Positions 1 through 64,000 are shown, numbered from the stretch's first letter. The stretch is DNA of 64,000 bases from a candidate division WOR-3 bacterium UBA1063 (GCA_002316275.1 DCDE01000013.1:2973-66972), one strand, 5' to 3'. The notes: generated by a model not told the origin, from the letters alone. Made by a program: numbers and translations.

Positions 1-1223
1 ACAGTTTCGATAGGGACTGGGACAGCTTAGATAAAAGTTATCAATTACACAAGGATGCCTACTCGAGGATCTTTGAGAGATGCGGCCTTGAATTTAAAAT
101 AGTTGAAGCATCTTCGGGCATCATGGGAGGTGGGCATTCAGAGGAATTTATGGTTTTTACAAAAACAGGCGAAGATTCCGTCGTAATTTGTGAAAAATGT
201 GGATATGCGGCGAACGCTGAGGTTGCTGAAGCTAATATCATAGAAAACGGATCAAAAGAAAATTTTAGCGAAAAAAAAATAGTCCACACCCCAAATGCGA
301 GAAGTGTTGAAGATGTGGCTCATTTCCTCGACGTGGAGCCTTCACATATTGTAAAGAGCCTCCTATATGTATCGGAGAAGGGGCAAACTGCCATGGTCTT
401 AATTCGGGGCGATTATGAAATAAATGAAGCTAAACTCCTCAGTAAATTAGGAACAGATTTTCAACTTGCTTCTCCAGACTTTATTAAAGAAAGATTTGGA
501 ATAGAACCCGGTTTCATAGGGCCAGATGGGCTTGCTGCGGATAAGATTATAGCTGACGAAAGTGTAAGACAAGTTGAAAGATTCGTAGCTGGTTCTAATA
601 AAGATGACTATCATATTGTTGGGTTAAAACTCAGTGATATTAGAATAGATGAATTTGCTGATCTTCGCCTTGTCCGCGAAGGCGATTTATGCAGCCGTTG
701 TAATGCTCCACTAAAAATATTAAATGCTATAGAAGTCGGTCATATATTTAAATTGGGAACAAAATACTCTGATAGTCTGGATGTAAAGTATGCAGATTAC
801 GATGGCACTCTAAAACCTATAATAATGGGCAGCTATGGCATCGGTGTCGGAAGGATAATGGCAGCAGCTATTGAACTATTCAATGATGAAAAGGGTATAA
901 TATGGCCTTTTGCAATCGCTCCGTATGAGGTCAATCTCATTGAAATTAATCCTGCCAAAACAAGCAATTTTAGCGACAATGTATACGAATTAATGACTAA
1001 ATCGGGCTTTGATACTATTTGGGATGAAAGGAACATATCAGCAGGAATAAAGTTCAAAGACGCCGAACTCATCGGAATTCCCATAAACATAATTATAAGT
1101 GAAAACAAAGCCGCCAGAGGAGAAGCAGAAATTCAAATTAGAAAAGATGCATCTAAGTATGATATAAAAGTTGAAAATCTTGTGCAAGCGATTAACACCA
1201 TTATCGAGGAGAAGAGGTTGTGA
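1..1223 (+). CDS. proS: prolyl-tRNA synthetase, C-terminal part (5' end outside window)
   Basis: Frame 3 is open from the window edge (SFDRDWDSLDKSYQLHKDAYSRIFERCGLEFKIVEASSGIMGGGHSEEFM...). Class II ProRS-like sequence with an anticodon-binding C-terminus. Followed by rimP-nusA-infB. Confidence 0.9.
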   Translation, partial: SFDRDWDSLDKSYQLHKDAYSRIFERCGLEFKIVEASSGIMGGGHSEEFMVFTKTGEDSVVICEKCGYAANAEVAEANIIENGSKENFSEKKIVHTPNARSVEDVAHFLDVEPSHIVKSLLYVSEKGQTAMVLIRGDYEINEAKLLSKLGTDFQLASPDFIKERFGIEPGFIGPDGLAADKIIADESVRQVERFVAGSNKDDYHIVGLKLSDIRIDEFADLRLVREGDLCSRCNAPLKILNAIEVGHIFKLGTKYSDSLDVKYADYDGTLKPIIMGSYGIGVGRIMAAAIELFNDEKGIIWPFAIAPYEVNLIEINPAKTSNFSDNVYELMTKSGFDTIWDERNISAGIKFKDAELIGIPINIIISENKAARGEAEIQIRKDASKYDIKVENLVQAINTIIEEKRL

Positions 1224-1663
1224 ACGCTAATAATTATAAAGACATTGAAGAAAGAGTGCTCGAAATGATAGAAAAAATTACCGAAGGTACAGGTATAATG
1301 ATTGTTGATGTTTCAATAAAGGGTATCGGCGGCAAGAAAAAACTGGAGGTCTCCATTGACAGAGAAGGTGGAATAACTTTAAGCGAGTGTGAGAAAATAT
1401 CCAATGAGATATCGCTCTTATTAGACTCAGAAAATATAATTCCTGGTTCTTACATACTTGAAGTTGGAAGTCCAGGGCTTAATAGAATTCTTAAGACGGA
1501 CAGAGAACTCGCCTGGGCGAAAGGTAAAAGGGTCATCATATATACTAAAGATAAAAGTTATTCGGGTGGACTAAAGGCCGTTGATAATGAATTTATTTAT
1601 ATTGATTCAGGGGAGAAAATCCCCCGAGTTGATATTAAAAAAATAAAATTGAACGAGGTGTAA
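1220..1663 (+). CDS. rimP: ribosome maturation factor RimP
   Basis: GTG start overlaps the proS stop (GTGA). 147 aa. Sits directly upstream of nusA. LEVGSPGLNRILK segment is typical of RimP/YlxS. Confidence 0.8.
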   Translation: MNANNYKDIEERVLEMIEKITEGTGIMIVDVSIKGIGGKKKLEVSIDREGGITLSECEKISNEISLLLDSENIIPGSYILEVGSPGLNRILKTDRELAWAKGKRVIIYTKDKSYSGGLKAVDNEFIYIDSGEKIPRVDIKKIKLNEV

Positions 1664-1664
1664 A

Positions 1665-2948
1665 ATGGCAGTAAATGAAATAGATCAATTAATACAAAGG
1701 ATTGCAAGTGAGCGAAAGCTGTCTAAGGAATTTGTCGTCGAAAAATTTAAGGAAGCAGTCGTTGATGTACTAAAAAAAAGACGTGGACCAAATTCCTCTT
1801 TTCATGTCTTATACGACCCTAAAGATGGATTCTCAATTATCACAGAAAAGATTGTAAAAGAAAACCCCCAGGATCCTAACACAGAGATCTCTATTGAAGA
1901 GGCTACAAAAATCTCTCCGGATGTTAAAGTGGACCAAAAAGTTGAGATTAAAGAAGATTTTAGGACTATTGGAAGAAGGTACATGAGTCATATCTCCGAA
2001 GCATTCCTTAGAAAACTTACCGAGGAAACGAAGAAACGGGAATATGAGAACCTAATGAAAAAGATTGGTGAGAAAATTGAGGGAACTGTTCTAAGAATCG
2101 AAAGGGATGAAATTGTATTAAGTCTTGGAAATGTCGAGGCTTCACTTCCATTTTCGGAGCTTTTACCTGGAGACAAAATCCAGAACCTTAGAAATGTTAA
2201 AAGACTGAAAGCAGTAATTTTAGAAGTGCAAGACACAAAAGAGAAAAAGGAAAAGAAGAAGTATACTTCTCCAGTTATCTTATCGCGTACTCACCCAAAC
2301 TTTCTAAAAAAACTCCTTGAAGATGAGATACCCGATATTGCCACTGGGCTTATAGAAATAAAACAAATTGCCAGAATCCCCGGAAGGAGAGCAAAAGTAT
2401 CCGTAAAGCCTAAAAGACCAGAAAGTGTCGACATTGGATCAATAATTGGAGTTAAGGGACAGATAATCAAGTCAATAACCGATGAGTTGGGTGGTGAAAG
2501 AATCGATATAATCAGGTATAGTGAAAACCCCTATAAACATGTGGCAAATGCATTATCACCTGCAAAAGACATATTGTGCGTCTTTGATGACGAGGAAAAA
2601 TACGTAGCAATTGTATCAGATGCAGACTTGCCAATTGCGAAAGGAGAGGATGCCATTAATGCAATACTTGCATCTAAGCTTGTGGGCAAGGATGTTCTGG
2701 TATGCCCTTTAAAGGACTTTGAACGAGTTAAACCTGCAAAGGGTATCACAATATTAGAGCTGGGGGAGGAAGTGCCCGCGAATATTATCCAAATCCTGAG
2801 AGAAAATGGGCTTTATTACTTCAAAGATTTGAAATCGTTACCCACACTCTCTGAGTTAAAGAGAATCGGCTTTAAAGAAGACCAGGCAATAAAGCTACTT
2901 GAGATACTTGAAAACAAAATTGTTGAGAAGGAGAAAGATGGAAAGTAA
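1665..2948 (+). CDS. nusA: transcription termination/antitermination factor NusA
   Basis: 427 aa. S1-like (GTVLRIERDEIVLSLGNVEASLP) and KH-like (IGVKGQIIKSITDELGGERIDII) segments. Conserved rimP-nusA-infB order. Confidence 0.9.
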   Translation: MAVNEIDQLIQRIASERKLSKEFVVEKFKEAVVDVLKKRRGPNSSFHVLYDPKDGFSIITEKIVKENPQDPNTEISIEEATKISPDVKVDQKVEIKEDFRTIGRRYMSHISEAFLRKLTEETKKREYENLMKKIGEKIEGTVLRIERDEIVLSLGNVEASLPFSELLPGDKIQNLRNVKRLKAVILEVQDTKEKKEKKKYTSPVILSRTHPNFLKKLLEDEIPDIATGLIEIKQIARIPGRRAKVSVKPKRPESVDIGSIIGVKGQIIKSITDELGGERIDIIRYSENPYKHVANALSPAKDILCVFDDEEKYVAIVSDADLPIAKGEDAINAILASKLVGKDVLVCPLKDFERVKPAKGITILELGEEVPANIIQILRENGLYYFKDLKSLPTLSELKRIGFKEDQAIKLLEILENKIVEKEKDGK

Positions 2949-5055
2949 AGAAATTAGGAGAATTGGGGATCTTGCGAAAGAATTAGATTTGACTGCAAAA
3001 ACAGTCATTTCCATTCTGTCTGAGATGAAGTTTAAGGTAAGTTCTCCACGTGATCCCCTAACTCCTGAAATGGAGTCAGCCGTCAGGGAATATCTTCAAA
3101 AGGAAAAAGAAGAAGCCCGGAGGGAACTAGAGAGAAAAAAACAGATTTGGGGAGAGAATAAAGAAAATTCAGAACAGAAAGTAAAATCGCCACAGAATAG
3201 CAAGTCGCCTGCAAAGCCCCAAGAAAGGTATAAAGAAACTATCGCAAAAATGACAAGAAGGCATGAAAAGCCTAAGAAAAAGTTCATAGAAGAACCTGTT
3301 AAAGACATTGAATACGAACCGAAGAAGCTCGAATTGTACAACAGATCTATAACAGTTGGTGACCTTGCAAAAATGTTGGGGATATCTCCAGCTGAAATTA
3401 TCCAGAAGCTATTCAGCATGGGAATGATGGTCACAATTAATCACACCCTCGATGAAGAAACTATCGATATAATAGCAGATGAATATGGCTACAATGTTGA
3501 ATTTTCTGAAGGGAAAGGCAGTGTATCTGTTGAGCATGAAGTTTTTGAAGAAGAGCGATCACCGGTGGTCACAGTCATGGGTCATGTAGATCATGGTAAA
3601 ACTACACTTTTGGACTTTATACGCCATACTAACGTTGCAAAAAAAGAAGTCGGTGAAATTACACAACATATAGGTGCTTATCAGGTCGAATATCAGGGTA
3701 AAAGGATTACATTTCTTGATACCCCAGGTCACGAAGCGTTCACAGCAATGAGAGCAAGAGGGGCTCAGGTAACAGATATAATAGTGCTCGTTGTATCAGC
3801 CGTTGAAGGAGTGAAGGAACAGACTGTAGAAGCAATAAATCATGCAAAAAGCGCTAGAGTCCCTATAATTGTTGCAATAAACAAGATAGATTTACCAAAC
3901 GCTGACCCTGAAAGGGTAAGGAGGGAACTTACTCAATATAGTCTAATACCTGAAGAGTGGGGCGGTGATACATTGATGGTAGATATTTCAGCCAAAACAG
4001 GGAAAAATGTTGATGAACTACTTCTTGGGATTTTACTCAAAGCCGAGGAAATGAAATTAAAATCTACTTCCTTAGGCCCTGCAAAAGGAGTTGTCATAGA
4101 ATCAAGAATTGATAGAGGTAAAGGCCCACTTGCCTCAGTTCTAATACAGAGGGGCACTCTTAAAGTTAGGGATAATTTTGTTGCTGGTCTGACCTATGGA
4201 AGAGTTAGGGCTATGTTTAATGACTGGGGCGAGAAAATTGAATATGCAGGCCCATCAACACCTGTTGCAATTCAAGGTTGTGAGGAATTACCCGTATCTG
4301 GCGATTCATTTGAAGTAGTACCAAGTGATACTGATGCAAGAAGGATTGCGGAAGAAAGGAAGAAGCTGAAAAAGGAACAAATCCAGAGAGGTGAATATAC
4401 TTTAATTCTTAAAACAATTCAAGAAAAGATTAAGTTAGGTGAGCTTAAAGAACTCACTCTTATTGTAAAGGCTGACTGCTATGGCTCTGTAGAGGCAATA
4501 CAGGACTCTCTATCAAAGATGTCTGTCAAGGACGTAAAGCCCAATATAATCTATTCTAGTGTCGGTGCGGTCACAGAAAACGATGTAGAGCTTGCCCATA
4601 CTGCACAGGGTGTCATTATAGCTTTCAATACGCCAGTGGAACAGAAAGCCAAAATTAAAGCCAAAGAACTTGGAGTAACTATAAAAACAACGAGACTAAT
4701 CTATGAACTCATCGAAGATGTGGAAAAAATGCTAAAGGGGCTCGTTGAGCCTGTTACAAAAGAAGTAATACTTGGCAAGGCTGAAGTTAGAAGACTCTTC
4801 AGAATTCCCAAGATTGGAGTGGTTGCTGGTAGCTACGTTATTGATGGTACAATTCAAAAGAATGCAAGAGCAAGAGTGTATAGAGATGGAGAAAAGATTT
4901 TTGAAGGTAGATTCTCAAGTCTAAAGCGGTTTCAAGATGACGTAAGAGAGGTTCAAAGCGGCTTCGAGTGCGGAATTAAGATCGAAGGATTTGATAAGCT
5001 AAAAGAGGGCGATATTATTGAGTGTTATAACATTGAGCAGGTCTTTGAATTTTAA
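2938..5055 (+). CDS. infB: translation initiation factor IF-2
   Basis: GTPase motifs GHVDHGKTT, DTPGHEAF and NKID. ATG 2938 is preceded by AAGGAG. The ORF-track start at 2899 lies deep in nusA and is less likely. Confidence 0.92.
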   Translation: MESKEIRRIGDLAKELDLTAKTVISILSEMKFKVSSPRDPLTPEMESAVREYLQKEKEEARRELERKKQIWGENKENSEQKVKSPQNSKSPAKPQERYKETIAKMTRRHEKPKKKFIEEPVKDIEYEPKKLELYNRSITVGDLAKMLGISPAEIIQKLFSMGMMVTINHTLDEETIDIIADEYGYNVEFSEGKGSVSVEHEVFEEERSPVVTVMGHVDHGKTTLLDFIRHTNVAKKEVGEITQHIGAYQVEYQGKRITFLDTPGHEAFTAMRARGAQVTDIIVLVVSAVEGVKEQTVEAINHAKSARVPIIVAINKIDLPNADPERVRRELTQYSLIPEEWGGDTLMVDISAKTGKNVDELLLGILLKAEEMKLKSTSLGPAKGVVIESRIDRGKGPLASVLIQRGTLKVRDNFVAGLTYGRVRAMFNDWGEKIEYAGPSTPVAIQGCEELPVSGDSFEVVPSDTDARRIAEERKKLKKEQIQRGEYTLILKTIQEKIKLGELKELTLIVKADCYGSVEAIQDSLSKMSVKDVKPNIIYSSVGAVTENDVELAHTAQGVIIAFNTPVEQKAKIKAKELGVTIKTTRLIYELIEDVEKMLKGLVEPVTKEVILGKAEVRRLFRIPKIGVVAGSYVIDGTIQKNARARVYRDGEKIFEGRFSSLKRFQDDVREVQSGFECGIKIEGFDKLKEGDIIECYNIEQVFEF

Positions 5056-5064
5056 ATTTTAAAA

Positions 5065-5346
5065 ATGCTTATCGGAGTACTTGTACTTGATTTATATTTG
5101 CCCATGTGCAATTCGTTAAAAGAGAAAAGAAGTGTTGTTAAAAGATTAAAGGATAAGATAAGGAACAGTTTTAATGTCTCGGTATCCGAGCTTGACGATC
5201 AAGATATTTGGAGGCGCACCCAAATTGGTGTTTCGTGTATCTCTATGAATGGGAAGGATGCCAACAATATACTCTCAAAAATTGTCAACCTTGTTGAGTC
5301 CGATGGCTCAGTAGAAGTCCTAGATTACAAGATTAGCTTTCTCTGA
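5065..5346 (+). CDS. DUF503 (YlxP-like) protein
   Basis: 93 aa directly after infB, the position held by ylxP in Bacillus. N-terminus LIGVLVLDLYLPMCNSLKEKRSVVKRLKDKIRN resembles DUF503. Confidence 0.7.
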   Translation: MLIGVLVLDLYLPMCNSLKEKRSVVKRLKDKIRNSFNVSVSELDDQDIWRRTQIGVSCISMNGKDANNILSKIVNLVESDGSVEVLDYKISFL

Positions 5347-5362
5347 GAGAAGAAAAATTGTA

Positions 5363-5629
5363 ATGAAGGAACGAAAAGTGCCGATAAAGAATAAGTTAGG
5401 CATTCATGCCAGACCAGCAACTTTAATTGCCCAAACTGCCAATCAGTTTGAATCCGATGTTTATATATGTAAAGATGATATTGAAGTAAATGGCAAGAGC
5501 GTCCTCGGATTAATGATGCTTGTGGCGCCACAGGGTAGCGAAATAACTATAAGATGCGAAGGAGCAGACGAAGAGGAGGCTATTGAAGCAATATCGAAAA
5601 TTATAGAGGAGGGATTCGGTGAGGAGTAG
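5363..5629 (+). CDS. ptsH: phosphocarrier protein HPr
   Basis: 88 aa. His-15 site GIHARPA and Ser-46 site NGKSVLGLM are both present. Confidence 0.85.
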   Translation: MKERKVPIKNKLGIHARPATLIAQTANQFESDVYICKDDIEVNGKSVLGLMMLVAPQGSEITIRCEGADEEEAIEAISKIIEEGFGEE

Positions 5630-7352
5630 CCAAGAGCTCAAACTTAAAGGTATTCCTGTCTCTCCGGGAATTGTAATTGCTCCTGTGAAAATCTTTAAAA
5701 GAAAACGGGCCCAAGTCAAAGAGAGAATACTTAAACCGACAGAAATCGAGGACGAGGTTTCTAAGTTTACGAAAGGTACTGAAAAACTTATATCGGTGTT
5801 GAACGAACTTAAAATGGAGACTAAAGAAGAGAATCTTGCTCGACTCTTAGATGTAGAGATTTCCATTCTAAATGATACAGAGATGCAAAATGACGTAATA
5901 TTATTAATTCGAAACAAAAGACGCAATGCTGAGTCAGCCATTAGTTCAGTTTTCAATAATAGAAAAGAGTCTCTGTTGAAACATGAATCTTCTTACATGC
6001 GTGAAAGGGCAAACGAACTCGAAAGGTTGGGTATGGATCTTATAGCAATGATCAATGATGACTATTCCAGAGAAGACTTTGGATTCGATGGAATTATTGC
6101 GACAGAAAGCCTTTCCATAGAACAAGCCTTGAGAATAGTCCGCAGTAATGCAAAGGGCGTAGTTACAGAGGTAGGTGGGCGTACAGAGCATTCCGCGCTT
6201 ATCTTGAGGAATTTCGAAGTCCCGACAGTCTTTGGCATAGAAAAAATTACAAAACTGGTTGAAGACGGGGATACAATGATTCTTGATGGCGGAAAGGGAG
6301 TTGTTATAATAAATCCTATGGATTCAACTCTGAACAGGTATTTTTTCATTAAAAGCGGATATGAGAGGTATGAATCAGGTCTGGCAAGCGAGAGAGATCT
6401 TCCAGCAATAACCGTTGACGGAAAAGAAATTGGGCTCTATGCTAACATCGACATTCCGGAAGAAGCGGATAGGCTTTTAGACTTGGGAAAATATGGTATA
6501 GGATTATTCAGAACAGAGATGGTTTTCAACGAATATTCATCGGATGAAGAAAAACAGTATCAGATTTATTACGATATAGCCAAAAAAGTATATCCAAATT
6601 CTGTAACTATCAGGTCGTTTGATGTCGGGGGAGACAAGTTTTATAGCGATTACACTGAAGAAAACCCTTTCCTCGGTTTGAGAGGTATAAGAGTATTATT
6701 AGAAGAACAGGAAGTCTTCGAGAGGCAAATTAGAGCTGTTATCCGTGCCAATGTTCATAGCAACATTAGGTTTATGATTCCAATGGTGTCAAATTATGAA
6801 GAAGTCCTTGAAGCAAAAAAAATATTCCTGAGGAATAAGAAATTACTCGAGAAACAGCAAAACAATGTGAATCAGCCAAGATTTGGTGTTATGATAGAAG
6901 TTCCTTCTGCAGTTTTTATTCTCGAACACATTGCAGAGTTAGTTGATTTTGTTAGCATAGGTACAAATGACCTTACGCAATATACCTTAGCTGTTAATAG
7001 AAAAAGTTTACGGGTATCTAAATTGTTTAACCACCTTCATCCTGCTGTGTTAAAATTAATTCAGATAACAACGGATATTTGTAGGGAAAAGAATATTGTT
7101 GTAGCATCCTGTGGTGAGATGGCATCGGATCCCTACGGAGTCGTGTTACTCGTAGGTTTTGGGATCGATGAGATTTCCTGTCCTTCTTCAAGAATTTTAG
7201 AAGTAAAGTCGCTAATAAGGAGGATCAATCTCTCAGATGCTGAGCAAATTGCTGCTGAAGCCGTTAAAAAAAGCAATCATAGAGCGGTAAAAGATCTCGT
7301 TGGTGAATATCTTAAAAGTGTCATGCCAGAATTATTAGAATTCTATGAATGA
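5619..7352 (+). CDS. ptsI: PEP-protein phosphotransferase (PTS Enzyme I)
   Basis: GTG start overlaps the ptsH end by 11 nt. Phospho-His motif GGRTEHSALILR. C-terminal PEP-utilising motif CGEMASDP. Confidence 0.9.
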   Translation: MRSSQELKLKGIPVSPGIVIAPVKIFKRKRAQVKERILKPTEIEDEVSKFTKGTEKLISVLNELKMETKEENLARLLDVEISILNDTEMQNDVILLIRNKRRNAESAISSVFNNRKESLLKHESSYMRERANELERLGMDLIAMINDDYSREDFGFDGIIATESLSIEQALRIVRSNAKGVVTEVGGRTEHSALILRNFEVPTVFGIEKITKLVEDGDTMILDGGKGVVIINPMDSTLNRYFFIKSGYERYESGLASERDLPAITVDGKEIGLYANIDIPEEADRLLDLGKYGIGLFRTEMVFNEYSSDEEKQYQIYYDIAKKVYPNSVTIRSFDVGGDKFYSDYTEENPFLGLRGIRVLLEEQEVFERQIRAVIRANVHSNIRFMIPMVSNYEEVLEAKKIFLRNKKLLEKQQNNVNQPRFGVMIEVPSAVFILEHIAELVDFVSIGTNDLTQYTLAVNRKSLRVSKLFNHLHPAVLKLIQITTDICREKNIVVASCGEMASDPYGVVLLVGFGIDEISCPSSRILEVKSLIRRINLSDAEQIAAEAVKKSNHRAVKDLVGEYLKSVMPELLEFYE

Positions 7353-7827
7353 AGGATTCTCCATAGAAAGCTCTTCTCCTCGTAAAACAAAGAACATTGG
7401 AAGAAAGCTTGCAAGCCTAATCGAACCACCATTTGATATCCTGTTAAAAGGCGAGCTTGGTGCCGGAAAAACTGAATTCGTAAGAGGGTTCCTTTCATAC
7501 TGGGGGCATAAAATTGTCCGGAGTCCTTCATTTACAGTTGTGAACTCCTTTGAAACCCCTAAGTACACAGTTCACCATATCGACCTTTTTAGAATAAGAG
7601 ATACCGAAGAAATTTTAGTAAGAGGAATTTTAGATCTACTACTAGAAAATGATTCAATTAGGTTTATTGAATGGCCTGAGCTCGTGCAGGATTTTATAAG
7701 CCCGGAAAAATCTATGATGTTAGAAATTGAAATATTAGGAACACGCAGAAGAGCTTTACATTTCAGATGTATGGATAAAAAATTATTAAAAGATTTAAAG
7801 GTTTTAATACATTATGAGATTGAATGA
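7345..7827 (+). CDS. tsaE: tRNA t6A37 biosynthesis ATPase TsaE
   Basis: P-loop GELGAGKTEFVRG plus SPSFTVVN...HHIDLFRI, as in the TsaE/YjeE family. Confidence 0.8.
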   Translation: MNEGFSIESSSPRKTKNIGRKLASLIEPPFDILLKGELGAGKTEFVRGFLSYWGHKIVRSPSFTVVNSFETPKYTVHHIDLFRIRDTEEILVRGILDLLLENDSIRFIEWPELVQDFISPEKSMMLEIEILGTRRRALHFRCMDKKLLKDLKVLIHYEIE

Positions 7828-8698
7828 AGCAATAGACAGCTTTATTGCATTTATTCTTGATGAACGAGGTTTGTCACTGAATACAATTTATGCCTACAAG
7901 AGGGATCTTACGAAGTTTCTGGAGTTCAGAGGTGATGTTGATGTATCTCGATTGAATTTAGAAGACATCGATGCCTTCGCTGAATTTCTGAGTTCACAAA
8001 AGTTATCACAAAATACAAAATCCAGAATATTTTCAAGCCTCAGATCGTTCTTCAGTTACATCGAAATCGAAGAAATTTCTAAAAAGAGTATAGCCTCTGA
8101 TATTCAAGTGCCACGAAAAGTTATTAAGCTTCCCAATTTCCTCACTGAAGAAGAGGTAAACAAGCTGCTCGAGACTCCAAATTTGGACACGCCTAAAGGT
8201 ATTAGAGATCGTGCAATACTCGAATTTATGTATGCAACAGGAGTTAGAGTTTCTGAATTAACAAATTTAAAACTTCAAGATCTTCTATTTGACGAAAAAA
8301 TAGCAAGAATTAGAGGCAAAGGTGGGAAAGAACGCATAGTTCCTTTTAACGATTATGCAGAAAAGTTCTTATTACTATATATTTACGAGGCACGTTCGAA
8401 GATTTTAAAGAAGAGAGGAGAGGATAAAGTTTTCCTAAATCTAAGAGGGAACCCAATTTCAAGGGTCTCAATCTGGAAAATTTTAAAAGAATACACTCTA
8501 AAAGCTGGTATCTCTAAGAATATTTATCCACATATTCTAAGACATACGTTTGCAACCCATATGCTAAAAAATGGCTGTGATCTTCGTACGCTCCAATTAT
8601 TCTTAGGTCATTCATCGATGATCACAACTCAGATATATACTCACCTTGACAGGAAATACTTGAGGGAAGTTCATAAGAAATTTCACCCCAGGGGATAA
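7814..8698 (+). CDS. tyrosine recombinase, XerC/XerD family
   Basis: RIRGKGGKERIVP, HILRHTFATHML and LGHSSMITTQIYTHL (R-H-R-Y catalytic pattern). No mobile-element context. Confidence 0.8.
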   Translation: MRLNEAIDSFIAFILDERGLSLNTIYAYKRDLTKFLEFRGDVDVSRLNLEDIDAFAEFLSSQKLSQNTKSRIFSSLRSFFSYIEIEEISKKSIASDIQVPRKVIKLPNFLTEEEVNKLLETPNLDTPKGIRDRAILEFMYATGVRVSELTNLKLQDLLFDEKIARIRGKGGKERIVPFNDYAEKFLLLYIYEARSKILKKRGEDKVFLNLRGNPISRVSIWKILKEYTLKAGISKNIYPHILRHTFATHMLKNGCDLRTLQLFLGHSSMITTQIYTHLDRKYLREVHKKFHPRG

Positions 8699-8700
8699 AA

Positions 8701-10413
8701 CTATTCTTCTATTTTTAGATGAAGCTCTTTTAGCTGTTTTGGATCGACATCGTTAGGTGCAAGCTCAAATAAGGCTTGAGCGCTCGTAGTTTTCGGGAAA
8801 GCAATACAATCTCTTATGCTATCAAGGCGAAGAAGCATTGCAACAATTCTGTCGAATCCCAGTGCTATTCCACCATGTGGTGGTGCTCCATACTCAAGAG
8901 CCTTCATAAGGAATCCAAAATCTCTTTCAATCTTATCATCATCAAGTCCGATGAGCTTCATTATTTTCCTTTGTATATTAACGTTATGATTCCTTATTGA
9001 ACCAGACGCAATTTCAACACCGTTTAGTACAAGATCATATTGATTTCCTATTACTTTTAGAGGGTTCGTTTCAAGTATCGATATATCCTCTTCTCTTGGC
9101 TGGGTAAACATATGGTGGCACGGATCAATCCGCTGTTCCTCTTCATTCCATTCAAATAGTGGGAAATCATGTACCCAGAGAAACTTGAAATCGTCATCTT
9201 CCGGTCTAAATAAGATATTCCTTAGTTTGCCCATAAGACTGTAAGTCTTATAATCGTCTGGACCAGCAATAACAAAATATTGCCCATTATCTAAGCACGA
9301 ATACGGCGGGATATACTTTCCAAGCTGTCCTGAAAACTCTCCGCCAAAGGCATTGAAATAAAGAACACCTTCCGCTCCTTCTGCAATCATTTTATTTCTA
9401 ATATCTTCAATTTCCTTTCTTGAAAAAACCTTCTCGCTCCTCAATGCAAGGATCTTTCCTCCTTCAGCAATAATTTTACTCAGGAGTGCATTGTCTGTAG
9501 AACTAAAAATTACTGCGAGGTCGATAATTTCTTCCTTAATTCTTAGATCCGGTTTATCGCTGCCATATTTTGTAAGTGACTCATGATAACTTATTCGTTG
9601 AAAAGGGGTTGCAAGTTTTTTATTAAACAATTTATCGAATATATTGACAAATAGTTCCTCTATGAGCAAAAATATATCATCAATTTCTGGATAGCTCATT
9701 TCGAGGTCAATCTGCGTAAATTCGGGTTGCCTGTCCTGCCTCAAATCCTCGTCGCGGAAACATCTTACAATTTGAAAGTACCTATCAAAACCAGATGAAA
9801 TTAAAATTTGCTTATACAGCTGAGGTGATTGTGGAAGAGCATAGAATTTCCCTGGGAAATTTCGAGAAGGCACTATAAAATCTCTAGCACCTTCTGGAGT
9901 GCTCTTTGTAAGAAAAGGAGTCTCTATTTCTATAAATCCTTTAGAACTTAGAAAATTCCGTACCAGTTGAAGGAGTTCATGTCGAAAAACAAGATTCCGC
10001 TGCATCCGTGGTCTCCTCAAATCCAAAAAACGCCAGGAAAGTCTCGTATCTTCCTGGACTTTTACATCATCCTCAGGAAGAAAAGGAAGGGGTGGAGTAG
10101 TGTTTAGTACCTCGAAGTCTCTCACTTCAACCTCAATCTTACCTGTGGGCAATTCTGGGTTTATCATATTCTCAGGACGATTTCTCACAATCCCTTTGGC
10201 TTTTAATACGTAATAAAGGCTTACTTCCTTAGCCTGCTTAAAGACGTCAGCCCTTGATGGTTCTACAACTAACTGTACCCTTCCATACATATCTCTAAGT
10301 TCAATAAAAAGAACACCACCGAGGTCCCTGATTCTACTAACCCAACCTACAAGGGTTACTTCATTTCCAACAATAATTTCACTTAATTCTCCACAATTAT
10401 GGGTTCTTATCAT
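8701..10413 (-). CDS. aspS: aspartyl-tRNA synthetase
   Basis: Class II motifs FQIVRCFRDEDLRQDRQPEFTQID and GGIALGFDRIVAML. OB-fold N-terminus. Confidence 0.92.
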   Translation of the reverse strand: MIRTHNCGELSEIIVGNEVTLVGWVSRIRDLGGVLFIELRDMYGRVQLVVEPSRADVFKQAKEVSLYYVLKAKGIVRNRPENMINPELPTGKIEVEVRDFEVLNTTPPLPFLPEDDVKVQEDTRLSWRFLDLRRPRMQRNLVFRHELLQLVRNFLSSKGFIEIETPFLTKSTPEGARDFIVPSRNFPGKFYALPQSPQLYKQILISSGFDRYFQIVRCFRDEDLRQDRQPEFTQIDLEMSYPEIDDIFLLIEELFVNIFDKLFNKKLATPFQRISYHESLTKYGSDKPDLRIKEEIIDLAVIFSSTDNALLSKIIAEGGKILALRSEKVFSRKEIEDIRNKMIAEGAEGVLYFNAFGGEFSGQLGKYIPPYSCLDNGQYFVIAGPDDYKTYSLMGKLRNILFRPEDDDFKFLWVHDFPLFEWNEEEQRIDPCHHMFTQPREEDISILETNPLKVIGNQYDLVLNGVEIASGSIRNHNVNIQRKIMKLIGLDDDKIERDFGFLMKALEYGAPPHGGIALGFDRIVAMLLRLDSIRDCIAFPKTTSAQALFELAPNDVDPKQLKELHLKIEE

Positions 10414-10425
10414 ACAATATAGGCC

Positions 10426-11388
10426 CTACCTCCCAAAAAGGGCTGGATAGTTCAAACCGAAGCGCGTTTTATAATATCTCCTTAAAACAAATAATAACAA
10501 CAGATTAATCAAAAGAAAAATAGGAAATTTTATTGAAACAAGCAAAATAAATAGCGAAGCAGGTACTCGGTATGAAATCTTTGTAAGGATCATGTCTTCG
10601 GATTCATCCCACAGAGATAGAATAGAAAATATGGCCCCTAAAATAGATGGAATTATAATCAATATATCCATTTCTAAAAAAGCATAGATGAAACTCAAAA
10701 GAAACATGATTGTAGAGAAGATAAGTGCAAGTCTTTTCCCAAGGAAAACGCCCGTAGTAACCTTACCCGCTTTCTTATCACCGGGAATGTCCGGTATAGT
10801 AGTATTTATAAATACTGCCGAAACAAGCAAAAAATATCCGAAGCATACTACCCAGGAGTGTATATTCACAGGTTCAGCTACTGACCAACCCACAACAAAG
10901 GCTATACATCCATATCCTATTGCATTAAAAACTATATCGAGAAACGGCCGTGCTTTTGCCTGTACAGGAGGTACAGAATACAAGATTCCAAGCAGAAATG
11001 AAACTATGTACAGTAATAAAAGAGTCCATTTTCCAATGACAAAAGATATCACAAGTGAAAGTATAGCCAGAACAACAGCATAAATATTCGCATTTCTTAC
11101 GGATATAATGCCATAAGGAATAAGAAATAGTTTCTGATTAATCCTGTCGGATTCTCTATCTGTAATTTGATTAATGATATATGTCGCACTCATTAAAAGG
11201 GTATAAGATAGAAGAGTGATCCAAAACTTCCAAGGCAACAACCAGGTAATTGAAAAGAATTCGATTCTTGCACCGTACATATATCCGATAAAAAGGAAAA
11301 CCCAAACTGGTACCCACAGGATGGGCCTCAAAAGGAAGAAATAATCATAAACCCTTACATTTGGTTCAAACGCTATACCTTTTTCCAT
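10426..11388 (-). CDS. UbiA-family prenyltransferase (substrate unknown)
   Basis: Polytopic membrane protein with the Asp-rich motif NQITDRESDRINQK. Confidence 0.7.
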   Translation of the reverse strand: MEKGIAFEPNVRVYDYFFLLRPILWVPVWVFLFIGYMYGARIEFFSITWLLPWKFWITLLSYTLLMSATYIINQITDRESDRINQKLFLIPYGIISVRNANIYAVVLAILSLVISFVIGKWTLLLLYIVSFLLGILYSVPPVQAKARPFLDIVFNAIGYGCIAFVVGWSVAEPVNIHSWVVCFGYFLLVSAVFINTTIPDIPGDKKAGKVTTGVFLGKRLALIFSTIMFLLSFIYAFLEMDILIIIPSILGAIFSILSLWDESEDMILTKISYRVPASLFILLVSIKFPIFLLINLLLLFVLRRYYKTRFGLNYPALFGR

Positions 11389-11394
11389 CGCATA

Positions 11395-11423
11395 AGTGTA
11401 AAACTACGAAGCTGTAAAATCAA
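11395..11423 (-). promoter_or_regulatory. promoter candidate TTGATT-17-TACACT; ATG of the UbiA gene 6 nt downstream (leaderless)
   Basis: Read on the minus strand: TTGATT ttacagcttcgtagttt TACACT tatgcg ATG(11388). No SD. Confidence 0.4.
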
Positions 11424-11685
11424 ACTCAACGTGCACTGCATATAAACATCTCGAGACCAGCTAAAAATTTACAAACCGATTTTTCAACTGAACTCCATCG
11501 TACTTATTTACTTCCCATAATGTATCTTATGTTAACTAACATAACTTTAAGAGCAACAACAAGATAAGAAAATCCCTTCAATTACCCCTATATTAAGGGA
11601 AAAACCATTTTAAGTTAAAAATTTAAAAACGAAAGCTGTGTTCTCTTTAATATGCTTGTGATAAACTCGATGCAAAATTCCCGTT

Positions 11686-11714
11686 TTGATTTAACAGTGT
11701 TAAAGCACTACAAT
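11686..11714 (+). promoter_or_regulatory. promoter candidate TTGATT-17-TACAAT; deacetylase ATG 10 nt downstream
   Basis: TTGATT taacagtgttaaagcac TACAAT aaaataaaag ATG(11725). No SD. Confidence 0.4.
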
Positions 11715-11724
11715 AAAATAAAAG

Positions 11725-12540
11725 ATGCAGCTTCTCCTGCAGTACCATCATATAAGCAAGGGTATCAAGTTTAATCCCAATATATGCCCTCTATCTTTGT
11801 TCAAAAAGCATCTTTCAGAATTAAATCATTTGGGATTTAGTGATCTGACCCACAATTTTGAAAAAGAGTTTGGTAAGACTTCCGAGATTTCAAGGGTACT
11901 TATTACCTTCGATGATGGCTATAAAAGCATAGTTAAAAATGCATACCCGCTTATGGAACAATATGGCTATAAGGGCATTGTATTTATTGTTACTGGGTTT
12001 TTAGGTAAAGAATCGTTATGGGAAGTGCCTTTTCTAACTCCACTACCTCACCTGGATGAAGATGATATCAAATTATTACACACTATGGGCTGGATTATCG
12101 GTTCGCACTCCCATATGCATCGTGATCTCACGGGACTAACTGATAGACAGCTCCGGGAAGAAATTGGCACATCACAGAAGATCCTTGAAGACATTATTGG
12201 TAATAAAATAACCTATTTTTCTTATCCATATGGAAAATACAATCAGAGAGTTGTCTCAATTCTTAAAGAATTGGGATTCATATTTGCATTCAAATCGAGC
12301 GAATTCCCCAAAAAATATACCTCTCAAATAAATATGCTTCAAATTCCACGCAGAACTGTTTATATAATAGATATTACCCTTAAATACAAGATTGATCCCT
12401 TCTACACGCGATTTGAGACCATGAAAGAAGTTGTTTCAAACAAAATGGCATTTCTAAGTCCAATTTATGCCAAACTTTTAGAGGCTCATAAGGGTAACCC
12501 ATGTGATAACAATAGAACTGATCACCTCGGCAAGTCGTAA
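11725..12540 (+). CDS. polysaccharide deacetylase (NodB homology domain)
   Basis: Motifs ITFDDGYKS and GSHSHMH. The 3' end overlaps the convergent gene by 63 nt. Confidence 0.7.
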   Translation: MQLLLQYHHISKGIKFNPNICPLSLFKKHLSELNHLGFSDLTHNFEKEFGKTSEISRVLITFDDGYKSIVKNAYPLMEQYGYKGIVFIVTGFLGKESLWEVPFLTPLPHLDEDDIKLLHTMGWIIGSHSHMHRDLTGLTDRQLREEIGTSQKILEDIIGNKITYFSYPYGKYNQRVVSILKELGFIFAFKSSEFPKKYTSQINMLQIPRRTVYIIDITLKYKIDPFYTRFETMKEVVSNKMAFLSPIYAKLLEAHKGNPCDNNRTDHLGKS

Positions 12541-13731
12541 ATAATCATCAAACCATTTAAGCTTTACCTCGGGAACGAATACTATATCTCCAGGTTGTAT
12601 GGTCCCAGCCTCTTCCACTGCCATTTTTTTATTTGCGCGTACTATATAAAGCCTCCGCTGCGCTGCCCTGCTGGAAAAACCACCACAATATGAGATATAT
12701 GTATCCAGGGTTGCCCCTGGTAAATATGGAACAAATCCGGGTGACTTTACTTCACCTGCAACGAACACTTTATCAGTGAATGGCGGAACATAAAGAACGT
12801 CACCAACGCTAACATAATCAGTCAAAGAAACCTTACCTTTCGATGAACTATAAATCTCATTAACGAGTGCATATGACTTAAGTCCTCCTGCGCTTGATAA
12901 AGCATCCTCTACCCTCATACTATCAGAACAGGATATCATAATTACATTCGCGTCAAAAGTTACCACATAGTTTCCTGCAAGAGCTTGAAGAGCCTGGGGT
13001 TTAAATTTCTTCACGGGATACCCCCTAACAGCACCCATAATCTTAATTCCATTTTCAATTGTCGGTACATAGATACTCTTGATTTTTGCAAGTACAGGGT
13101 TATCCTTTAGATCACCCTTTTTGTAATAATTCTCGAGATTCACTATAAGAGTTTCGCCATCATGAGTTGTTGCAATAACCGAGTTTATATCCGCATCGAA
13201 ACCACAAATATTTTGAGTATCCCTTAAAACATCAGAAATTCTAAGGGAAGCCCTAACAAAAACTGGACCATTGTATTCTGTAGCTCCCGTTAAAAAGACA
13301 TTTAGAATCCTTGGGCTTAAAATTCTTACTTCGAACTCTCTCACATGCAAGTGTTTTGAATACCATAAGGGCAAACTATCCTTTAGATTTTTAATAGTTA
13401 GACCATAAACTCGTTTAAAATCAACGAGATTCATATACTCAGCCTTGGATTCTAATTCAGAACCTGGAGAAATAAACTTTTGGGTTTCAACTCCATATAG
13501 AGGAGCGAAGAGAGCAATTCGCCCACTAAAATCTACGTCAGTGGTGTAAGCAAAGGCTAAATCTTTGATTAAAATCTGCAGCACATCCCCTGGTCCGAGT
13601 ATATACTCTTCGTCTGAAAACAATTCCACTGAAGCTTCGCCTTCTAAATTTAATGGTGATTCTGCAAATAAGTTCACATCCCCGCCGGAAAAAGCCTGAG
13701 AAACAATTATTGCAAGCCATATAAATCTCAT
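12478..13731 (-). CDS. polysaccharide export protein (Poly_export/SLBB-like)
   Basis: Signal-like N-terminus MRFIWLAIIVSQAFS. PGDVLQILIKD and IQPGDIVFVPE segments. Hydrophobic C-terminal tail. Start overlaps the ispG stop (ATGA). Confidence 0.55.
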   Translation of the reverse strand: MRFIWLAIIVSQAFSGGDVNLFAESPLNLEGEASVELFSDEEYILGPGDVLQILIKDLAFAYTTDVDFSGRIALFAPLYGVETQKFISPGSELESKAEYMNLVDFKRVYGLTIKNLKDSLPLWYSKHLHVREFEVRILSPRILNVFLTGATEYNGPVFVRASLRISDVLRDTQNICGFDADINSVIATTHDGETLIVNLENYYKKGDLKDNPVLAKIKSIYVPTIENGIKIMGAVRGYPVKKFKPQALQALAGNYVVTFDANVIMISCSDSMRVEDALSSAGGLKSYALVNEIYSSSKGKVSLTDYVSVGDVLYVPPFTDKVFVAGEVKSPGFVPYLPGATLDTYISYCGGFSSRAAQRRLYIVRANKKMAVEEAGTIQPGDIVFVPEVKLKWFDDYLRLAEVISSIVITWVTLMSL

Positions 13732-14792
13732 CTTAAATCCTCCTCAAAAAAGTTTTCAATTTCCATCAAAAGTTCTTTTACTATGTTTTCCTGAGGTATT
13801 CTTTTTATCATTTTACCCCTTTTGAAGATTACTCCCCTACCCGGCTCTGCTGCAACGCCGAGATCGGCATCCCTAGCCTCACCAGGGCCATTTACTTCAC
13901 AGCCCATAATGGCAATTTTTAGGGGTTTTTTCACACCTCTTAATCCGTATTCTATTTCTCGTACAAGGTTCATCAAATCCACTCGAGTCCTTGCACACGT
14001 CGGACAAGAAACGATCACTGGAGCATTGTAACGGAGATCGAGAGCCTTTAAGATCTCCCATGCTACTCTTACCTCTACCACTGGATCTTCCGTAAGGGAC
14101 ACCCTTATAGTATCGCCAATCCCATTCATAAGTAAGTTACCAATTGCAATGGATGATTTTACGGTACCCGGAATCAATGGACCTGCTTCTGTAACTCCTA
14201 AATGTAAAGGGAAGTCCAACTTTGAGCTCAACATTGTATAAGACTTTACTGTATCCAGAACTGAAGACGATTTCACAGAGATTATGATATCGTCAAAACC
14301 TTCTTTAACGAAAAAATCAACCCATCTTGTTGCACTCTCCACAAGGCATTCTGAAGTTACACCACCGCATTTCTCGATCAATTCTTCCTCAAGAGAGCCC
14401 GAATTTACCCCAATTCTAAGAGGTTTTTTATTCTGTTTTAATGCCGAAATAATTTCTTTGACCTTCGCCTTGTCCCCTATATTACCTGGGTTTATTCTAA
14501 TCTTATCTGCTCCTACCTCTATCGCACCTATCGCAATTTTATAGTTAAAATGTACATCTGCAATAAGTGGGACTGTAGTTCTTTTCCTAATCTCCTTAAA
14601 GGCTTCGAGGGATTTAAAATCAGGAATTGCAATCCTCACAAGTTCACAGTCTTCTTTAACGAGTTCTTCAATTTGCTTTAGGGTTGCGTCAATATCTGTA
14701 GTTTTAGTAGAGGTCATTGACTGGATTCTGATTGGATTTTCGCCCCCTATTCCTAAGCCTCTAACTGATACAACCTTCGTATTCCTTTTCAT
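13728..14792 (-). CDS. ispG: 4-hydroxy-3-methylbut-2-enyl diphosphate synthase IspG
   Basis: Fe-S Cys motifs CPTCARTRVDL and GCEVNGPGEA. TIM-barrel N-terminal half. Confidence 0.92.
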   Translation of the reverse strand: MKRNTKVVSVRGLGIGGENPIRIQSMTSTKTTDIDATLKQIEELVKEDCELVRIAIPDFKSLEAFKEIRKRTTVPLIADVHFNYKIAIGAIEVGADKIRINPGNIGDKAKVKEIISALKQNKKPLRIGVNSGSLEEELIEKCGGVTSECLVESATRWVDFFVKEGFDDIIISVKSSSVLDTVKSYTMLSSKLDFPLHLGVTEAGPLIPGTVKSSIAIGNLLMNGIGDTIRVSLTEDPVVEVRVAWEILKALDLRYNAPVIVSCPTCARTRVDLMNLVREIEYGLRGVKKPLKIAIMGCEVNGPGEARDADLGVAAEPGRGVIFKRGKMIKRIPQENIVKELLMEIENFFEEDLR

Positions 14793-14797
14793 TGATT

Positions 14798-14826
14798 TAG
14801 ATTCTAAACTGCTGCAACGGTATAAT
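14798..14826 (+). promoter_or_regulatory. promoter candidate TAGATT-17-TATAAT for pyrR (81-nt leader with SD)
   Basis: Perfect -10 TATAAT at 14821-14826 but a weak -35. Overlaps the ispG promoter candidate on the other strand. Confidence 0.3.
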
Positions 14827-14829
14827 CAA
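14801..14829 (-). promoter_or_regulatory. promoter candidate TTGATT-17-TAGAAT; ispG ATG 8 nt downstream (leaderless)
   Basis: Minus strand: TTGATT ataccgttgcagcagtt TAGAAT ctaaatca ATG(14792). Confidence 0.4.
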
Positions 14830-14907
14830 ACACTATCCGCATCCTTATTTGATTGTATCAACCTTTCAATTCATAATAAAACCAGTAGAAGATGTGAGGA
14901 GGGAAAA

Positions 14908-15468
14908 ATGATCAACGAAAAATACAAACTTATGACAGAAGAAGATATGGATAGAACATTGAAGAGAATTTCTCGTGAAATAATAGAAAAAGTAAGAGAC
15001 TTAGAAAGTCTTATTATCGTTGGAATAAAGACCCGTGGTGTACCCCTGGCAAAGACAATTAAAGATGAAATATTGAAGATTACAGGGGTAGATGTTCCCC
15101 TTGGAGCAGTGGATATAACCTTTTATCGCGACGACCTATCGATGGTCGGCGAGAAACCACAAGTCAAAGGTACCGAGCTTCCATTTTCAGTAGAAGGAAA
15201 AAATATAATACTAATTGATGATGTCCTTTACACAGGCAGAACTACACGCGCAGCGATGGAGGAGTTAATAGATTATGGCAGGCCAGCTTCAATAAAGCTG
15301 TGTGTTCTTGTAGAAAGAGGACACCGCGAACTACCGATTTGCCCCGATTTCGTCGGAAAGAGTATTACAACTACAAAGAATGAAATCGTAAAGGTGAAAG
15401 TAAAAGAAGTAGACGGCGTTAATGAGGTAGTCGTTTGTGAGCAACGCGACGATGGGACAAATTTTTGA
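14908..15468 (+). CDS. pyrR: pyrimidine operon regulator / uracil phosphoribosyltransferase PyrR
   Basis: PRTase motif IILIDDVLYTGRTTRAA. About 180 aa, typical of PyrR. SD GAGGAGG upstream. Confidence 0.85.
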   Translation: MINEKYKLMTEEDMDRTLKRISREIIEKVRDLESLIIVGIKTRGVPLAKTIKDEILKITGVDVPLGAVDITFYRDDLSMVGEKPQVKGTELPFSVEGKNIILIDDVLYTGRTTRAAMEELIDYGRPASIKLCVLVERGHRELPICPDFVGKSITTTKNEIVKVKVKEVDGVNEVVVCEQRDDGTNF

Positions 15469-15856
15469 AATAAACATCAAAACAAATAGAAGATTCGAAC
15501 TCGTAGATATTACTTCTGATATAAATAATGTAATAAAGGAAGCTGCCACGACTGATGGAGTTGCATTTATCTTCATTCCTCACACAACAGCTGGCATCAT
15601 CATAAACGAGCATGCAGACCCATCGGTCAAAACTGATATTCTCAGCCAACTTTCAAAATTAGTGCCTGATAATGGCCACTATCAACACCTTGAAGGTAAT
15701 GCCGACGCACACATAAAATCTGCTCTTGTAGGTAATTCTATAAGTGTCATAATAGAGGACGGGCGACTTGTCTTGGGCACTTGGCAGGGTATATTTTTTG
15801 CAGAGTTTGATGGCCCTCGAAGAAGAAAAGCATTAATCAAAATTATTAAGGGATGA
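15452..15856 (+). CDS. YjbQ/UPF0047 family protein
   Basis: HTTAGIIINEHADPSVKTDI and HIKSALVG segments. The start could be 15437 or 15452. Confidence 0.75.
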   Translation: MGQIFEINIKTNRRFELVDITSDINNVIKEAATTDGVAFIFIPHTTAGIIINEHADPSVKTDILSQLSKLVPDNGHYQHLEGNADAHIKSALVGNSISVIIEDGRLVLGTWQGIFFAEFDGPRRRKALIKIIKG

Positions 15857-17400
15857 AAATGTGGCTTCTATTAATAACTTTAGCATTCCCTGTCAGCTAC
15901 GCAAAGCCTGAGTTTTCTTTTAACGGCGATACGCTTGTTGTCACACTGAATACTCAAAATCCGTCTCAAATGGCAAAACTTGTTTATGGCATGATAGGAG
16001 ACCCCTTGGACTTTAATTTTGAAAACTATAAGGTTTCAAAATTCACAGGAACAAAACACACATTCAAAATCACAGATATTAATGAACAAGAGCTATACAT
16101 ATTCAAGGCAGCTTTCTTTGATACAGTTACAAAAATATACTATGCCACACAGAACTATACGTTTAAACCGAAAAAGAGAGGAAACCTTTGGGAAGAAGGT
16201 ATTGTCGTTGATGTGGGACCATACCTGTCTATGATTGATGAAAGAAGTGTTGGAATTGCCTTTTACACAAACAGACCCTCTAAAGCCAAACTTTTCATTT
16301 CCGAAAAGGGGGAATTCGAAGATACAACTCCTTTGGAACGACATGAATTCATCGTCGAGAATTTAACCCCGGGTACATATGAATATTATGTTATAGTCTA
16401 TGATAACCGTGATACCTCTAAGACACATAATTACAAATTTAAAATTAGTGATCCGAAAAGAACTAAAATAGGCGTTTTTGGGGACACAAGGGGGAATGGT
16501 AACAATTTAAACCCTGTATTCTACGTTGATGGAGTTAACGAAGCAATTGGACGAGAAATATCAAAATCTCTGTATCAGGATTCCGTGGACCTCATTTTTG
16601 TTTTGGGAGATTTAATCACTGGAAGATCACAAGAGATAGAATATTCTGAAGAAGAATATAAATCCTTTCTCAAAGCATGCTGGCCTTACATCTCATATGT
16701 ACCTTTCATGCCTATACCAGGTAATCATGACATGATAGCACCTGTGATTGAAAATGATACAGTACGCTACGACCCACCCCCTCCAGGAAGCGCAGAAGAC
16801 TTGTGGAGAAAAGTTTTCATACTTCCTGAAAATGGTCCCGACGCACCAGCTGGAATGCCACCGTATAAGGAGAATGTATACTATATAAATATTGGGAACA
16901 CCAGTATATACGTCTTAAACTCGGACTACAACTACGTACTCTATAAGACTCGCCCTAATCCTTCAATACGACTTGCTGACTCTTTACAACAACGTTGGCT
17001 CAAAGAAAGCGTTAGGAATAATAATAAATACAGGCATAGGGTCCTACTATTTCATGAACCTCTCATAGGTTTGGGTATTTCTGGGCGGGGGTTAAGGGCG
17101 CCCGAAGTTGACACCTTTGCTAATTTTTTAAAAGAGATGGGGTTTGGTTTTTACATTTCTGGCCACGATCATATGTATGCACGGGGCACTATTTTTAACG
17201 GTCTTGTACAAATCGTCTCTGCTGGTGGAGGTGCACCCCTCTACGATCTGAAAAGAGAGCTTTCAAGTTCTGATATTCTGATACATAAGTATACTAAAAC
17301 TTTTAACTACCTCATTATTGAACCGACGGAGAGCGGCGCGATAAAAATCACTGCTAAAAACCTAAGTGGAGAGATCCTCGATTCTTTTAAAACTAAATGA
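15853..17400 (+). CDS. secreted metallophosphoesterase with N-terminal beta-rich domains
   Basis: Signal peptide MKMWLLLITLAFPVSYA. Calcineurin-like motifs GDTRGN, GDLITG, GNHD and GHDH. Confidence 0.7.
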   Translation: MKMWLLLITLAFPVSYAKPEFSFNGDTLVVTLNTQNPSQMAKLVYGMIGDPLDFNFENYKVSKFTGTKHTFKITDINEQELYIFKAAFFDTVTKIYYATQNYTFKPKKRGNLWEEGIVVDVGPYLSMIDERSVGIAFYTNRPSKAKLFISEKGEFEDTTPLERHEFIVENLTPGTYEYYVIVYDNRDTSKTHNYKFKISDPKRTKIGVFGDTRGNGNNLNPVFYVDGVNEAIGREISKSLYQDSVDLIFVLGDLITGRSQEIEYSEEEYKSFLKACWPYISYVPFMPIPGNHDMIAPVIENDTVRYDPPPPGSAEDLWRKVFILPENGPDAPAGMPPYKENVYYINIGNTSIYVLNSDYNYVLYKTRPNPSIRLADSLQQRWLKESVRNNNKYRHRVLLFHEPLIGLGISGRGLRAPEVDTFANFLKEMGFGFYISGHDHMYARGTIFNGLVQIVSAGGGAPLYDLKRELSSSDILIHKYTKTFNYLIIEPTESGAIKITAKNLSGEILDSFKTK

Positions 17401-19172
17401 GAAACATTAGAAACTTCTCTATTATCGCACATATTGATCATGGAAAATCTACCCTGGCCGATAGGATGCTGGAATATACCAAAACTGTAAGACCTGAAAA
17501 GCTCCAGGAACAATTCTTGGACTCTATGGATCTAGAACGTGAAAAAGGTATAACCATAAAAATGCACCCCGTTAGAATGGAGCTGGAAAAGGGTGATCAA
17601 TTGTATATACTGAATCTCATTGATACACCAGGTCATGTTGATTTCAGTTATGAGGTTTCTCGCTCTCTTGCAGCTTGCGAGGGTGCAATTCTGTTAGTCG
17701 ATGCGTCTCAGGGAGTTGAAGCACAAACAATTACAAACTTTTATCTTGCACTAAAACAGGATCTTGTGATCATTCCTATAATTAACAAGATAGACCTTCC
17801 CAACGCACAAATTGAAAAAGTCGAAGCACAAGTCTACGAATTAACAGGTGAAAGACCACTTAGAATTTCCGCAAAGATGGGCTGGGGAATAGATGAGGTT
17901 ATGAAGGAGATTATAGAAAGAATACCCCCTCCCTCTGGAAATCCATCGGGATCGTTGAGGGCTCTCATATTCGATGCCAAATTTGAAGATTACAGGGGAG
18001 TTATTATTTACGTTAGAATCTTTGATGGAAAGATCGTACCAGGAATGAAAATAACCATGAAATCTACTGGAATGACTTACGAAGTTGTTGAAGTTGGTTA
18101 TTTGAAACCTGAAATGATAAGGACACAGGAACTTGATACAGGAGAAGTTGGATATTTAACCGCAGCAATTAGAGAAATCTCTGAGGCACGAGTGGGTGAT
18201 ACCGTGATTGATGCAGCTTTTCCTGAAACACCTCCACTCCCCGGGTATAGGGAACCCAAACCCATGGTGTTTGCTGGAATATACCCTACTGTGCCGTCGG
18301 ATTACGAACTACTTTCAAAAGCTATGGCAAAGCTAAAATTAAATGATTCTGCATTACAATTTATAGGTGAGTACTCCCCTGCCCTGGGTCCAGGATTTAG
18401 GTGTGGCTTTTTAGGTATGTTGCATATGGAAATTTTCAAGGAACGGCTTAAAAGGGAGTTTGGAGTTGATATTGTTATTACAACCCCAAATGTTGAGTAT
18501 AAGGTGTATTTAAAAGATGGGAATCAAATTATTGTTAATAATCCTTCAGATTTTCCAGACGTGTTCGAAAAGGTTCTGGAACCATATGCTCGTGTCGAAA
18601 TCGTAACGCCAAGAGAATACCTGGGGGCGGTACAGAAATTTTGCATATCCCGAAGGGGGACTCAAACCAAATTTCAATTTCTTGATGAAGAAACGGTACT
18701 CTTTGAATTTGAAATGCCCCTAAGCGAGATCATCTTTGACTTCCATGATGGGTTGAAAAGCATTTCCCGTGGTTATGCATCTTTTGACTATGAAATCATT
18801 GACTACCGTGAATCCGATGTGGCAAGACTCGATTTTCTAATAGCAGGTGAAAGAATCGATGCATTGACCCTTATTGTGCCTACTGAGAGGGCATATCAAA
18901 TCGGGCGAAAGATTGTTGAGAAACTCCGTAAAGAAATTCCCAGGCAGCTTTTTGAAGTATCTATACAAGCTGCCATTGGAAAGAAAATAGTTGCGAAGGA
19001 AAGAATAGCGCCTATTAGAAAGGATGTGACAGCGAAATGCTACGGTGGCGATATTACGAGGAAGCGTAAATTGTTGGAAAAACAAAAAGAGGGGAAAAAG
19101 AAACTAAAAAAAATCGGTAAAGTGGAGCTCCCACAGGAAGCATTCCTTAACATAGTAAAGGCGGAGGAATAG
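17397..19172 (+). CDS. lepA: elongation factor 4 (LepA)
   Basis: AHIDHGKST, DTPGHVDF and NKID. LepA C-terminal tail YGGDITRKRKLLEKQKEGKKK. ATGA overlap with the upstream gene. Confidence 0.93.
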   Translation: MRNIRNFSIIAHIDHGKSTLADRMLEYTKTVRPEKLQEQFLDSMDLEREKGITIKMHPVRMELEKGDQLYILNLIDTPGHVDFSYEVSRSLAACEGAILLVDASQGVEAQTITNFYLALKQDLVIIPIINKIDLPNAQIEKVEAQVYELTGERPLRISAKMGWGIDEVMKEIIERIPPPSGNPSGSLRALIFDAKFEDYRGVIIYVRIFDGKIVPGMKITMKSTGMTYEVVEVGYLKPEMIRTQELDTGEVGYLTAAIREISEARVGDTVIDAAFPETPPLPGYREPKPMVFAGIYPTVPSDYELLSKAMAKLKLNDSALQFIGEYSPALGPGFRCGFLGMLHMEIFKERLKREFGVDIVITTPNVEYKVYLKDGNQIIVNNPSDFPDVFEKVLEPYARVEIVTPREYLGAVQKFCISRRGTQTKFQFLDEETVLFEFEMPLSEIIFDFHDGLKSISRGYASFDYEIIDYRESDVARLDFLIAGERIDALTLIVPTERAYQIGRKIVEKLRKEIPRQLFEVSIQAAIGKKIVAKERIAPIRKDVTAKCYGGDITRKRKLLEKQKEGKKKLKKIGKVELPQEAFLNIVKAEE

Positions 19173-19173
19173 C

Positions 19174-20337
19174 GTGAGGGTATTAATGGCTACGGACCAT
19201 TACTATCCCTACCCAGGCGGAATTACCGAACATACATATCATCTTAGTAAAGAATTGATAAATCTTGGAGTTGAAGTTGAAGTGCTAACCTCTAATTTCG
19301 AATATAACTTCATAGAAGCACCACCCGATGCAAACTTAATAAAAGTTCACAGAGTCGGCAAGTCCTTCTTTTTTAGAGCTAACAAATCTCAAACATGTAT
19401 TTCCTTCTCAAGTCGAGCTATCTCAGAGATCAGCGAGGTAATTAAAAATGGCCACTACGATATAGTACATTCACAAAACTCCGTAGTCCCCACAATTCCG
19501 TATCTCAGCATATTATATTCAAAATCTTTGTGCTTCGCTACTTTTCACTCTAATCATGGGTTCTCCGTAGGCTATGAACTCTTTAAACCACTACTCTTAC
19601 CCGTTTACGAAAAACTCGATGGTAAAATTTTTGTCTCAGAACCTGCCTTGAGGACCATTAAAAGACACTTCGAAGTTAAAGATTATAAAATAATACCCAA
19701 CGGTGTCGATATAAACAAGTTCAAGCCAGAGGGCGAAAGGTACGAATTTCCCTTCGAGCTTCGAGAAAACGAAATACTAATTTTATTTGTTGGTAGGCTC
19801 GAGATTAGAAAGGGTACAAAATACTTGATTCAGGCTTTCAATAAGATCGGTAACCAGCATAAGAATGTACGATTGATCGTAGCAGGCGATGGCCCCTTAA
19901 AGGAAAATTTAGAGAAAATGGTTTCTGATGAACTTAAAGACCGAGTGCACTTTCTAGGTTTCGTCTCAAGTTATAAGCTTCCTTCTTTATATAGGTCGTG
20001 TGACATTTTTGTCTCACCCGCCACTGAGGGTGAAAGCTTTGGCATAGTACTTTTAGAAGCTATGGCTTCAGGAAAACCTGTCATCGCTTCGGATAATGAA
20101 GGGTATAAGGTTGTTGTCTCTGATGGAGAAGATGGATTTTTGTTTACCAGAAAAAATGTAGATGAACTTGTCCAGAAGCTTATAACTCTCATAATAAACC
20201 CAGAGTTAAGACGTAAAATGGGAGAAAGGGGTAGGGCTAAGGCACTGAACTTCTCTTGGAGCTTTATAGCAAAACAAGTTCTCGATTATTATGTAGAAGC
20301 AATAGAAAAGAATAATTATGAAGATACACATAATTGA
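19174..20337 (+). CDS. glycosyltransferase family 4 (GT-B fold)
   Basis: C-terminal EX7E region ESFGIVLLEAMASGKPVIAS. GTG start preceded by GGAGGA. Confidence 0.8.
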   Translation: MRVLMATDHYYPYPGGITEHTYHLSKELINLGVEVEVLTSNFEYNFIEAPPDANLIKVHRVGKSFFFRANKSQTCISFSSRAISEISEVIKNGHYDIVHSQNSVVPTIPYLSILYSKSLCFATFHSNHGFSVGYELFKPLLLPVYEKLDGKIFVSEPALRTIKRHFEVKDYKIIPNGVDINKFKPEGERYEFPFELRENEILILFVGRLEIRKGTKYLIQAFNKIGNQHKNVRLIVAGDGPLKENLEKMVSDELKDRVHFLGFVSSYKLPSLYRSCDIFVSPATEGESFGIVLLEAMASGKPVIASDNEGYKVVVSDGEDGFLFTRKNVDELVQKLITLIINPELRRKMGERGRAKALNFSWSFIAKQVLDYYVEAIEKNNYEDTHN

Positions 20338-20815
20338 TGGATACAACGTGATACACTCTCTTTCCTTATTTAAAAAGTTCCTTAATGAACCTGAAAACGG
20401 ACTTGAGCGTGCACGAGAACAACTTATAAGAGTCTGTAGTGAAAAGCTTGATAATTCTTTTATCGTAGTGTTTGATGGCAAAATGGGCAAATCTGAGAAT
20501 TATAGCAAATCCGTCATTTTTACGTCAGAGATAACCGATGCTGATACCGTGATACTTAGGCTTGTTGAGAAGTATGTGAAAAAAGGATCCATAGTAAAAA
20601 TATATACAAGAGATAGGAATTTAATAGATAGATGTAAATTGGGTGGGGCAATCAACGCGGACCCGGAAGAATTATTGGTAGCCAACCGTAGGAAACACAT
20701 TGCTGAAGGAAAAGAGAGGAATTTAGATAAAGAACTAAGACTACTTAAAAAATATAATTGGAGTAAGGAATTTGGTATAACCGGATTGGATGGTAATAAA
20801 AATGAAGGAATTTGA
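20318..20815 (+). CDS. NYN-domain protein, YacP/Rae1-like
   Basis: N-terminus MKIHIIDGYNVIHS plus VVFDG, typical of YacP-like NYN ribonucleases. Confidence 0.65.
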   Translation: MKIHIIDGYNVIHSLSLFKKFLNEPENGLERAREQLIRVCSEKLDNSFIVVFDGKMGKSENYSKSVIFTSEITDADTVILRLVEKYVKKGSIVKIYTRDRNLIDRCKLGGAINADPEELLVANRRKHIAEGKERNLDKELRLLKKYNWSKEFGITGLDGNKNEGI

Positions 20816-21437
20816 TGAACTATACGAGCTTGTGAAATACTTGCGATCTGAAAATGGCTGTCCATGGGACAGGCAGCAGACTTCGAAAACCATCGCTTTT
20901 GACTTAGTAGAGGAAGCCTACGAAGTTAATGATGCTATTGAAAAAAATGAGGTAGAAAAACTTAAGGAAGAGTTAGGTGATTTACTATTCTTGATTTTAA
21001 TGCACGTGTGCATTGAAGAGGAAAAAGGAGCCTTTACTTTAAATGATGTGATAGAGAGCGTCCGCAACAAGATGATCCTTAGGCATCCCCATGTTTTTAG
21101 ACAAAAGACCTTTGAAACCCTATCAGAACTCCTTGAGAATTGGGAGAGATCTAAAACCAATCCTTTGGAAACCATACCCGACTTTCTTCCCGCCCTTCTT
21201 ATGGGCCAAAAACTCGTTCAAAAACTGCAGCGATTGAATAAAGACGCGACCTGCGAGAACCTCTTAGATCAATATATTAACAAAAATGACATACCCCCTG
21301 AACTCTATGAAGCACTGCGAATTCTTACTAAATATACCTGTAAAGGACGAAACCTGGAAAAGGACCTACGAAGCTTAATCCTAAAACTGAAGAATGAAAT
21401 CGTGAAGAACTATAATGAGCCTATGGAGCAGAAATAG
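20802..21437 (+). CDS. mazG: nucleoside triphosphate pyrophosphohydrolase MazG
   Basis: ENGCPWDRQQT, EEAYEV and ELGDLLF motifs. ATG 20802 is preferred over 20790. Confidence 0.8.
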   Translation: MKEFDELYELVKYLRSENGCPWDRQQTSKTIAFDLVEEAYEVNDAIEKNEVEKLKEELGDLLFLILMHVCIEEEKGAFTLNDVIESVRNKMILRHPHVFRQKTFETLSELLENWERSKTNPLETIPDFLPALLMGQKLVQKLQRLNKDATCENLLDQYINKNDIPPELYEALRILTKYTCKGRNLEKDLRSLILKLKNEIVKNYNEPMEQK

Positions 21438-21479
21438 GACCTTCTTAACTTTCGAATAAGCAGTTTATAAGCTATTTGC

Positions 21480-21755
21480 TCAATATTTTTCCTCAAGCCT
21501 TTCGAGCTGAAATACCGTTGGATTAGCAGGGTCATAACAGCACAACTGAATTTTATACTCATTTGGACTATCACCAACTCTTCCACCGTATGATAAAACT
21601 CTTATCACAGGATAAAGAATGTTGAATGCAGCTGGACAAAGATTTGGAATGGTCCAGCCCTCGTACGTAAATTCATCGCCTATCCTATGCCCAAGAGGAC
21701 ATTTACCAGTCCCTTGGATTTCCACAACCCTTAAACGCACCTTATATTTTTCCAT
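21480..21755 (-). CDS. small Cys-rich protein, TIGR04076-like
   Basis: GKCPLGH...NLCPAAF...CCYDP pattern. ATG 21755 is preceded by AAGGAGG. The ORF-track start at 21797 overlaps the upstream gene. Confidence 0.55.
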   Translation of the reverse strand: MEKYKVRLRVVEIQGTGKCPLGHRIGDEFTYEGWTIPNLCPAAFNILYPVIRVLSYGGRVGDSPNEYKIQLCCYDPANPTVFQLERLEEKY

Positions 21756-21771
21756 CTGTCCCTCCTTAACT

Positions 21772-23358
21772 TTAATATTCAAAAGAACTGCCACCAATAA
21801 ACTCCCTCAAAATAGAGGTAGGTGGGATTTCGAAAGGCATAACCCCAATGAAATGGAAGAGAAAATTTAAAAGCCTCAAGGCTTCACTATAACTTTCCTC
21901 ATCGCACTTCGCAGACCGCAGCAGAGGCTCTGCATAATTCTTTAAAATTGCTAATTCATATGTAAGTGCACTATTAAACATTACATCAGCTTCTTCCTGG
22001 TATGGGAATATATAAATATCTTCACCGGCTGCAACTCTTGGCCACATAAGGATGGTGTCTGAAGCTGAGTGCCCTCTGTACCTAAAATCTCTTACCATCC
22101 TTCTTATTATCCTGGTGTCACGCGTGGGGATTCGGTTTAACCTATCTATATTTAGCTGCGTCAAGCATGAAACATAGACTTTATATTTATGTTTTTCTTC
22201 GATACCTACTGTTAACTCAGGATTAAGGGCGTGAATACCTTCAACAATAATAATATCTTTTCCGGTCAATTGCATCTCTTCCCTGATACCATCTCTTTTC
22301 CCCTTAATAAAATCAAATTTAGGAATAAGAACCTTCTCACCTTCAATAAGTTTTCTGATATGATCCCTAAAAAGCATATAATCTATAGCATAAAAGCTTT
22401 CATAATCAGGCATGCCATCTTTATTAACCGGAGTCTTTTCTCTATTAACAAAATAGTCATCGACCGAAATGGTCTTGGGTGTCAAGCCGTTTACAATAAG
22501 CTGAGTTTTAAGCCTCTTTGAAAAGGTCGTTTTACCTGAGGATGAGGGTCCTGCTATAAGAACAATTTTGACGGTACTCCTTCTTGTAATACTATCAGCT
22601 ATCTGTGCAGTCTTTTTCTCGTGAAAGCCCTCCTGAATCTTTATCAAATCTGATATTCTTCCTGACTCAATAGCCTCATTAAGATGTCCAACATCCTCTA
22701 TTTCAAGAATTTCAGCCCAAGTTTTCGATTCCTGAAAGGTTTCAAAGAGTTTATCTCGTTTAACCGGCTTTGCCAATTGATGCGGATCCTTAACGTCGGG
22801 TAGAAATATAAGAAAACCATGGTTATATGGCTTGACATCAAAGATCTGAATAAAGCTCGTATCAGGAACAAGAGGACCTGCCATATATGCCATATAATTA
22901 GCAATTCTGTAAAAAGTAAATATATCTTTTGCCATATATTCGACCAACCTTTCCTGGTGATAGCGTTTCTCCTCTCGCAAGTACCTTATAGCTTCCTGCT
23001 TAGTAAAATCAACAGTTTCAATGGGCACTCCAGTATTTGATAATTCGTGCAGGCCCCTTTCAATTATCTCTACAGCATTTGTAGAATCTAATCCCACAGC
23101 CTCACCATACAGCGCCTCTCCCAGTGAATGTTCCATCTTCATAGAGTTCTTATAGCCGGCCCGTGACAATAGATAATCGCTTAAAAAAGCTATTGTCCTT
23201 TCATAAGTTCTCCTGCCTTCTCCATCTGTGACTGACAAAAGTCTAACATTATTACTTTCAGGGAACTCCGAATTAAATCCCACGAGCTGATTATCAATTA
23301 TACATGCCGTATACGGATAGCGCGCTCTATTAACGATATCCCAAACTCTTTTTCTCAT
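21772..23358 (-). CDS. two-domain P-loop nucleoside (uridine-type) kinase-like protein
   Basis: P-loop IAGPSSSGKTTF in the C-terminal half. About 270-aa N-terminal domain is unassigned. ATG 23358 (MRKRVWD...) is chosen because the longer ORF runs into mutL. Confidence 0.6.
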   Translation of the reverse strand: MRKRVWDIVNRARYPYTACIIDNQLVGFNSEFPESNNVRLLSVTDGEGRRTYERTIAFLSDYLLSRAGYKNSMKMEHSLGEALYGEAVGLDSTNAVEIIERGLHELSNTGVPIETVDFTKQEAIRYLREEKRYHQERLVEYMAKDIFTFYRIANYMAYMAGPLVPDTSFIQIFDVKPYNHGFLIFLPDVKDPHQLAKPVKRDKLFETFQESKTWAEILEIEDVGHLNEAIESGRISDLIKIQEGFHEKKTAQIADSITRRSTVKIVLIAGPSSSGKTTFSKRLKTQLIVNGLTPKTISVDDYFVNREKTPVNKDGMPDYESFYAIDYMLFRDHIRKLIEGEKVLIPKFDFIKGKRDGIREEMQLTGKDIIIVEGIHALNPELTVGIEEKHKYKVYVSCLTQLNIDRLNRIPTRDTRIIRRMVRDFRYRGHSASDTILMWPRVAAGEDIYIFPYQEEADVMFNSALTYELAILKNYAEPLLRSAKCDEESYSEALRLLNFLFHFIGVMPFEIPPTSILREFIGGSSFEY

Positions 23359-23365
23359 TTTCCAC

Positions 23366-25048
23366 CTACCTTGCAAACTTAGATGCCAACTCTTCGAGGG
23401 AGATAAAGTATATAGTAGGTCTCCCATGTGGGCAATGGAATGGGGCCTCCGTTGTAAATAATTCGTCAACGAGCTCTGCCATCTCCTCTTTTGAAAGAGG
23501 ATCCCCAAATTTTACTGCAGCTTTACAAGCCACGGTCTTCAGGAATGTATCGAGTTGGTTAGGCAAACCTGAAGAGTCCTCCAGGGAATCAATTAAATCC
23601 TTTAGCTCTTCGCGCGAAACCCTTTTTAATATAGAGGGTACCTTATCAACAACAAGTGAGCTTTCACTAAGGAAACGAAACTCAAAACCAAAGGATGAAA
23701 ATATCTCTGAATACTCAGTGAATAACTCTCTCTCACGACTTGACAATTCAAGAAGGACAGGAAACATCAAGCCCTGATTAGAAAACTTTTTCTTCTTCAA
23801 TTTATCATAAATAACCCGTTCGTGCGCAGCATGTTGATCTATGATCATAACCCCACTTGCAGTCTGGACTAATATATAACTATTATGAGCTTGCCATATT
23901 CCAGGAACCGGATGCTTCTCCTCTTCCCGATCTAGAGTTTTATAAGCCGATAGATCTGATATTTCACCAAACTCAAGCTGTTTTGTGATTTGGCTTGTCG
24001 TCTTGTCGTTTACCAATTTAAGTGGTACTTGGAAAACATTTTCAATTGAAGAACCAAGGTCATGCTGATATTTTGCAATTCTTTCGCTGACTACTCTAAA
24101 GATCTTTTCGTTGAGCCTTACGTACGGTGCAATTTTTACCTCCCTCTTTTGCGGATGTATGTTAAAATCCACAAACTCAGGTTTAACTTGAATTCTAATA
24201 ATAAACGAAGGGTGCTGCCGTGGATGATCGTAAGCCCTGTAAAACACTTTTCTAATCTGATCTTTTTTCACCTTTCTACCGTTAATAAGAACTATTTGCT
24301 CGGCCATTTTATTGGAGAGTCTATCTGGTTTTTCACAGAAACCAGTTACTTCAACGTAATCATCTCCATAACTAAAAAACAACAATCTTTCAATAAAATC
24401 GCGCCCATATATCGCCATCACGGTGCTTGCAAAATCCCCTTTCGGAAGGTCTAATTTCTTCCTTTCGTCATCATACAACACAAACTCTACACCATTATGC
24501 CATAGCGCATATGATATTACTTCAGAGAAAACATATTTTCCCTCTTCTCTCTTAGACATCAAGAACTTTCTTCGGACAGGCACGTTAAAGAAAAGGTCGC
24601 GCACAATTACCGAAGTCCCCTTCTTATGGGGTGTAGGCTTACAGTCTTTGAGTTTACCGGCTTCAAATTCACATTCCCAACCATTCTCAATGGACTCATC
24701 CTGGCATGATTTTATCGTTAGCTGCGAAACCTGTGAAATAGCATATAAAGCCTCGCCACGGAACCCAAGGGTATTGAGATTTTTCAAATCGTCGAATGAA
24801 GTTATCTTACTTGTGGTAAAATGTTGAACTGCTAATGTAATTTCTTCTTTAGATAATCCACAACCATTGTCAACAACTTCTATTGAGTCAATCCCTCCTC
24901 CTGTTATTCGGATAACAATGGAATCTGCTCCTGCATCCAGACTGTTTTCAATTAGTTCTCTAACACAGGAAGCCGGATTCTCGATCACTTCCCCCGCTGA
25001 AATCTTTTTTATTACATCATCACTTAATCTCTTTATCACCCTTACCAC
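23366..25048 (-). CDS. mutL: DNA mismatch repair protein MutL
   Basis: GHKL ATPase N-terminus ISAGEVIENPASCVRELIENSLDAGA. C-terminal FHCPHGRPT. Confidence 0.9.
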   Translation of the reverse strand: MVRVIKRLSDDVIKKISAGEVIENPASCVRELIENSLDAGADSIVIRITGGGIDSIEVVDNGCGLSKEEITLAVQHFTTSKITSFDDLKNLNTLGFRGEALYAISQVSQLTIKSCQDESIENGWECEFEAGKLKDCKPTPHKKGTSVIVRDLFFNVPVRRKFLMSKREEGKYVFSEVISYALWHNGVEFVLYDDERKKLDLPKGDFASTVMAIYGRDFIERLLFFSYGDDYVEVTGFCEKPDRLSNKMAEQIVLINGRKVKKDQIRKVFYRAYDHPRQHPSFIIRIQVKPEFVDFNIHPQKREVKIAPYVRLNEKIFRVVSERIAKYQHDLGSSIENVFQVPLKLVNDKTTSQITKQLEFGEISDLSAYKTLDREEEKHPVPGIWQAHNSYILVQTASGVMIIDQHAAHERVIYDKLKKKKFSNQGLMFPVLLELSSRERELFTEYSEIFSSFGFEFRFLSESSLVVDKVPSILKRVSREELKDLIDSLEDSSGLPNQLDTFLKTVACKAAVKFGDPLSKEEMAELVDELFTTEAPFHCPHGRPTIYFISLEELASKFAR

Positions 25049-25988
25049 CTAATACGCTGTCAATTATGCTTTTAGTATTAAACCCAAATTTTCTTAACTT
25101 TATTGTCAAAACTATGGTTTCTATCGTAGACACAGTTAAAGCTTTCTCCTTTACAGGTAGTCTTACAAAGTTGACTTTTTTTTGAAGCAGCTCGCCCTTT
25201 TCCAGCATACCCCTTTCATTCCTTGACTTATCGTTACCTTCCATAAGTTCAACGACCACAGACAATGTCGTTTTGTCCCTAACCCTCCCAGGCCCATAAG
25301 TCATCAAAAGATCGATAATTCCAGCCCCTCGCAATTCAAGAAAATATCGAAATTTCCTCTCGGGAGTCCCCGATGTAAGAGTTAGAGTTCCAAAAGGGAA
25401 AGAGATTACTTTAATTAAATCATCGGCAACAAAGGAATGCCCACGTCGCATCAATTCAAGCACGATCTCAGATTTACCGGAGCCGGACGGCCCTGTGATT
25501 AACACACCTTCTCCAAACACCTCTGCAGCACTTCCATGCAGCAATGCAAAAGGAGAAAATTTGAATGAAAGATATGAATTTAAAGTAGACCAGAAATTTG
25601 TAATTGGTACATCAGAACACAAGATTGGGACCCTCGAAGACAGTCTTTCCAAGAGTAAAGGAAGCTCCCCTCTGATACCTTCAGTAATTACAATTCCGCC
25701 CAGTTGTGACCAATCCACTGCGTCAATTTTTGACTCAAAGTCCTGGGGAGGAATTCCCTTTAAGTTTTGTATTTCTTCCTTAGAAATTACATACAGCTTT
25801 CCTCTCGAATTTAAACCACATGATGACAAAACACAAGAGAAACTTCCCACGCGTTGATTTAGTATCTTCGTAGATTGAAACTCCTCTTTCTCGTTAACAA
25901 AAGAAAGCCTCAGTTCTTCACCTATTTCTTTAAAAAGAGTTGAAATAAGAATGTAATCAGGCTCTTCTATCTTTAAGCTTTTTCTCAT
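25020..25988 (-). CDS. hprK: HPr kinase/phosphorylase
   Basis: Walker A GPSGSGKSE and signature LELRGAGIID. Confidence 0.85.
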   Translation of the reverse strand: MRKSLKIEEPDYILISTLFKEIGEELRLSFVNEKEEFQSTKILNQRVGSFSCVLSSCGLNSRGKLYVISKEEIQNLKGIPPQDFESKIDAVDWSQLGGIVITEGIRGELPLLLERLSSRVPILCSDVPITNFWSTLNSYLSFKFSPFALLHGSAAEVFGEGVLITGPSGSGKSEIVLELMRRGHSFVADDLIKVISFPFGTLTLTSGTPERKFRYFLELRGAGIIDLLMTYGPGRVRDKTTLSVVVELMEGNDKSRNERGMLEKGELLQKKVNFVRLPVKEKALTVSTIETIVLTIKLRKFGFNTKSIIDSVLGGKGDKEIK

Positions 25989-26250
25989 ATTTAACCAGCT
26001 GCTGTTTAATGCGATCCTTTAATGCATCAATTAAAATATAAGGGTCCTTTTCTGTAGACTTTGCTGTAAGGGTCTGACCCTTTACTTTTACAACTAATGT
26101 TCCCGAATACATACTTCTTTGCTCCTCCATTGTAAGATCAGCACTGATAATATATTCTTCAAACTTGTTCAGAACTTTCATTCTTTTATCTATGTACTCT
26201 TTCAGTGCACCAGTGATTTCAAAGTTTTTCACGGTTATATTTACGTTCAT
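25957..26250 (-). CDS. hpf: ribosome hibernation promoting factor (short HPF/RaiA type)
   Basis: 97 aa. MNVNITVKNFEITGALKEYIDKRM N-terminus. SD AAGGAGG upstream. Confidence 0.8.
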   Translation of the reverse strand: MNVNITVKNFEITGALKEYIDKRMKVLNKFEEYIISADLTMEEQRSMYSGTLVVKVKGQTLTAKSTEKDPYILIDALKDRIKQQLVKYEKKLKDRRA

Positions 26251-26279
26251 CTAAACCTCCTTTAGGTTGCATAAAGAGT

Positions 26280-28208
26280 TTATTCCCTCCCACTTAAAAT
26301 ATCAAAGATATCCCTTCCAACAGACTCCGGCGCAAGGTTATACATCCCATAAAGTTCCTCTGATGCCCCGGATTTAGCGTAACCAGAAAGGCCAAATTTA
26401 TAAAGCTCAACTGGTATTTTGCTGGAAAGATAAAAATCCGCAAGGATTGCGCCGAGACCTGTATTTATATTGTGATCTTCATATACAAATATGGGCTTAC
26501 TTACGATATATTTACTCCTTAGGACGCCACTATCCAAGTAAAAAGGCGACGAAACGTTAATAACGTTAACGTAAATCCCGTATTCAGTCAAATAATTGTA
26601 AACTTCAATAGCTTTGTAACAAGTTGCGCCATATGCAATAATAGAACCAGCATCGCCACGTCTTAAAACATCTGATGATCCATACTCAAACTCGTAATGC
26701 TCTTCAAAGAATGGCTTTCCCTCAATATCTGCTAATATCGGCCAGTTTGAGCGACCAACAGCTAAAACATAGTTGCCATAATTAGACATTATATAATTAA
26801 AAGCCTTCTGCGCCTGATTAGCATCAGCTGGAATTATCAGTTTATATGAAAAAAGATTTCTCAAAACTCCAATATAATCGATGCAATGATGAGTCTTACC
26901 ATCTTCACCAACATCGATACCAATATGGGAAATTAAAAGTTTTAAGTTCGTGTAATTGATATCATTGAGCCTATGTTGATTATAAGTTTCGTCAACACCA
27001 AAAACACCAAAGTCTCCAAATACAGAAATTATGCCGTTAATACTTAGAGCTCCGGCGACTGTTGCTGTGGAGTGTTCCTGTACACCGTTTTCAAAGAAAT
27101 TAGAAGCAAATTCTTTCTTAAATTCGAGAAATCTTAATGATTCAGCGAGGTCACAATCAAAAACTGCAATTGGGGAACCCTTATCAGAACTAAGGTTTGC
27201 CCTACCCCAACGGGTGAGTTGATTGCCCACAGCAACTCTCGTTGCAACTTCTTCATCCACTGAGTGAACAACTGTCTTTGGGATTGAAACTATTGGATGA
27301 TGTACAAGATTCCTCTTGAATACTGGGAAAGCAGCTTTATTTCTTTTTTCAATATAAAAATCAAGGTCATCTTCAATACCCAGTTCCATCAATGCTCTCC
27401 TACACTCTTCCTTGCTAAGCGGCTTCCCGTGGTAGGCTTCAACATTTTCCATGAAAGAAACGCCCTTACCCATTATAGTATGTGCAAGAATACACACAGG
27501 AGAATCTACATTCTCTACTGCTTCCCGAATAGCTCTATAGATTTGCGAGTAGTCATGTCCGTTAATTTCGATTACCTTCCATCCGTCGGATTCATAATTT
27601 TGTTTAATGTTAACTGGCATTACCTCTTGAACGTTACCAGAGATCTGTTTATTGTTATAATCAATCAAGATGGTAATATTGTTCAATTCATACTTCTTTG
27701 CAATTCTGCGGGATTCAGCTACCTGCCCTTTTGCCTGCTCCGCATCACTCATTATAACAAAAACATGATTATCTCTTTTTAAAATTTTTGACGCAAGAGC
27801 AAATCCGACTCCTGCTGACAGGCCCTGTCCAAGATTACCTGTCGTCCACTCCACTCCGGGGATTTCCCTTTCTACATGACCTTCAAAAGGAGAACCAGCC
27901 TTCCGGAAATATGCAATTGCATCATCCACGTCAAAAAAACCTAATCTTCCAAGAACAGCGTATACTCCCGGTGATGTATGGCCATGGGAAACTACAATCC
28001 TATCTCTCCCATCCCAATCAGGCTCATCCGGCCTGACTTGGGCGAACTTCCAAACCACTAAATATAAGTCACACGATGACATTGACCCTCCGGGGTGCCC
28101 AGACCTGGCGACAGTAGTCATTTTTAATATATCCCCTCTTACAAGTCTCCCAAGAACTTTGAATTCTTGAAGTTCTTCAGCTGTTAACTGCGGGTTTACA
28201 AATGACAT
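26280..28208 (-). CDS. tkt: transketolase
   Basis: ThDP-binding SGHPGGSMS region and full-length homology pattern. ATG 28208 is preceded by AAGGAG. The TTG at 28226 is less likely. Confidence 0.9.
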   Translation of the reverse strand: MSFVNPQLTAEELQEFKVLGRLVRGDILKMTTVARSGHPGGSMSSCDLYLVVWKFAQVRPDEPDWDGRDRIVVSHGHTSPGVYAVLGRLGFFDVDDAIAYFRKAGSPFEGHVEREIPGVEWTTGNLGQGLSAGVGFALASKILKRDNHVFVIMSDAEQAKGQVAESRRIAKKYELNNITILIDYNNKQISGNVQEVMPVNIKQNYESDGWKVIEINGHDYSQIYRAIREAVENVDSPVCILAHTIMGKGVSFMENVEAYHGKPLSKEECRRALMELGIEDDLDFYIEKRNKAAFPVFKRNLVHHPIVSIPKTVVHSVDEEVATRVAVGNQLTRWGRANLSSDKGSPIAVFDCDLAESLRFLEFKKEFASNFFENGVQEHSTATVAGALSINGIISVFGDFGVFGVDETYNQHRLNDINYTNLKLLISHIGIDVGEDGKTHHCIDYIGVLRNLFSYKLIIPADANQAQKAFNYIMSNYGNYVLAVGRSNWPILADIEGKPFFEEHYEFEYGSSDVLRRGDAGSIIAYGATCYKAIEVYNYLTEYGIYVNVINVSSPFYLDSGVLRSKYIVSKPIFVYEDHNINTGLGAILADFYLSSKIPVELYKFGLSGYAKSGASEELYGMYNLAPESVGRDIFDILSGRE

Positions 28209-28337
28209 AACTACTCCTTTAGACAATATTATAAACCAGTGAACTAAGAAAAGAAAAGTACAAAGCCTTGCGTAAATCCTTAATAATTATCGTCAGCACC
28301 TTATATAATCTTATTAATAGCAGAAAAACAAGCTCAC

Positions 28338-28366
28338 TTGACTATATAAAAGGAAAGCCTTATACA
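28338..28366 (+). promoter_or_regulatory. promoter candidate TTGACT-17-TATACA; DUF948 ATG 6 nt downstream (leaderless)
   Basis: TTGACT atataaaaggaaagcct TATACA ataaat ATG(28373). Confidence 0.4.
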
Positions 28367-28372
28367 ATAAAT

Positions 28373-28693
28373 ATGACTACACTTATATATATATTAGTTT
28401 CGATTGCGTTAATAGTGCTAATATGTGTGTTTGTATACTTATTCATCATACTACTTCAACTTAATCAGAGCCTTAGAAAATTTAACACCCTATTAGATTC
28501 AGCTAATGCCCAGCTCCCGGAAATTATGGAAAATATTAGAATCGTGACACTAAAAGCAAAACTAATAAGTTCCAATGCAGAAAAGGGCTTCAAACAGCTT
28601 TCAAGGGCAGCCTCTTTCCTTTTCCCGTTTCCTTCGTTCTTAAAAATGTTTCGAGGCTTATTCAGAAAAAACAAGGAGGAAAAAAATGAGTGA
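28373..28693 (+). CDS. DUF948 (YtxG-like) membrane protein
   Basis: Single N-terminal TM segment (LIYILVSIALIVLICVFVYLFIILL) followed by a helical region. A promoter-like element ends 6 nt before ATG 28373. Confidence 0.55.
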   Translation: MTTLIYILVSIALIVLICVFVYLFIILLQLNQSLRKFNTLLDSANAQLPEIMENIRIVTLKAKLISSNAEKGFKQLSRAASFLFPFPSFLKMFRGLFRKNKEEKNE

Positions 28694-28862
28694 AAAAAAA
28701 GAATGTGAGATGCTCCCATTCATTGGGGGTATAGTTGTAGGAGCACTGTTAGCCCTTGTTCTTACTCCAAATACAGGCAAGGAAAATCGCGAAAAAATTA
28801 AATCATACGCGAAGCAAGTATCCCAAAATATAAAAAAGAAAATGGGAGAAGAAAAATCTTAG
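28686..28862 (+). CDS. YtxH-like small membrane protein (58 aa, not in ORF track)
   Basis: Translated by hand: MSEKKECEMLPFIGGIVVGALLALVLTPNTGKENREKIKSYAKQVSQNIKKKMGEEKS. Strong SD AAGGAGG lies 6 nt upstream. The G-rich TM plus TGKENR matches the YtxH pattern. Confidence 0.6.
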   Translation: MSEKKECEMLPFIGGIVVGALLALVLTPNTGKENREKIKSYAKQVSQNIKKKMGEEKS

Positions 28863-28888
28863 ATTTCTAATATAAAAGGAGGATTCTC

Positions 28889-29884
28889 ATGGGTGCAAAA
28901 GTTGGAATAAATGGGTTTGGACGTATTGGCCGTCAAATTTTGAAAATAGGGTTTGAGAGAAAAGATATTGAGTTCGTGGCTGTAAACGACCTCGCCGACC
29001 CCGAGACGCTAGCAATACTTCTCAAATACGATTCTGTGTTCGGACGGTACCCCAAGGAAGTTCGTGTTGAAGGAGATTATTTAATTGTAGACTCCAAAAA
29101 AATTAGAGTGTTCAAAGAAAAAGACCCTGCAAATATACCATGGCATGAACTTGGAACCGAAATAGTAGTCGAGTCTACAGGTCTTTTTACTAGCAAAGAT
29201 AAGGCAGGTGTACATTTAAAAGGCTCTGTCAAGAAGGTTATTCTGTCCGCCCCTGCAAAGGGAGAAATCGATGCAACAATAGTAATGGGCGTAAATGAAA
29301 ACATATATGACCCCGCAAGGCACCATATTATCTCAAATGCATCATGCACAACCAATGCCTTTGCCCATATAGTTAAAGTTCTACATGATAACTTCAGAAT
29401 CAAGCGTGGAGTTATGACCACAGTACATGCATATACTAATGACCAGAAAATCCTCGATCAGCCCCACAAAGATGTTAGAAGGGCACGCGCGGCAGCTCTT
29501 TCAATTATCCCTACTTCTACAGGGGCTGCAAAAACTATATTCGAAATCTATCCAGAGTTACAGGGGAAGATTAAGGCACACGCCTTACGTGTACCTGTTT
29601 CAGATGTTTCTATTGTAGACTTTGCATGTGAAGTAGATAAGCCTACTTCTCTCGAATCAGTAAACGAGGCATTCAAAAAAGCCCAATCGAAATACGTCAT
29701 GTATTGTGAGGAACCATTAGTTTCAATCGATTTTGTTGGTGACACCCATTCGGTAATATTTGACGCATCACTAACACAAGTTGTCGATGATACGCTTGTG
29801 AAAGTATATGGATGGTATGATAACGAATGGGGATATTCGACGAGGTTAGTTGATTTAGTTGAATTTGTGGCACAAAAATTATGA
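28889..29884 (+). CDS. gap: glyceraldehyde-3-phosphate dehydrogenase
   Basis: NGFGRIGR and active-site SNASCTTN. SD AAGGAGG upstream. Confidence 0.93.
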   Translation: MGAKVGINGFGRIGRQILKIGFERKDIEFVAVNDLADPETLAILLKYDSVFGRYPKEVRVEGDYLIVDSKKIRVFKEKDPANIPWHELGTEIVVESTGLFTSKDKAGVHLKGSVKKVILSAPAKGEIDATIVMGVNENIYDPARHHIISNASCTTNAFAHIVKVLHDNFRIKRGVMTTVHAYTNDQKILDQPHKDVRRARAAALSIIPTSTGAAKTIFEIYPELQGKIKAHALRVPVSDVSIVDFACEVDKPTSLESVNEAFKKAQSKYVMYCEEPLVSIDFVGDTHSVIFDASLTQVVDDTLVKVYGWYDNEWGYSTRLVDLVEFVAQKL

Positions 29885-31074
29885 ATTACTCAAAGCTTTC
29901 TATTATTGATTTACCTGATAATACCTTTAAAGGTAAAAAGGTCTTCCTAAGAGTAGATTTCAACGTTCCAGTGAAGGACGGGAAAGTCATTGATGACATA
30001 AGAATAAGGAAAACAATTCCGACAATAACTTATTTGCTTGACCGGGACGGCAAACTTATCGTTGCTTCTCACTTAGGAAGGCCAAAAGGTTCCAGAGACC
30101 CAAAGTACTCTTTAAGACCAGTAGCTGAAAAACTATCAGAATTACTCAAAAGTAGAGTAAACTTTGTAGACGACTGTGTTGGTGAAAAAGTAGAGAAAGC
30201 CGTTCGGGATCTTAAAGAAGGTGAATTATTACTCTTAGAAAACCTGAGGTTTTATGAAGAAGAAGAAAAAAATGACCCCGAGTTTTCAAGAAAGTTAGCT
30301 TCAATGTGCGACATATATGTTAACGATGCTTTCGCCACTGCTCACAGAGCCCATGCCTCCACATACGGGATCGCACAGCACATTGAGTTACGCTTAGCAG
30401 GGATACTTATGAAGAAAGAGATCGATGCACTCACTAAAGTAAGAGAAAATCCTGAACATCCCTTTGTTGTGCTACTTGGTGGGGCTAAGGTAAAGGACAA
30501 AGTTGGGCTTATCGAATACTTGCTACCTAAGGCTGACGCATTCCTAATAGGCGGTGGAATGGCTTACACCTTCTTATATGCCATGGACAAAAAAATTGGG
30601 AAATCTCTACTTGAAGAGGATTTAGTAGATAAAGTGAAAGAATATATCTCAACGGAGAAAATTATTCTCCCTGAGGATCACGTAATTGCTGACAAGGTTT
30701 CTGCAGGTGCTAATTACAGGGCTGATAGGGAAATACCCGATGATATGATAGGTGTTGACATAGGCCCTATTACAATTCAGAGGTACGCTTCTCTCATACC
30801 AGATTCTGGCACCCTTTTTTGGAATGGTCCACTCGGTGTCATAGAAGTTGACGAGTTCTCGAAGGGAAGCACTGAAATCTGTAGAGCTATAGCTTACAAG
30901 ACAAAACACGGGCTTTTCTCAGTCATAGGAGGTGGCGACACCTTAACAATACTGGAGAAAGCAAAACTGGACGAAGATGAATTTAGCCATGTTTCATCTG
31001 GTGGTGGAGCTACCCTTGAATACCTTGCTGGTATCGATTTACCCGGAATTAAAATTCTAAATGACAAAGGTTAA
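29881..31074 (+). CDS. pgk: phosphoglycerate kinase
   Basis: RVDFNVP N-terminal motif and [13 protein letters not shown] overlap with gap. Confidence 0.93.
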
Positions 31075-31108
31075 CGACTGAATTTACGTCAATTTAAAGT
31101 ATAGAAAA

Positions 31109-31984
31109 TTACTCTTGATAAAGTTCTTTAAAAAGTTCATTTGCCCTGTCACCATACTTTTCCCGTAGTCGCTTTAAAGCCCTATCTCGCAACTGGGAAA
31201 CCCTTTGTTTACTAATCCCCAATTTATTTCCAATTTCCTCTAAAGTATGCTTCTTGCCATCCTCAAAACCAAAAGATAGTTTTATGATTTCAGCCTCCTT
31301 CTTGCTTAAAAAACTGAAAATTTCTTTGATAAGCTGATTCATCTTAATTTCAGCATAATATTTTTCAGGTGAAGGAAGAGCTTTTTGCCCAATTATATCG
31401 ATAAGTGCTTCTTTACTCTCATCTTCTTCATCCAACGCACGATCGAGGCTCTTTGAAGATAGAGACAAAGCTCTAAGTGCTCTAACCTCATGGGGTGAGA
31501 GCCCTACTTCGTTTGCTATGTCCTCATCGGTGGGATTTTTATTAGCTTTTATAATATAATCTCTTTCGGCACGCTTTATTTGTCGAATTTTTTTTACAAC
31601 AGAATCAGGAAACTTAACATCACCAAGATAATTCTTTAAAAACTTCACCATATAGTCTCTCGCCCAATACCATGCATATGAGAAGAGCCTATTGGATTTT
31701 GAAAAATCGAATTTTTTAATTGCTACTAATATACCTCTGTTCCCCTCATTGACAAGATCAGGAACCACATCATACCCCAATTGGAAAATATTAGCAAAAT
31801 ATTTCGCCATTTCGAAGACTTGTGGGAGCAAGGCAACTACAAGTTTTTCTATAGCTTCCTTATCTCCTGCTTTAGCCCTTTTTATATACTCTCTCTCTTC
31901 CTCAGGAGAAATTTCCTTTGATATTTGTTCTATCTCTTTTAAGAGATATTCAAATGAACTATCAGATCTCTGTTTTTCCGCCAT
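31109..31984 (-). CDS. sigma-70 family RNA polymerase sigma factor (regions 2-4, no long region 1)
   Basis: Region 2-like DLVNEGNRGILVAIKKFD...FSYAWYWARDYM. Region 4.2 HTH HTLEEIGNKLGISKQRVSQLRDRALKRLR. Confidence 0.8.
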   Translation of the reverse strand: MAEKQRSDSSFEYLLKEIEQISKEISPEEEREYIKRAKAGDKEAIEKLVVALLPQVFEMAKYFANIFQLGYDVVPDLVNEGNRGILVAIKKFDFSKSNRLFSYAWYWARDYMVKFLKNYLGDVKFPDSVVKKIRQIKRAERDYIIKANKNPTDEDIANEVGLSPHEVRALRALSLSSKSLDRALDEEDESKEALIDIIGQKALPSPEKYYAEIKMNQLIKEIFSFLSKKEAEIIKLSFGFEDGKKHTLEEIGNKLGISKQRVSQLRDRALKRLREKYGDRANELFKELYQE

Positions 31985-32011
31985 TAAAAGACAAGTTATA
32001 TTAATAGCTGC

Positions 32012-33838
32012 TTATTTCAGCAGCTTTTCATACAATTCAATAGGATAAACATCTAAAGATCTAATCCAACTTGAAAGTTTCTCAACTCTTTCCTTCGGAT
32101 CTGTAGGGATAGTAAGTGGTCTTCCGCGACAATCTACAACAATTCCCACTACTCCACCCTCAACATCCGCCTCAAGCTTTTTGCCTTTTCCTGCACCTAC
32201 ATCAAAATTCTTTGAAGGTTCAATTATAGCCTTCGCCTTCTCCCCAACACTTAGAGGAATTCTCAGAAGCTCACCAAAATTTATTTCCTTCTCAATCTTT
32301 GAACCATCCTCTTTAATGAGTGTAAGATCGATACATTTCTTACCATCTTTATCGAGACCAACAGGCGAAATTGATGATCCAAGCCTAATAAGACAATCTC
32401 TATCAAATACTTCAGTAGCAGCTGATTCGTGCACTTCTGAAAGGACACCAAGGTGTGGCATCATAAATATTGAATCTACTGCAAGCATCGTAACACCCTC
32501 AGGCTGAAAAGCATCGAGTATCATAAGGGCTGATTGAACTCTCCTTGGAGCGTGGGATAAAGTACCACCTGAACCAATTATGATGGCAAGAGACATCATA
32601 TCCACAAGGGTAGTACCAGAGAGTGTCTGTGCAAAGGCCTCAGAAATGGTTCGCTCCTGCTGGACTCCCTTAAGTCCCACCGCCATAGTCTTATGGTGTT
32701 CAAAGGCAAGCCTTAAAGCTTCTCTTGCAATAGCCTGTTCAATAATTAACTCCTCAAGAGTTTGAGGAATAGTTGTAGGCCTGATCATTTTATTTCTAAT
32801 TCTATTTTTTAGGTCATACTCATCGATAGTAAACGGGACCCACCGTAATATGTTCTCAACCCCCGCTGAAACCAGAACATTAGATACGGAATAGCTCATT
32901 CCAAGGTTCGCAGATACCGTCCTATTGAAAATGCCACTAAAGACAGAAAAGACATCCGTTGTAGCACCTCCAATGTCTACGCCAAGGACATCGATATTTT
33001 CATTCTTTGCTACTTTTTCAACGAGGAGCCCAACAGCTCCCGGCGTTGGCATAATTGGATGGTCAGTCCAGGTCATCAGTTTCCTATAACCTGGTGCATG
33101 CTGCATCACGTGCTCCATAAATAGATTATGAATCTTATGCCTTGCAGGCCCAAGGTTCTCTCTTTCAAGAACAGGCCGAATATTATCAACAATAAACAAA
33201 GCAACCTTGTCTCCCAGTATTCTTTCAATTTCCTCCCTTGCATCCTTGTTACCCGCATATATTACAGGCAACTTATACCCTGTTCCGAATCTCGGTTTCG
33301 GGTCGGCAGCCCTAATCAGCTCTGCAAGTTCTACAACATGCTTAATAGTACCACCGTCAACACCACCAGCAAGGAGTATCATATCAGGTCTAAGTCTTCT
33401 AATCAACTCAACTCTCTCATGAGGCATTCTACCATCATTAGAAGCTATAACTTCCATTACAATAGCACCAGCACCTAAGGCAGCTCTGGCAGCGCTCTCT
33501 GCAGTCATCGTCTTTACTACACCACAAACAAGCATCTGTAGTCCGCCACCGGCAGACGAGGTTGAAACATATATATCTACACCCATATGCTCATCGCGTT
33601 TAGGTTTTATAATCAGTTCTCCGTCGAGGATTTTTACATTCGTTAGCTCTTCTACTTCTCTAAAGGAATTTAAAACTCCTTTTGTCACATCCTCATAGGG
33701 CGCCTCCACTGTTGTGGGGGCCTCACCTCTTGTGATCAATCTGTAACCCTCGGGTTTTTTCTCGATTAAAATTGCTTTTGTAGTTGTACTTCCGCAATCT
33801 GTTGCAATAATTCTCTCGAGATCCTTTGCATCAGCCAT
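32012..33838 (-). CDS. GlmL/glutamate-mutase-L-like ASKHA-fold ATPase (function unknown here)
   Basis: Sugar-kinase/actin-type phosphate motifs ATDCGSTTTKAIL and GVDIGGATTDVFS. 608 aa. SD GGGAGGG upstream. Confidence 0.55.
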   Translation of the reverse strand: MADAKDLERIIATDCGSTTTKAILIEKKPEGYRLITRGEAPTTVEAPYEDVTKGVLNSFREVEELTNVKILDGELIIKPKRDEHMGVDIYVSTSSAGGGLQMLVCGVVKTMTAESAARAALGAGAIVMEVIASNDGRMPHERVELIRRLRPDMILLAGGVDGGTIKHVVELAELIRAADPKPRFGTGYKLPVIYAGNKDAREEIERILGDKVALFIVDNIRPVLERENLGPARHKIHNLFMEHVMQHAPGYRKLMTWTDHPIMPTPGAVGLLVEKVAKNENIDVLGVDIGGATTDVFSVFSGIFNRTVSANLGMSYSVSNVLVSAGVENILRWVPFTIDEYDLKNRIRNKMIRPTTIPQTLEELIIEQAIAREALRLAFEHHKTMAVGLKGVQQERTISEAFAQTLSGTTLVDMMSLAIIIGSGGTLSHAPRRVQSALMILDAFQPEGVTMLAVDSIFMMPHLGVLSEVHESAATEVFDRDCLIRLGSSISPVGLDKDGKKCIDLTLIKEDGSKIEKEINFGELLRIPLSVGEKAKAIIEPSKNFDVGAGKGKKLEADVEGGVVGIVVDCRGRPLTIPTDPKERVEKLSSWIRSLDVYPIELYEKLLK

Positions 33839-33868
33839 TATAACCCTCCCACTCTGCTAGAAAATATT

Positions 33869-35125
33869 TTAATGAAAAACCCTTAAAATATCAAAAATAG
33901 TTATAACAATCATCAGTGCTATAAGTAAACTAAAACCAACAAATTGGATAATTCTCTTTACCTCTGGCGAAAATTCTCTTCTGAGGATTCCTTCAAGAAA
34001 ATATACCCAAAAATGCCACCCATCTAAAGCAGGAATAGGCAATAGATTAATAATAAAAAGGTTAATCGAAATAAGACCAAGTAAGTAAAGAAGTTGAAAC
34101 AGACCATAGCTCGACACACTATAGATAACCTTTCCGATCATAATGGGCCCGCCAAGGCTTGAGACTGGTACCTTACCTACGAAAAGTCCAACTAAGTAGA
34201 CAATTAAAGTCCAGGTTACTTCAGCGCTTCTAACGACAGATACACTAACGGCATCAACGAGATTGAGTCTTTTCCTAATGGAAGGGGCAAGAATACCGAT
34301 TCTTCCAATCTCTACACCCTCTGTAGAGGCCTCAGAACCTACCTGCAAAGGGACAAGAAGGGTGTCATTTGATCTTAAAACTGTGAGTACAATTTGATGC
34401 CCCGCGTTATGTCTAATAGAATCTACGAGTTCATTCCATGTGCTAACCTCTACATCATTAAATTTTAGGATAAGATCTCCCACTTTTATGCCCGCTTTAA
34501 AGGCTGGACTCCCCTTCTCCACTCTATGAACAAGGGGTGGGATATTAAAAACCACATTAAGAGAATCAAAGTTCCTTCCAATACTTGTAATATCGACAAC
34601 TTCATTATTACGAATAACTTTTACAGTGTGCGTATCTCTTTTTGAGTAATAATAATAAAGATCCTCTACAGTGTTAATTGTTTTACCATCAATGGAGATA
34701 ACACTATCGCCCTTTATAAATCCAGCTGCAGGGTTGCCGACGGCATATATACTATATAGAGGGACCGTTTCATACCCTACGACCGAGTAACCCAGAATAA
34801 ACGTGACTATAGCGAGTACTAAATTAAAAAGAGGTCCAGAAATCACAACAAACATCTTCTTATAAAATGGCTGTGGCCAGAAATCACCAGGCGAAGGAGC
34901 ACCAGATTTCTCTTCTCCTTGTATTTTGACAAAACCACCAAAGGGTATCAACGAAAGCGAGTATTGAGTTCCATGCTTATCTTTAAATGAAAATAGTCTC
35001 GGGCCAAAGCCAATAGAAAACTCTTCTACATTAATATTTGAGATTCTACACGCAAAGAAGTGCCCAAACTCGTGAACAGTTATCAAAATACCCAGAAAAA
35101 TAAGGACAAGAATAACTGTAACCAT
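33869..35125 (-). CDS. rseP: site-2 protease RseP (M50 zinc metalloprotease with PDZ)
   Basis: HEFGHF zinc motif, central PDZ-like region and NLLPIPALDG motif. Confidence 0.88.
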   Translation of the reverse strand: MVTVILVLIFLGILITVHEFGHFFACRISNINVEEFSIGFGPRLFSFKDKHGTQYSLSLIPFGGFVKIQGEEKSGAPSPGDFWPQPFYKKMFVVISGPLFNLVLAIVTFILGYSVVGYETVPLYSIYAVGNPAAGFIKGDSVISIDGKTINTVEDLYYYYSKRDTHTVKVIRNNEVVDITSIGRNFDSLNVVFNIPPLVHRVEKGSPAFKAGIKVGDLILKFNDVEVSTWNELVDSIRHNAGHQIVLTVLRSNDTLLVPLQVGSEASTEGVEIGRIGILAPSIRKRLNLVDAVSVSVVRSAEVTWTLIVYLVGLFVGKVPVSSLGGPIMIGKVIYSVSSYGLFQLLYLLGLISINLFIINLLPIPALDGWHFWVYFLEGILRREFSPEVKRIIQFVGFSLLIALMIVITIFDILRVFH

Positions 35126-35128
35126 TTA

Positions 35129-35770
35129 TCAAAAATCTTTCGATTGAACAAGGGTGTATTTCATCACCCTTTTCCAATTTTTAAAGCCGCCTCTTAGCAT
35201 ATAACTGTTTCCATATCCCTCTTTCCTGAGCCAACTGAGGACATCCCTATCTTTGTCAGAATCAGCCACGATAATAAGGAGAATATTTTTCGGAACGCGC
35301 ATGCTCTTAATTTGGCTTTCAAAATCGTCTTTACTTAGCCAAACTGATCCCACAAGATGTTCACGTTCATAACTTTCCTTACTTCTCACATCAAGAATTA
35401 CGGTGTAATATCCCTGAAGCGCCTCTGGGTCCAAACACATTTTTAACACTTTACCTCGCAAGGTCAGATAAATCTCAGGATCTTGTTTAGAAAATGTGGT
35501 TATTTTAATATATTCAGACACTTCCCCAGAGCGCCCCTTTGTATTTAGTGATGCCCTTATCATTATGGAATCACCAGGCAGAATATACTCGGATGAATAT
35601 GTGGTATATGTACATCCACAACTCGCCCTTATGGACTTTATTTTGACTGTATCTTCTTGTGAAATGTTCTTCAGCCAAAATATCGCGCTTACAACCTCAC
35701 CTTCCTCAACTTCTCTAAAATCATACACCTCGGGGGAGGCAGCAAGTGATAAAACTAAAGATAAGAGCAA
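35129..35770 (-). CDS. DUF1573 domain fused to a rhodanese-homology domain
   Basis: ASCGCTYT (DUF1573 hallmark). C-terminal rhodanese-like fold (ILDVRSKESYEREH...LRGGFKNW) whose active-site loop reads VADSDKDR, with no Cys. TTG start with SD GGAGGTGA. Confidence 0.6.
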   Translation of the reverse strand: MLLSLVLSLAASPEVYDFREVEEGEVVSAIFWLKNISQEDTVKIKSIRASCGCTYTTYSSEYILPGDSIMIRASLNTKGRSGEVSEYIKITTFSKQDPEIYLTLRGKVLKMCLDPEALQGYYTVILDVRSKESYEREHLVGSVWLSKDDFESQIKSMRVPKNILLIIVADSDKDRDVLSWLRKEGYGNSYMLRGGFKNWKRVMKYTLVQSKDF

Positions 35771-35796
35771 TATAATCCCTCACCTCCATTTGGATA

Positions 35797-35825
35797 ATTC
35801 TAAGGTTCCCCTCATATACAATCAA
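35797..35825 (-). promoter_or_regulatory. promoter candidate TTGATT-17-TAGAAT for the DUF1573-rhodanese/rseP/sigma operon (26-nt leader with SD)
   Basis: Minus strand: TTGATT gtatatgaggggaacct TAGAAT tatccaaatGGAGGTGAgggattata TTG(35770). Confidence 0.4.
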
Positions 35826-35847
35826 ATTAAAGATATCCACCAAGTGT

Positions 35848-35876
35848 TTGAATATGTATAGCTCAGGTTATACACT
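35848..35876 (+). promoter_or_regulatory. promoter candidate TTGAAT-17-TACACT; cyclase ATG 10 nt downstream
   Basis: TTGAAT atgtatagctcaggtta TACACT taatgtaata ATG(35887). No SD. The ORF-track TTG start at 35848 is the -35 hexamer itself. Confidence 0.4.
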
Positions 35877-35886
35877 TAATGTAATA

Positions 35887-38800
35887 ATGAAATGTCCACA
35901 ATGTGGTTCGGATAATCCTCAAAATGCCAATTTTTGTATGAATTGTGGTACATCTTTTTCTGGTATTGCAATACCAGAAAAGAGGAATGTTACAGTTCTC
36001 TTTGCAGATCTCGTAAATTTCACAAGAATAAGTGAAAATAAAGATCCTGAAGATGTTCTGAATATGCTTAATTCGATTTTTCAAGTTTTTGAAAAAATTG
36101 TTTACGAATATGACGGGACTATTGACAAATATCTTGGCGATGGTGTAATGATACTTTTTGGCGCTCCAGTAACTCATGAAGACGACTCAGAAAGAGCCAT
36201 GAGGTGTGCAATAGAAATCGTAACCAGCGTGCACAAAATTAGAGAAGAATTAAATGAGGACATTAAGATTAAAGTGTCGATAAACTCTGGATACGTAATT
36301 AGCGGTTATACGGGAGGCACCAGGAAAAAAATGTACACTGTTATCGGCGACACTGTTAACGTTGCGGAAAAAATAAATGAACTGGCAAGTCCAAGCTCAA
36401 TAGTGGTCACTGAAAATATTTATAAAGAAACTAATGGTTCATTTGAGTTTAGAAAACTTGGAAACTATGTAATACCTGGAAGGGAAGGACCCATTATGCT
36501 CTATGAATTCCTTAAGCCTAAATATGAGAAATATGTTCCTTCTACTATAAAAGGGAAACTTGTACCTCTCGTTGGAAGACAAAAAGAGCTTAGCACACTG
36601 ATAAATTTCTTGCACTCTTCACTTAATGGAGAAGGCAGAATTGTAGCAGTTATAGGAGAAGCTGGTGTCGGAAAATCCAGAATGAAGTATGAAATTAAAA
36701 ATTACTGCAATGCCTATTTGGATCTACTAATACTTGAAGCTGATTGTAGAAGTCAAGATAAAGAAGCAATCTATGCACCATTTATTGAAATTCTAAACAC
36801 ATTTTTTGATATTAAACCCTATGATGACAAAGAAACGAGACGAAATAAAGTCACAAAAATTATAGAGGATTTAAATGTTACAGAGGATATCAGTAGTGTA
36901 ATTAAGAACCTGCTGGGGTTAGAAACAGAGCTAAAACCAAAAGAAAAAATCGAAGTCTACAAAGCAGTATCTGAAATATTAAAACTTGCCTCAAAGAAGA
37001 AACCCATCTTTATAATAATTGAAGATCTGCACTGGGTTGATGATGCTTCTATTGAACTTCTAAAATTTCTCCTGGAGAAAATAAAAGAAATGCGAATGTT
37101 TTTGCTGCTTACTTACAGACCATCGCCGAAGATCTCTCTTCCTGACCTGCCGCATTTTGAAACTATAAGTCTACCAAATTTATCTAAAGAAGAATGCATA
37201 GAATTGATAAAAAACTTGCTCGAGGTAAAAGATGTCCCAAGAGAATTATCAGATCTAATTTACCAGAGAACAGAGGGGAATCCACTATTCATTGAAGAGT
37301 TAACAGAAATGCTCTACAAGGAAGAATTCCTACAAGTACAGAATGGAGCCATCGTAATATGTAATAATCTCGATTCCGCCTCCATCCCTGACAAAATTAT
37401 TAACCTTTTTTTACAAGAAATCGATAGATTGCCTCCAGATACAAAACATGTAGCAAAAGTGGCATCTGTCATTGGAAGGGAGTTTAGTAAATTGATTTTA
37501 CGAGAGGTAATCCAGGAGGAAAACCTCGAAATTCATCTTAGGCGACTTGAAGAGTCGGGCTTAGCATTCAAAGATAAGGTAAAGGAAGATTATTATGTAT
37601 TTAAACACTCTTTTGTAAGGGATGCTGCAAGTAGTCTCTTGCCAAAGAAAGAGCAGAAAGAACTCCATGCGAAAATTGGAGAGTGCTTCGAGAAAGTCTA
37701 CAAAGATCGAATCGAGGATTTTTATGAAACCATTGCATTTCACTTCGAGCTCGGGGGAAACTACCCAAAAGCGTTCCTGTATAACTACAAACTGGGGCTT
37801 AAGTTTACAAGTATTGGGATGTACTCTCCCGGATACTCGAGATTGAAAAAGGCGGAAGATATTCTGAAGAACGTCACAAAAGAGGAATTTAATACAATTA
37901 GCATTGAAGATCTGTATACACTTTATATTTCCACTGCAAAAGTTCTTCATAAGATGGGACAACTTGCAGAAGCTCTTCCAAAGTTAGACCAGGCTTTGGA
38001 TATTGCTCTCCGAATAAGTGACACGAGCAAGTTAAAAGAATGTCATAAACTAAAAATAGAGATACAATATACATTGGGGGACCTCGAATCAGCGGAATTG
38101 AGTCTTGAATCTGTTAGATCCTATATTGACAAATTTTTCTACGAATTAATAAAATTTAAGCTCTCAGCTGAAAGTGGGCTTATCGAGCCTGAGAAAACTT
38201 CCATCCAAGCTCTAAACAGGGTATTAAAAGGAAATGATAATCCTATTGAATCTGTGGAACTAGTTAATTCGTATCTCAATATGTTGTACACCTTTTCTCA
38301 GAAAGAAAAATTTGTGCCTATATTGAAGATTCTTGATGAGCTTGAAAAACAAGTTCAGCAAGAGTTAATGCCTGATTTTAAGCTTCACAAAGTTCACTCG
38401 TATATAATTTGTAGGAATTTCGAAAGAGCGAAAAACGAGGTAGAGACTCTTAGACTGTTGGTCAAACGAGAATACAATGAAGAGAAATATGCACGTTTAC
38501 TTATTGCTGATTCTATTCTTAAACGAGAAGAGGGAGAGTACGCAGAAGCGCAACAGCTCCTTAATTTTGCAAAGAGTGTCTCTGAAAAGATACCTAATAG
38601 TTATATCAAAGCAATTTCGCTTTTAGAGCTCGGAAAACTTTCATTATATTACCTCGGTGAAAGGATAAACTCTATCCAGTATTTCAACAACGCATTGGAG
38701 ACCTTTCAGGGTACTGGTGAAATGAGATACGTTGAACTATGTAAAATCCATCTTTGGCAGTCAAATTTAATAATTGGTAACCCAATCCAATATGAGCACT

Positions 38801-39471
38801 TACCTCATCCTCTAAAACTAAAAACACCTCAAAAATCCGCAAGGGTCAGTAGCTGCATTAAAGTCTTAAATGCATTAGTAAACCTGCTTTGCGGAAATAT
38901 TAATGATGCTCTCTCGTCTCTTGGGAAGACAAACTATTTTTATTGTGACTCGGAGCTCCTTATTCTCTTAGCGTATACGTTGTTGCTCCTTCCTCTATAT
39001 CTCGACGTCAATGACCTTTTAATTGAATTTGATAAAACCATGTCTGTCCTTTCAAATAGGACTGAGTCCCTCCTTGAATATGCTCATTATTACACAATAG
39101 GTATTCTCCATTCGTTACTCACTGGAAACTATGATAAAGGTATATCTATTATGAAACAAGAGGGAACTAACCCAAAGATGCGAGCCCTACGGGAAAGCGC
39201 CATAATCTGTGAAGTTGCGCCTATATTACTTGACCCTGAAAGAGACAGAAATGATAAGGCGGAAGCCATCGAAGAAAGCTTAACACAACTTGAAATCGCG
39301 AGATTCTCCATCCTCACTACTCTGTTACAGACAATCCAGTTCAAGTTGATAGAACCTTTTGAGATTCCTATTAAGACAGACAAATTACATCAACTCCAAG
39401 AAACCTTGCGAAAATTTAAATTTCGGAACTTACTTTCATCTGTTGAAAATTTGAACCGAGAGTTAAATTGA
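35887..39471 (+). CDS. zinc-ribbon / class III nucleotidyl cyclase / AAA_16 (STAND) ATPase / helical-repeat protein
   Basis: MKCPQCGSDNPQNANFCMNCG. Cyclase motifs VLFADLVNFT, DKYLGDGVMILFG and IGDTVNVAEK. Walker A GEAGVGKSR. Walker B IIIEDLHWVDDAS. EGNPLFIEEL. About 600-aa TPR-like tail. Confidence 0.8.
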   Translation: MKCPQCGSDNPQNANFCMNCGTSFSGIAIPEKRNVTVLFADLVNFTRISENKDPEDVLNMLNSIFQVFEKIVYEYDGTIDKYLGDGVMILFGAPVTHEDDSERAMRCAIEIVTSVHKIREELNEDIKIKVSINSGYVISGYTGGTRKKMYTVIGDTVNVAEKINELASPSSIVVTENIYKETNGSFEFRKLGNYVIPGREGPIMLYEFLKPKYEKYVPSTIKGKLVPLVGRQKELSTLINFLHSSLNGEGRIVAVIGEAGVGKSRMKYEIKNYCNAYLDLLILEADCRSQDKEAIYAPFIEILNTFFDIKPYDDKETRRNKVTKIIEDLNVTEDISSVIKNLLGLETELKPKEKIEVYKAVSEILKLASKKKPIFIIIEDLHWVDDASIELLKFLLEKIKEMRMFLLLTYRPSPKISLPDLPHFETISLPNLSKEECIELIKNLLEVKDVPRELSDLIYQRTEGNPLFIEELTEMLYKEEFLQVQNGAIVICNNLDSASIPDKIINLFLQEIDRLPPDTKHVAKVASVIGREFSKLILREVIQEENLEIHLRRLEESGLAFKDKVKEDYYVFKHSFVRDAASSLLPKKEQKELHAKIGECFEKVYKDRIEDFYETIAFHFELGGNYPKAFLYNYKLGLKFTSIGMYSPGYSRLKKAEDILKNVTKEEFNTISIEDLYTLYISTAKVLHKMGQLAEALPKLDQALDIALRISDTSKLKECHKLKIEIQYTLGDLESAELSLESVRSYIDKFFYELIKFKLSAESGLIEPEKTSIQALNRVLKGNDNPIESVELVNSYLNMLYTFSQKEKFVPILKILDELEKQVQQELMPDFKLHKVHSYIICRNFERAKNEVETLRLLVKREYNEEKYARLLIADSILKREEGEYAEAQQLLNFAKSVSEKIPNSYIKAISLLELGKLSLYYLGERINSIQYFNNALETFQGTGEMRYVELCKIHLWQSNLIIGNPIQYEHLPHPLKLKTPQKSARVSSCIKVLNALVNLLCGNINDALSSLGKTNYFYCDSELLILLAYTLLLLPLYLDVNDLLIEFDKTMSVLSNRTESLLEYAHYYTIGILHSLLTGNYDKGISIMKQEGTNPKMRALRESAIICEVAPILLDPERDRNDKAEAIEESLTQLEIARFSILTTLLQTIQFKLIEPFEIPIKTDKLHQLQETLRKFKFRNLLSSVENLNRELN

Positions 39472-39486
39472 TATAAAATTAGAAAG

Positions 39487-41124
39487 ATGGATATGACGAA
39501 TTTAGTTAACTTGTTCAACAAAACTTTTCGTGCATATAAAATATACCCCAAGGGTCATGATATTCCTAAATTCTTTCTTAGGCAGCTATGGGACAATGTG
39601 AAGTCAACGCTTTCTGAGGTTAACAAGATCGAATGGATCTTTGACAAAGGAAAGTGTCTCGATAGTTATGGTTCTGAGATCTGGTCAGAGGAAGAAAATG
39701 ATGACAATATCGCATGGGTATTCTACCGTTTCGGAGTCAGAGTAGTTACAATCACTCAAAATGCCTTGGTAGTAGATCTTCAGAACATCTTTGAAGCAAT
39801 TCAGAGTGCTTATGCTTCAAAAGATAAGTATTCTCTTATATATGAGATTAACCAGCGAGATTACAATGGAATCTCTTTCGAATTCATTCCTGAATTTTTG
39901 CAAGATCAAAATGTATATATTCCGGAAACGTATCAGGACCTTTTAAAGTTCAGAGAGAAGGAACCGGCCTCAGAACCTGTTGAGGTTGAAGGACAGATTT
40001 CAGCATCCATAGAGATCCCAATAATCATCGAGTCAAGGGAAGTATTCACTATTAATTCTGAAGAAGAACAGGCCCTCAATGATGAAATTTCAAAAGAGAG
40101 GGAAACATCGCAACTGGACAAATTCATGAACTACTTGTATACCATCATCGAAGTTGAACATGAAGAGGTGGTCTACAACATATTGAAATCGGTGGAAGAA
40201 TTTATCCTTGTAGACATAGGTAATTCAGGTATTCGTCGAGTTTCAAATATCCTATCTGATCTTAGAGTGCTTTCGTCTCATCTTGAAGACAAGGGAAAAG
40301 CTAGCGTCATCGAATCTCTGTTTAGAAGGCTCAGTGATCCGACACTCCTCGATACCATTGTAAGAGCCAATATAGAATCAAACCTAAAAGATCTGGAATA
40401 CTTTTTGACAAATTTGTCCGAAGACGCTGCTTTCCCGCTATTCAAAATTGCCACAGAGTTTACTCAACGAAACCAGAGACAACTCTTGCTAAGATCAATA
40501 TTAAATATCGATGGCACTGATCGGAAGAAAATCTTACAGTACATAGTATCAAACAAAAAAAATGAAAAAGTACTACTTACTGGGTTAGAATTCATAACCT
40601 TAGGGAAATTCAGCGAAATGAAAGACTTTTTAACCGAGCTTCAGCTGGAAGCTAGTCCTTCTATAAAGAAGTACCTCCTCGAAGCCATCTCTGCAATTGA
40701 AGGTGATTTAACGCCATTCTTCTACGATCCTGAACTTGATGTAAGGATGAGCACTTATATTGAAATGAAGAAAAATCCCAAAAAAGCTTTCACTAATCTC
40801 ATCTTGGAACGCCTTAAAAGCCCTGAACTGTTTTACAAACTGGATGCTCTTGAAAAAAAGCAGTTTATGAGCCTCATCCCAGAATACTTAGATTACCAAT
40901 TTGTTGAAGATACTGTCAAAAATATCCTCAACCAGAACCTCTCAATAATAAATAAGATCACAAAGTCACGAAAGTACTATGAAACCCTTCAATTTCTTAT
41001 AAACTCGCTGTTAGAATCAAACAAAAAGGAAGTATTTATCCTCCTCATTGAAACGATTAAAAGTACAAAAGATTCAAAAGTCAGAGAGATGTGTTCAGAA
41101 GCTTTGAAACAGTTAAAGGAGTAA
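39487..41124 (+). CDS. hypothetical protein with HEAT-like C-terminal repeats
   Basis: 545-aa ORF, 15 nt after the cyclase gene and 4 nt before the HD-GYP gene. Acidic central linker. C-terminal HEAT-like units (DPELDVRMSTYIEM, DSKVREMCSEALKQL). No catalytic motif recognised. Confidence 0.6.
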   Translation: MDMTNLVNLFNKTFRAYKIYPKGHDIPKFFLRQLWDNVKSTLSEVNKIEWIFDKGKCLDSYGSEIWSEEENDDNIAWVFYRFGVRVVTITQNALVVDLQNIFEAIQSAYASKDKYSLIYEINQRDYNGISFEFIPEFLQDQNVYIPETYQDLLKFREKEPASEPVEVEGQISASIEIPIIIESREVFTINSEEEQALNDEISKERETSQLDKFMNYLYTIIEVEHEEVVYNILKSVEEFILVDIGNSGIRRVSNILSDLRVLSSHLEDKGKASVIESLFRRLSDPTLLDTIVRANIESNLKDLEYFLTNLSEDAAFPLFKIATEFTQRNQRQLLLRSILNIDGTDRKKILQYIVSNKKNEKVLLTGLEFITLGKFSEMKDFLTELQLEASPSIKKYLLEAISAIEGDLTPFFYDPELDVRMSTYIEMKKNPKKAFTNLILERLKSPELFYKLDALEKKQFMSLIPEYLDYQFVEDTVKNILNQNLSIINKITKSRKYYETLQFLINSLLESNKKEVFILLIETIKSTKDSKVREMCSEALKQLKE

Positions 41125-41128
41125 CGGA

Positions 41129-42499
41129 ATGAATATCCACGATGAGAGAAACCAAACGATGATATTTACACGATTTCTGTCGGCCTTCCATAACATTAAA
41201 CTTTATGGAAGCACACATAATGTGAGTGAAAAGAGCCTTATTGAATTAAAGGATACAATAGATAGCATACTCCAAGAAAACGATGAATTTACTTTAGTAT
41301 TCAGGGGTTGGCACGTATATTTCTGTGGAGAAAGGGTAAAAATATCATCAGCTAACTTCTCGTATATAATGCAACTTATAGATTTATTTCAGGGAAAAAA
41401 TACCGGAGGAATCAAAATCTCGAAAGGTTTTACGATTCAAGAGATTAGCCTTTTTATGGAGCTTCTAACAAAAGAAAACATTACAATTGACGAGATAACT
41501 CAAAAACTTACTGAATCCGGTTGTATTTCAATTGTCGTTATTCCTCTATTTGTTCAGCCTACAGAACTGCTTGACCCAAGAAAAAGAGTAAAACAGGTCT
41601 ATTTTGAAACTATAAACCTTGTAAAAAACCTTGCAACCCAAAGTAACTTACAAAGAAGCACATATACAAAGTTTACTGTTGGAGTTTTATACTTGATTGA
41701 CACCTTAAAGACTTCAGAGAGTTTGCTCCTCGGACTTACCGTCGTTAAAAATTACGATGACTTCCTTTACAATCATTCAGTTAATACTGCAATTCTTTCA
41801 CTCTCCCTTGGAGTCAGGATTGGTCTTAAGAGTAAAGAACTTCTTCGCTTGGGCCAGTCTGCGATACTTCATGACATTGGTATGATCAATGTTCCACGTC
41901 ATATTCTAAAAAAGGAATCTCTACTCAGTGACGAAGAGTGGAGAATTGTAAAAACCCATCCTATAAGTGGGGTACAAATTGTCTTGGACCTGATGGGGCT
42001 TTCCGAAGAAACTGCGCCTATATTAATTACTGTAATTGAGCACCAGAAGGGATATGATGGTACAGGATATCCAGAATTTATTAAGAACCAAAAAATCTCT
42101 TTATATGCCCGGATAATCCAGATTGCAGACTTTTATGATGCAGTCACGACACCGAGATTCTATAATCCTATCCCTATGTCTCCAGCGGAAGCAATAGCAT
42201 ATCTTATAAGGTACTCCGGGCAACTTTTTGATCCTATCATTTCTAAACATTTTATAAATATACTTGGTATTTATCCCTTAGGAAGTCTCGTCTTTCTCTC
42301 AACGGGAGAATGGGGGCTCGTAATCGGTCAGCCACAAGATCCATCAACACTACACAAGCCCTTGGTATTAATTATCAAAGATAGTGATGGTAAAGATATA
42401 GACCACAAGATGATAGACTTGAGCCAGTCAGAAATTGAGATTATGAAAGCTGATTCCCCATGGAAGTATGGAATTGATCCTGCAGAATATTTGATTTAG
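41129..42499 (+). CDS. HD-GYP domain phosphohydrolase (variant motif)
   Basis: NHSVNTA, HDIGM, KTHP, HQKGYDGTGYP and RIIQIADFYDAVTTPRFY. SD AAGGAG 7 nt upstream. Confidence 0.8.
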   Translation: MNIHDERNQTMIFTRFLSAFHNIKLYGSTHNVSEKSLIELKDTIDSILQENDEFTLVFRGWHVYFCGERVKISSANFSYIMQLIDLFQGKNTGGIKISKGFTIQEISLFMELLTKENITIDEITQKLTESGCISIVVIPLFVQPTELLDPRKRVKQVYFETINLVKNLATQSNLQRSTYTKFTVGVLYLIDTLKTSESLLLGLTVVKNYDDFLYNHSVNTAILSLSLGVRIGLKSKELLRLGQSAILHDIGMINVPRHILKKESLLSDEEWRIVKTHPISGVQIVLDLMGLSEETAPILITVIEHQKGYDGTGYPEFIKNQKISLYARIIQIADFYDAVTTPRFYNPIPMSPAEAIAYLIRYSGQLFDPIISKHFINILGIYPLGSLVFLSTGEWGLVIGQPQDPSTLHKPLVLIIKDSDGKDIDHKMIDLSQSEIEIMKADSPWKYGIDPAEYLI

Positions 42500-42500
42500 T

Positions 42501-44225
42501 TTACTTTCTCTTAGTATTCAGAAGCTCAATCAGATCTTCTAAAGGTCTCGTATTGATAACATCATTTGGCATGAGCCATGCTCTCCTCGCCTGCCCTATG
42601 CCAAGTCTCACCATACTAAACTGACCGGTGTGGTGGGCATCGGTATTTATCACAAGTAAAACATCTTTTTCCTTCGCCTTTTTAGCATTTACATCGTTGA
42701 AGTCAAGCCTCTCGTAATAAGAATTTATCTCTATAAAGGTCTTAGTCTCAACTGCTTTTTCTATGATTGCATCAATATCAACTCTGTATCCCTCTCTCTG
42801 GCCTATCAACCTTCCGGTAGGATGTCCAATAATCGTTACAAATGGACTTTCCATAGCTTTTAAAATCCGTTCTGTGGCATCTTCGTTTTTCTTCCACATA
42901 TGGATAGAGGCAACAACAAAGTCAAGTTCAGCCAAAACTTCGTCAGGGTAATCCAGTTTCCCATCAGCTAAAATGTCAACTTCCGTGCCCTTTAACAATC
43001 TAAACCCGCCAAGTTCTGAATTTAACCTGTCTATCTCCCTATTCTTTTCCCTCAGTCCATCAATGGCAAGGCCCCCCGCATATTTAACAGACTTGGAATG
43101 GTCACATACTCCAAGATAGCTATAGCCAAAACTAATAGAATACTTTGCAAGCTCTTCGAGACTGGAACTCCCATCAGAATAACTAGAATGGACATGCAAA
43201 TCTCCCTTAATGTCTTTAAATTCAACTAAATTTGGGAGATTACCGGCCAATGCTGCTTCTACTTCGCCCTGATCTTCACGAAGTTCAGGTGGTATCCATT
43301 CCATCCCTAAAGCCCTATAGACTTCTTCTTCCTCTCTTCCAGCTACATATTTATCGCCCATAAAAACGCCATACTCAGAAACTTTCAGTCCTTTTGATTT
43401 GGCAATAGACCTCACTTTTACATTATGGCTTTTAGAGCCAGTAAAGTACTGCAAAGCCGCACCCCAAGATTCTTCTGACACAACCCTCAAATCCACCTGA
43501 TATTTGTTTTCGATTACAACCGATCCCTTGGTGTCACCGCTGGCAAGCACATCTGAAACAAGGGGGTACTGGGTAAAATATTTTATTATTTCACTCCCAT
43601 TTGGCCCTACAACAAGAATATCAATATCTCCAACGGTTTCCTTCATTCTTCTGTATGATCCACAGGGTGAAATAAATTTTACATATTCACACTTGTTCAT
43701 ATACTCGAGTAGTTCTTCTACAATGCCCATAGCAACACCAAGTGGCATTCTTTCCTGCATGCTTAGATACAGTTCCAGCCCCCTCTTAATATTTTCGATC
43801 TTTTTTTCTCCCATTCCCGGTAGCTGAAGTAATCTAGGATCATCAAGTATCTTCACAAAATCTTCCATTTTTGTAACCCTGAAGTTATCGTATATTTGCT
43901 TCAACGTTCTGGGACCAATACCTGGTACATTCATCAATATAAGGAGGTCTGGTGGAACCTGGCTCATTACCTCTTCGTATTTTTGAAATGTTCCCGTCTC
44001 GAGGAATTCTGCAATTTTTTTTGCAATGCCTTCACCAATCCCTGGTATCTTCTCAAGTCCAGATAAACCTTCCATTTTGTAAATCTCGGAAACTTCTTCA
44101 TCCATCTCATCTAAAATACGAGAAACTTTTAAATATGCTCTAACTTTGAATGGATTCTCTCCAAGAAAGTCAAGTGCACTTGCTAATTCCTCAAACCTTT
44201 TTGAGAGCATTTTGTTTATTTTCAT
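42501..44225 (-). CDS. polX: DNA polymerase X family protein with PHP domain
   Basis: HhH N-terminus, nucleotidyltransferase GDIDILV and C-terminal PHP motif HVHSSYSDG. Confidence 0.88.
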   Translation of the reverse strand: MKINKMLSKRFEELASALDFLGENPFKVRAYLKVSRILDEMDEEVSEIYKMEGLSGLEKIPGIGEGIAKKIAEFLETGTFQKYEEVMSQVPPDLLILMNVPGIGPRTLKQIYDNFRVTKMEDFVKILDDPRLLQLPGMGEKKIENIKRGLELYLSMQERMPLGVAMGIVEELLEYMNKCEYVKFISPCGSYRRMKETVGDIDILVVGPNGSEIIKYFTQYPLVSDVLASGDTKGSVVIENKYQVDLRVVSEESWGAALQYFTGSKSHNVKVRSIAKSKGLKVSEYGVFMGDKYVAGREEEEVYRALGMEWIPPELREDQGEVEAALAGNLPNLVEFKDIKGDLHVHSSYSDGSSSLEELAKYSISFGYSYLGVCDHSKSVKYAGGLAIDGLREKNREIDRLNSELGGFRLLKGTEVDILADGKLDYPDEVLAELDFVVASIHMWKKNEDATERILKAMESPFVTIIGHPTGRLIGQREGYRVDIDAIIEKAVETKTFIEINSYYERLDFNDVNAKKAKEKDVLLVINTDAHHTGQFSMVRLGIGQARRAWLMPNDVINTRPLEDLIELLNTKRK

Positions 44226-44231
44226 ATGATA

Positions 44232-44260
44232 AATTTAAAACAAGGAAGAAAATCTTTCAA
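44232..44260 (-). promoter_or_regulatory. promoter candidate TTGAAA-17-TAAATT; polX ATG 6 nt downstream (leaderless)
   Basis: Minus strand: TTGAAA gattttcttccttgttt TAAATT tatcat ATG(44225). Confidence 0.4.
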
Positions 44261-44310
44261 GATCCATAGTAAACTTTCACTTTATATACTTGAGGCATAA
44301 GTCTCAACAC

Positions 44311-44339
44311 TTGAATATGTGAAAAGTAAATAATATAAT
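44311..44339 (+). promoter_or_regulatory. promoter candidate TTGAAT-17-TATAAT; Wzc-like ATG 7 nt downstream (leaderless)
   Basis: TTGAAT atgtgaaaagtaaataa TATAAT aaatgtt ATG(44347). Confidence 0.45.
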
Positions 44340-44346
44340 AAATGTT

Positions 44347-46728
44347 ATGAACAACGATGAGTTCTCTTTCCAAGACATAAAAGAAGCAATAGTAAGAAAG
44401 GGACGAATTGGTCTTATAGTTTTGACCGTGACAGTACTCGTAGGCGTAATATATATTATTACGAAGAGCCCTGTATACGAGTCAGAGATCAGGGTAAGAC
44501 TATCTGGAGCATCTTCTGTCACAGAAATGGTAATTATGGGAGCTACAACGCCATGGAATGATGTACCCACTCAATTAGAACTCATTAAATCGAAGAATAT
44601 TCTCAAACGAACCGTAGATAAGCTCAACCTCAGATTTCAACCTCTGAGCAAAGATTTCTCACAGTTCGTAGAGATAAAATCTCTCACTGTTCACCACGAC
44701 AATGTACCAAACGCCACATACCTTCTCGAATTAAAAGAGAAGGGCTTTAATATCATGACGGAAAACGGCGACACAATACTTAAGGGTGCATATGATACCT
44801 TAGTTACATCGGATATTATAGATTTATGCCTTACCCCAGTGTCACAAAAAACCGCTGGTAAAGCTCTAAAATTCACAATTGTAAGTACGGACAATGCCGT
44901 AAATGCCTTATCAAAAAATGTTAAAGTAAATCAGGAAGGGAAATCTTTCATTGCAGTTGTTAAAGCCCGAGCTGGTGATCCCATCCTCGCAAAACGAATT
45001 GCAGAAGAGATTGCCACTGGATACTATGAATTTACATTAGAAGATGTAAGGTCCCAAGCTAACTCTCTAAGACTCTTTTTGGAAGAGCAGATAATAAACA
45101 TAGAAAATGACCTAACAAATTACGAGAACCAGCTTACAAAAATAAAAGATGAACTCGGTACATACAACTTTTTTGCTCTGGAAAATCTTTCAGAAAGTAT
45201 GAAAGATATCTTTTCGAAGATGAACGACTTAGAATTTGAGAAAGTTAGGGCAACTATTGAGAAAGCCGAAGCAGAAAATGAGATTAGTATAATAAAGCAA
45301 CAGATGGAAGGCCATGGTTATTTTAAGGAATATGCACAGATTGCCGCAAATTTGGAAACCAGTGGAGACCCGAAGCTTACTGCCCTCCTGAATAGGCTTT
45401 ATGACTTAGAACTAAAAAAGGCCTCCCTTAGCCAGAAGTATAATGAGGAAAATCCTGAAATTAAAGCCATAAATTCACAAATAGAAGAAATAAAAAAATC
45501 GCTCATAAAAACTCAAGAGGAAGGAACATTTCAGGCTGTCTCTACATCAGATCCAGTATTCCAACAGTTAGCGCAGCAGCTAATTAGAAACCAGGTAAAC
45601 CAGTTAACACTTGCTACAAGGGTAACAGCAATAGATTCATCCTTGAAAATATATGAAAGTAAAATTGGGAATTTACCCGAAAATGCTTTAATGCATAGTA
45701 GGATAAAACGTAAAATTAATGCTCTTTCAGGCATTTATAGCTTACTACTGGAGAAATTAGAACAAACAAAGATCGAAGAGGCTTCAAAGATATCTGACGT
45801 AAGAATCGTAGACTACGCTATGATACCCACTACCCCCGTATCTCCTAAGAAGTTTCAGACTATATTTATCACTGTGATTCTTGGGGCCATTCTTGGTCTT
45901 TTTACCACTCTAACCCTTTATAATCTCGATGACACAGTAAAGTTCGCATCCGAAGTTGAAAATATTACGGGAAGGCCTTGTTTAGCGAAAATACCCACCT
46001 TTAATAACTCAAGAGGAAAAGCAAATGAAGTCAGACTGGTAGTTGACAGAGATCCCCTTAGTCCCGTAACTGAATCATTCAAAAAACTTCGGTTTAACAT
46101 CGAGATCCTCTGCAAAGAACACCCAAAAATTATCGCAGTCACAAGTTGCATTGAAAATGAAGGAAAATCAACTACTGTTGCGAATCTTGCATTAGCGTAT
46201 GCCTTCGCCGGCTATAAAACGCTTATCATTGACGGAGACCTTAGAAAACCAACGCAACATGAAATCTTTAGCATTTCAAATGAGGTGGGTTTCTCTGATC
46301 TCATTACAAGAAACACTTTAAAACCCTATAACACCGAATTTCCGAACCTCTTTGTACTTCCAGCAGGAACTAACTCCTTAAATGTCTTAAAAGTACTCGA
46401 TGCCTTTGACCTCAGTAAGATTCGAGACCTACTACTTGAGAATTTTGATATAATAATCGTTGATACTCCTCCGATACTTCCTGTAGCAGAGTCAAACACA
46501 CTGGCAAGCTTTGCAGGAAATCTCATTCTCGTAACACGAGCTGAATTTACATCAAAGAAATTACTATATGAGGTTGTTAAGTCTATTCCAGAGACAGTAA
46601 ATTTCCCGGGAGTTGTTGTAAACTCTTACCGTGGTGGGGAAAGCTATTATAAACATTATAAGTACTATAAGAAGTCTGAAAAAAATGGCACAATCAGCAC
46701 AATCTTGCACAAGTTAGGCAAGAAATAG
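44347..46728 (+). CDS. polysaccharide co-polymerase / BY-kinase (Wzc-like tyrosine autokinase)
   Basis: Wzz-like N-terminus with two TM segments flanking a coiled-coil. Walker A ENEGKST. Walker B IIIVDTPP. C-terminal Tyr cluster SYYKHYKYYKK. Confidence 0.8.
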   Translation: MNNDEFSFQDIKEAIVRKGRIGLIVLTVTVLVGVIYIITKSPVYESEIRVRLSGASSVTEMVIMGATTPWNDVPTQLELIKSKNILKRTVDKLNLRFQPLSKDFSQFVEIKSLTVHHDNVPNATYLLELKEKGFNIMTENGDTILKGAYDTLVTSDIIDLCLTPVSQKTAGKALKFTIVSTDNAVNALSKNVKVNQEGKSFIAVVKARAGDPILAKRIAEEIATGYYEFTLEDVRSQANSLRLFLEEQIINIENDLTNYENQLTKIKDELGTYNFFALENLSESMKDIFSKMNDLEFEKVRATIEKAEAENEISIIKQQMEGHGYFKEYAQIAANLETSGDPKLTALLNRLYDLELKKASLSQKYNEENPEIKAINSQIEEIKKSLIKTQEEGTFQAVSTSDPVFQQLAQQLIRNQVNQLTLATRVTAIDSSLKIYESKIGNLPENALMHSRIKRKINALSGIYSLLLEKLEQTKIEEASKISDVRIVDYAMIPTTPVSPKKFQTIFITVILGAILGLFTTLTLYNLDDTVKFASEVENITGRPCLAKIPTFNNSRGKANEVRLVVDRDPLSPVTESFKKLRFNIEILCKEHPKIIAVTSCIENEGKSTTVANLALAYAFAGYKTLIIDGDLRKPTQHEIFSISNEVGFSDLITRNTLKPYNTEFPNLFVLPAGTNSLNVLKVLDAFDLSKIRDLLLENFDIIIVDTPPILPVAESNTLASFAGNLILVTRAEFTSKKLLYEVVKSIPETVNFPGVVVNSYRGGESYYKHYKYYKKSEKNGTISTILHKLGKK

Positions 46729-46738
46729 GGGGAACGAC

Positions 46739-47314
46739 ATGCTCTTTAGTTCTATCATTGCTCTAATTTTATCTTCTTTAGTACCAGGGGATGCAATAGT
46801 GATAAGATCAACCAACTACAGGGAGCTAAATGATACGCTTTTTGTGATAGCTGATACTACTGCAGAACTACCATATATAGGTAGAATTAATGTATCTGAA
46901 ATAACGGAAGAGAGTCTTCGCAGCTTTTTCATAGATACTTACAGCAAGTACCTTAAGGAACCCGACTTGGCTGTATTTGTTCTCTATAGGATCTCTATAT
47001 TAGGAAGAGTTAATAAACCGGGCATCTATTACGTACCACCTTTCGCAGGGCTCGGAGATATACTCGCTATGAGTGGTGGCCCACTGCCAGATGCCTCGCT
47101 TGGTTCGATAAAAGTATATTCAAACGGAAAATACAGAAAAGTAAACTTTGAAAAAAGTGTTAAAGAGTCACTTAACATAAAGGACTTAAAGATCTCTTCA
47201 GGGACTGTAATCGAAGTTCCTAAGAAGTATACAATAAACTTAGATGACATATACAAATTTGCCGCTACAGCGGGTATTCTATGGAGTATATACAGCGACG
47301 TTCTCATAGATTAA
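46739..47314 (+). CDS. small polysaccharide export protein (Poly_export/SLBB-like)
   Basis: Signal-like N-terminus, PGDAIVI, then GRVNKPGIYYVPPFAGLGDILAMSGG. Located between the Wzc-like gene and the sugar dehydrogenase. Confidence 0.55.
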   Translation: MLFSSIIALILSSLVPGDAIVIRSTNYRELNDTLFVIADTTAELPYIGRINVSEITEESLRSFFIDTYSKYLKEPDLAVFVLYRISILGRVNKPGIYYVPPFAGLGDILAMSGGPLPDASLGSIKVYSNGKYRKVNFEKSVKESLNIKDLKISSGTVIEVPKKYTINLDDIYKFAATAGILWSIYSDVLID

Positions 47315-47324
47315 AGGAGGGCAG

Positions 47325-48641
47325 ATGGCCCGGAATTTCAAAGAAAAGATATGTAAAAAAGAATCTCTAATTGGTGTAATTGGGCTCGGATATGTGGGAT
47401 TACCCCTCGTAAGGGAATTCTTGAAAAATGGGTTCAAAGTAGTGGGTTTCGATATCGACTCACATAAAGTTGAAACCCTCATGAAAGGTGAGAGTTACAT
47501 AAAGCACATCAATAACGAATTTATAAAAAATGCGGTATCAAACAAGAGATTTGAAGCCACGAGTGATTTTACGAGGCTTAGGGAAGTAGATGTAATAATC
47601 GTTTGTGTACCGACACCCCTTGGTGAACACTGGGAGCCAGACCTTTCATATTTAATAAGTACAGCAGAAATAATCTCTAAGAATCTAAGAAAAGGGCATA
47701 TTGTTGTGTTTGAAAGTACAACGTACCCAGGAACTACTGACGAAGAGGTGCTCCCTATACTCGAAAAATCTGGGCTTAAAGTGGGCGTAGACTTTTACCT
47801 CGGGTTTTCGCCAGAGAGGGAAGACCCTGGAAACAAAAACTATACCACTGCTACGATCCCCAAAATAGTGAGTGGAATTACTGAGAATTGTTGTGAATTA
47901 ATAAAGGCACTTTATGATCAGATTGTTGTTAAGACTGTACCAGTTTCTTCAACAAGAGTGGCTGAGGCAGTTAAGCTCTTGGAGAATATATACAGGGGTG
48001 TGAATATTGCCCTAATTAATGAACTAAAGATGATATTTGATAAAATGAATATCGACATATGGGAAGTTATTGAAGGTGCAAAAACGAAGCCCTTTGGATA
48101 CCAACCCTTCTACCCAGGGCCAGGCTTGGGAGGGCATTGTATCCCCATAGACCCATTTTACCTTACATGGAAGGCTAAAGAATACGACATTGCTACAAGG
48201 TTTATTGAACTTGCAGGAGAAATTAACACTTCCATGCCATACTATATCGTGGACAAAGCCATCAGAGCTTTGAATTTACACGGGAAAAGTATCAAAAACG
48301 CCAGTATACTGGTCCTTGGAGTATCGTATAAGCCAGATATTGACGATATGAGGGAGAGCCCAGCTCTTAAAATTATTAAGATACTCATGGACGAAGGAGC
48401 AAAAGTAGATTACAACGACCCATTTTTCCCAGAACTCGCCCCCGTTAGAAAATACCAGTTTACTCATAAATCTGTTGAATTAACTGCGGAAAATCTTAAA
48501 AAATTTGACCTGGTAATTATAGTTACCAACCATTCTTCTTACGACTATGATTTCATTAGAAAAAACGCAAACTTGATACTCGACACAAGGAATGCATTCG
48601 GAATAAAGGGGCTAAAAGAATCAAATATTATTAAAGCTTAA
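47325..48641 (+). CDS. nucleotide-sugar dehydrogenase (UDP-N-acetyl-hexosamine dehydrogenase-like)
   Basis: Rossmann GVIGLGYVGLP. Catalytic Cys region GLGGHCIPID. SD AAGGAGG upstream. Confidence 0.85.
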   Translation: MARNFKEKICKKESLIGVIGLGYVGLPLVREFLKNGFKVVGFDIDSHKVETLMKGESYIKHINNEFIKNAVSNKRFEATSDFTRLREVDVIIVCVPTPLGEHWEPDLSYLISTAEIISKNLRKGHIVVFESTTYPGTTDEEVLPILEKSGLKVGVDFYLGFSPEREDPGNKNYTTATIPKIVSGITENCCELIKALYDQIVVKTVPVSSTRVAEAVKLLENIYRGVNIALINELKMIFDKMNIDIWEVIEGAKTKPFGYQPFYPGPGLGGHCIPIDPFYLTWKAKEYDIATRFIELAGEINTSMPYYIVDKAIRALNLHGKSIKNASILVLGVSYKPDIDDMRESPALKIIKILMDEGAKVDYNDPFFPELAPVRKYQFTHKSVELTAENLKKFDLVIIVTNHSSYDYDFIRKNANLILDTRNAFGIKGLKESNIIKA

Positions 48642-49134
48642 CCCTCTCAAATACAAATTCAATACCATCCGGTAATATGTTAACTTTTGCTAGCCTTACC
48701 ATGTTTCTAAGCGAAGATGTAACACTGTACCATTTGGGATTAAGGTGAAAAATCTTTTCAACATCAATAGCTATTTCCTTACCCTCTCTTTTCAAAATTC
48801 CATTGAGATTTTGCTCAAGGGAGCCCAATGGTCCATCTATAAATCTTAATACTATGAGACTAGTATCGAGTTCTAGCCTGATTATTTTTAAATTATCATT
48901 CCACTCAATTGACTTTACGTATACTTGTATCTGAATAGGAAAGATATTTACGCCCACGATTTTTAAAACACCTGCTCCGAACAAAATTTCAAGGTTACTA
49001 AGGTATGGGGACAAATAAAATCGCAGCACATGCTCTATAAAATCAGCTGGTAATTTAACAAAAAAATCTTTCTGATTACTTTTCTCAATCTTTTGAGAAA
49101 AGTAATCATTTACAATCTGCAACAAATCGGGCAT
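48631..49134 (-). CDS. hypothetical protein (167 aa) coupled to lexA
   Basis: The ATG lies 2 nt after the lexA stop. No TM segment or known motif recognised. The 3' end overlaps the convergent dehydrogenase gene by 11 nt. Confidence 0.5.
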   Translation of the reverse strand: MPDLLQIVNDYFSQKIEKSNQKDFFVKLPADFIEHVLRFYLSPYLSNLEILFGAGVLKIVGVNIFPIQIQVYVKSIEWNDNLKIIRLELDTSLIVLRFIDGPLGSLEQNLNGILKREGKEIAIDVEKIFHLNPKWYSVTSSLRNMVRLAKVNILPDGIEFVFERVKL

Positions 49135-49136
49135 AT

Positions 49137-49754
49137 TTAATCTACCCTCCTGAACAATCCTATAACCTTGCCCATTACATAAAGGCGAGCTTCTTCTTTC
49201 TTCAGCTTAACCTCTTTATAAGCGGGGTTTTCCGGAAGTAAATACACACACTCCTCGTCCATTTTGAACCTTTTGCACGTAACCTCATTATCCACAAAAG
49301 CGACTACCAAATCACCATCTCTTGCTTCTGCGTCCAATTTAACAATTACTATGTCCTTATCAAGAATTCCAGCGCCGGCCATACTGTCCCCTTTTATCCT
49401 GAGAGCAATAGTATTTTTTGAATCCTTAATGAATATCGTGTCAAGAACAATATTTCCCTCAGTCTCTTCAATTGCCGGTATGGGGAAACCTGCAGATATC
49501 TTCCCAACAAGGGGTATCATCACCGCACTAGATAACTTAAAATGTAAAAGTTCAATTCCCCGCGGTTTCCTACGGCTCCTTTTTATAAATCCTTTAGTTT
49601 CCAATACTCTTAAATGTCTCTGAACACTATAAATATTGTTGGGCCCCAAGTTAAGTCCATTAGCAATCTCTCTTATTGTAGGTGGATACCCCCTCGTAAG
49701 AATAAAATTCTGAATGAAATCTAAAACCTCTTTTTGTCTATTTGTTAAAACCAC
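49137..49754 (-). CDS. lexA: LexA repressor
   Basis: N-terminal wHTH (LTNRQKEVLDFIQNFILTRGYPPTIREIA). Cleavage-site region GKISAGFP. Ser/Lys dyad GDSM...CKRF. Confidence 0.88.
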   Translation of the reverse strand: MVLTNRQKEVLDFIQNFILTRGYPPTIREIANGLNLGPNNIYSVQRHLRVLETKGFIKRSRRKPRGIELLHFKLSSAVMIPLVGKISAGFPIPAIEETEGNIVLDTIFIKDSKNTIALRIKGDSMAGAGILDKDIVIVKLDAEARDGDLVVAFVDNEVTCKRFKMDEECVYLLPENPAYKEVKLKKEEARLYVMGKVIGLFRRVD

Positions 49755-49760
49755 TACTCC

Positions 49761-51038
49761 TCACTTAATCACGATATATCTTATTACAATATAAAGCAAA
49801 GCTAACAAAACATTCAGGATGGAGACCGGAATCCCATATTTTAAATAATTCTTAAAGGTTATTTTTTCCTGAGTTTTCTCAGAAATTCCGGCAGCGACAA
49901 GGTTCGCTGCAGCAGAAACCAAAGTTGTATTCCCTGAAAAACATACAGTTAAGGAGAGGAGCCACCATAGCGCATCTGCATTAATGCCAGGAGTCTTTAA
50001 TATAATAGATTGTATTACAGGTGCAATAGCAACAGTATAAGGAACTGCGCCCATTAGTATTGTACAAATGAAACTGAGTGCCCATATAATTGTAAACAAA
50101 CCCAACTCACTGCCTGAAAATTTTATGAGAAAATTCGCAACGTTCTCGATAATTTGATACTTCTCAAGTGCACCAACAACAACGAAGAGCCCACTAAAGA
50201 AAAATAATGTCGTCCATTCAACTTCATTAAGCACTTCATCGGGGTTTTGATTTGTAACAAATAGAAGAATGACAGCCCCCACTAATGCAACAATAGAAGG
50301 AGGCAGTTTAAATACGTCATGAAGAATAAACCCTATAATTACAAAAGCAAACACTATCAAGACCTTGCGCAAAAGAGCCCTATCCTTAATTGCATCCCGC
50401 TCGTTTACTTTAACAAGAGAAACATCAAAGTGCCCTAAAATATTATACTGATTTTTAAACATTGCCTTTAAGACAAAAACATTAACTACCATAACAAACA
50501 AAACAGGTAAAGTAAGATTTACTAAAAAGTCGTTGAATGAGAGACCAGCAGCGCTACCTATAATAATGTTTGGAGGATCACCAATTAGCGTAGCAGTCCC
50601 ACCAAGATTCGAAGCGATGATCTCACCGATAAGAAAAGGAAAGGGTGATATTCCAGTCATGCTTGCAACGAGTATTATAATTGGTGAGAAAATCAAAACT
50701 GTTGTCACATTATCGAGAAAAGCTGAAACGATTCCCGTTAGCATAAAGAAAAAGAAGAAAAGTGTAATAAAATTCCCCTTTGAGATCTTAATTGCTTTTA
50801 TGGCAATGTATTCAAAAAAACCTGTCCTTCGAAAAAATGCCACAATTACCATCATACCAAGAAGCAGTCCCAAAGTATTGAAATCAATATAGTTCAAGGC
50901 CTCTGAGGGGGTAAGATATCCAAGAACTACTATCAGAACTGCGCTTAGGAAAGTAACAGTCATTCTATGCCATTTTTCAACAGCTATAAGTACAAACGTG
51001 ACGATAAAAATACCTATTAATAGCGGAATACTACCCAT
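49761..51038 (-). CDS. ArsB/NhaD-superfamily permease
   Basis: About 11 predicted TM segments. GGTATLIGDPPNIIIGSAAGLSFNDF segment is typical of ArsB/NhaD/CitMHS-type transporters. Confidence 0.7.
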   Translation of the reverse strand: MGSIPLLIGIFIVTFVLIAVEKWHRMTVTFLSAVLIVVLGYLTPSEALNYIDFNTLGLLLGMMVIVAFFRRTGFFEYIAIKAIKISKGNFITLFFFFFMLTGIVSAFLDNVTTVLIFSPIIILVASMTGISPFPFLIGEIIASNLGGTATLIGDPPNIIIGSAAGLSFNDFLVNLTLPVLFVMVVNVFVLKAMFKNQYNILGHFDVSLVKVNERDAIKDRALLRKVLIVFAFVIIGFILHDVFKLPPSIVALVGAVILLFVTNQNPDEVLNEVEWTTLFFFSGLFVVVGALEKYQIIENVANFLIKFSGSELGLFTIIWALSFICTILMGAVPYTVAIAPVIQSIILKTPGINADALWWLLSLTVCFSGNTTLVSAAANLVAAGISEKTQEKITFKNYLKYGIPVSILNVLLALLYIVIRYIVIK

Positions 51039-51502
51039 TATTTTCTATTTCCGTACAATTTATTGATAATTGCAAGTCGTGATATGATGCCACAATAATT
51101 CATCTGATCGTCTACAACAACAATACAAGTCCTCCTTTCCTGTACTATATAAAATATCGCCTTCAATATAGAATCATCAGGCTTTAGAAAAGTAAATTTT
51201 GTATGCATCACATCCTCTGCAAGAAAGAGCTTATGGGTAAAATCTGAAAATACCTCTTGGTCAAGAGCGCCAAAGCTTGTAATGTATGAGAAATTATCTA
51301 TCATATTAAAGAAATCTGGAATAAAAGGCGCAAGCAAATCTTCAGCATATATCACTCCCTTAACCTTTCCTGCATCATCTACTACAGGCACAATTGAAGT
51401 AAATTCCTCCTTCATAAGCTCTGCGACTTTTGTGATAGGGGTATCACTCTTAGCAGTTTCGATATAACTCATTATATCCGAAACTTTAAAAACTTCTGAC
51501 AT
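51038..51502 (-). CDS. CBS-pair domain protein
   Basis: Two CBS-like units (VPVVDDAGKVKGVIYAEDLL and CIVVVDDQMNYCGIISRLAIIN). The stop overlaps the transporter start by 1 nt. Confidence 0.65.
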   Translation of the reverse strand: MSEVFKVSDIMSYIETAKSDTPITKVAELMKEEFTSIVPVVDDAGKVKGVIYAEDLLAPFIPDFFNMIDNFSYITSFGALDQEVFSDFTHKLFLAEDVMHTKFTFLKPDDSILKAIFYIVQERRTCIVVVDDQMNYCGIISRLAIINKLYGNRK

Positions 51503-51508
51503 ATACCT

Positions 51509-51537
51509 ATTATAGATTTTACAAGTCAGAATTACAA
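51509..51537 (-). promoter_or_regulatory. promoter candidate TTGTAA-17-TATAAT; CBS gene ATG 6 nt downstream (leaderless)
   Basis: Minus strand: TTGTAA ttctgacttgtaaaatc TATAAT aggtat ATG(51502). It also contains the direct repeat CTTGTAA-N6-CTTGTAA. Confidence 0.4.
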
Positions 51538-51538
51538 G

Positions 51539-52594
51539 CTATATTTTGCCCTTCTTAAATTTCTCCAGCATATCTTTAAAATACTTATTTTCCGGATCAA
51601 GATGTACAGCTTTCTGTTCAAACTCGATGGCTTTTTTCTTAAAACCCAGCTTAAAGTAAATCAAAGCGGCAGTATCCAAAATATTTGCATCATCTGGTTT
51701 AATTTCCAAAGCTTTATCGATTAACTCTTTAGCTTTGTTTAGCTCAATACCCCTCAACACCATAAACCATGCAACTTCATTTAAAAGGTCCGGATCATCT
51801 GGGTTTTCTTGCATAACCTCATTTAGGATTTTCATCGCTTGCTGATATTCCATCATTGAAAGTTCAGTCTTATTTTCTTTTGCATACTGGTCACCAATTC
51901 TTCCATGGGCATCCAATAAGAAAAAACGTTCCCACAACTTGTAGATCCTCTTTAGCTCTGGGATAGGATCAGGGTGGTCATCCACTCTTATATCCACATA
52001 CCTATCAGAATATCCTGCATACCCACCATTTTTTCTCATAACAAGCAGTGCTGCCGATTGTCTACCTCGGGCATCCCCTCCTGCCATATCTCCTGCTTCC
52101 AGGGCTGCAATAAGACGTTCAGGTAAATCGCCAGAACTATTAAGAAAGGCATTCTCCATGGCCTTAATAACCGTATCACCTACCAAAATATTTCCTTGAA
52201 TAGCATAGCAAAACCCGTTTCTGTGACCTGCATAACTACTACAACCCTTACCTGTCCACGACGCTGACGCACCGCTAATAGAAACAATACCAACCTGCCT
52301 CTGATCAAAGAGGGTATCCATATTTTGCAACACTTTAATTATACTATCGGGCGTGACACCTTTTTTCAATAAATCCAACGCAATGGGTCCGAAGGCCATA
52401 TTACCGTAAGCTTGAGTAGCAACGGCGCCAACCTCTGCCTCGGCAAAGGGCACAGCTGAGCCAACGGCAAGAAATTTAGACGCTACAGCAACTCCCACTT
52501 CTCGTGTAAGTGTGTCGCATGCAACTATAGAAAAGGTCCCACTATGCGGGGCTGGACTCATAAAAGAAAGAATGAAACTTAAGAAAATCACCAT
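51539..52594 (-). CDS. DUF1028 (Ntn-hydrolase-like) protein with signal-like N-terminus and C-terminal TPR
   Basis: TFSIVACD...GVAVASKFLAVGSAVPFA...GAVATQA (DUF1028 pattern) follows a 19-aa hydrophobic leader. C-terminal TPR-like repeats. Confidence 0.6.
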   Translation of the reverse strand: MVIFLSFILSFMSPAPHSGTFSIVACDTLTREVGVAVASKFLAVGSAVPFAEAEVGAVATQAYGNMAFGPIALDLLKKGVTPDSIIKVLQNMDTLFDQRQVGIVSISGASASWTGKGCSSYAGHRNGFCYAIQGNILVGDTVIKAMENAFLNSSGDLPERLIAALEAGDMAGGDARGRQSAALLVMRKNGGYAGYSDRYVDIRVDDHPDPIPELKRIYKLWERFFLLDAHGRIGDQYAKENKTELSMMEYQQAMKILNEVMQENPDDPDLLNEVAWFMVLRGIELNKAKELIDKALEIKPDDANILDTAALIYFKLGFKKKAIEFEQKAVHLDPENKYFKDMLEKFKKGKI

Positions 52595-52611
52595 ACAACA
52601 CCTCCCTATTC

Positions 52612-52640
52612 AGAATAAACCAGCGTAAAGGGATATTCAA
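52612..52640 (-). promoter_or_regulatory. promoter candidate TTGAAT-17-TATTCT for the DUF1028-TPR gene (17-nt leader with SD)
   Basis: Minus strand: TTGAAT atccctttacgctggtt TATTCT gaataGGGAGGtgttgt ATG(52594). Confidence 0.35.
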
Positions 52641-52684
52641 TTGAGAAAAACATTTTAGTAGCGAATCCACTGAATTTTAGAAAA

Positions 52685-52713
52685 TTGTATGAACTTTCAA
52701 AGAACAGTAAAAT
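52685..52713 (+). promoter_or_regulatory. promoter candidate TTGTAT-17-TAAAAT; nrnA-like ATG 11 nt downstream
   Basis: TTGTAT gaactttcaaagaacag TAAAAT tagaaacacct ATG(52725). No SD. Confidence 0.3.
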
Positions 52714-52724
52714 TAGAAACACCT

Positions 52725-53678
52725 ATGCATAAGAAAGTTAGAAATCTCCAAGAGTTTCTAAAGTCATATTCTGGTAAAATAGGGCTTGTATCTCACATAA
52801 ATCCTGACGGCGATGCAGTAGGCAGCCTCCTTGGACTTTATCTATTTTTGAAAAAAGCTGGCAAACGTGTCACACCATATTTGGCAGAAAAAGTACCCCA
52901 CTACCTCGATTTCCTACCCGATGTAGATAAGATTCAAAGCAAACTGGATGCAACTGACATCGATCTCATAATTCTTATCGATGCGACTGAATTCTCGAGG
53001 ACAGGATTCAATGCCCCTCAAACTACTCCTATCATTAGAATAGACCACCACATTTCAGGTAGAACATACTCGAAATATGACGTTGTAATTCCCGGTGCTC
53101 CAAGCACAGCAAGCATATTACTTAAGTTTGCAAGGAAATACGATGAAACTCTTATCAGCACAGATATCAAGAAGTGCTTGTACACGGGATTACTAACTGA
53201 CACCGTATCTTTCAGACACTCCAATAGTTTCCCGTGGGCATTTAAAGATGCATACTACCTTGTAAGCACCAATTTAGATGTCACTGATATTGCATCGCTG
53301 GTTTATGAGCGAAAAAAAATAAAAACGCTCCAGCTCCTTGCCAGGGTGTTATCTACGATATTTATAAGAGACCAGGTAGCCATAATTACTATAGGAAAAG
53401 AACTCCTTCTGGAATATAATATTGATCGAAGCGAAACCGAGGGCTTCGTGTCATACCCATTATCAGTTGATGAAGCAATAGTAGGAGTAAGCATCGTGGA
53501 AATTGAAGAAGATCGGTGGAGAACCAGCCTTAGGGGCAAAAATAAAGTAAATCTTGCAAAGGTTGCAGAAACCTTTGGCGGTGGCGGGCACTTTAATGCC
53601 GCAGGATGTACAATAAATGGCAAATTGGACGAAGTAATAGATTCACTCATAAGGACCATAAAAATACATAAAGTTTGA
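52725..53678 (+). CDS. DHH/DHHA1 phosphoesterase (NrnA-like)
   Basis: HINPDGDAVGS, IDHH and GGGGHFNAAG. ATG 52725 is preferred because the upstream ATG 52689 sits inside the promoter-like -35 element. Confidence 0.75.
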   Translation: MHKKVRNLQEFLKSYSGKIGLVSHINPDGDAVGSLLGLYLFLKKAGKRVTPYLAEKVPHYLDFLPDVDKIQSKLDATDIDLIILIDATEFSRTGFNAPQTTPIIRIDHHISGRTYSKYDVVIPGAPSTASILLKFARKYDETLISTDIKKCLYTGLLTDTVSFRHSNSFPWAFKDAYYLVSTNLDVTDIASLVYERKKIKTLQLLARVLSTIFIRDQVAIITIGKELLLEYNIDRSETEGFVSYPLSVDEAIVGVSIVEIEEDRWRTSLRGKNKVNLAKVAETFGGGGHFNAAGCTINGKLDEVIDSLIRTIKIHKV

Positions 53679-53693
53679 AAAAGGAGTTTTAGA

Positions 53694-55127
53694 ATGGAGT
53701 TAATTTATGAAATTTCAAAACCAGGAAGGGTAGGTTATACTGTCAAGAAGTTTGACAGAGAAACAGAGATTAAAATACCTCAAAAGATGCTCCGTAAGAC
53801 GGAACCTGATCTTCCCGAAGTTCCCGAAAATGAAGTTGTACGCCACTTTGTAAAATTATCAACATTAAATCACCATGTAGACAAAGGATTTTACCCCCTT
53901 GGTTCATGTACCATGAAATACAACCCTAAAGTCAACGAGTACACATCCGGGCTATCCGGTTTTACACATATACACCCATTTCAACCTGAATACACAGTGC
54001 AAGGAGCACTAAAGCTCATGAAAGAGTTAGAGGATCTGCTTGCTGAAATCAGTGGGATGGATTACGTATCACTTCAGCCTGCCGCAGGCGCCCATGGTGA
54101 ATATACTGGGATAAAGATTATAAGAAAATACCACGAAACAAATGGAGACCCAAGAAAATTTATTCTTGTTCCAGATTCAGCCCATGGGACCAACCCCGCA
54201 TCTACTACCCTTTCAGGGTATCAGGCGATCACAATCAAATCAGGTCCTGACGGAAGAATAGACATTGAAGACCTGAAAAAGCATTTGAATGAAGACGTAG
54301 CAGGCTTTATGGTCACAAACCCCAATACTCTCGGAATATTTGAAAATAGGATTCGTGAAATTGCAGATTTAGTTCATAGAGCTGGTGCATTGATATATAT
54401 GGATGGAGCAAATTTAAATGCCTTCATGGGCCATATTAGACCTGGAGATATCGGGTGTGACGTAATGCACTTTAACCTCCATAAGACATTTTCCACACCA
54501 CATGGAGGTGGGGGACCCGGAAGTGGACCAGTGGGAGTTAAGAAATCCCTTGAACCTTACTTACCTATACCAAGAATTGTAGAAAAGGACGGAAAATACC
54601 GGTTTGACTATGATAAGCCGCTATCTATCGGGAAAATTCACTCCTTTTATGGAAATTTCTTGGTATTAATCCGTGCTTATACTTACATTCGTATGCTTGG
54701 GAAAGAACACCTTAAGAAAGTTAGCGAAAATGCCGTTATAAATGCAAATTACCTACGGGAAAAACTTATGTACCATTATGAGCTCCCCTACACTTCGACT
54801 TGTATGCATGAATTTGTCCTCTCAGGTAAAACATTCAAGAAATACGGAGTAAGAACCCTTGATATTGCAAAGCGAATTCTCGATTTTGGAATGCACGCTC
54901 CAACGGTTTACTTCCCTCTTATCGTTTCTGAGGCACTTATGATTGAACCAACAGAAACTGAAACCAAAGAGACTTTAGACAAATTTGCCGAAGTGATGCT
55001 TAAGATAAAGGAAGAGGCCGAAACAAATCCAGATATTTTGAAGACTGCCCCCCATACGACACCGGTAAAGAGACTTGACGACACATTAGCTGCGAAACTA
55101 GCTAAGGTAAGGTACAGCAAAGCATAA
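53694..55127 (+). CDS. gcvPB: glycine dehydrogenase (decarboxylating) subunit 2
   Basis: PLP-Lys region [18 protein letters not shown]. Full-length GcvPB-like. Confidence 0.92.
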
Positions 55128-55454
55128 ACACAAAAAGTCAAAGTACTAAACTTAACGAAGTCCTATTAGAATACCGGCACAATTGGGATTTTTCGAACAA
55201 TTAGAGGTATTATAACAGCTTACTATTCACGAACGCAATTCCGCGCCAAATGTAAAATATAGCTAAAGAAGCACACAATAATATAAAATAAACAATTCAA
55301 TTTCACTGAAACATTCTAGCACAAAATCAATATTTTCTTATCTAATTTTGAAACCCTTCCTAATATTCATATCAAGGCTAAACCTAATCAAGTAATGTTC
55401 TGATTAGACCTATACTTCACCAAATCAAAGGAACCAACCCCCTGGACACCCTTA

Positions 55455-55949
55455 TCATTCAATGGTCCTAAAAAATTCTTCACCTGGTTTACGAGGCGGA
55501 GGTGGTGGGACTTCCTCTGGCCAGCCGAGGGGTGTAACCGTCGCAATGTAATGTTCCTTGGGGATTCCCAGCATCTCTTTTACTTCAGGTCTATCCATAT
55601 CGGCAATCCAACACGTCCCAAGTCCAAGGCACCAGGAAGCAAGCATAAAATGGTAAGCAGCTATACACGCATCTTGGATAAACCTTCTCGATTTTTCGGG
55701 GTCTCCACAAATTGCCACTGCAATTGGGGCATTTCCGATTGGCTTTGCCGGTCCCCTAATTTCTGAAAGAGCTCCTATTATTTCAGGTTTTTTTATAACG
55801 ATGAAATAGTATGATTGAGAATTCCGCGCCGTGGGAGCCCATCTGCAGAGTTCCATTAATTCCTGCATCACACCGTCCGAGATGGGTTCTCTCTTAAAGT
55901 TCCTGATGCTCCGCCTTTCTGAAAGTACACTGCACGTCCTTGAGTTCAT
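55455..55949 (-). CDS. nitroreductase family protein
   Basis: RRSIRNFKREPISDG N-terminal motif. ATG 55949 is preferred because the ORF-track start (TTG 55985) coincides with the -35 hexamer. Confidence 0.8.
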   Translation of the reverse strand: MNSRTCSVLSERRSIRNFKREPISDGVMQELMELCRWAPTARNSQSYYFIVIKKPEIIGALSEIRGPAKPIGNAPIAVAICGDPEKSRRFIQDACIAAYHFMLASWCLGLGTCWIADMDRPEVKEMLGIPKEHYIATVTPLGWPEEVPPPPPRKPGEEFFRTIE

Positions 55950-55956
55950 AGTGCAT

Positions 55957-55985
55957 ATTATAATTCCCAAGAACAATCTTAACAA
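55957..55985 (-). promoter_or_regulatory. promoter candidate TTGTTA-17-TATAAT; nitroreductase ATG 7 nt downstream (leaderless)
   Basis: Minus strand: TTGTTA agattgttcttgggaat TATAAT atgcact ATG(55949). Confidence 0.4.
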
Positions 55986-56010
55986 AACTCTTTAAAAACA
56001 ACATGGCATA

Positions 56011-56039
56011 TTGAACTTCCGAATGAAGCAGATTAAAAT
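56011..56039 (+). promoter_or_regulatory. promoter candidate TTGAAC-17-TAAAAT for serS (27-nt leader with SD, TTG start)
   Basis: TTGAAC ttccgaatgaagcagat TAAAAT ...AAGGAG tgatat TTG(56067). Confidence 0.4.
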
Positions 56040-56066
56040 TAACTTCTAGTTTCAAAGGAGTGATAT

Positions 56067-57350
56067 TTGATAGACCGAAAATTATTACGTGAAAATCCTG
56101 AATTAATAAAGGAAGCACTTAAAAAGAGAAACTACCTCACAGATATCATTGATGAAATATTATCTCTTGAACAGCAAACGAGGAACCTCAAAAAAGAGAT
56201 AGAAAGCCTTCGCTCCGCTAAGAATAAAATCAGCAGGGAGATAGCGAGAATAAGAAAAATAAATGGCGATGTGGAGCCGCTTATGGAAACAGCGAGATCT
56301 CTGGATGAAAATCTGGCGAAACTGGAAAAGGTACTTCCAGAGGTCGAAAATAAACTAAATGAAAAATGGCTTTACCTTCCTAACATACCCCATAAATCTT
56401 GTCCTATTGGCTCTTCGGCAAGTGATAATTTGGTCGTAAGAACCTGGGGGAAGCTTCGTGAATTTTCTTTCACACCGAAAGCCCACTGGGATATCGGAGA
56501 AGACTTAGAGATCCTCGACTTTAAAAGGGCTGGTGAGATCTCGGGATCACGTTTTGCAATTTACAAAAATGAAGGTGCAGAATTAGAAAGAGCCCTGATA
56601 AGTTTTTTCCTCTCTGAAAATAAGAAAAAAGGCTACCAGGAAATACTACCTCCAACCCTTGTCAAAGAAGACGCAATGTACGTATCTGCTCATCTCCCGA
56701 AATTTCGCGATGAGATGTATTACGCTTGTGAAGACCAGCTTTTTTTGATTCCCACTGCTGAAACCGTTTTGGCAAACCTCTTTAGGGATGAAATTATTGA
56801 CGAAAGCGATTTGCCTCTTTACTTTATGGCTTATACATCTTGCTTTAGGAGAGAAGCGGGCTCATACGGTAAAGATGTAAGAGGAATAGTAAGAGTCCAC
56901 CAGTTTAATAAAGTAGAACTCTTTAAGTTCACAAAACCAGAAGAATCCTACGATGAACTGGAGAAAATGGTACACGATGTGGAAGATCTTCTAAAACTCC
57001 TCGAACTCCCTTACCGAATCGTGCTCCTGTGCACAGGGGATATGGGCTTTGCTGCATCCAAAACCTACGACATTGAGGTCTGGGTGCCGGGTCTCGAGCG
57101 GTGGCTGGAGGCATCATCATGCTCTAACACCGAATCCTTTCAGACTAGAAGAGCCAAAACCAGAATGAGAAGAAGAGACGGTAAAATAGAATACCCACAC
57201 GCCCTTAACGGCTCAGGGCTTGCAACCCCAAGAGTATTTATCTCCATCCTCGAGAATTTTCAACAGGAGGATGGGAGCGTGGTGATTCCAGAAGTTTTAA
57301 GGCCTTATATGGGAGGAAAAGATGTTATCCTACGAAGAAAAAAGAACTGA
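56067..57350 (+). CDS. serS: seryl-tRNA synthetase
   Basis: Coiled-coil N-terminus. Class II motifs CFRREAGSYG and NGSGLATPR. TTG start with AAGGAG 6 nt upstream. Confidence 0.92.
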   Translation: MIDRKLLRENPELIKEALKKRNYLTDIIDEILSLEQQTRNLKKEIESLRSAKNKISREIARIRKINGDVEPLMETARSLDENLAKLEKVLPEVENKLNEKWLYLPNIPHKSCPIGSSASDNLVVRTWGKLREFSFTPKAHWDIGEDLEILDFKRAGEISGSRFAIYKNEGAELERALISFFLSENKKKGYQEILPPTLVKEDAMYVSAHLPKFRDEMYYACEDQLFLIPTAETVLANLFRDEIIDESDLPLYFMAYTSCFRREAGSYGKDVRGIVRVHQFNKVELFKFTKPEESYDELEKMVHDVEDLLKLLELPYRIVLLCTGDMGFAASKTYDIEVWVPGLERWLEASSCSNTESFQTRRAKTRMRRRDGKIEYPHALNGSGLATPRVFISILENFQQEDGSVVIPEVLRPYMGGKDVILRRKKN

Positions 57351-57906
57351 AATACTTAGAGTTTTAAAAATCTTATACGAGAAGGATTTCATACAGGCAA
57401 ACGTTGGCAACGCAAGTGTAAAAGTCGATAATGGATACTTCCTCATAACTCCAAGAGGTAAGAGAAAATCGGAGCTGAATCCCGAAGATATCCTCCTCGT
57501 CGATTCAAACGGTGGTGTTATAGAAGGGACACTTGAGCCCTCCATTGAAGTTAGAACCCACTTGGCGTGGTATAGTGTAAGACCCGATATCTCAGCTATA
57601 ATTCATGCCCATCCTCCATTTACAACAGCTGCCTCTTTTTATATGACAGCTGAAGTAAAACCGCTCATGTTAGAGAACAGTGATGCAATCGGCACGAAAA
57701 TTATTTCCATACCTTATAAACGGGCAGGCTCTGTGGAACTAGAACAGGAAGTAAAAGAAAAGGGCGCTGAAGAAAATGTTTACGTTCTTGCCCTCCAAAA
57801 GCATGGAGTTTTAGTTGGAGGTAAGCACATTATAGACGCACTGAACAAATTAGAGCTCTTTGAATTTGACACGAAGGTTAAAATCTTAAAGGAACTCAAC
57901 ATATGA
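57322..57906 (+). CDS. class II aldolase/adducin-family protein
   Basis: GNASVK...ITPRG and IIHAHPP metal-site motifs. Confidence 0.75.
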   Translation: MLSYEEKRTEILRVLKILYEKDFIQANVGNASVKVDNGYFLITPRGKRKSELNPEDILLVDSNGGVIEGTLEPSIEVRTHLAWYSVRPDISAIIHAHPPFTTAASFYMTAEVKPLMLENSDAIGTKIISIPYKRAGSVELEQEVKEKGAEENVYVLALQKHGVLVGGKHIIDALNKLELFEFDTKVKILKELNI

Positions 57907-60509
57907 CTTGGAGCGCAAATAAAGTCAGGGAACTATTTCTAAACTATTTTCGAGAGCGAAGTCACGTAATAGTTCCCAGCTCACCTCTCTTACCTAAAAA
58001 CGACCCTACTCTCCTCTTTACAAACGCTGGGATGAATCAGTTTAAAATATATTTTCTTGGCGTTATTGAGCCCCCGTTCAAGCGGGCAGCCTCCAGTCAG
58101 AAATGTCTAAGAGCGGGAGGCAAACACAACGACCTCGATAATGTAGGCTTCACTAAAAGGCATCACACCTTTTTCGAAATGCTCGGCAACTTTTCCTTTA
58201 ACGATTATTTTAAAGAGGGCGCAATAAAGTATGCCTGGGAACTTCTTACAGAGTTCTTTGCATTGGAAAAGGATAAGATCTGGATTACGGTTTACCGGGA
58301 GGATGACGAAGCTTACAACATATGGAATGAGCTAATTGGAATCCCAAGTGAAAAGATCATAAGACTGGGCGAAAAGGACAACTTCTGGGAGATGGGCGAA
58401 ATTGGACCCGCTGGCCCATGCTCTGAAATTCTTTATGATTTAGGTGAAGAAGAGGATCCAAGCCAAAAAGACCCCTCTGTAGATGGAGAGCGATTCCTTG
58501 AGCTTTGGAACCTCGTATTTATGCAATTCAATCGTAATGAAAAGGGCGTATTAGAGCCATTGAAAACCAAAAACATTGACACGGGAGTAGGTCTTGAGAG
58601 ACTACTCAGAATTCTGAACAAATCTGATTCTAATTTTCATACGGACCTCTTTATACCGATAATCGAAGAAGTTGAAAGGATTACGGGAGTAAAATACAAA
58701 CCGGATGATGAGACAGGAAGAGCACATAGAGTCCTTGCAGACCACACACGCGCCTTAACATTCGCAATAGGAGATGGCATCTATCCGTCAAACTATGGTA
58801 GAGGTTATGTACTTAGAAGGATTCTGAGAAGAGCACATCGCTTTGCTCAGAAAATAGGATATGAGGACAAACCAATCATATTCAGGCTCGTACCTGTAGT
58901 TGTTGAAATAATGAAGGACGCTTACCCTGAACTGGTGGGCAGGAAAACGGAAATTGAGTTTATTATCAAAAAGGAGGAAGAGAGATTTATAGAGAATATT
59001 GCAAAAACACTTCCTAAATTAGAGGAAGAAATCGATCAATATATCGGTAGGGGAACTATAGCTGGGCATACAGTATTTAAGTTTTACGATACCTATGGGC
59101 TGCCACTTGACCTCATTGAGGAATGTGTTAAGGAAAAAGGGCTCGAGATTGATTGGAAATCTTTCGAGAATGAGATGGAAAAACAAAGAGAAAGAGCAAG
59201 GAGAAGTGAGGTTTTCAAAGTTGACTTACCTGACGAATGGACAATTCTGAGAGAGGGCAAGGTTACATTTACAGGCTATGAGAAGCTGGAAACCATTTCC
59301 AAGATCCTACGTTATGGATTTAGGGGAGAAAAAGTTTACATTGTTACAGAAGAAACACCTTTTTATGCAGAAAGTGGTGGACAAGTAGGAGATAAAGGCT
59401 TTATTGAAGGAGAAGGACCTGAGGGCTATTTTCTAATAGAAGTAGAAAACACATATAAGGTGGAAGATTACATAGTTCATATTGGCTTTATAAAAGAGGG
59501 AATAGTTCAAGATGTAGATGTACGCCTCAGAGTTAGCGAAAGCCTGAGGAATGGCGCTGAGAGAGCTCATACGGCAACCCACCTATTACATGCTGCATTA
59601 CGAGAGGTACTCGGTGAACACGTGAAACAGGAAGGTTCTTTGGTAGAGCCTGACAGGCTCAGATTTGACTTTCTCCACTTTTCAAAACTGAGAAGGGAAC
59701 AACTCACAGAAATTGAATACATCGTTAACAGGAGAATTATCGAAAACATACCATTGAAAACCGCATATTTGAGCTATGCAGAAGCGGTTAAAGAGGGCGC
59801 AATGGCACTATTTGAAGGGAAATATGGAGAGATAGTTAGAGTTATTTATATAGGAGATGTGTCCCGCGAACTCTGTGGTGGCACTCACGTAGATAGAACT
59901 GGCGATATCGGATTCTTTAAAATTGTTAGAGAAGAAGCATCAAGCGCAAATATTCGTAGAATTGAAGCCTACACGGGACTTAAGGCGTTGGAACATGTGC
60001 AAAAATTAGAAAACATTGTAGAAGAAGTTTCAGAGATGCTTTCAGCGGAGCCTGAGAAACTCACCGAAAGAATTGAAAAAATCTCCGATACAATAAAGAT
60101 CCTTGAAGAGCAAAGCGATTTATACGTTCAACGTTGGGCTGAAATGAGGGCTCGCGAGTTGACTTCAAGATCATTCGAAGTAAATGGAAAAAAAGTCTTG
60201 TTTGATTATATTAAAAATGCGGGCATTGAAGACCTGAGAGTCCTCGCAGATAAACTCAGATCTTTGAACGAAAAGGGCATCACTATTTTACTTGGTAGCA
60301 AAGAAAAAAGCGCTTCCTTCCTTGTCGAAGTATTGGGAGACATTCCGGATTTTGATGCTTCGAAGATCGTAAAAACAATTGGCAGGTATTTGAAAGGTGG
60401 AGGGGGCGGCTCGAAGACCAAAGCTGAGGGCGGCGGTAAAGACATTTCAAAAATTGGTGAAGTTATAGATATGATTAAAACTGGGAAGATATTCTCTAAG
60501 GAGGCTTAA
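57903..60509 (+). CDS. alaS: alanyl-tRNA synthetase
   Basis: FTNAGMNQFK. Editing-domain HTATHLLH...CGGTH. C-terminal GGGGG region. ATGA overlap with the upstream gene. Confidence 0.93.
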   Translation: MTWSANKVRELFLNYFRERSHVIVPSSPLLPKNDPTLLFTNAGMNQFKIYFLGVIEPPFKRAASSQKCLRAGGKHNDLDNVGFTKRHHTFFEMLGNFSFNDYFKEGAIKYAWELLTEFFALEKDKIWITVYREDDEAYNIWNELIGIPSEKIIRLGEKDNFWEMGEIGPAGPCSEILYDLGEEEDPSQKDPSVDGERFLELWNLVFMQFNRNEKGVLEPLKTKNIDTGVGLERLLRILNKSDSNFHTDLFIPIIEEVERITGVKYKPDDETGRAHRVLADHTRALTFAIGDGIYPSNYGRGYVLRRILRRAHRFAQKIGYEDKPIIFRLVPVVVEIMKDAYPELVGRKTEIEFIIKKEEERFIENIAKTLPKLEEEIDQYIGRGTIAGHTVFKFYDTYGLPLDLIEECVKEKGLEIDWKSFENEMEKQRERARRSEVFKVDLPDEWTILREGKVTFTGYEKLETISKILRYGFRGEKVYIVTEETPFYAESGGQVGDKGFIEGEGPEGYFLIEVENTYKVEDYIVHIGFIKEGIVQDVDVRLRVSESLRNGAERAHTATHLLHAALREVLGEHVKQEGSLVEPDRLRFDFLHFSKLRREQLTEIEYIVNRRIIENIPLKTAYLSYAEAVKEGAMALFEGKYGEIVRVIYIGDVSRELCGGTHVDRTGDIGFFKIVREEASSANIRRIEAYTGLKALEHVQKLENIVEEVSEMLSAEPEKLTERIEKISDTIKILEEQSDLYVQRWAEMRARELTSRSFEVNGKKVLFDYIKNAGIEDLRVLADKLRSLNEKGITILLGSKEKSASFLVEVLGDIPDFDASKIVKTIGRYLKGGGGGSKTKAEGGGKDISKIGEVIDMIKTGKIFSKEA

Positions 60510-60510
60510 T

Positions 60511-61692
60511 ATGGACATTTTTAAGAAGTGCTTTGAATTTCAAGAAGTCGAGAAAGCGAAAGAGCTTGGATACTATCCATACTTTCACCCTGTTTCTTCT
60601 GCCGAAGATACTGAGGTAGTGGTCGACGGGAGAACTCTCATAATGTTGGGCTCTAATAATTATCTGGGACTTACAACACATCCTTACACAAAGAAAAAAG
60701 GGCAAAAAGCCATTGAAAAATATGGAACGGGCAGCTGTGGGTCAAGATTTTTAAACGGGACTCTTGATATCCATGAGGAACTAGAAGCCGAACTGGCTAA
60801 GTTCGTAGGAAAGCAAAAAGCACTGGTTTTCAGTACAGGCTATCAGACAAATCTTGGTATTATGTCTGCGCTTCTTGGAAGGCATGATGTAGTAGTCTTG
60901 GACAAGTGGGATCACGCAAGCATTGTCGATGGTACAAAACTCGGGCAATCACATGTCCTTAGATTCAAGCATAATGACATGCAACACCTTGAAAGAATTC
61001 TAAAGGCAATTCCAGAAGAAAGAGGTATTCTAATCGTAGTTGATGGGGTCTTTAGCATGGAGGGCGACATTGCCGACGTGCCGACCTTGGTAAAACTAAA
61101 GGAGGAGTATGGCGCAAGGCTCATGATCGATGACGCACACTCCATTGGCATATTAGGTAAAACTGGCGCTGGGACTGCAGAACATTTTGGCTTGACTCGG
61201 GAAGTAGATTTAATAATGTGCACTTTCAGTAAATCTTTTGCCTCAATTGGAGGTTTCGTTGCTGGCGAAGAAAAGGTTATTGAATACATAAAACACCTTG
61301 CACGACCAATGATATTCAGCGCCGCACTTCCACCTGCACAGGTAGCTGTCGCACAAGCATCCTTAGAAATTATAAAGAGGGATACTGAAAGAAGAGAAAA
61401 CCTTTGGAAGAACACAAAATTTTGGCAGGAAGGCTTAAAAGAACTTGGATTCAACATTGGGGATACAAAAACCCCTATAGTCCCTGTTTTAATAGGTGAC
61501 GATGTAAAAACATTCATGTTTTGGAAGAAACTGATGGAGTATGGTACTTATGCAAATCCTGTGATTACACCAGCTGTACCACCTGGAAGGCAACTTATAA
61601 GGACAAGTGTAATGGCAACCCACACCATAGAGCAACTACAAAGGGCACTTAACTCTTTCGAGAAGGCTGGAAAGGAATTGCATATTATATAA
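60511..61692 (+). CDS. alpha-oxoamine synthase (Kbl/BioF/serine-palmitoyltransferase family)
   Basis: PLP-Lys motif TFSKSFASIGGF. N-terminal YYPYFHPV...GSNNYLGL. Confidence 0.8.
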   Translation: MDIFKKCFEFQEVEKAKELGYYPYFHPVSSAEDTEVVVDGRTLIMLGSNNYLGLTTHPYTKKKGQKAIEKYGTGSCGSRFLNGTLDIHEELEAELAKFVGKQKALVFSTGYQTNLGIMSALLGRHDVVVLDKWDHASIVDGTKLGQSHVLRFKHNDMQHLERILKAIPEERGILIVVDGVFSMEGDIADVPTLVKLKEEYGARLMIDDAHSIGILGKTGAGTAEHFGLTREVDLIMCTFSKSFASIGGFVAGEEKVIEYIKHLARPMIFSAALPPAQVAVAQASLEIIKRDTERRENLWKNTKFWQEGLKELGFNIGDTKTPIVPVLIGDDVKTFMFWKKLMEYGTYANPVITPAVPPGRQLIRTSVMATHTIEQLQRALNSFEKAGKELHII

Positions 61693-61696
61693 AAAA

Positions 61697-62815
61697 ATGA
61701 AAAAGATTTCTCTCATAGTTGGCGCACGGCCAAATTTTGTAAAAGCAGGACCACTTTATAAAGAATTAGAGAAGGAGCCTGCGTTCCAAGTAGAAATCTT
61801 ACACACGGGACAACATTATGACGTAAATATGTCGGATATCTTTTTCAAACAACTGGATTTACCTGCGCCCCACGTTAACCTCAATGTGGGTTCGGGACCA
61901 CACGGAAAGCAAACCGGGGAAATGCTCATTAAAATAGAGAAACATTATCTTGATAAGAGGCCCGATCTTGTAGTTGTGTTCGGTGATACCAATTCCACCC
62001 TTGCCGGGGCACTCGTTGCAGCAAAAATGGGAATCAAAGTGGCGCATATAGAAGCCGGCGTTCGCAGTTTCGACATGAGTATGCCCGAAGAGATAAACCG
62101 CATAATTGTTGATAGGATTTCCGACCTTCTATTTATACCTGATGAATATGCAAGACTAAACTTAAACGAAGAGGGAATCTCAACATCTAGGATGTTCCTC
62201 GTTGGAAATATCCTTATGGATACACTGAGCCAACACATGAACAAAATCATTGCTATGGAAAAAGAGGTGCTCGATAAGCTCGATTTGGCCTCAAAGGCAT
62301 ATGGTTTGATAACCATTCATCGGGCTGGAAACGTCGATGATATAGAAAGGCTTAGAAACATCATCACTATTATTAAAAAGGCCTCTGAGAAAACACCGCT
62401 TGTATTTCCAGTCCATCCTCGAACTCAAAGTAGACTTTCTGAACTTGGCTACATCCCTTCAAACAATGTAAAACTCATTAATCCCCTGGGATATCTTGAA
62501 TTTATTGCCCTATTAAAGAATTCCCTATTTGTCATGACGGACTCCGGAGGAGTCCAGACAGAATCGAGTTTCTTACAGGTGCCCTGCCTCACTTTGAGGG
62601 AAAACACAGAATGGTTAATTACACTAAGCATGGGAACTAATGTTCTTGTCGCTTATAACATTGAAAAGATTGAAGAGGAAATCAATAAAATCATTGAAAC
62701 TAACAAAATAAAAGGTCCATGTATTCAAGTGAATACTATAAAATACTGGGATGGCAAGACATCTGAAAGAATAGTAAATGTGATTAAGGAGTCCTTTGAA
62801 GGAGATATAGTATAA
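61697..62815 (+). CDS. wecB: UDP-N-acetylglucosamine 2-epimerase (non-hydrolysing)
   Basis: GARPNFVKAGPL, HIEAGVRSFD and TDSGGVQTE. Confidence 0.88.
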   Translation: MKKISLIVGARPNFVKAGPLYKELEKEPAFQVEILHTGQHYDVNMSDIFFKQLDLPAPHVNLNVGSGPHGKQTGEMLIKIEKHYLDKRPDLVVVFGDTNSTLAGALVAAKMGIKVAHIEAGVRSFDMSMPEEINRIIVDRISDLLFIPDEYARLNLNEEGISTSRMFLVGNILMDTLSQHMNKIIAMEKEVLDKLDLASKAYGLITIHRAGNVDDIERLRNIITIIKKASEKTPLVFPVHPRTQSRLSELGYIPSNNVKLINPLGYLEFIALLKNSLFVMTDSGGVQTESSFLQVPCLTLRENTEWLITLSMGTNVLVAYNIEKIEEEINKIIETNKIKGPCIQVNTIKYWDGKTSERIVNVIKESFEGDIV

Positions 62816-64000
62816 AGTTCAAATCCATCCTTCAATTCTCCCTTGCGACCTTCATATCGAGAATTTTCGGATTTTTTAGAGATGCCGGTATTGCATTCCT
62901 TGTAGGGGCTGGTAGATTTGCAGATATTTTCAATATAGCTTTCCGAATTCCAAACTTTTTCAGGGACTTATTAGCTGAAAACGCTATGCAAACCGCTTTC
63001 ATCCCAAACTTCGTAAAAGCTCAGGAAAAGAATGAAGACCCCATACGTTTTCTCAATATAATCTTCACGATCTTCTTTATAGCCTCCGTAGTTATTAGCA
63101 TCCTGGGCATAATTTTTTCGAGGGAGATCGTACTAATAACTGCATACGGATTTAAAAACATCCCAGAAAAGTTCACTAAAACCATTGAGGTTACAAGAAT
63201 TACCTTCCCATACCTTGTTCTTGTATCTATGTCGGCTCTATTTCAAGCGACCTTAAATTCAAGGAAGGAATTCTTTCAACCTGCGTTATCACCTGCCCTA
63301 TTTGATTTAGGAATTGTAGCAATCATCGTAATTGCTCATTTTTTTATACCCGAAGAAGACCATGTTGTAACCCTCGGATATTCAGTGCTCTTTGGTGGCC
63401 TCCTACAACTTCTTTACTTAGTTCAGCGATTAAAAGCCCACAATGTGCGCCCTTCCTTAACCCTAAACTTTCGACATCCATACCTCAAGGATTTTGGCAG
63501 GTTGCTTATCCCTGTTGTGATAGCAATGGGGTTCTCTAAGATCACCCCATTCATAAACACCCTTATCGCTACTTTTCTCAAAGAGGGTTCCGTATCTTAT
63601 CTTACATACGCATACAGAATTATGCAATTGCCGGTAGGTCTATTTGCAGTAGGGCTCCAGACGGTATCTATGCCGTCCTTTTCCCGAATCATTGCAAGGA
63701 ATGGGGAAATCCGCGATGCACTCTGGAAATCAATCTTCTATTCGATCTTTTTAACGCTCCCCTCCTCATTATTTATCATTTTCTACGCTGAAGAAATTGT
63801 TAGGATCCTCTTCCAAAGAGGTGCGTTTACAGCCCTGGACACTATCAATACCGCTCAGGCTCTCGTCCTTTATACTCCACATGTCGTAGCTATTGGTATT
63901 TCTAAAGTACTACTGAATTATTACTTTTCAAAAGGTGATATAAAAATCCCCAATTATAGTGTGGTACTTGGAAGTATAGTTAATGTAGCGATAGCTCTCA
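62812..64000 (+). CDS. murJ: lipid II flippase MurJ (3' end outside window; non-canonical ATA start inferred)
   Basis: Frame 1 is open from 62800 to the window end. IKFKSILQFSLATFISRIFGFFRDAGIAF...FRIPNFFRDLLAENAMQTAFIPNFV...YAYRIMQLPVGLF aligns with the MurJ N-terminus from its first residue. No ATG/GTG/TTG is available. Confidence 0.8.
   Translation, partial: MKFKSILQFSLATFISRIFGFFRDAGIAFLVGAGRFADIFNIAFRIPNFFRDLLAENAMQTAFIPNFVKAQEKNEDPIRFLNIIFTIFFIASVVISILGIIFSREIVLITAYGFKNIPEKFTKTIEVTRITFPYLVLVSMSALFQATLNSRKEFFQPALSPALFDLGIVAIIVIAHFFIPEEDHVVTLGYSVLFGGLLQLLYLVQRLKAHNVRPSLTLNFRHPYLKDFGRLLIPVVIAMGFSKITPFINTLIATFLKEGSVSYLTYAYRIMQLPVGLFAVGLQTVSMPSFSRIIARNGEIRDALWKSIFYSIFLTLPSSLFIIFYAEEIVRILFQRGAFTALDTINTAQALVLYTPHVVAIGISKVLLNYYFSKGDIKIPNYSVVLGSIVNVAIAL

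What the first reader, a model, noticed from the sequence alone, without database searches (positions are those of the whole stretch)
35887..42499. Three-gene operon: STAND-gated class III cyclase, unknown HEAT-like protein, variant HD-GYP phosphohydrolase
Three same-strand genes sit behind their own promoter-like element, with gaps of only 15 and 4 nt. On both sides they are flanked by genes on the opposite strand.
(A) A 1194-aa protein. It has an N-terminal zinc ribbon (CPQCG...CMNCG) and a class III nucleotidyl cyclase domain. These are followed by an AAA_16/STAND NTPase (GEAGVGKSR, IIIEDLHWVDDAS, EGNPLFIEEL) and about 600 aa of TPR-like repeats.
(B) A 545-aa protein with no recognisable catalytic motif.
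(C) A 456-aa HD-GYP protein.
A cyclic-nucleotide synthase and a cyclic-nucleotide hydrolase-type enzyme are therefore co-transcribed with an unknown third component. HD-GYP enzymes are normally partnered with GGDEF cyclases (c-di-GMP) or CD-NTases, not with class III cyclases, so the nucleotide made and degraded here is not obvious. Protein A follows an effector / NTPase / repeat-sensor layout. That logic is shared by MalT/AfsR-type regulators and by NLR-like (Avs) defence proteins. The module could be a ligand-triggered second-messenger switch or a defence-type system. I know of no characterised system with this three-part composition.
Basis: partly seen in the sequence, partly recalled or inferred. 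Interest (0 to 1): 0.7.

Follow-up and report, generated by a model that had tools for sequence, protein, structure and literature searches.

The report
Cyclase added to HEAT/HD-GYP gene pair
A conserved three-gene signalling unit of uncultured WOR-3 bacteria, in which a switch-controlled adenylate-cyclase-like enzyme joined an old, widespread and undescribed gene pair (a HEAT-like protein plus an HD-GYP phosphodiesterase-type protein) whose catalytic site changed at the same evolutionary step.

Summary

Main findings:
- **B and C are an older gene pair.** They share a roughly 135-aa N-terminal domain (hhalign 93%, E 3e-7) that matches nothing in Pfam or in PDB sequences.
- **The pair is widespread.** B's family has 418 clusters at E<=1e-10. 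In 42 of 42 cyclase-less loci with enough flank, a B-type gene lies next to an HD-GYP gene carrying that domain.
- **Cyclase A joined once.** This happened in a single WOR-3 clade, and the trio persists there in two different gene neighbourhoods.
- **Other changes mark the same clade.** B carries a conserved, predicted-disordered acidic segment. C has Met for the HDIGK Lys and Gln for the second His of HHE. Alanine substitution at either position abolishes activity in the HD-GYP enzyme PmGH.
- **There are two conserved promoter-like elements**, one before A and one before B.
- **The setting is housekeeping**, with no defence-system match beyond the cyclase domain itself.

Best reading: a cAMP-type signalling module in which the B-C complex is the partner of A, with C either hydrolysing or sensing A's product. 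The chemistry is untested. This is a new variant of known kinds, of moderate interest.

The parts
35848..35876 (+). Promoter-like element of gene A: TTGAAT, 17 nt, TACACT. It ends 10 nt before the ATG, which implies a very short leader.
   Evidence: Position and 17-nt spacer are conserved in all three trio subclades. The generic scan did not flag it. Function is inferred.
35887..39471 (+). Gene A, 1194 aa: Zn ribbon, class III nucleotidyl cyclase, AAA_16 (STAND-type NTPase) and TPR-like repeats.
35890..35955 (+). A residues 2-23: zinc ribbon (CPQCG...CMNCG).
   Evidence: Pfam Zn_Ribbon_1, 30.6 bits. Conserved in all 10 orthologues.
35974..36504 (+). A residues 30-206: class III cyclase domain. 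Both metal Asp residues are present (FADL, GDG). Specificity residues are Lys plus Thr. The transition-state Asn is present, and the Arg at Asn+4 is replaced by Lys (VNVAEKI).
   Evidence: Pfam E 1e-31. Alignment to Cya2 (PDB 2w01). Orthologue alignment.
36565..37080 (+). A residues 227-398: AAA_16 NTPase with Walker A (GEAGVGKSR) and Walker B (IIIEDLHW).
37807..39468 (+). A residues 641-1194: TPR-like repeat arm. It evolves fast: only 8 residues are invariant among 10 orthologues.
   Evidence: TPR_12 and TPR_MalT hits. Conservation profile.
39451..39479 (+). Second promoter-like element: TTGAAC, 17 nt, TAAAAT. It overlaps the 3' end of A and ends 7 nt before B's ATG.
   Evidence: Listed by the scan at 9/12. 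Conserved in all trio subclades except L014/L022, where the match is weak. The same geometry lies upstream of B in the cyclase-less loci L016 and L048.
39487..41124 (+). Gene B, 545 aa: N-terminal domain, acidic linker and HEAT-like solenoid.
39487..39903 (+). B residues 1-139: alpha/beta N-terminal domain homologous to the N-terminal domain of C. Conserved motif KIYPxGHxIPxxFLRxLW.
   Evidence: hhalign 93%, E 3e-7. Same secondary-structure order in both models. An HMM built only from C sequences hits B proteins at 1e-9 to 1e-14. No Pfam or PDB match.
39904..40056 (+). B residues 140-190: acidic segment (PET..EP.SEP.E...EIPIIIESREV). It is highly conserved but predicted disordered, and is found only in cyclase-linked B proteins.
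   Evidence: Invariant columns. pLDDT below 50. A segment HMM hits only trio-clade proteins.
40057..41121 (+). B residues 191-545: all-alpha HEAT/ARM-like solenoid.
   Evidence: Model. Foldseek hits are repeat proteins only. HEAT_2 is detected in homologues.
41129..42499 (+). Gene C, 456 aa: N-terminal domain, variant HD-GYP domain and a C-terminal beta domain. An AAGGAG ribosome-binding site lies inside the 3' end of B.
41129..41554 (+). C residues 1-142: N-terminal domain shared with B.
41576..42268 (+). C residues 150-380: HD-GYP domain. It keeps PmGH-equivalent H189, H221, D222, H250, H276, D305 and the GYP motif. Changes: E185 to Phe, K225 to Met252 (41882-41884), H277 to Gln306 (42044-42046), KPG to KES, and RxxK to RxxN.
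   Evidence: Roles of these residues in PmGH are taken from PMC4159591.
42287..42496 (+). C residues 387-456: small beta-rich C-terminal domain of unknown function, conserved across the family.
   Evidence: Model. Invariant columns. No Pfam hit.

Best explanation
This is a chromosomal cyclic-nucleotide signalling module of WOR-3 (Caldifarciminota) bacteria.

**Core.** The core is an old two-gene cassette. B consists of an N-terminal domain plus a HEAT-like solenoid. C consists of the same N-terminal domain plus an HD-GYP domain. I infer that the two proteins pair through that shared domain, with B acting as regulator or scaffold of C.

**What changed in one WOR-3 lineage.** A STAND-type enzyme (A) was inserted directly upstream, with its own promoter. 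Its cyclase domain has the Lys/Thr signature of adenylate cyclases. By analogy with other STAND proteins, I infer that it is switched on when the NTPase and repeat arm drive oligomerisation, which brings cyclase domains together as dimers. At the same evolutionary step B gained a conserved acidic disordered segment, and C exchanged two residues needed for c-di-GMP hydrolysis in PmGH while keeping six of the seven metal ligands that binuclear HD-GYPs share with PmGH, and the GYP motif.

**Model I commit to.**
- A makes cAMP.
- The B-C complex is its dedicated partner.
- C has a re-tuned site and acts on A's product, as a slow or re-specified hydrolase that resets the signal.
- B couples the two.

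**Shown versus inferred.** Shown here: gene linkage, shared domain, single origin, and the co-occurring substitutions. Inferred: all protein contacts, the product, and the catalysis.
For: **Linkage.**
- The trio is present in every related locus with enough flank: L001, L002, L004-L007, L012-L014, L022.
- The flanking genes differ completely between the window-type clade and the L004 type.
- Gaps are small or the genes overlap.

**B-C pair.**
- 7 of 7 look-ups of distant family members found the pair.
- 35 of 35 HD-GYP genes with the N-terminal domain and enough flank have an adjacent B-family gene, against 0 of 17 HD-GYP genes without that domain.
- The B family is large: 1151 clusters at E<=1e-3 and 418 at E<=1e-10.

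**Shared domain.** hhalign 93%, E 3e-7; same topology in both models; cross-hits between the two families.

**Single origin.** All cyclase-linked C proteins form one clade, whose sister is a cyclase-less pair.

**Characters specific to that clade.**
- The acidic B segment occurs only there.
- HDxGM plus HQ is found in 33 of 33 clade members, against HDxGK plus HH in 84 other homologues.
- The K225A and H277A mutants of PmGH are inactive (PMC4159591).

**Constraint on C.** C is the most conserved of the three proteins: about 50% identity between subclades, against 28% for B and 32% for A. The remaining ligands are invariant. This argues for a constrained nucleotide or metal site rather than decay.

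**Cyclase A.** Lys and Thr/Ser occupy the specificity positions where the guanylate cyclase Cya2 has Glu and Gly. Both metal Asp residues and the Asn are present.

**Precedent.** A cAMP-activated GAF-HD-GYP protein, Tlr0485, shows cAMP acting on an HD-GYP protein.

**Context.** The whole 64-kb window is housekeeping.
Against: - No biochemistry exists for any member of the family.
- The three clade-specific characters trace to one node, so they count as one evolutionary event, not repeated co-occurrence.
- B-C have their own conserved promoter-like element, so A may be expressed separately.
- No HD-GYP enzyme is known to me to hydrolyse a cyclic mononucleotide.
- Loss of the K225 and H277 equivalents could simply mean that C is inactive.
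- C carries the RxxN motif, which is linked to 3'3'-cGAMP preference. A class III cyclase does not make that nucleotide.
- In the window's subclade the transition-state Arg of the cyclase is Lys, so the activity of A is not certain.
- The repeat arm of A is poorly conserved. That does not fit a fixed docking site for B's invariant acidic segment.
Confidence: 0.42

Rival explanations
1. C is a catalytically dead HD-GYP that acts as a nucleotide receptor or protein-protein regulator. The B-C complex is either the input to, or the output of, cyclase A. One version is a relay in which C binds a cyclic dinucleotide and the B-C complex then switches A on, turning a dinucleotide signal into cAMP.
For: The K225 and H277 equivalents, each essential in PmGH, are replaced by Met and Gln in all 33 clade members. 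Degenerate HD-GYP proteins such as HnoD and RpfG act through protein contacts. The RxxN motif and the retained GYP and ligand set are compatible with nucleotide binding. B gained a conserved disordered segment typical of a docking motif.
Against: Only two residues changed, and the other six metal ligands are invariant over deep divergence. Known inactive HD-GYPs are more degenerate. Gln can still ligate a metal. The repeat arm of A is too variable to be an obvious fixed docking site.
Confidence: 0.25
2. C is still a cyclic-dinucleotide (c-di-GMP or cGAMP) phosphodiesterase. The cAMP made by A only regulates it allosterically, through the shared N-terminal domain of B and C. This would be cAMP-to-dinucleotide cross-talk, as in the cAMP-activated GAF-HD-GYP Tlr0485.
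For: There is precedent for cAMP-dependent HD-GYP activity. The RxxN signature is linked to cGAMP preference in Bd2325. An unassigned N-terminal domain is available as a ligand site on both B and C.
Against: The N-terminal domain is not a GAF or cNMP-binding fold by sequence, and it predates the cyclase by a long way. The catalytic Lys and one metal His are lost exactly where the cyclase appears. No GGDEF gene or other dinucleotide synthase lies in the window or in the trio loci, although whole genomes were not available.
Confidence: 0.15
3. A is merely adjacent to B-C. It is an independent STAND cyclase that landed next to the pair and is kept there by synteny, with no shared function.
For: A and B-C each have a conserved promoter-like element. 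The B-C pair functions without A in most lineages. The association arose only once.
Against: Adjacency and order survive where all flanking genes differ, over divergence down to 28-32% identity. Changes in both B and C mark exactly the same clade as A.
Confidence: 0.1
4. The trio is an anti-phage defence system of the NLR-like (Avs) or Pycsar type. A senses infection and makes a cyclic nucleotide, and B-C are the effectors.
For: A has the effector / NTPase / repeat-sensor layout and a fast-evolving repeat arm. PADLOC PycC models match its cyclase domain.
Against: The PycC matches cover only the generic cyclase fold. There are no Avs hits for A and no PADLOC hits for B or C. No Pycsar-type effector is present. 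The locus is syntenic and sits among housekeeping genes, with no mobile elements or neighbouring defence genes. Within the clade the trio looks vertically inherited. B-C is a widespread core-genome pair.
Confidence: 0.04

Closest known systems
Cyclase-STAND proteins: class III cyclase fused to an AAA_16 NTPase and repeats. Examples are the mycobacterial Rv0386/Rv1358/Rv2488c type and the cyclase/AAA part of NCBIfam TIGR03903 'TOMM system kinase/cyclase fusion protein'.
   Same: A has the same cyclase / AAA_16 / repeat order. A residues 31-629 align to positions 284-890 of TIGR03903. There are weak matches to MalT-type STAND regulators.
   Different: The TIGR03903 score is far below its cut-off (250 against 706 bits). 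A has no kinase domain and no LuxR-type DNA-binding end. It has an N-terminal zinc ribbon. It is linked to a HEAT-like/HD-GYP pair. The comparison with the mycobacterial proteins rests on my own knowledge of their architecture and was not tested here.
HD-GYP phosphodiesterases with solved structures: PmGH (4mcw), PA4781 (4r8z), Bd1817 (3tm8), DvhD (9rbz).
   Same: The sequence matches (E 3e-24 to 2e-9) and so does the fold (Foldseek E about 1e-7). C has the HD motif, the GYP motif and six of the metal ligands. It belongs to the Y/F (binuclear-type) subfamily because the E185 equivalent is Phe.
   Different: K225 is Met, H277 is Gln, KPG is KES and RxxK is RxxN. The N-terminal domain is not GAF, DUF3391, REC or PAS. 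There is an extra C-terminal beta domain. The gene is always paired with a HEAT-like protein that shares the N-terminal domain.
cGAMP-preferring HD-GYPs (GAPs) with the Rxx(Q/N) signature: PmxA, Bd2325.
   Same: C and its nearest cyclase-less relatives have RxxN at the signature position.
   Different: The GAPs, as described, keep the canonical catalytic residues, whereas C does not. No Hypr-GGDEF or DncV-type synthase was seen near the trio. The signature varies across the wider B-C family (N, S, Q, K, R, H).
Tlr0485, a cAMP-activated GAF-HD-GYP protein. This is a comparison of how it may work, not of family membership.
   Same: cAMP controls an HD-GYP protein.
   Different: In Tlr0485 the cAMP sensor is a fused GAF domain, and no cyclase gene is reported as linked. 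Here the cyclase is the neighbouring gene and no GAF domain is present.
Degenerate HD-GYP regulators: HnoD, Xanthomonas RpfG.
   Same: Catalytic residues are substituted, and these proteins function through protein contacts.
   Different: Those are REC-HD-GYP response regulators with heavier degeneration (for example HD to SE and HHE to QLE). C keeps HD, one His of HHE, and all other ligands.
Pycsar and Avs/NLR-like defence systems.
   Same: Pycsar also uses a class III-type cyclase. Avs also has an effector / NTPase / repeat layout.
   Different: There is no Pycsar effector, no Avs model hit, no defence-island context, and the trio sits in the core genome of its clade.

Membership tests
Class III nucleotidyl cyclase (A) | Significant match to the catalytic-domain profile | tested here: met
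   Pfam Guanylate_cyc E 1.3e-31, 110 bits against a cut-off of 21.9. 54 PDB cyclase sequences match at E<=1e-5.
Class III nucleotidyl cyclase (A) | Two metal-binding Asp residues | tested here: met
   FADL and GDG are present and conserved. The only exception is one orthologue (L002) with FVDL.
Class III nucleotidyl cyclase (A) | Adenine-type specificity pair (Lys plus Asp/Thr) | tested here: met
   Lys aligns with the Glu of Cya2 (2w01), and Thr (Ser in the L004 clade) aligns with its Gly. The product itself is untested.
Class III nucleotidyl cyclase (A) | Transition-state Asn and the Arg four residues after it | tested here: inconclusive
   Asn is present. The window subclade and L014 have Lys at Asn+4 (VNVAEKI, VNVAKKM). 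The L004 subclade has Arg (VNVAKRV).
STAND / AAA_16 NTPase (A) | P-loop NTPase with Walker A and Walker B, followed by a helical region and C-terminal repeats | tested here: met
   AAA_16 E 1.8e-20. NB-ARC 24.7 bits against a cut-off of 23.5. GEAGVGKSR and IIIEDLHW are conserved. TPR_12 and TPR_MalT hits.
STAND / AAA_16 NTPase (A) | Nucleotide-dependent oligomerisation that activates the effector domain | not testable with these tools
   Requires biochemistry or cryo-EM.
HD-GYP phosphodiesterase (C) | HD and GYP motifs and the HD-GYP fold | tested here: met
   H248-D249 and G313-Y314-P315. HD_5 E 6e-28. Foldseek matches to PmGH, Bd1817, DvhD and PA4781.
HD-GYP phosphodiesterase (C) | Complete metal-ligand set (H189, H221, D222, H250, H276, H277, D305 in PmGH numbering) | tested here: not met
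   Six of seven are present. H277 is Gln306 in all 33 clade members. The H277A mutant of PmGH is inactive.
HD-GYP phosphodiesterase (C) | Catalytic D183/K225 pair (the Lys of HDIGK) | tested here: not met
   The Asp is kept (D210). The Lys is Met252 in all clade members and Lys in all others. The K225A mutant of PmGH is inactive.
HD-GYP phosphodiesterase (C) | c-di-GMP recognition motifs: KPG and Rxx(K/R) | tested here: not met
   KES and RFYN in the window. KPS and RxxS in the L004 subclade.
cGAMP-specific HD-GYP (GAP) | Rxx(Q/N) signature together with an intact catalytic site and cGAMP hydrolysis | tested here: inconclusive
   The signature Asn346 is present. The catalytic site is altered. 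Activity cannot be tested here.
HEAT repeat protein (B) | Alpha-solenoid of paired helices recognised by HEAT profiles | tested here: inconclusive
   The window's B has no Pfam hit. Its model is an all-alpha solenoid whose Foldseek hits are HEAT/ARM and designed repeat proteins, with low TM-scores. Family members are hit by HEAT_2.
Pycsar | Cyclase gene paired with a cNMP-activated effector (transmembrane or TIR) in a defence context | tested here: not met
   PycC models match only the cyclase domain. B and C have no PADLOC hit. The context is housekeeping.
Avs / NLR-like antiphage STAND | Match to Avs/bNACHT models and a variable, island-like genomic context | tested here: not met
   No such PADLOC hit. 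The locus is syntenic across genomes and the clade has a single origin.

The most novel reading that the evidence does not exclude
The cyclase-linked HD-GYP has changed its job. One possibility is that it is the first HD-GYP enzyme working on a cyclic mononucleotide, as the dedicated eraser of a STAND cyclase's product. The other is that it is a non-hydrolysing nucleotide sensor which, with its HEAT-like partner, gates a STAND cyclase, so that a cyclic-dinucleotide signal is relayed into cAMP. In either case the HEAT-like/HD-GYP pair with its shared N-terminal domain would be a new, widespread two-protein signalling unit that current HD-GYP surveys have missed.
Probability: 0.2. Interest if true: 0.75.

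Novelty: new variant of a known kind. Interest (0 to 1): 0.55.

Why it matters
HD-GYP proteins are the less understood class of cyclic-di-GMP phosphodiesterases, and many have N-terminal regions with no assigned domain.

This work points to a large, unnamed family: an HD-GYP protein that always travels with a HEAT-like partner carrying the same N-terminal domain. The partner's family has hundreds of 50%-identity clusters, and its named members come from three phyla. This implies a two-protein mode of regulation that domain-architecture surveys cannot see.

The WOR-3 trio adds a natural experiment. Where a STAND-type adenylate-cyclase-like gene joined the pair, two catalytic residues of the HD-GYP site changed and then stayed fixed. 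That gives a direct, testable handle on three questions:
- how HD-GYP specificity or activity is re-tuned;
- how cAMP and dinucleotide pathways are wired together;
- what the many orphan cyclase-STAND proteins respond to.

Tried and rejected
- **Word-indexed search with a B alignment that included distant members.** It returned no new true relatives. The exhaustive profile search was needed to see the family.
- **Metagenome scan with the broad B alignment A4.** I used the C alignment instead.
- **Rfam, whole window at gathering thresholds and the region upstream of A at E<=1.** Nothing credible, so no riboswitch.
- **Generic promoter scan.** Counts were at chance and it missed A's promoter. 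Only the comparison of orthologues was informative.
- **N-terminal domain profile against PDB sequences and Pfam.** No match. It is not DUF3391 or GAF.
- **Foldseek of the whole B model.** Only generic repeat proteins, with low TM-scores. The N-terminal domain could not be searched on its own.
- **Idea that B's acidic segment is the peptide ligand of A's TPR arm.** Weakened, because the arm has only 8 invariant residues among 10 orthologues while the segment is nearly invariant. The partner of the segment remains open; C, or the cyclase/zinc-ribbon part of A, is more plausible on conservation grounds.
- **Four apparent B-less exceptions in the survey.** These were ORF-start artefacts or a reversed gene order.
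- **Literature searches for a HEAT plus HD-GYP pair, or a class III cyclase plus HD-GYP operon.** No description found.
- **Defence reading.** Rejected on the PADLOC result and the genomic context.

Full report
**1. Observation**

The region holds three + strand ORFs:
- A: 35887-39471, 1194 aa from the ATG
- B: 39487-41124, 545 aa
- C: 41129-42499, 456 aa

The gaps are 15 and 4 nt. The flanking genes are on the - strand: a DUF1573/rhodanese gene at 35129-35770 and a PolX/PHP gene at 42501-44225.

- A has a zinc ribbon (residues 2-23), a class III cyclase domain (30-206, E 1e-31), an AAA_16 NTPase (227-398), an NB-ARC match just above its cut-off, and TPR_12/TPR_MalT repeats.
- C has HD_5/HD at 206-369.
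- B has no hit in Pfam, NCBIfam or PADLOC.

The window has about 38% G+C. Every other gene I scanned is housekeeping: GAPDH, PGK, a sigma factor, RseP, IF-2, NusA, LepA, several tRNA synthetases, LexA, Wzz and polysaccharide export. There are no GGDEF, EAL, cNMP-binding, defence or mobile-element genes apart from a XerC/D-like recombinase. Rfam finds nothing.

**2. The trio is conserved**

B's close relatives all come from WOR-3 / Hydrothermia genome bins, a phylum now named Caldifarciminota.

Every related locus with enough flank carries A-B-C in the same order.
- The window-type clade is syntenic with the window: sigma / MutL-like / RseP / DUF1573, then ABC, then PolX / Wzz.
- A second clade (L004, L005, L012, L013) has the trio between radical-SAM and methyltransferase genes on one side and a phosphoribosyltransferase gene on the other. 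Its identities to the window are about 28% for B, 32% for A and 50% for C.
- A third subclade (L014, L022) has yet another upstream neighbour.

**3. B and C are an older pair**

More distant full-length relatives of C (29-37% identity) have a 512-723-aa HEAT-like or unannotated gene directly upstream, and no cyclase within 6-7 kb. Those upstream proteins align with B along their whole length.

An exhaustive profile search shows that B belongs to a large family of proteins of roughly 510-700 aa. It finds 1151 clusters (50% identity) at E<=1e-3 and 418 at E<=1e-10, but only 4 at E<=1e-30. Where these proteins are named at all, the name is "HEAT repeat domain-containing protein", from Thermodesulfovibrionales, Thermodesulfobacteriota and WOR-3. 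Four more members looked up in different contexts are each followed directly by an HD-GYP gene.

I then surveyed 80 metagenome loci found with the C alignment.
- 51 HD-GYP genes carry C's N-terminal domain.
- All 35 of these with at least 1.6 kb of flank have an adjacent B-family gene: 34 upstream and one downstream.
- None of the 17 HD-GYP genes without that domain has one.
- Only one of the 80 loci (L022, a trio) has a cyclase.

**4. A shared, undescribed N-terminal domain**

- The first ~115 residues of B and the first ~120 of C are homologous (hhalign 93%, E 3e-7). A weak BLASTP signal had already pointed this way.
- The AlphaFold models give the same order of helices and strands for both: B residues 1-139 at pLDDT about 90, and C residues 1-140.
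- An HMM built only from C sequences hits B proteins at 1e-9 to 1e-14.
- A joint profile matches nothing in PDB sequences or Pfam.
- The domain is not among the HD-GYP-associated domains catalogued by Galperin and Chou, who describe REC, GAF, DUF3391, DUF3369 and several membrane sensors.

The rest of B is a predicted-disordered acidic segment (residues 140-187) followed by an all-alpha solenoid. The rest of C is an HD-GYP domain followed by a small beta-rich C-terminal domain.

**5. What changed when the cyclase arrived**

A neighbour-joining tree of 71 full-length C homologues places all cyclase-linked loci in one clade. Its sister, L015, is a cyclase-less pair, so A was acquired once. Two other characters mark exactly that clade.

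(i) *B's acidic segment.* The segment PET..EP.SEP.E...EIPIIIESREV is nearly invariant across the clade although it is predicted disordered. An HMM of it hits only clade members. It hits none of about 150 other family representatives and none of about 40 B-family ORFs from cyclase-less loci, even at E<=10.

(ii) *C's active site.* Against PmGH, C keeps the equivalents of D183, H189, H221, D222, H250, H276, D305, D308 and the GYP motif. It has Met for K225 (HDIGM) and Gln for H277 (EHQ). Among the 118 best homologues, all 33 with at least 49% identity have Met plus Gln, and 84 others have Lys plus His. In PmGH the H277A and K225A mutants are inactive; H277 is a metal ligand, and K225 is proposed to support the general acid D183 (PMC4159591).

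C also differs from PmGH in three further ways.
- It lacks the third-metal Glu, since the E185 equivalent is Phe. This places it in the Y/F, binuclear-type subfamily.
- It has KES in place of KPG.
- It has RxxN in place of RxxK, a signature linked to 3'3'-cGAMP preference in Bd2325.

C is nevertheless the most conserved of the three proteins. This points to a constrained, re-tuned site rather than decay.

**6. The cyclase protein**

A's closest solved relative is the Cya2 cyclase domain (2w01). Where that guanylate cyclase has Glu and Gly, A has Lys and Thr (Ser in the L004 clade), which is the adenylate-type pair. Both metal Asp residues and the Asn are present. The Arg at Asn+4 is Lys in the window's subclade and Arg in the L004 subclade.

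Walker A and Walker B motifs are conserved. Conservation is high in the zinc ribbon and cyclase domain, where about 28-30% of positions are invariant. It is very low in the repeat arm, at about 1.5%, as expected for a sensor region. PADLOC matches only generic PycC cyclase models.

**7. Transcription**

The generic scan was uninformative. Comparison of orthologues shows two conserved sigma-70-like elements with a fixed 17-nt spacer.
- **Before A.** The window has TTGAAT-17-TACACT at 35848-35876, and the L004 clade has TTGACA-17-CATAAT. The -10 element ends 6-12 nt before the ATG.
- **At the A/B junction.** The window has TTGAAC-17-TAAAAT at 39451-39479, and the L004 clade has TTGACA-17-TAAAAT. 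This element ends 6-13 nt before B's ATG (7 nt in the window). The match is weak in L014/L022.

The cyclase-less pairs L016 and L048 show the same geometry before B. The ancestral B-C promoter therefore seems to be retained, and A brought or acquired its own.

There is no terminator-like hairpin between A and B, so read-through is possible. Co-transcription of all three genes is not shown. B and C look translationally coupled: an AAGGAG site lies inside the end of B, and the gap is 4 nt.

**8. Interpretation**

The evidence shows a functionally linked unit built in two steps. I infer the following.
- B and C associate through the shared N-terminal domain.
- A is an NTP-switch-controlled adenylate cyclase.
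- In this clade the B-C complex has become A's dedicated partner, with C acting on A's product as a re-specified or slow hydrolase. Less probably, C senses a nucleotide without turnover.

A regulatory link from cAMP to an HD-GYP protein has precedent in Tlr0485, and degenerate HD-GYPs acting through protein contacts are known.

The main caveats are these.
- The clade-specific characters are one evolutionary event.
- No HD-GYP is known to me to hydrolyse a cyclic mononucleotide.
- The RxxN motif points to a dinucleotide, if anything.
- The binding partner of B's acidic segment is unknown. The repeat arm of A is too variable to be the obvious site.

The defence reading is not supported.

**9. 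Novelty and score**

All catalytic domains belong to known families. Cyclase-STAND fusions and variant HD-GYPs are known kinds.

Three things are new:
- the widespread HEAT-like/HD-GYP pair with a shared, unnamed N-terminal domain;
- its single capture of a STAND cyclase;
- the accompanying fixed substitutions at two catalytic positions.

I found no paper describing any of this. I rate it a new variant of known kinds, interest 0.55.

Noticed in passing
L016:8396-10326: Directly downstream of a cyclase-less B-C pair, on the same strand, lie folP (Pterin_bind) and cdaA (CdaA_N/DAC, the c-di-AMP synthase). This may be chance adjacency, but it puts a dinucleotide cyclase next to this HD-GYP type.
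   Followed up: no
L004:12275-15629 (also L005): About 1.2 kb from the trio, on the opposite strand, is a cluster of a 585-aa unknown protein, a 298-aa HEAT_2 protein and a 235-aa Metallophos phosphoesterase. This is a second pairing of a HEAT protein with a phosphoesterase.
   Followed up: no
window:52689-53678: A stand-alone DHH/DHHA1 protein of 329 aa. By my own knowledge this family includes NrnA/DhhP-type enzymes, so it is a possible nanoRNase or pApA / c-di-AMP phosphodiesterase. It lies 10 kb from the trio and is unlinked.
   Followed up: no
window:42497-42503: The stop codons of C (TAG, 42497-42499) and of the convergent PolX/PHP gene (42501-42503) are 1 nt apart, with no terminator-like hairpin between them.
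   Followed up: partly
L065:6506-10292: The one locus where the pair's order is reversed: the HD-GYP gene (6506-7930) comes first and a 773-aa B-like gene (7971-10292) follows.
   Followed up: partly
L021:11920-12495: A 191-aa Lactamase_B protein with a weak hit to the anti-Pycsar Apyc1 family (by my own knowledge a cyclic-mononucleotide phosphodiesterase) lies about 2.6 kb downstream of a cyclase-less B-C pair.
   Followed up: no
window:38126-38155: The best sigma-70 consensus match in the region (TTGACA-18-TAAAAT, 11/12) lies inside gene A, within the repeat-arm coding part. I did not check whether it is conserved.
   Followed up: no
window:14908-23508: Gene types that flank the trio in the distant clade (phosphoribosyltransferase, NYN_YacP, Metallophos, PRK-domain protein) lie 12-21 kb upstream of the trio in the window. 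This suggests rearrangement around the trio within the phylum.
   Followed up: partly
window:35887 and 39487 (and orthologous loci): The conserved -10 elements end only 6-13 nt before the start codons of A and B, and no clear Shine-Dalgarno site precedes either. This suggests leaderless or near-leaderless mRNAs in these WOR-3 bacteria.
   Followed up: partly
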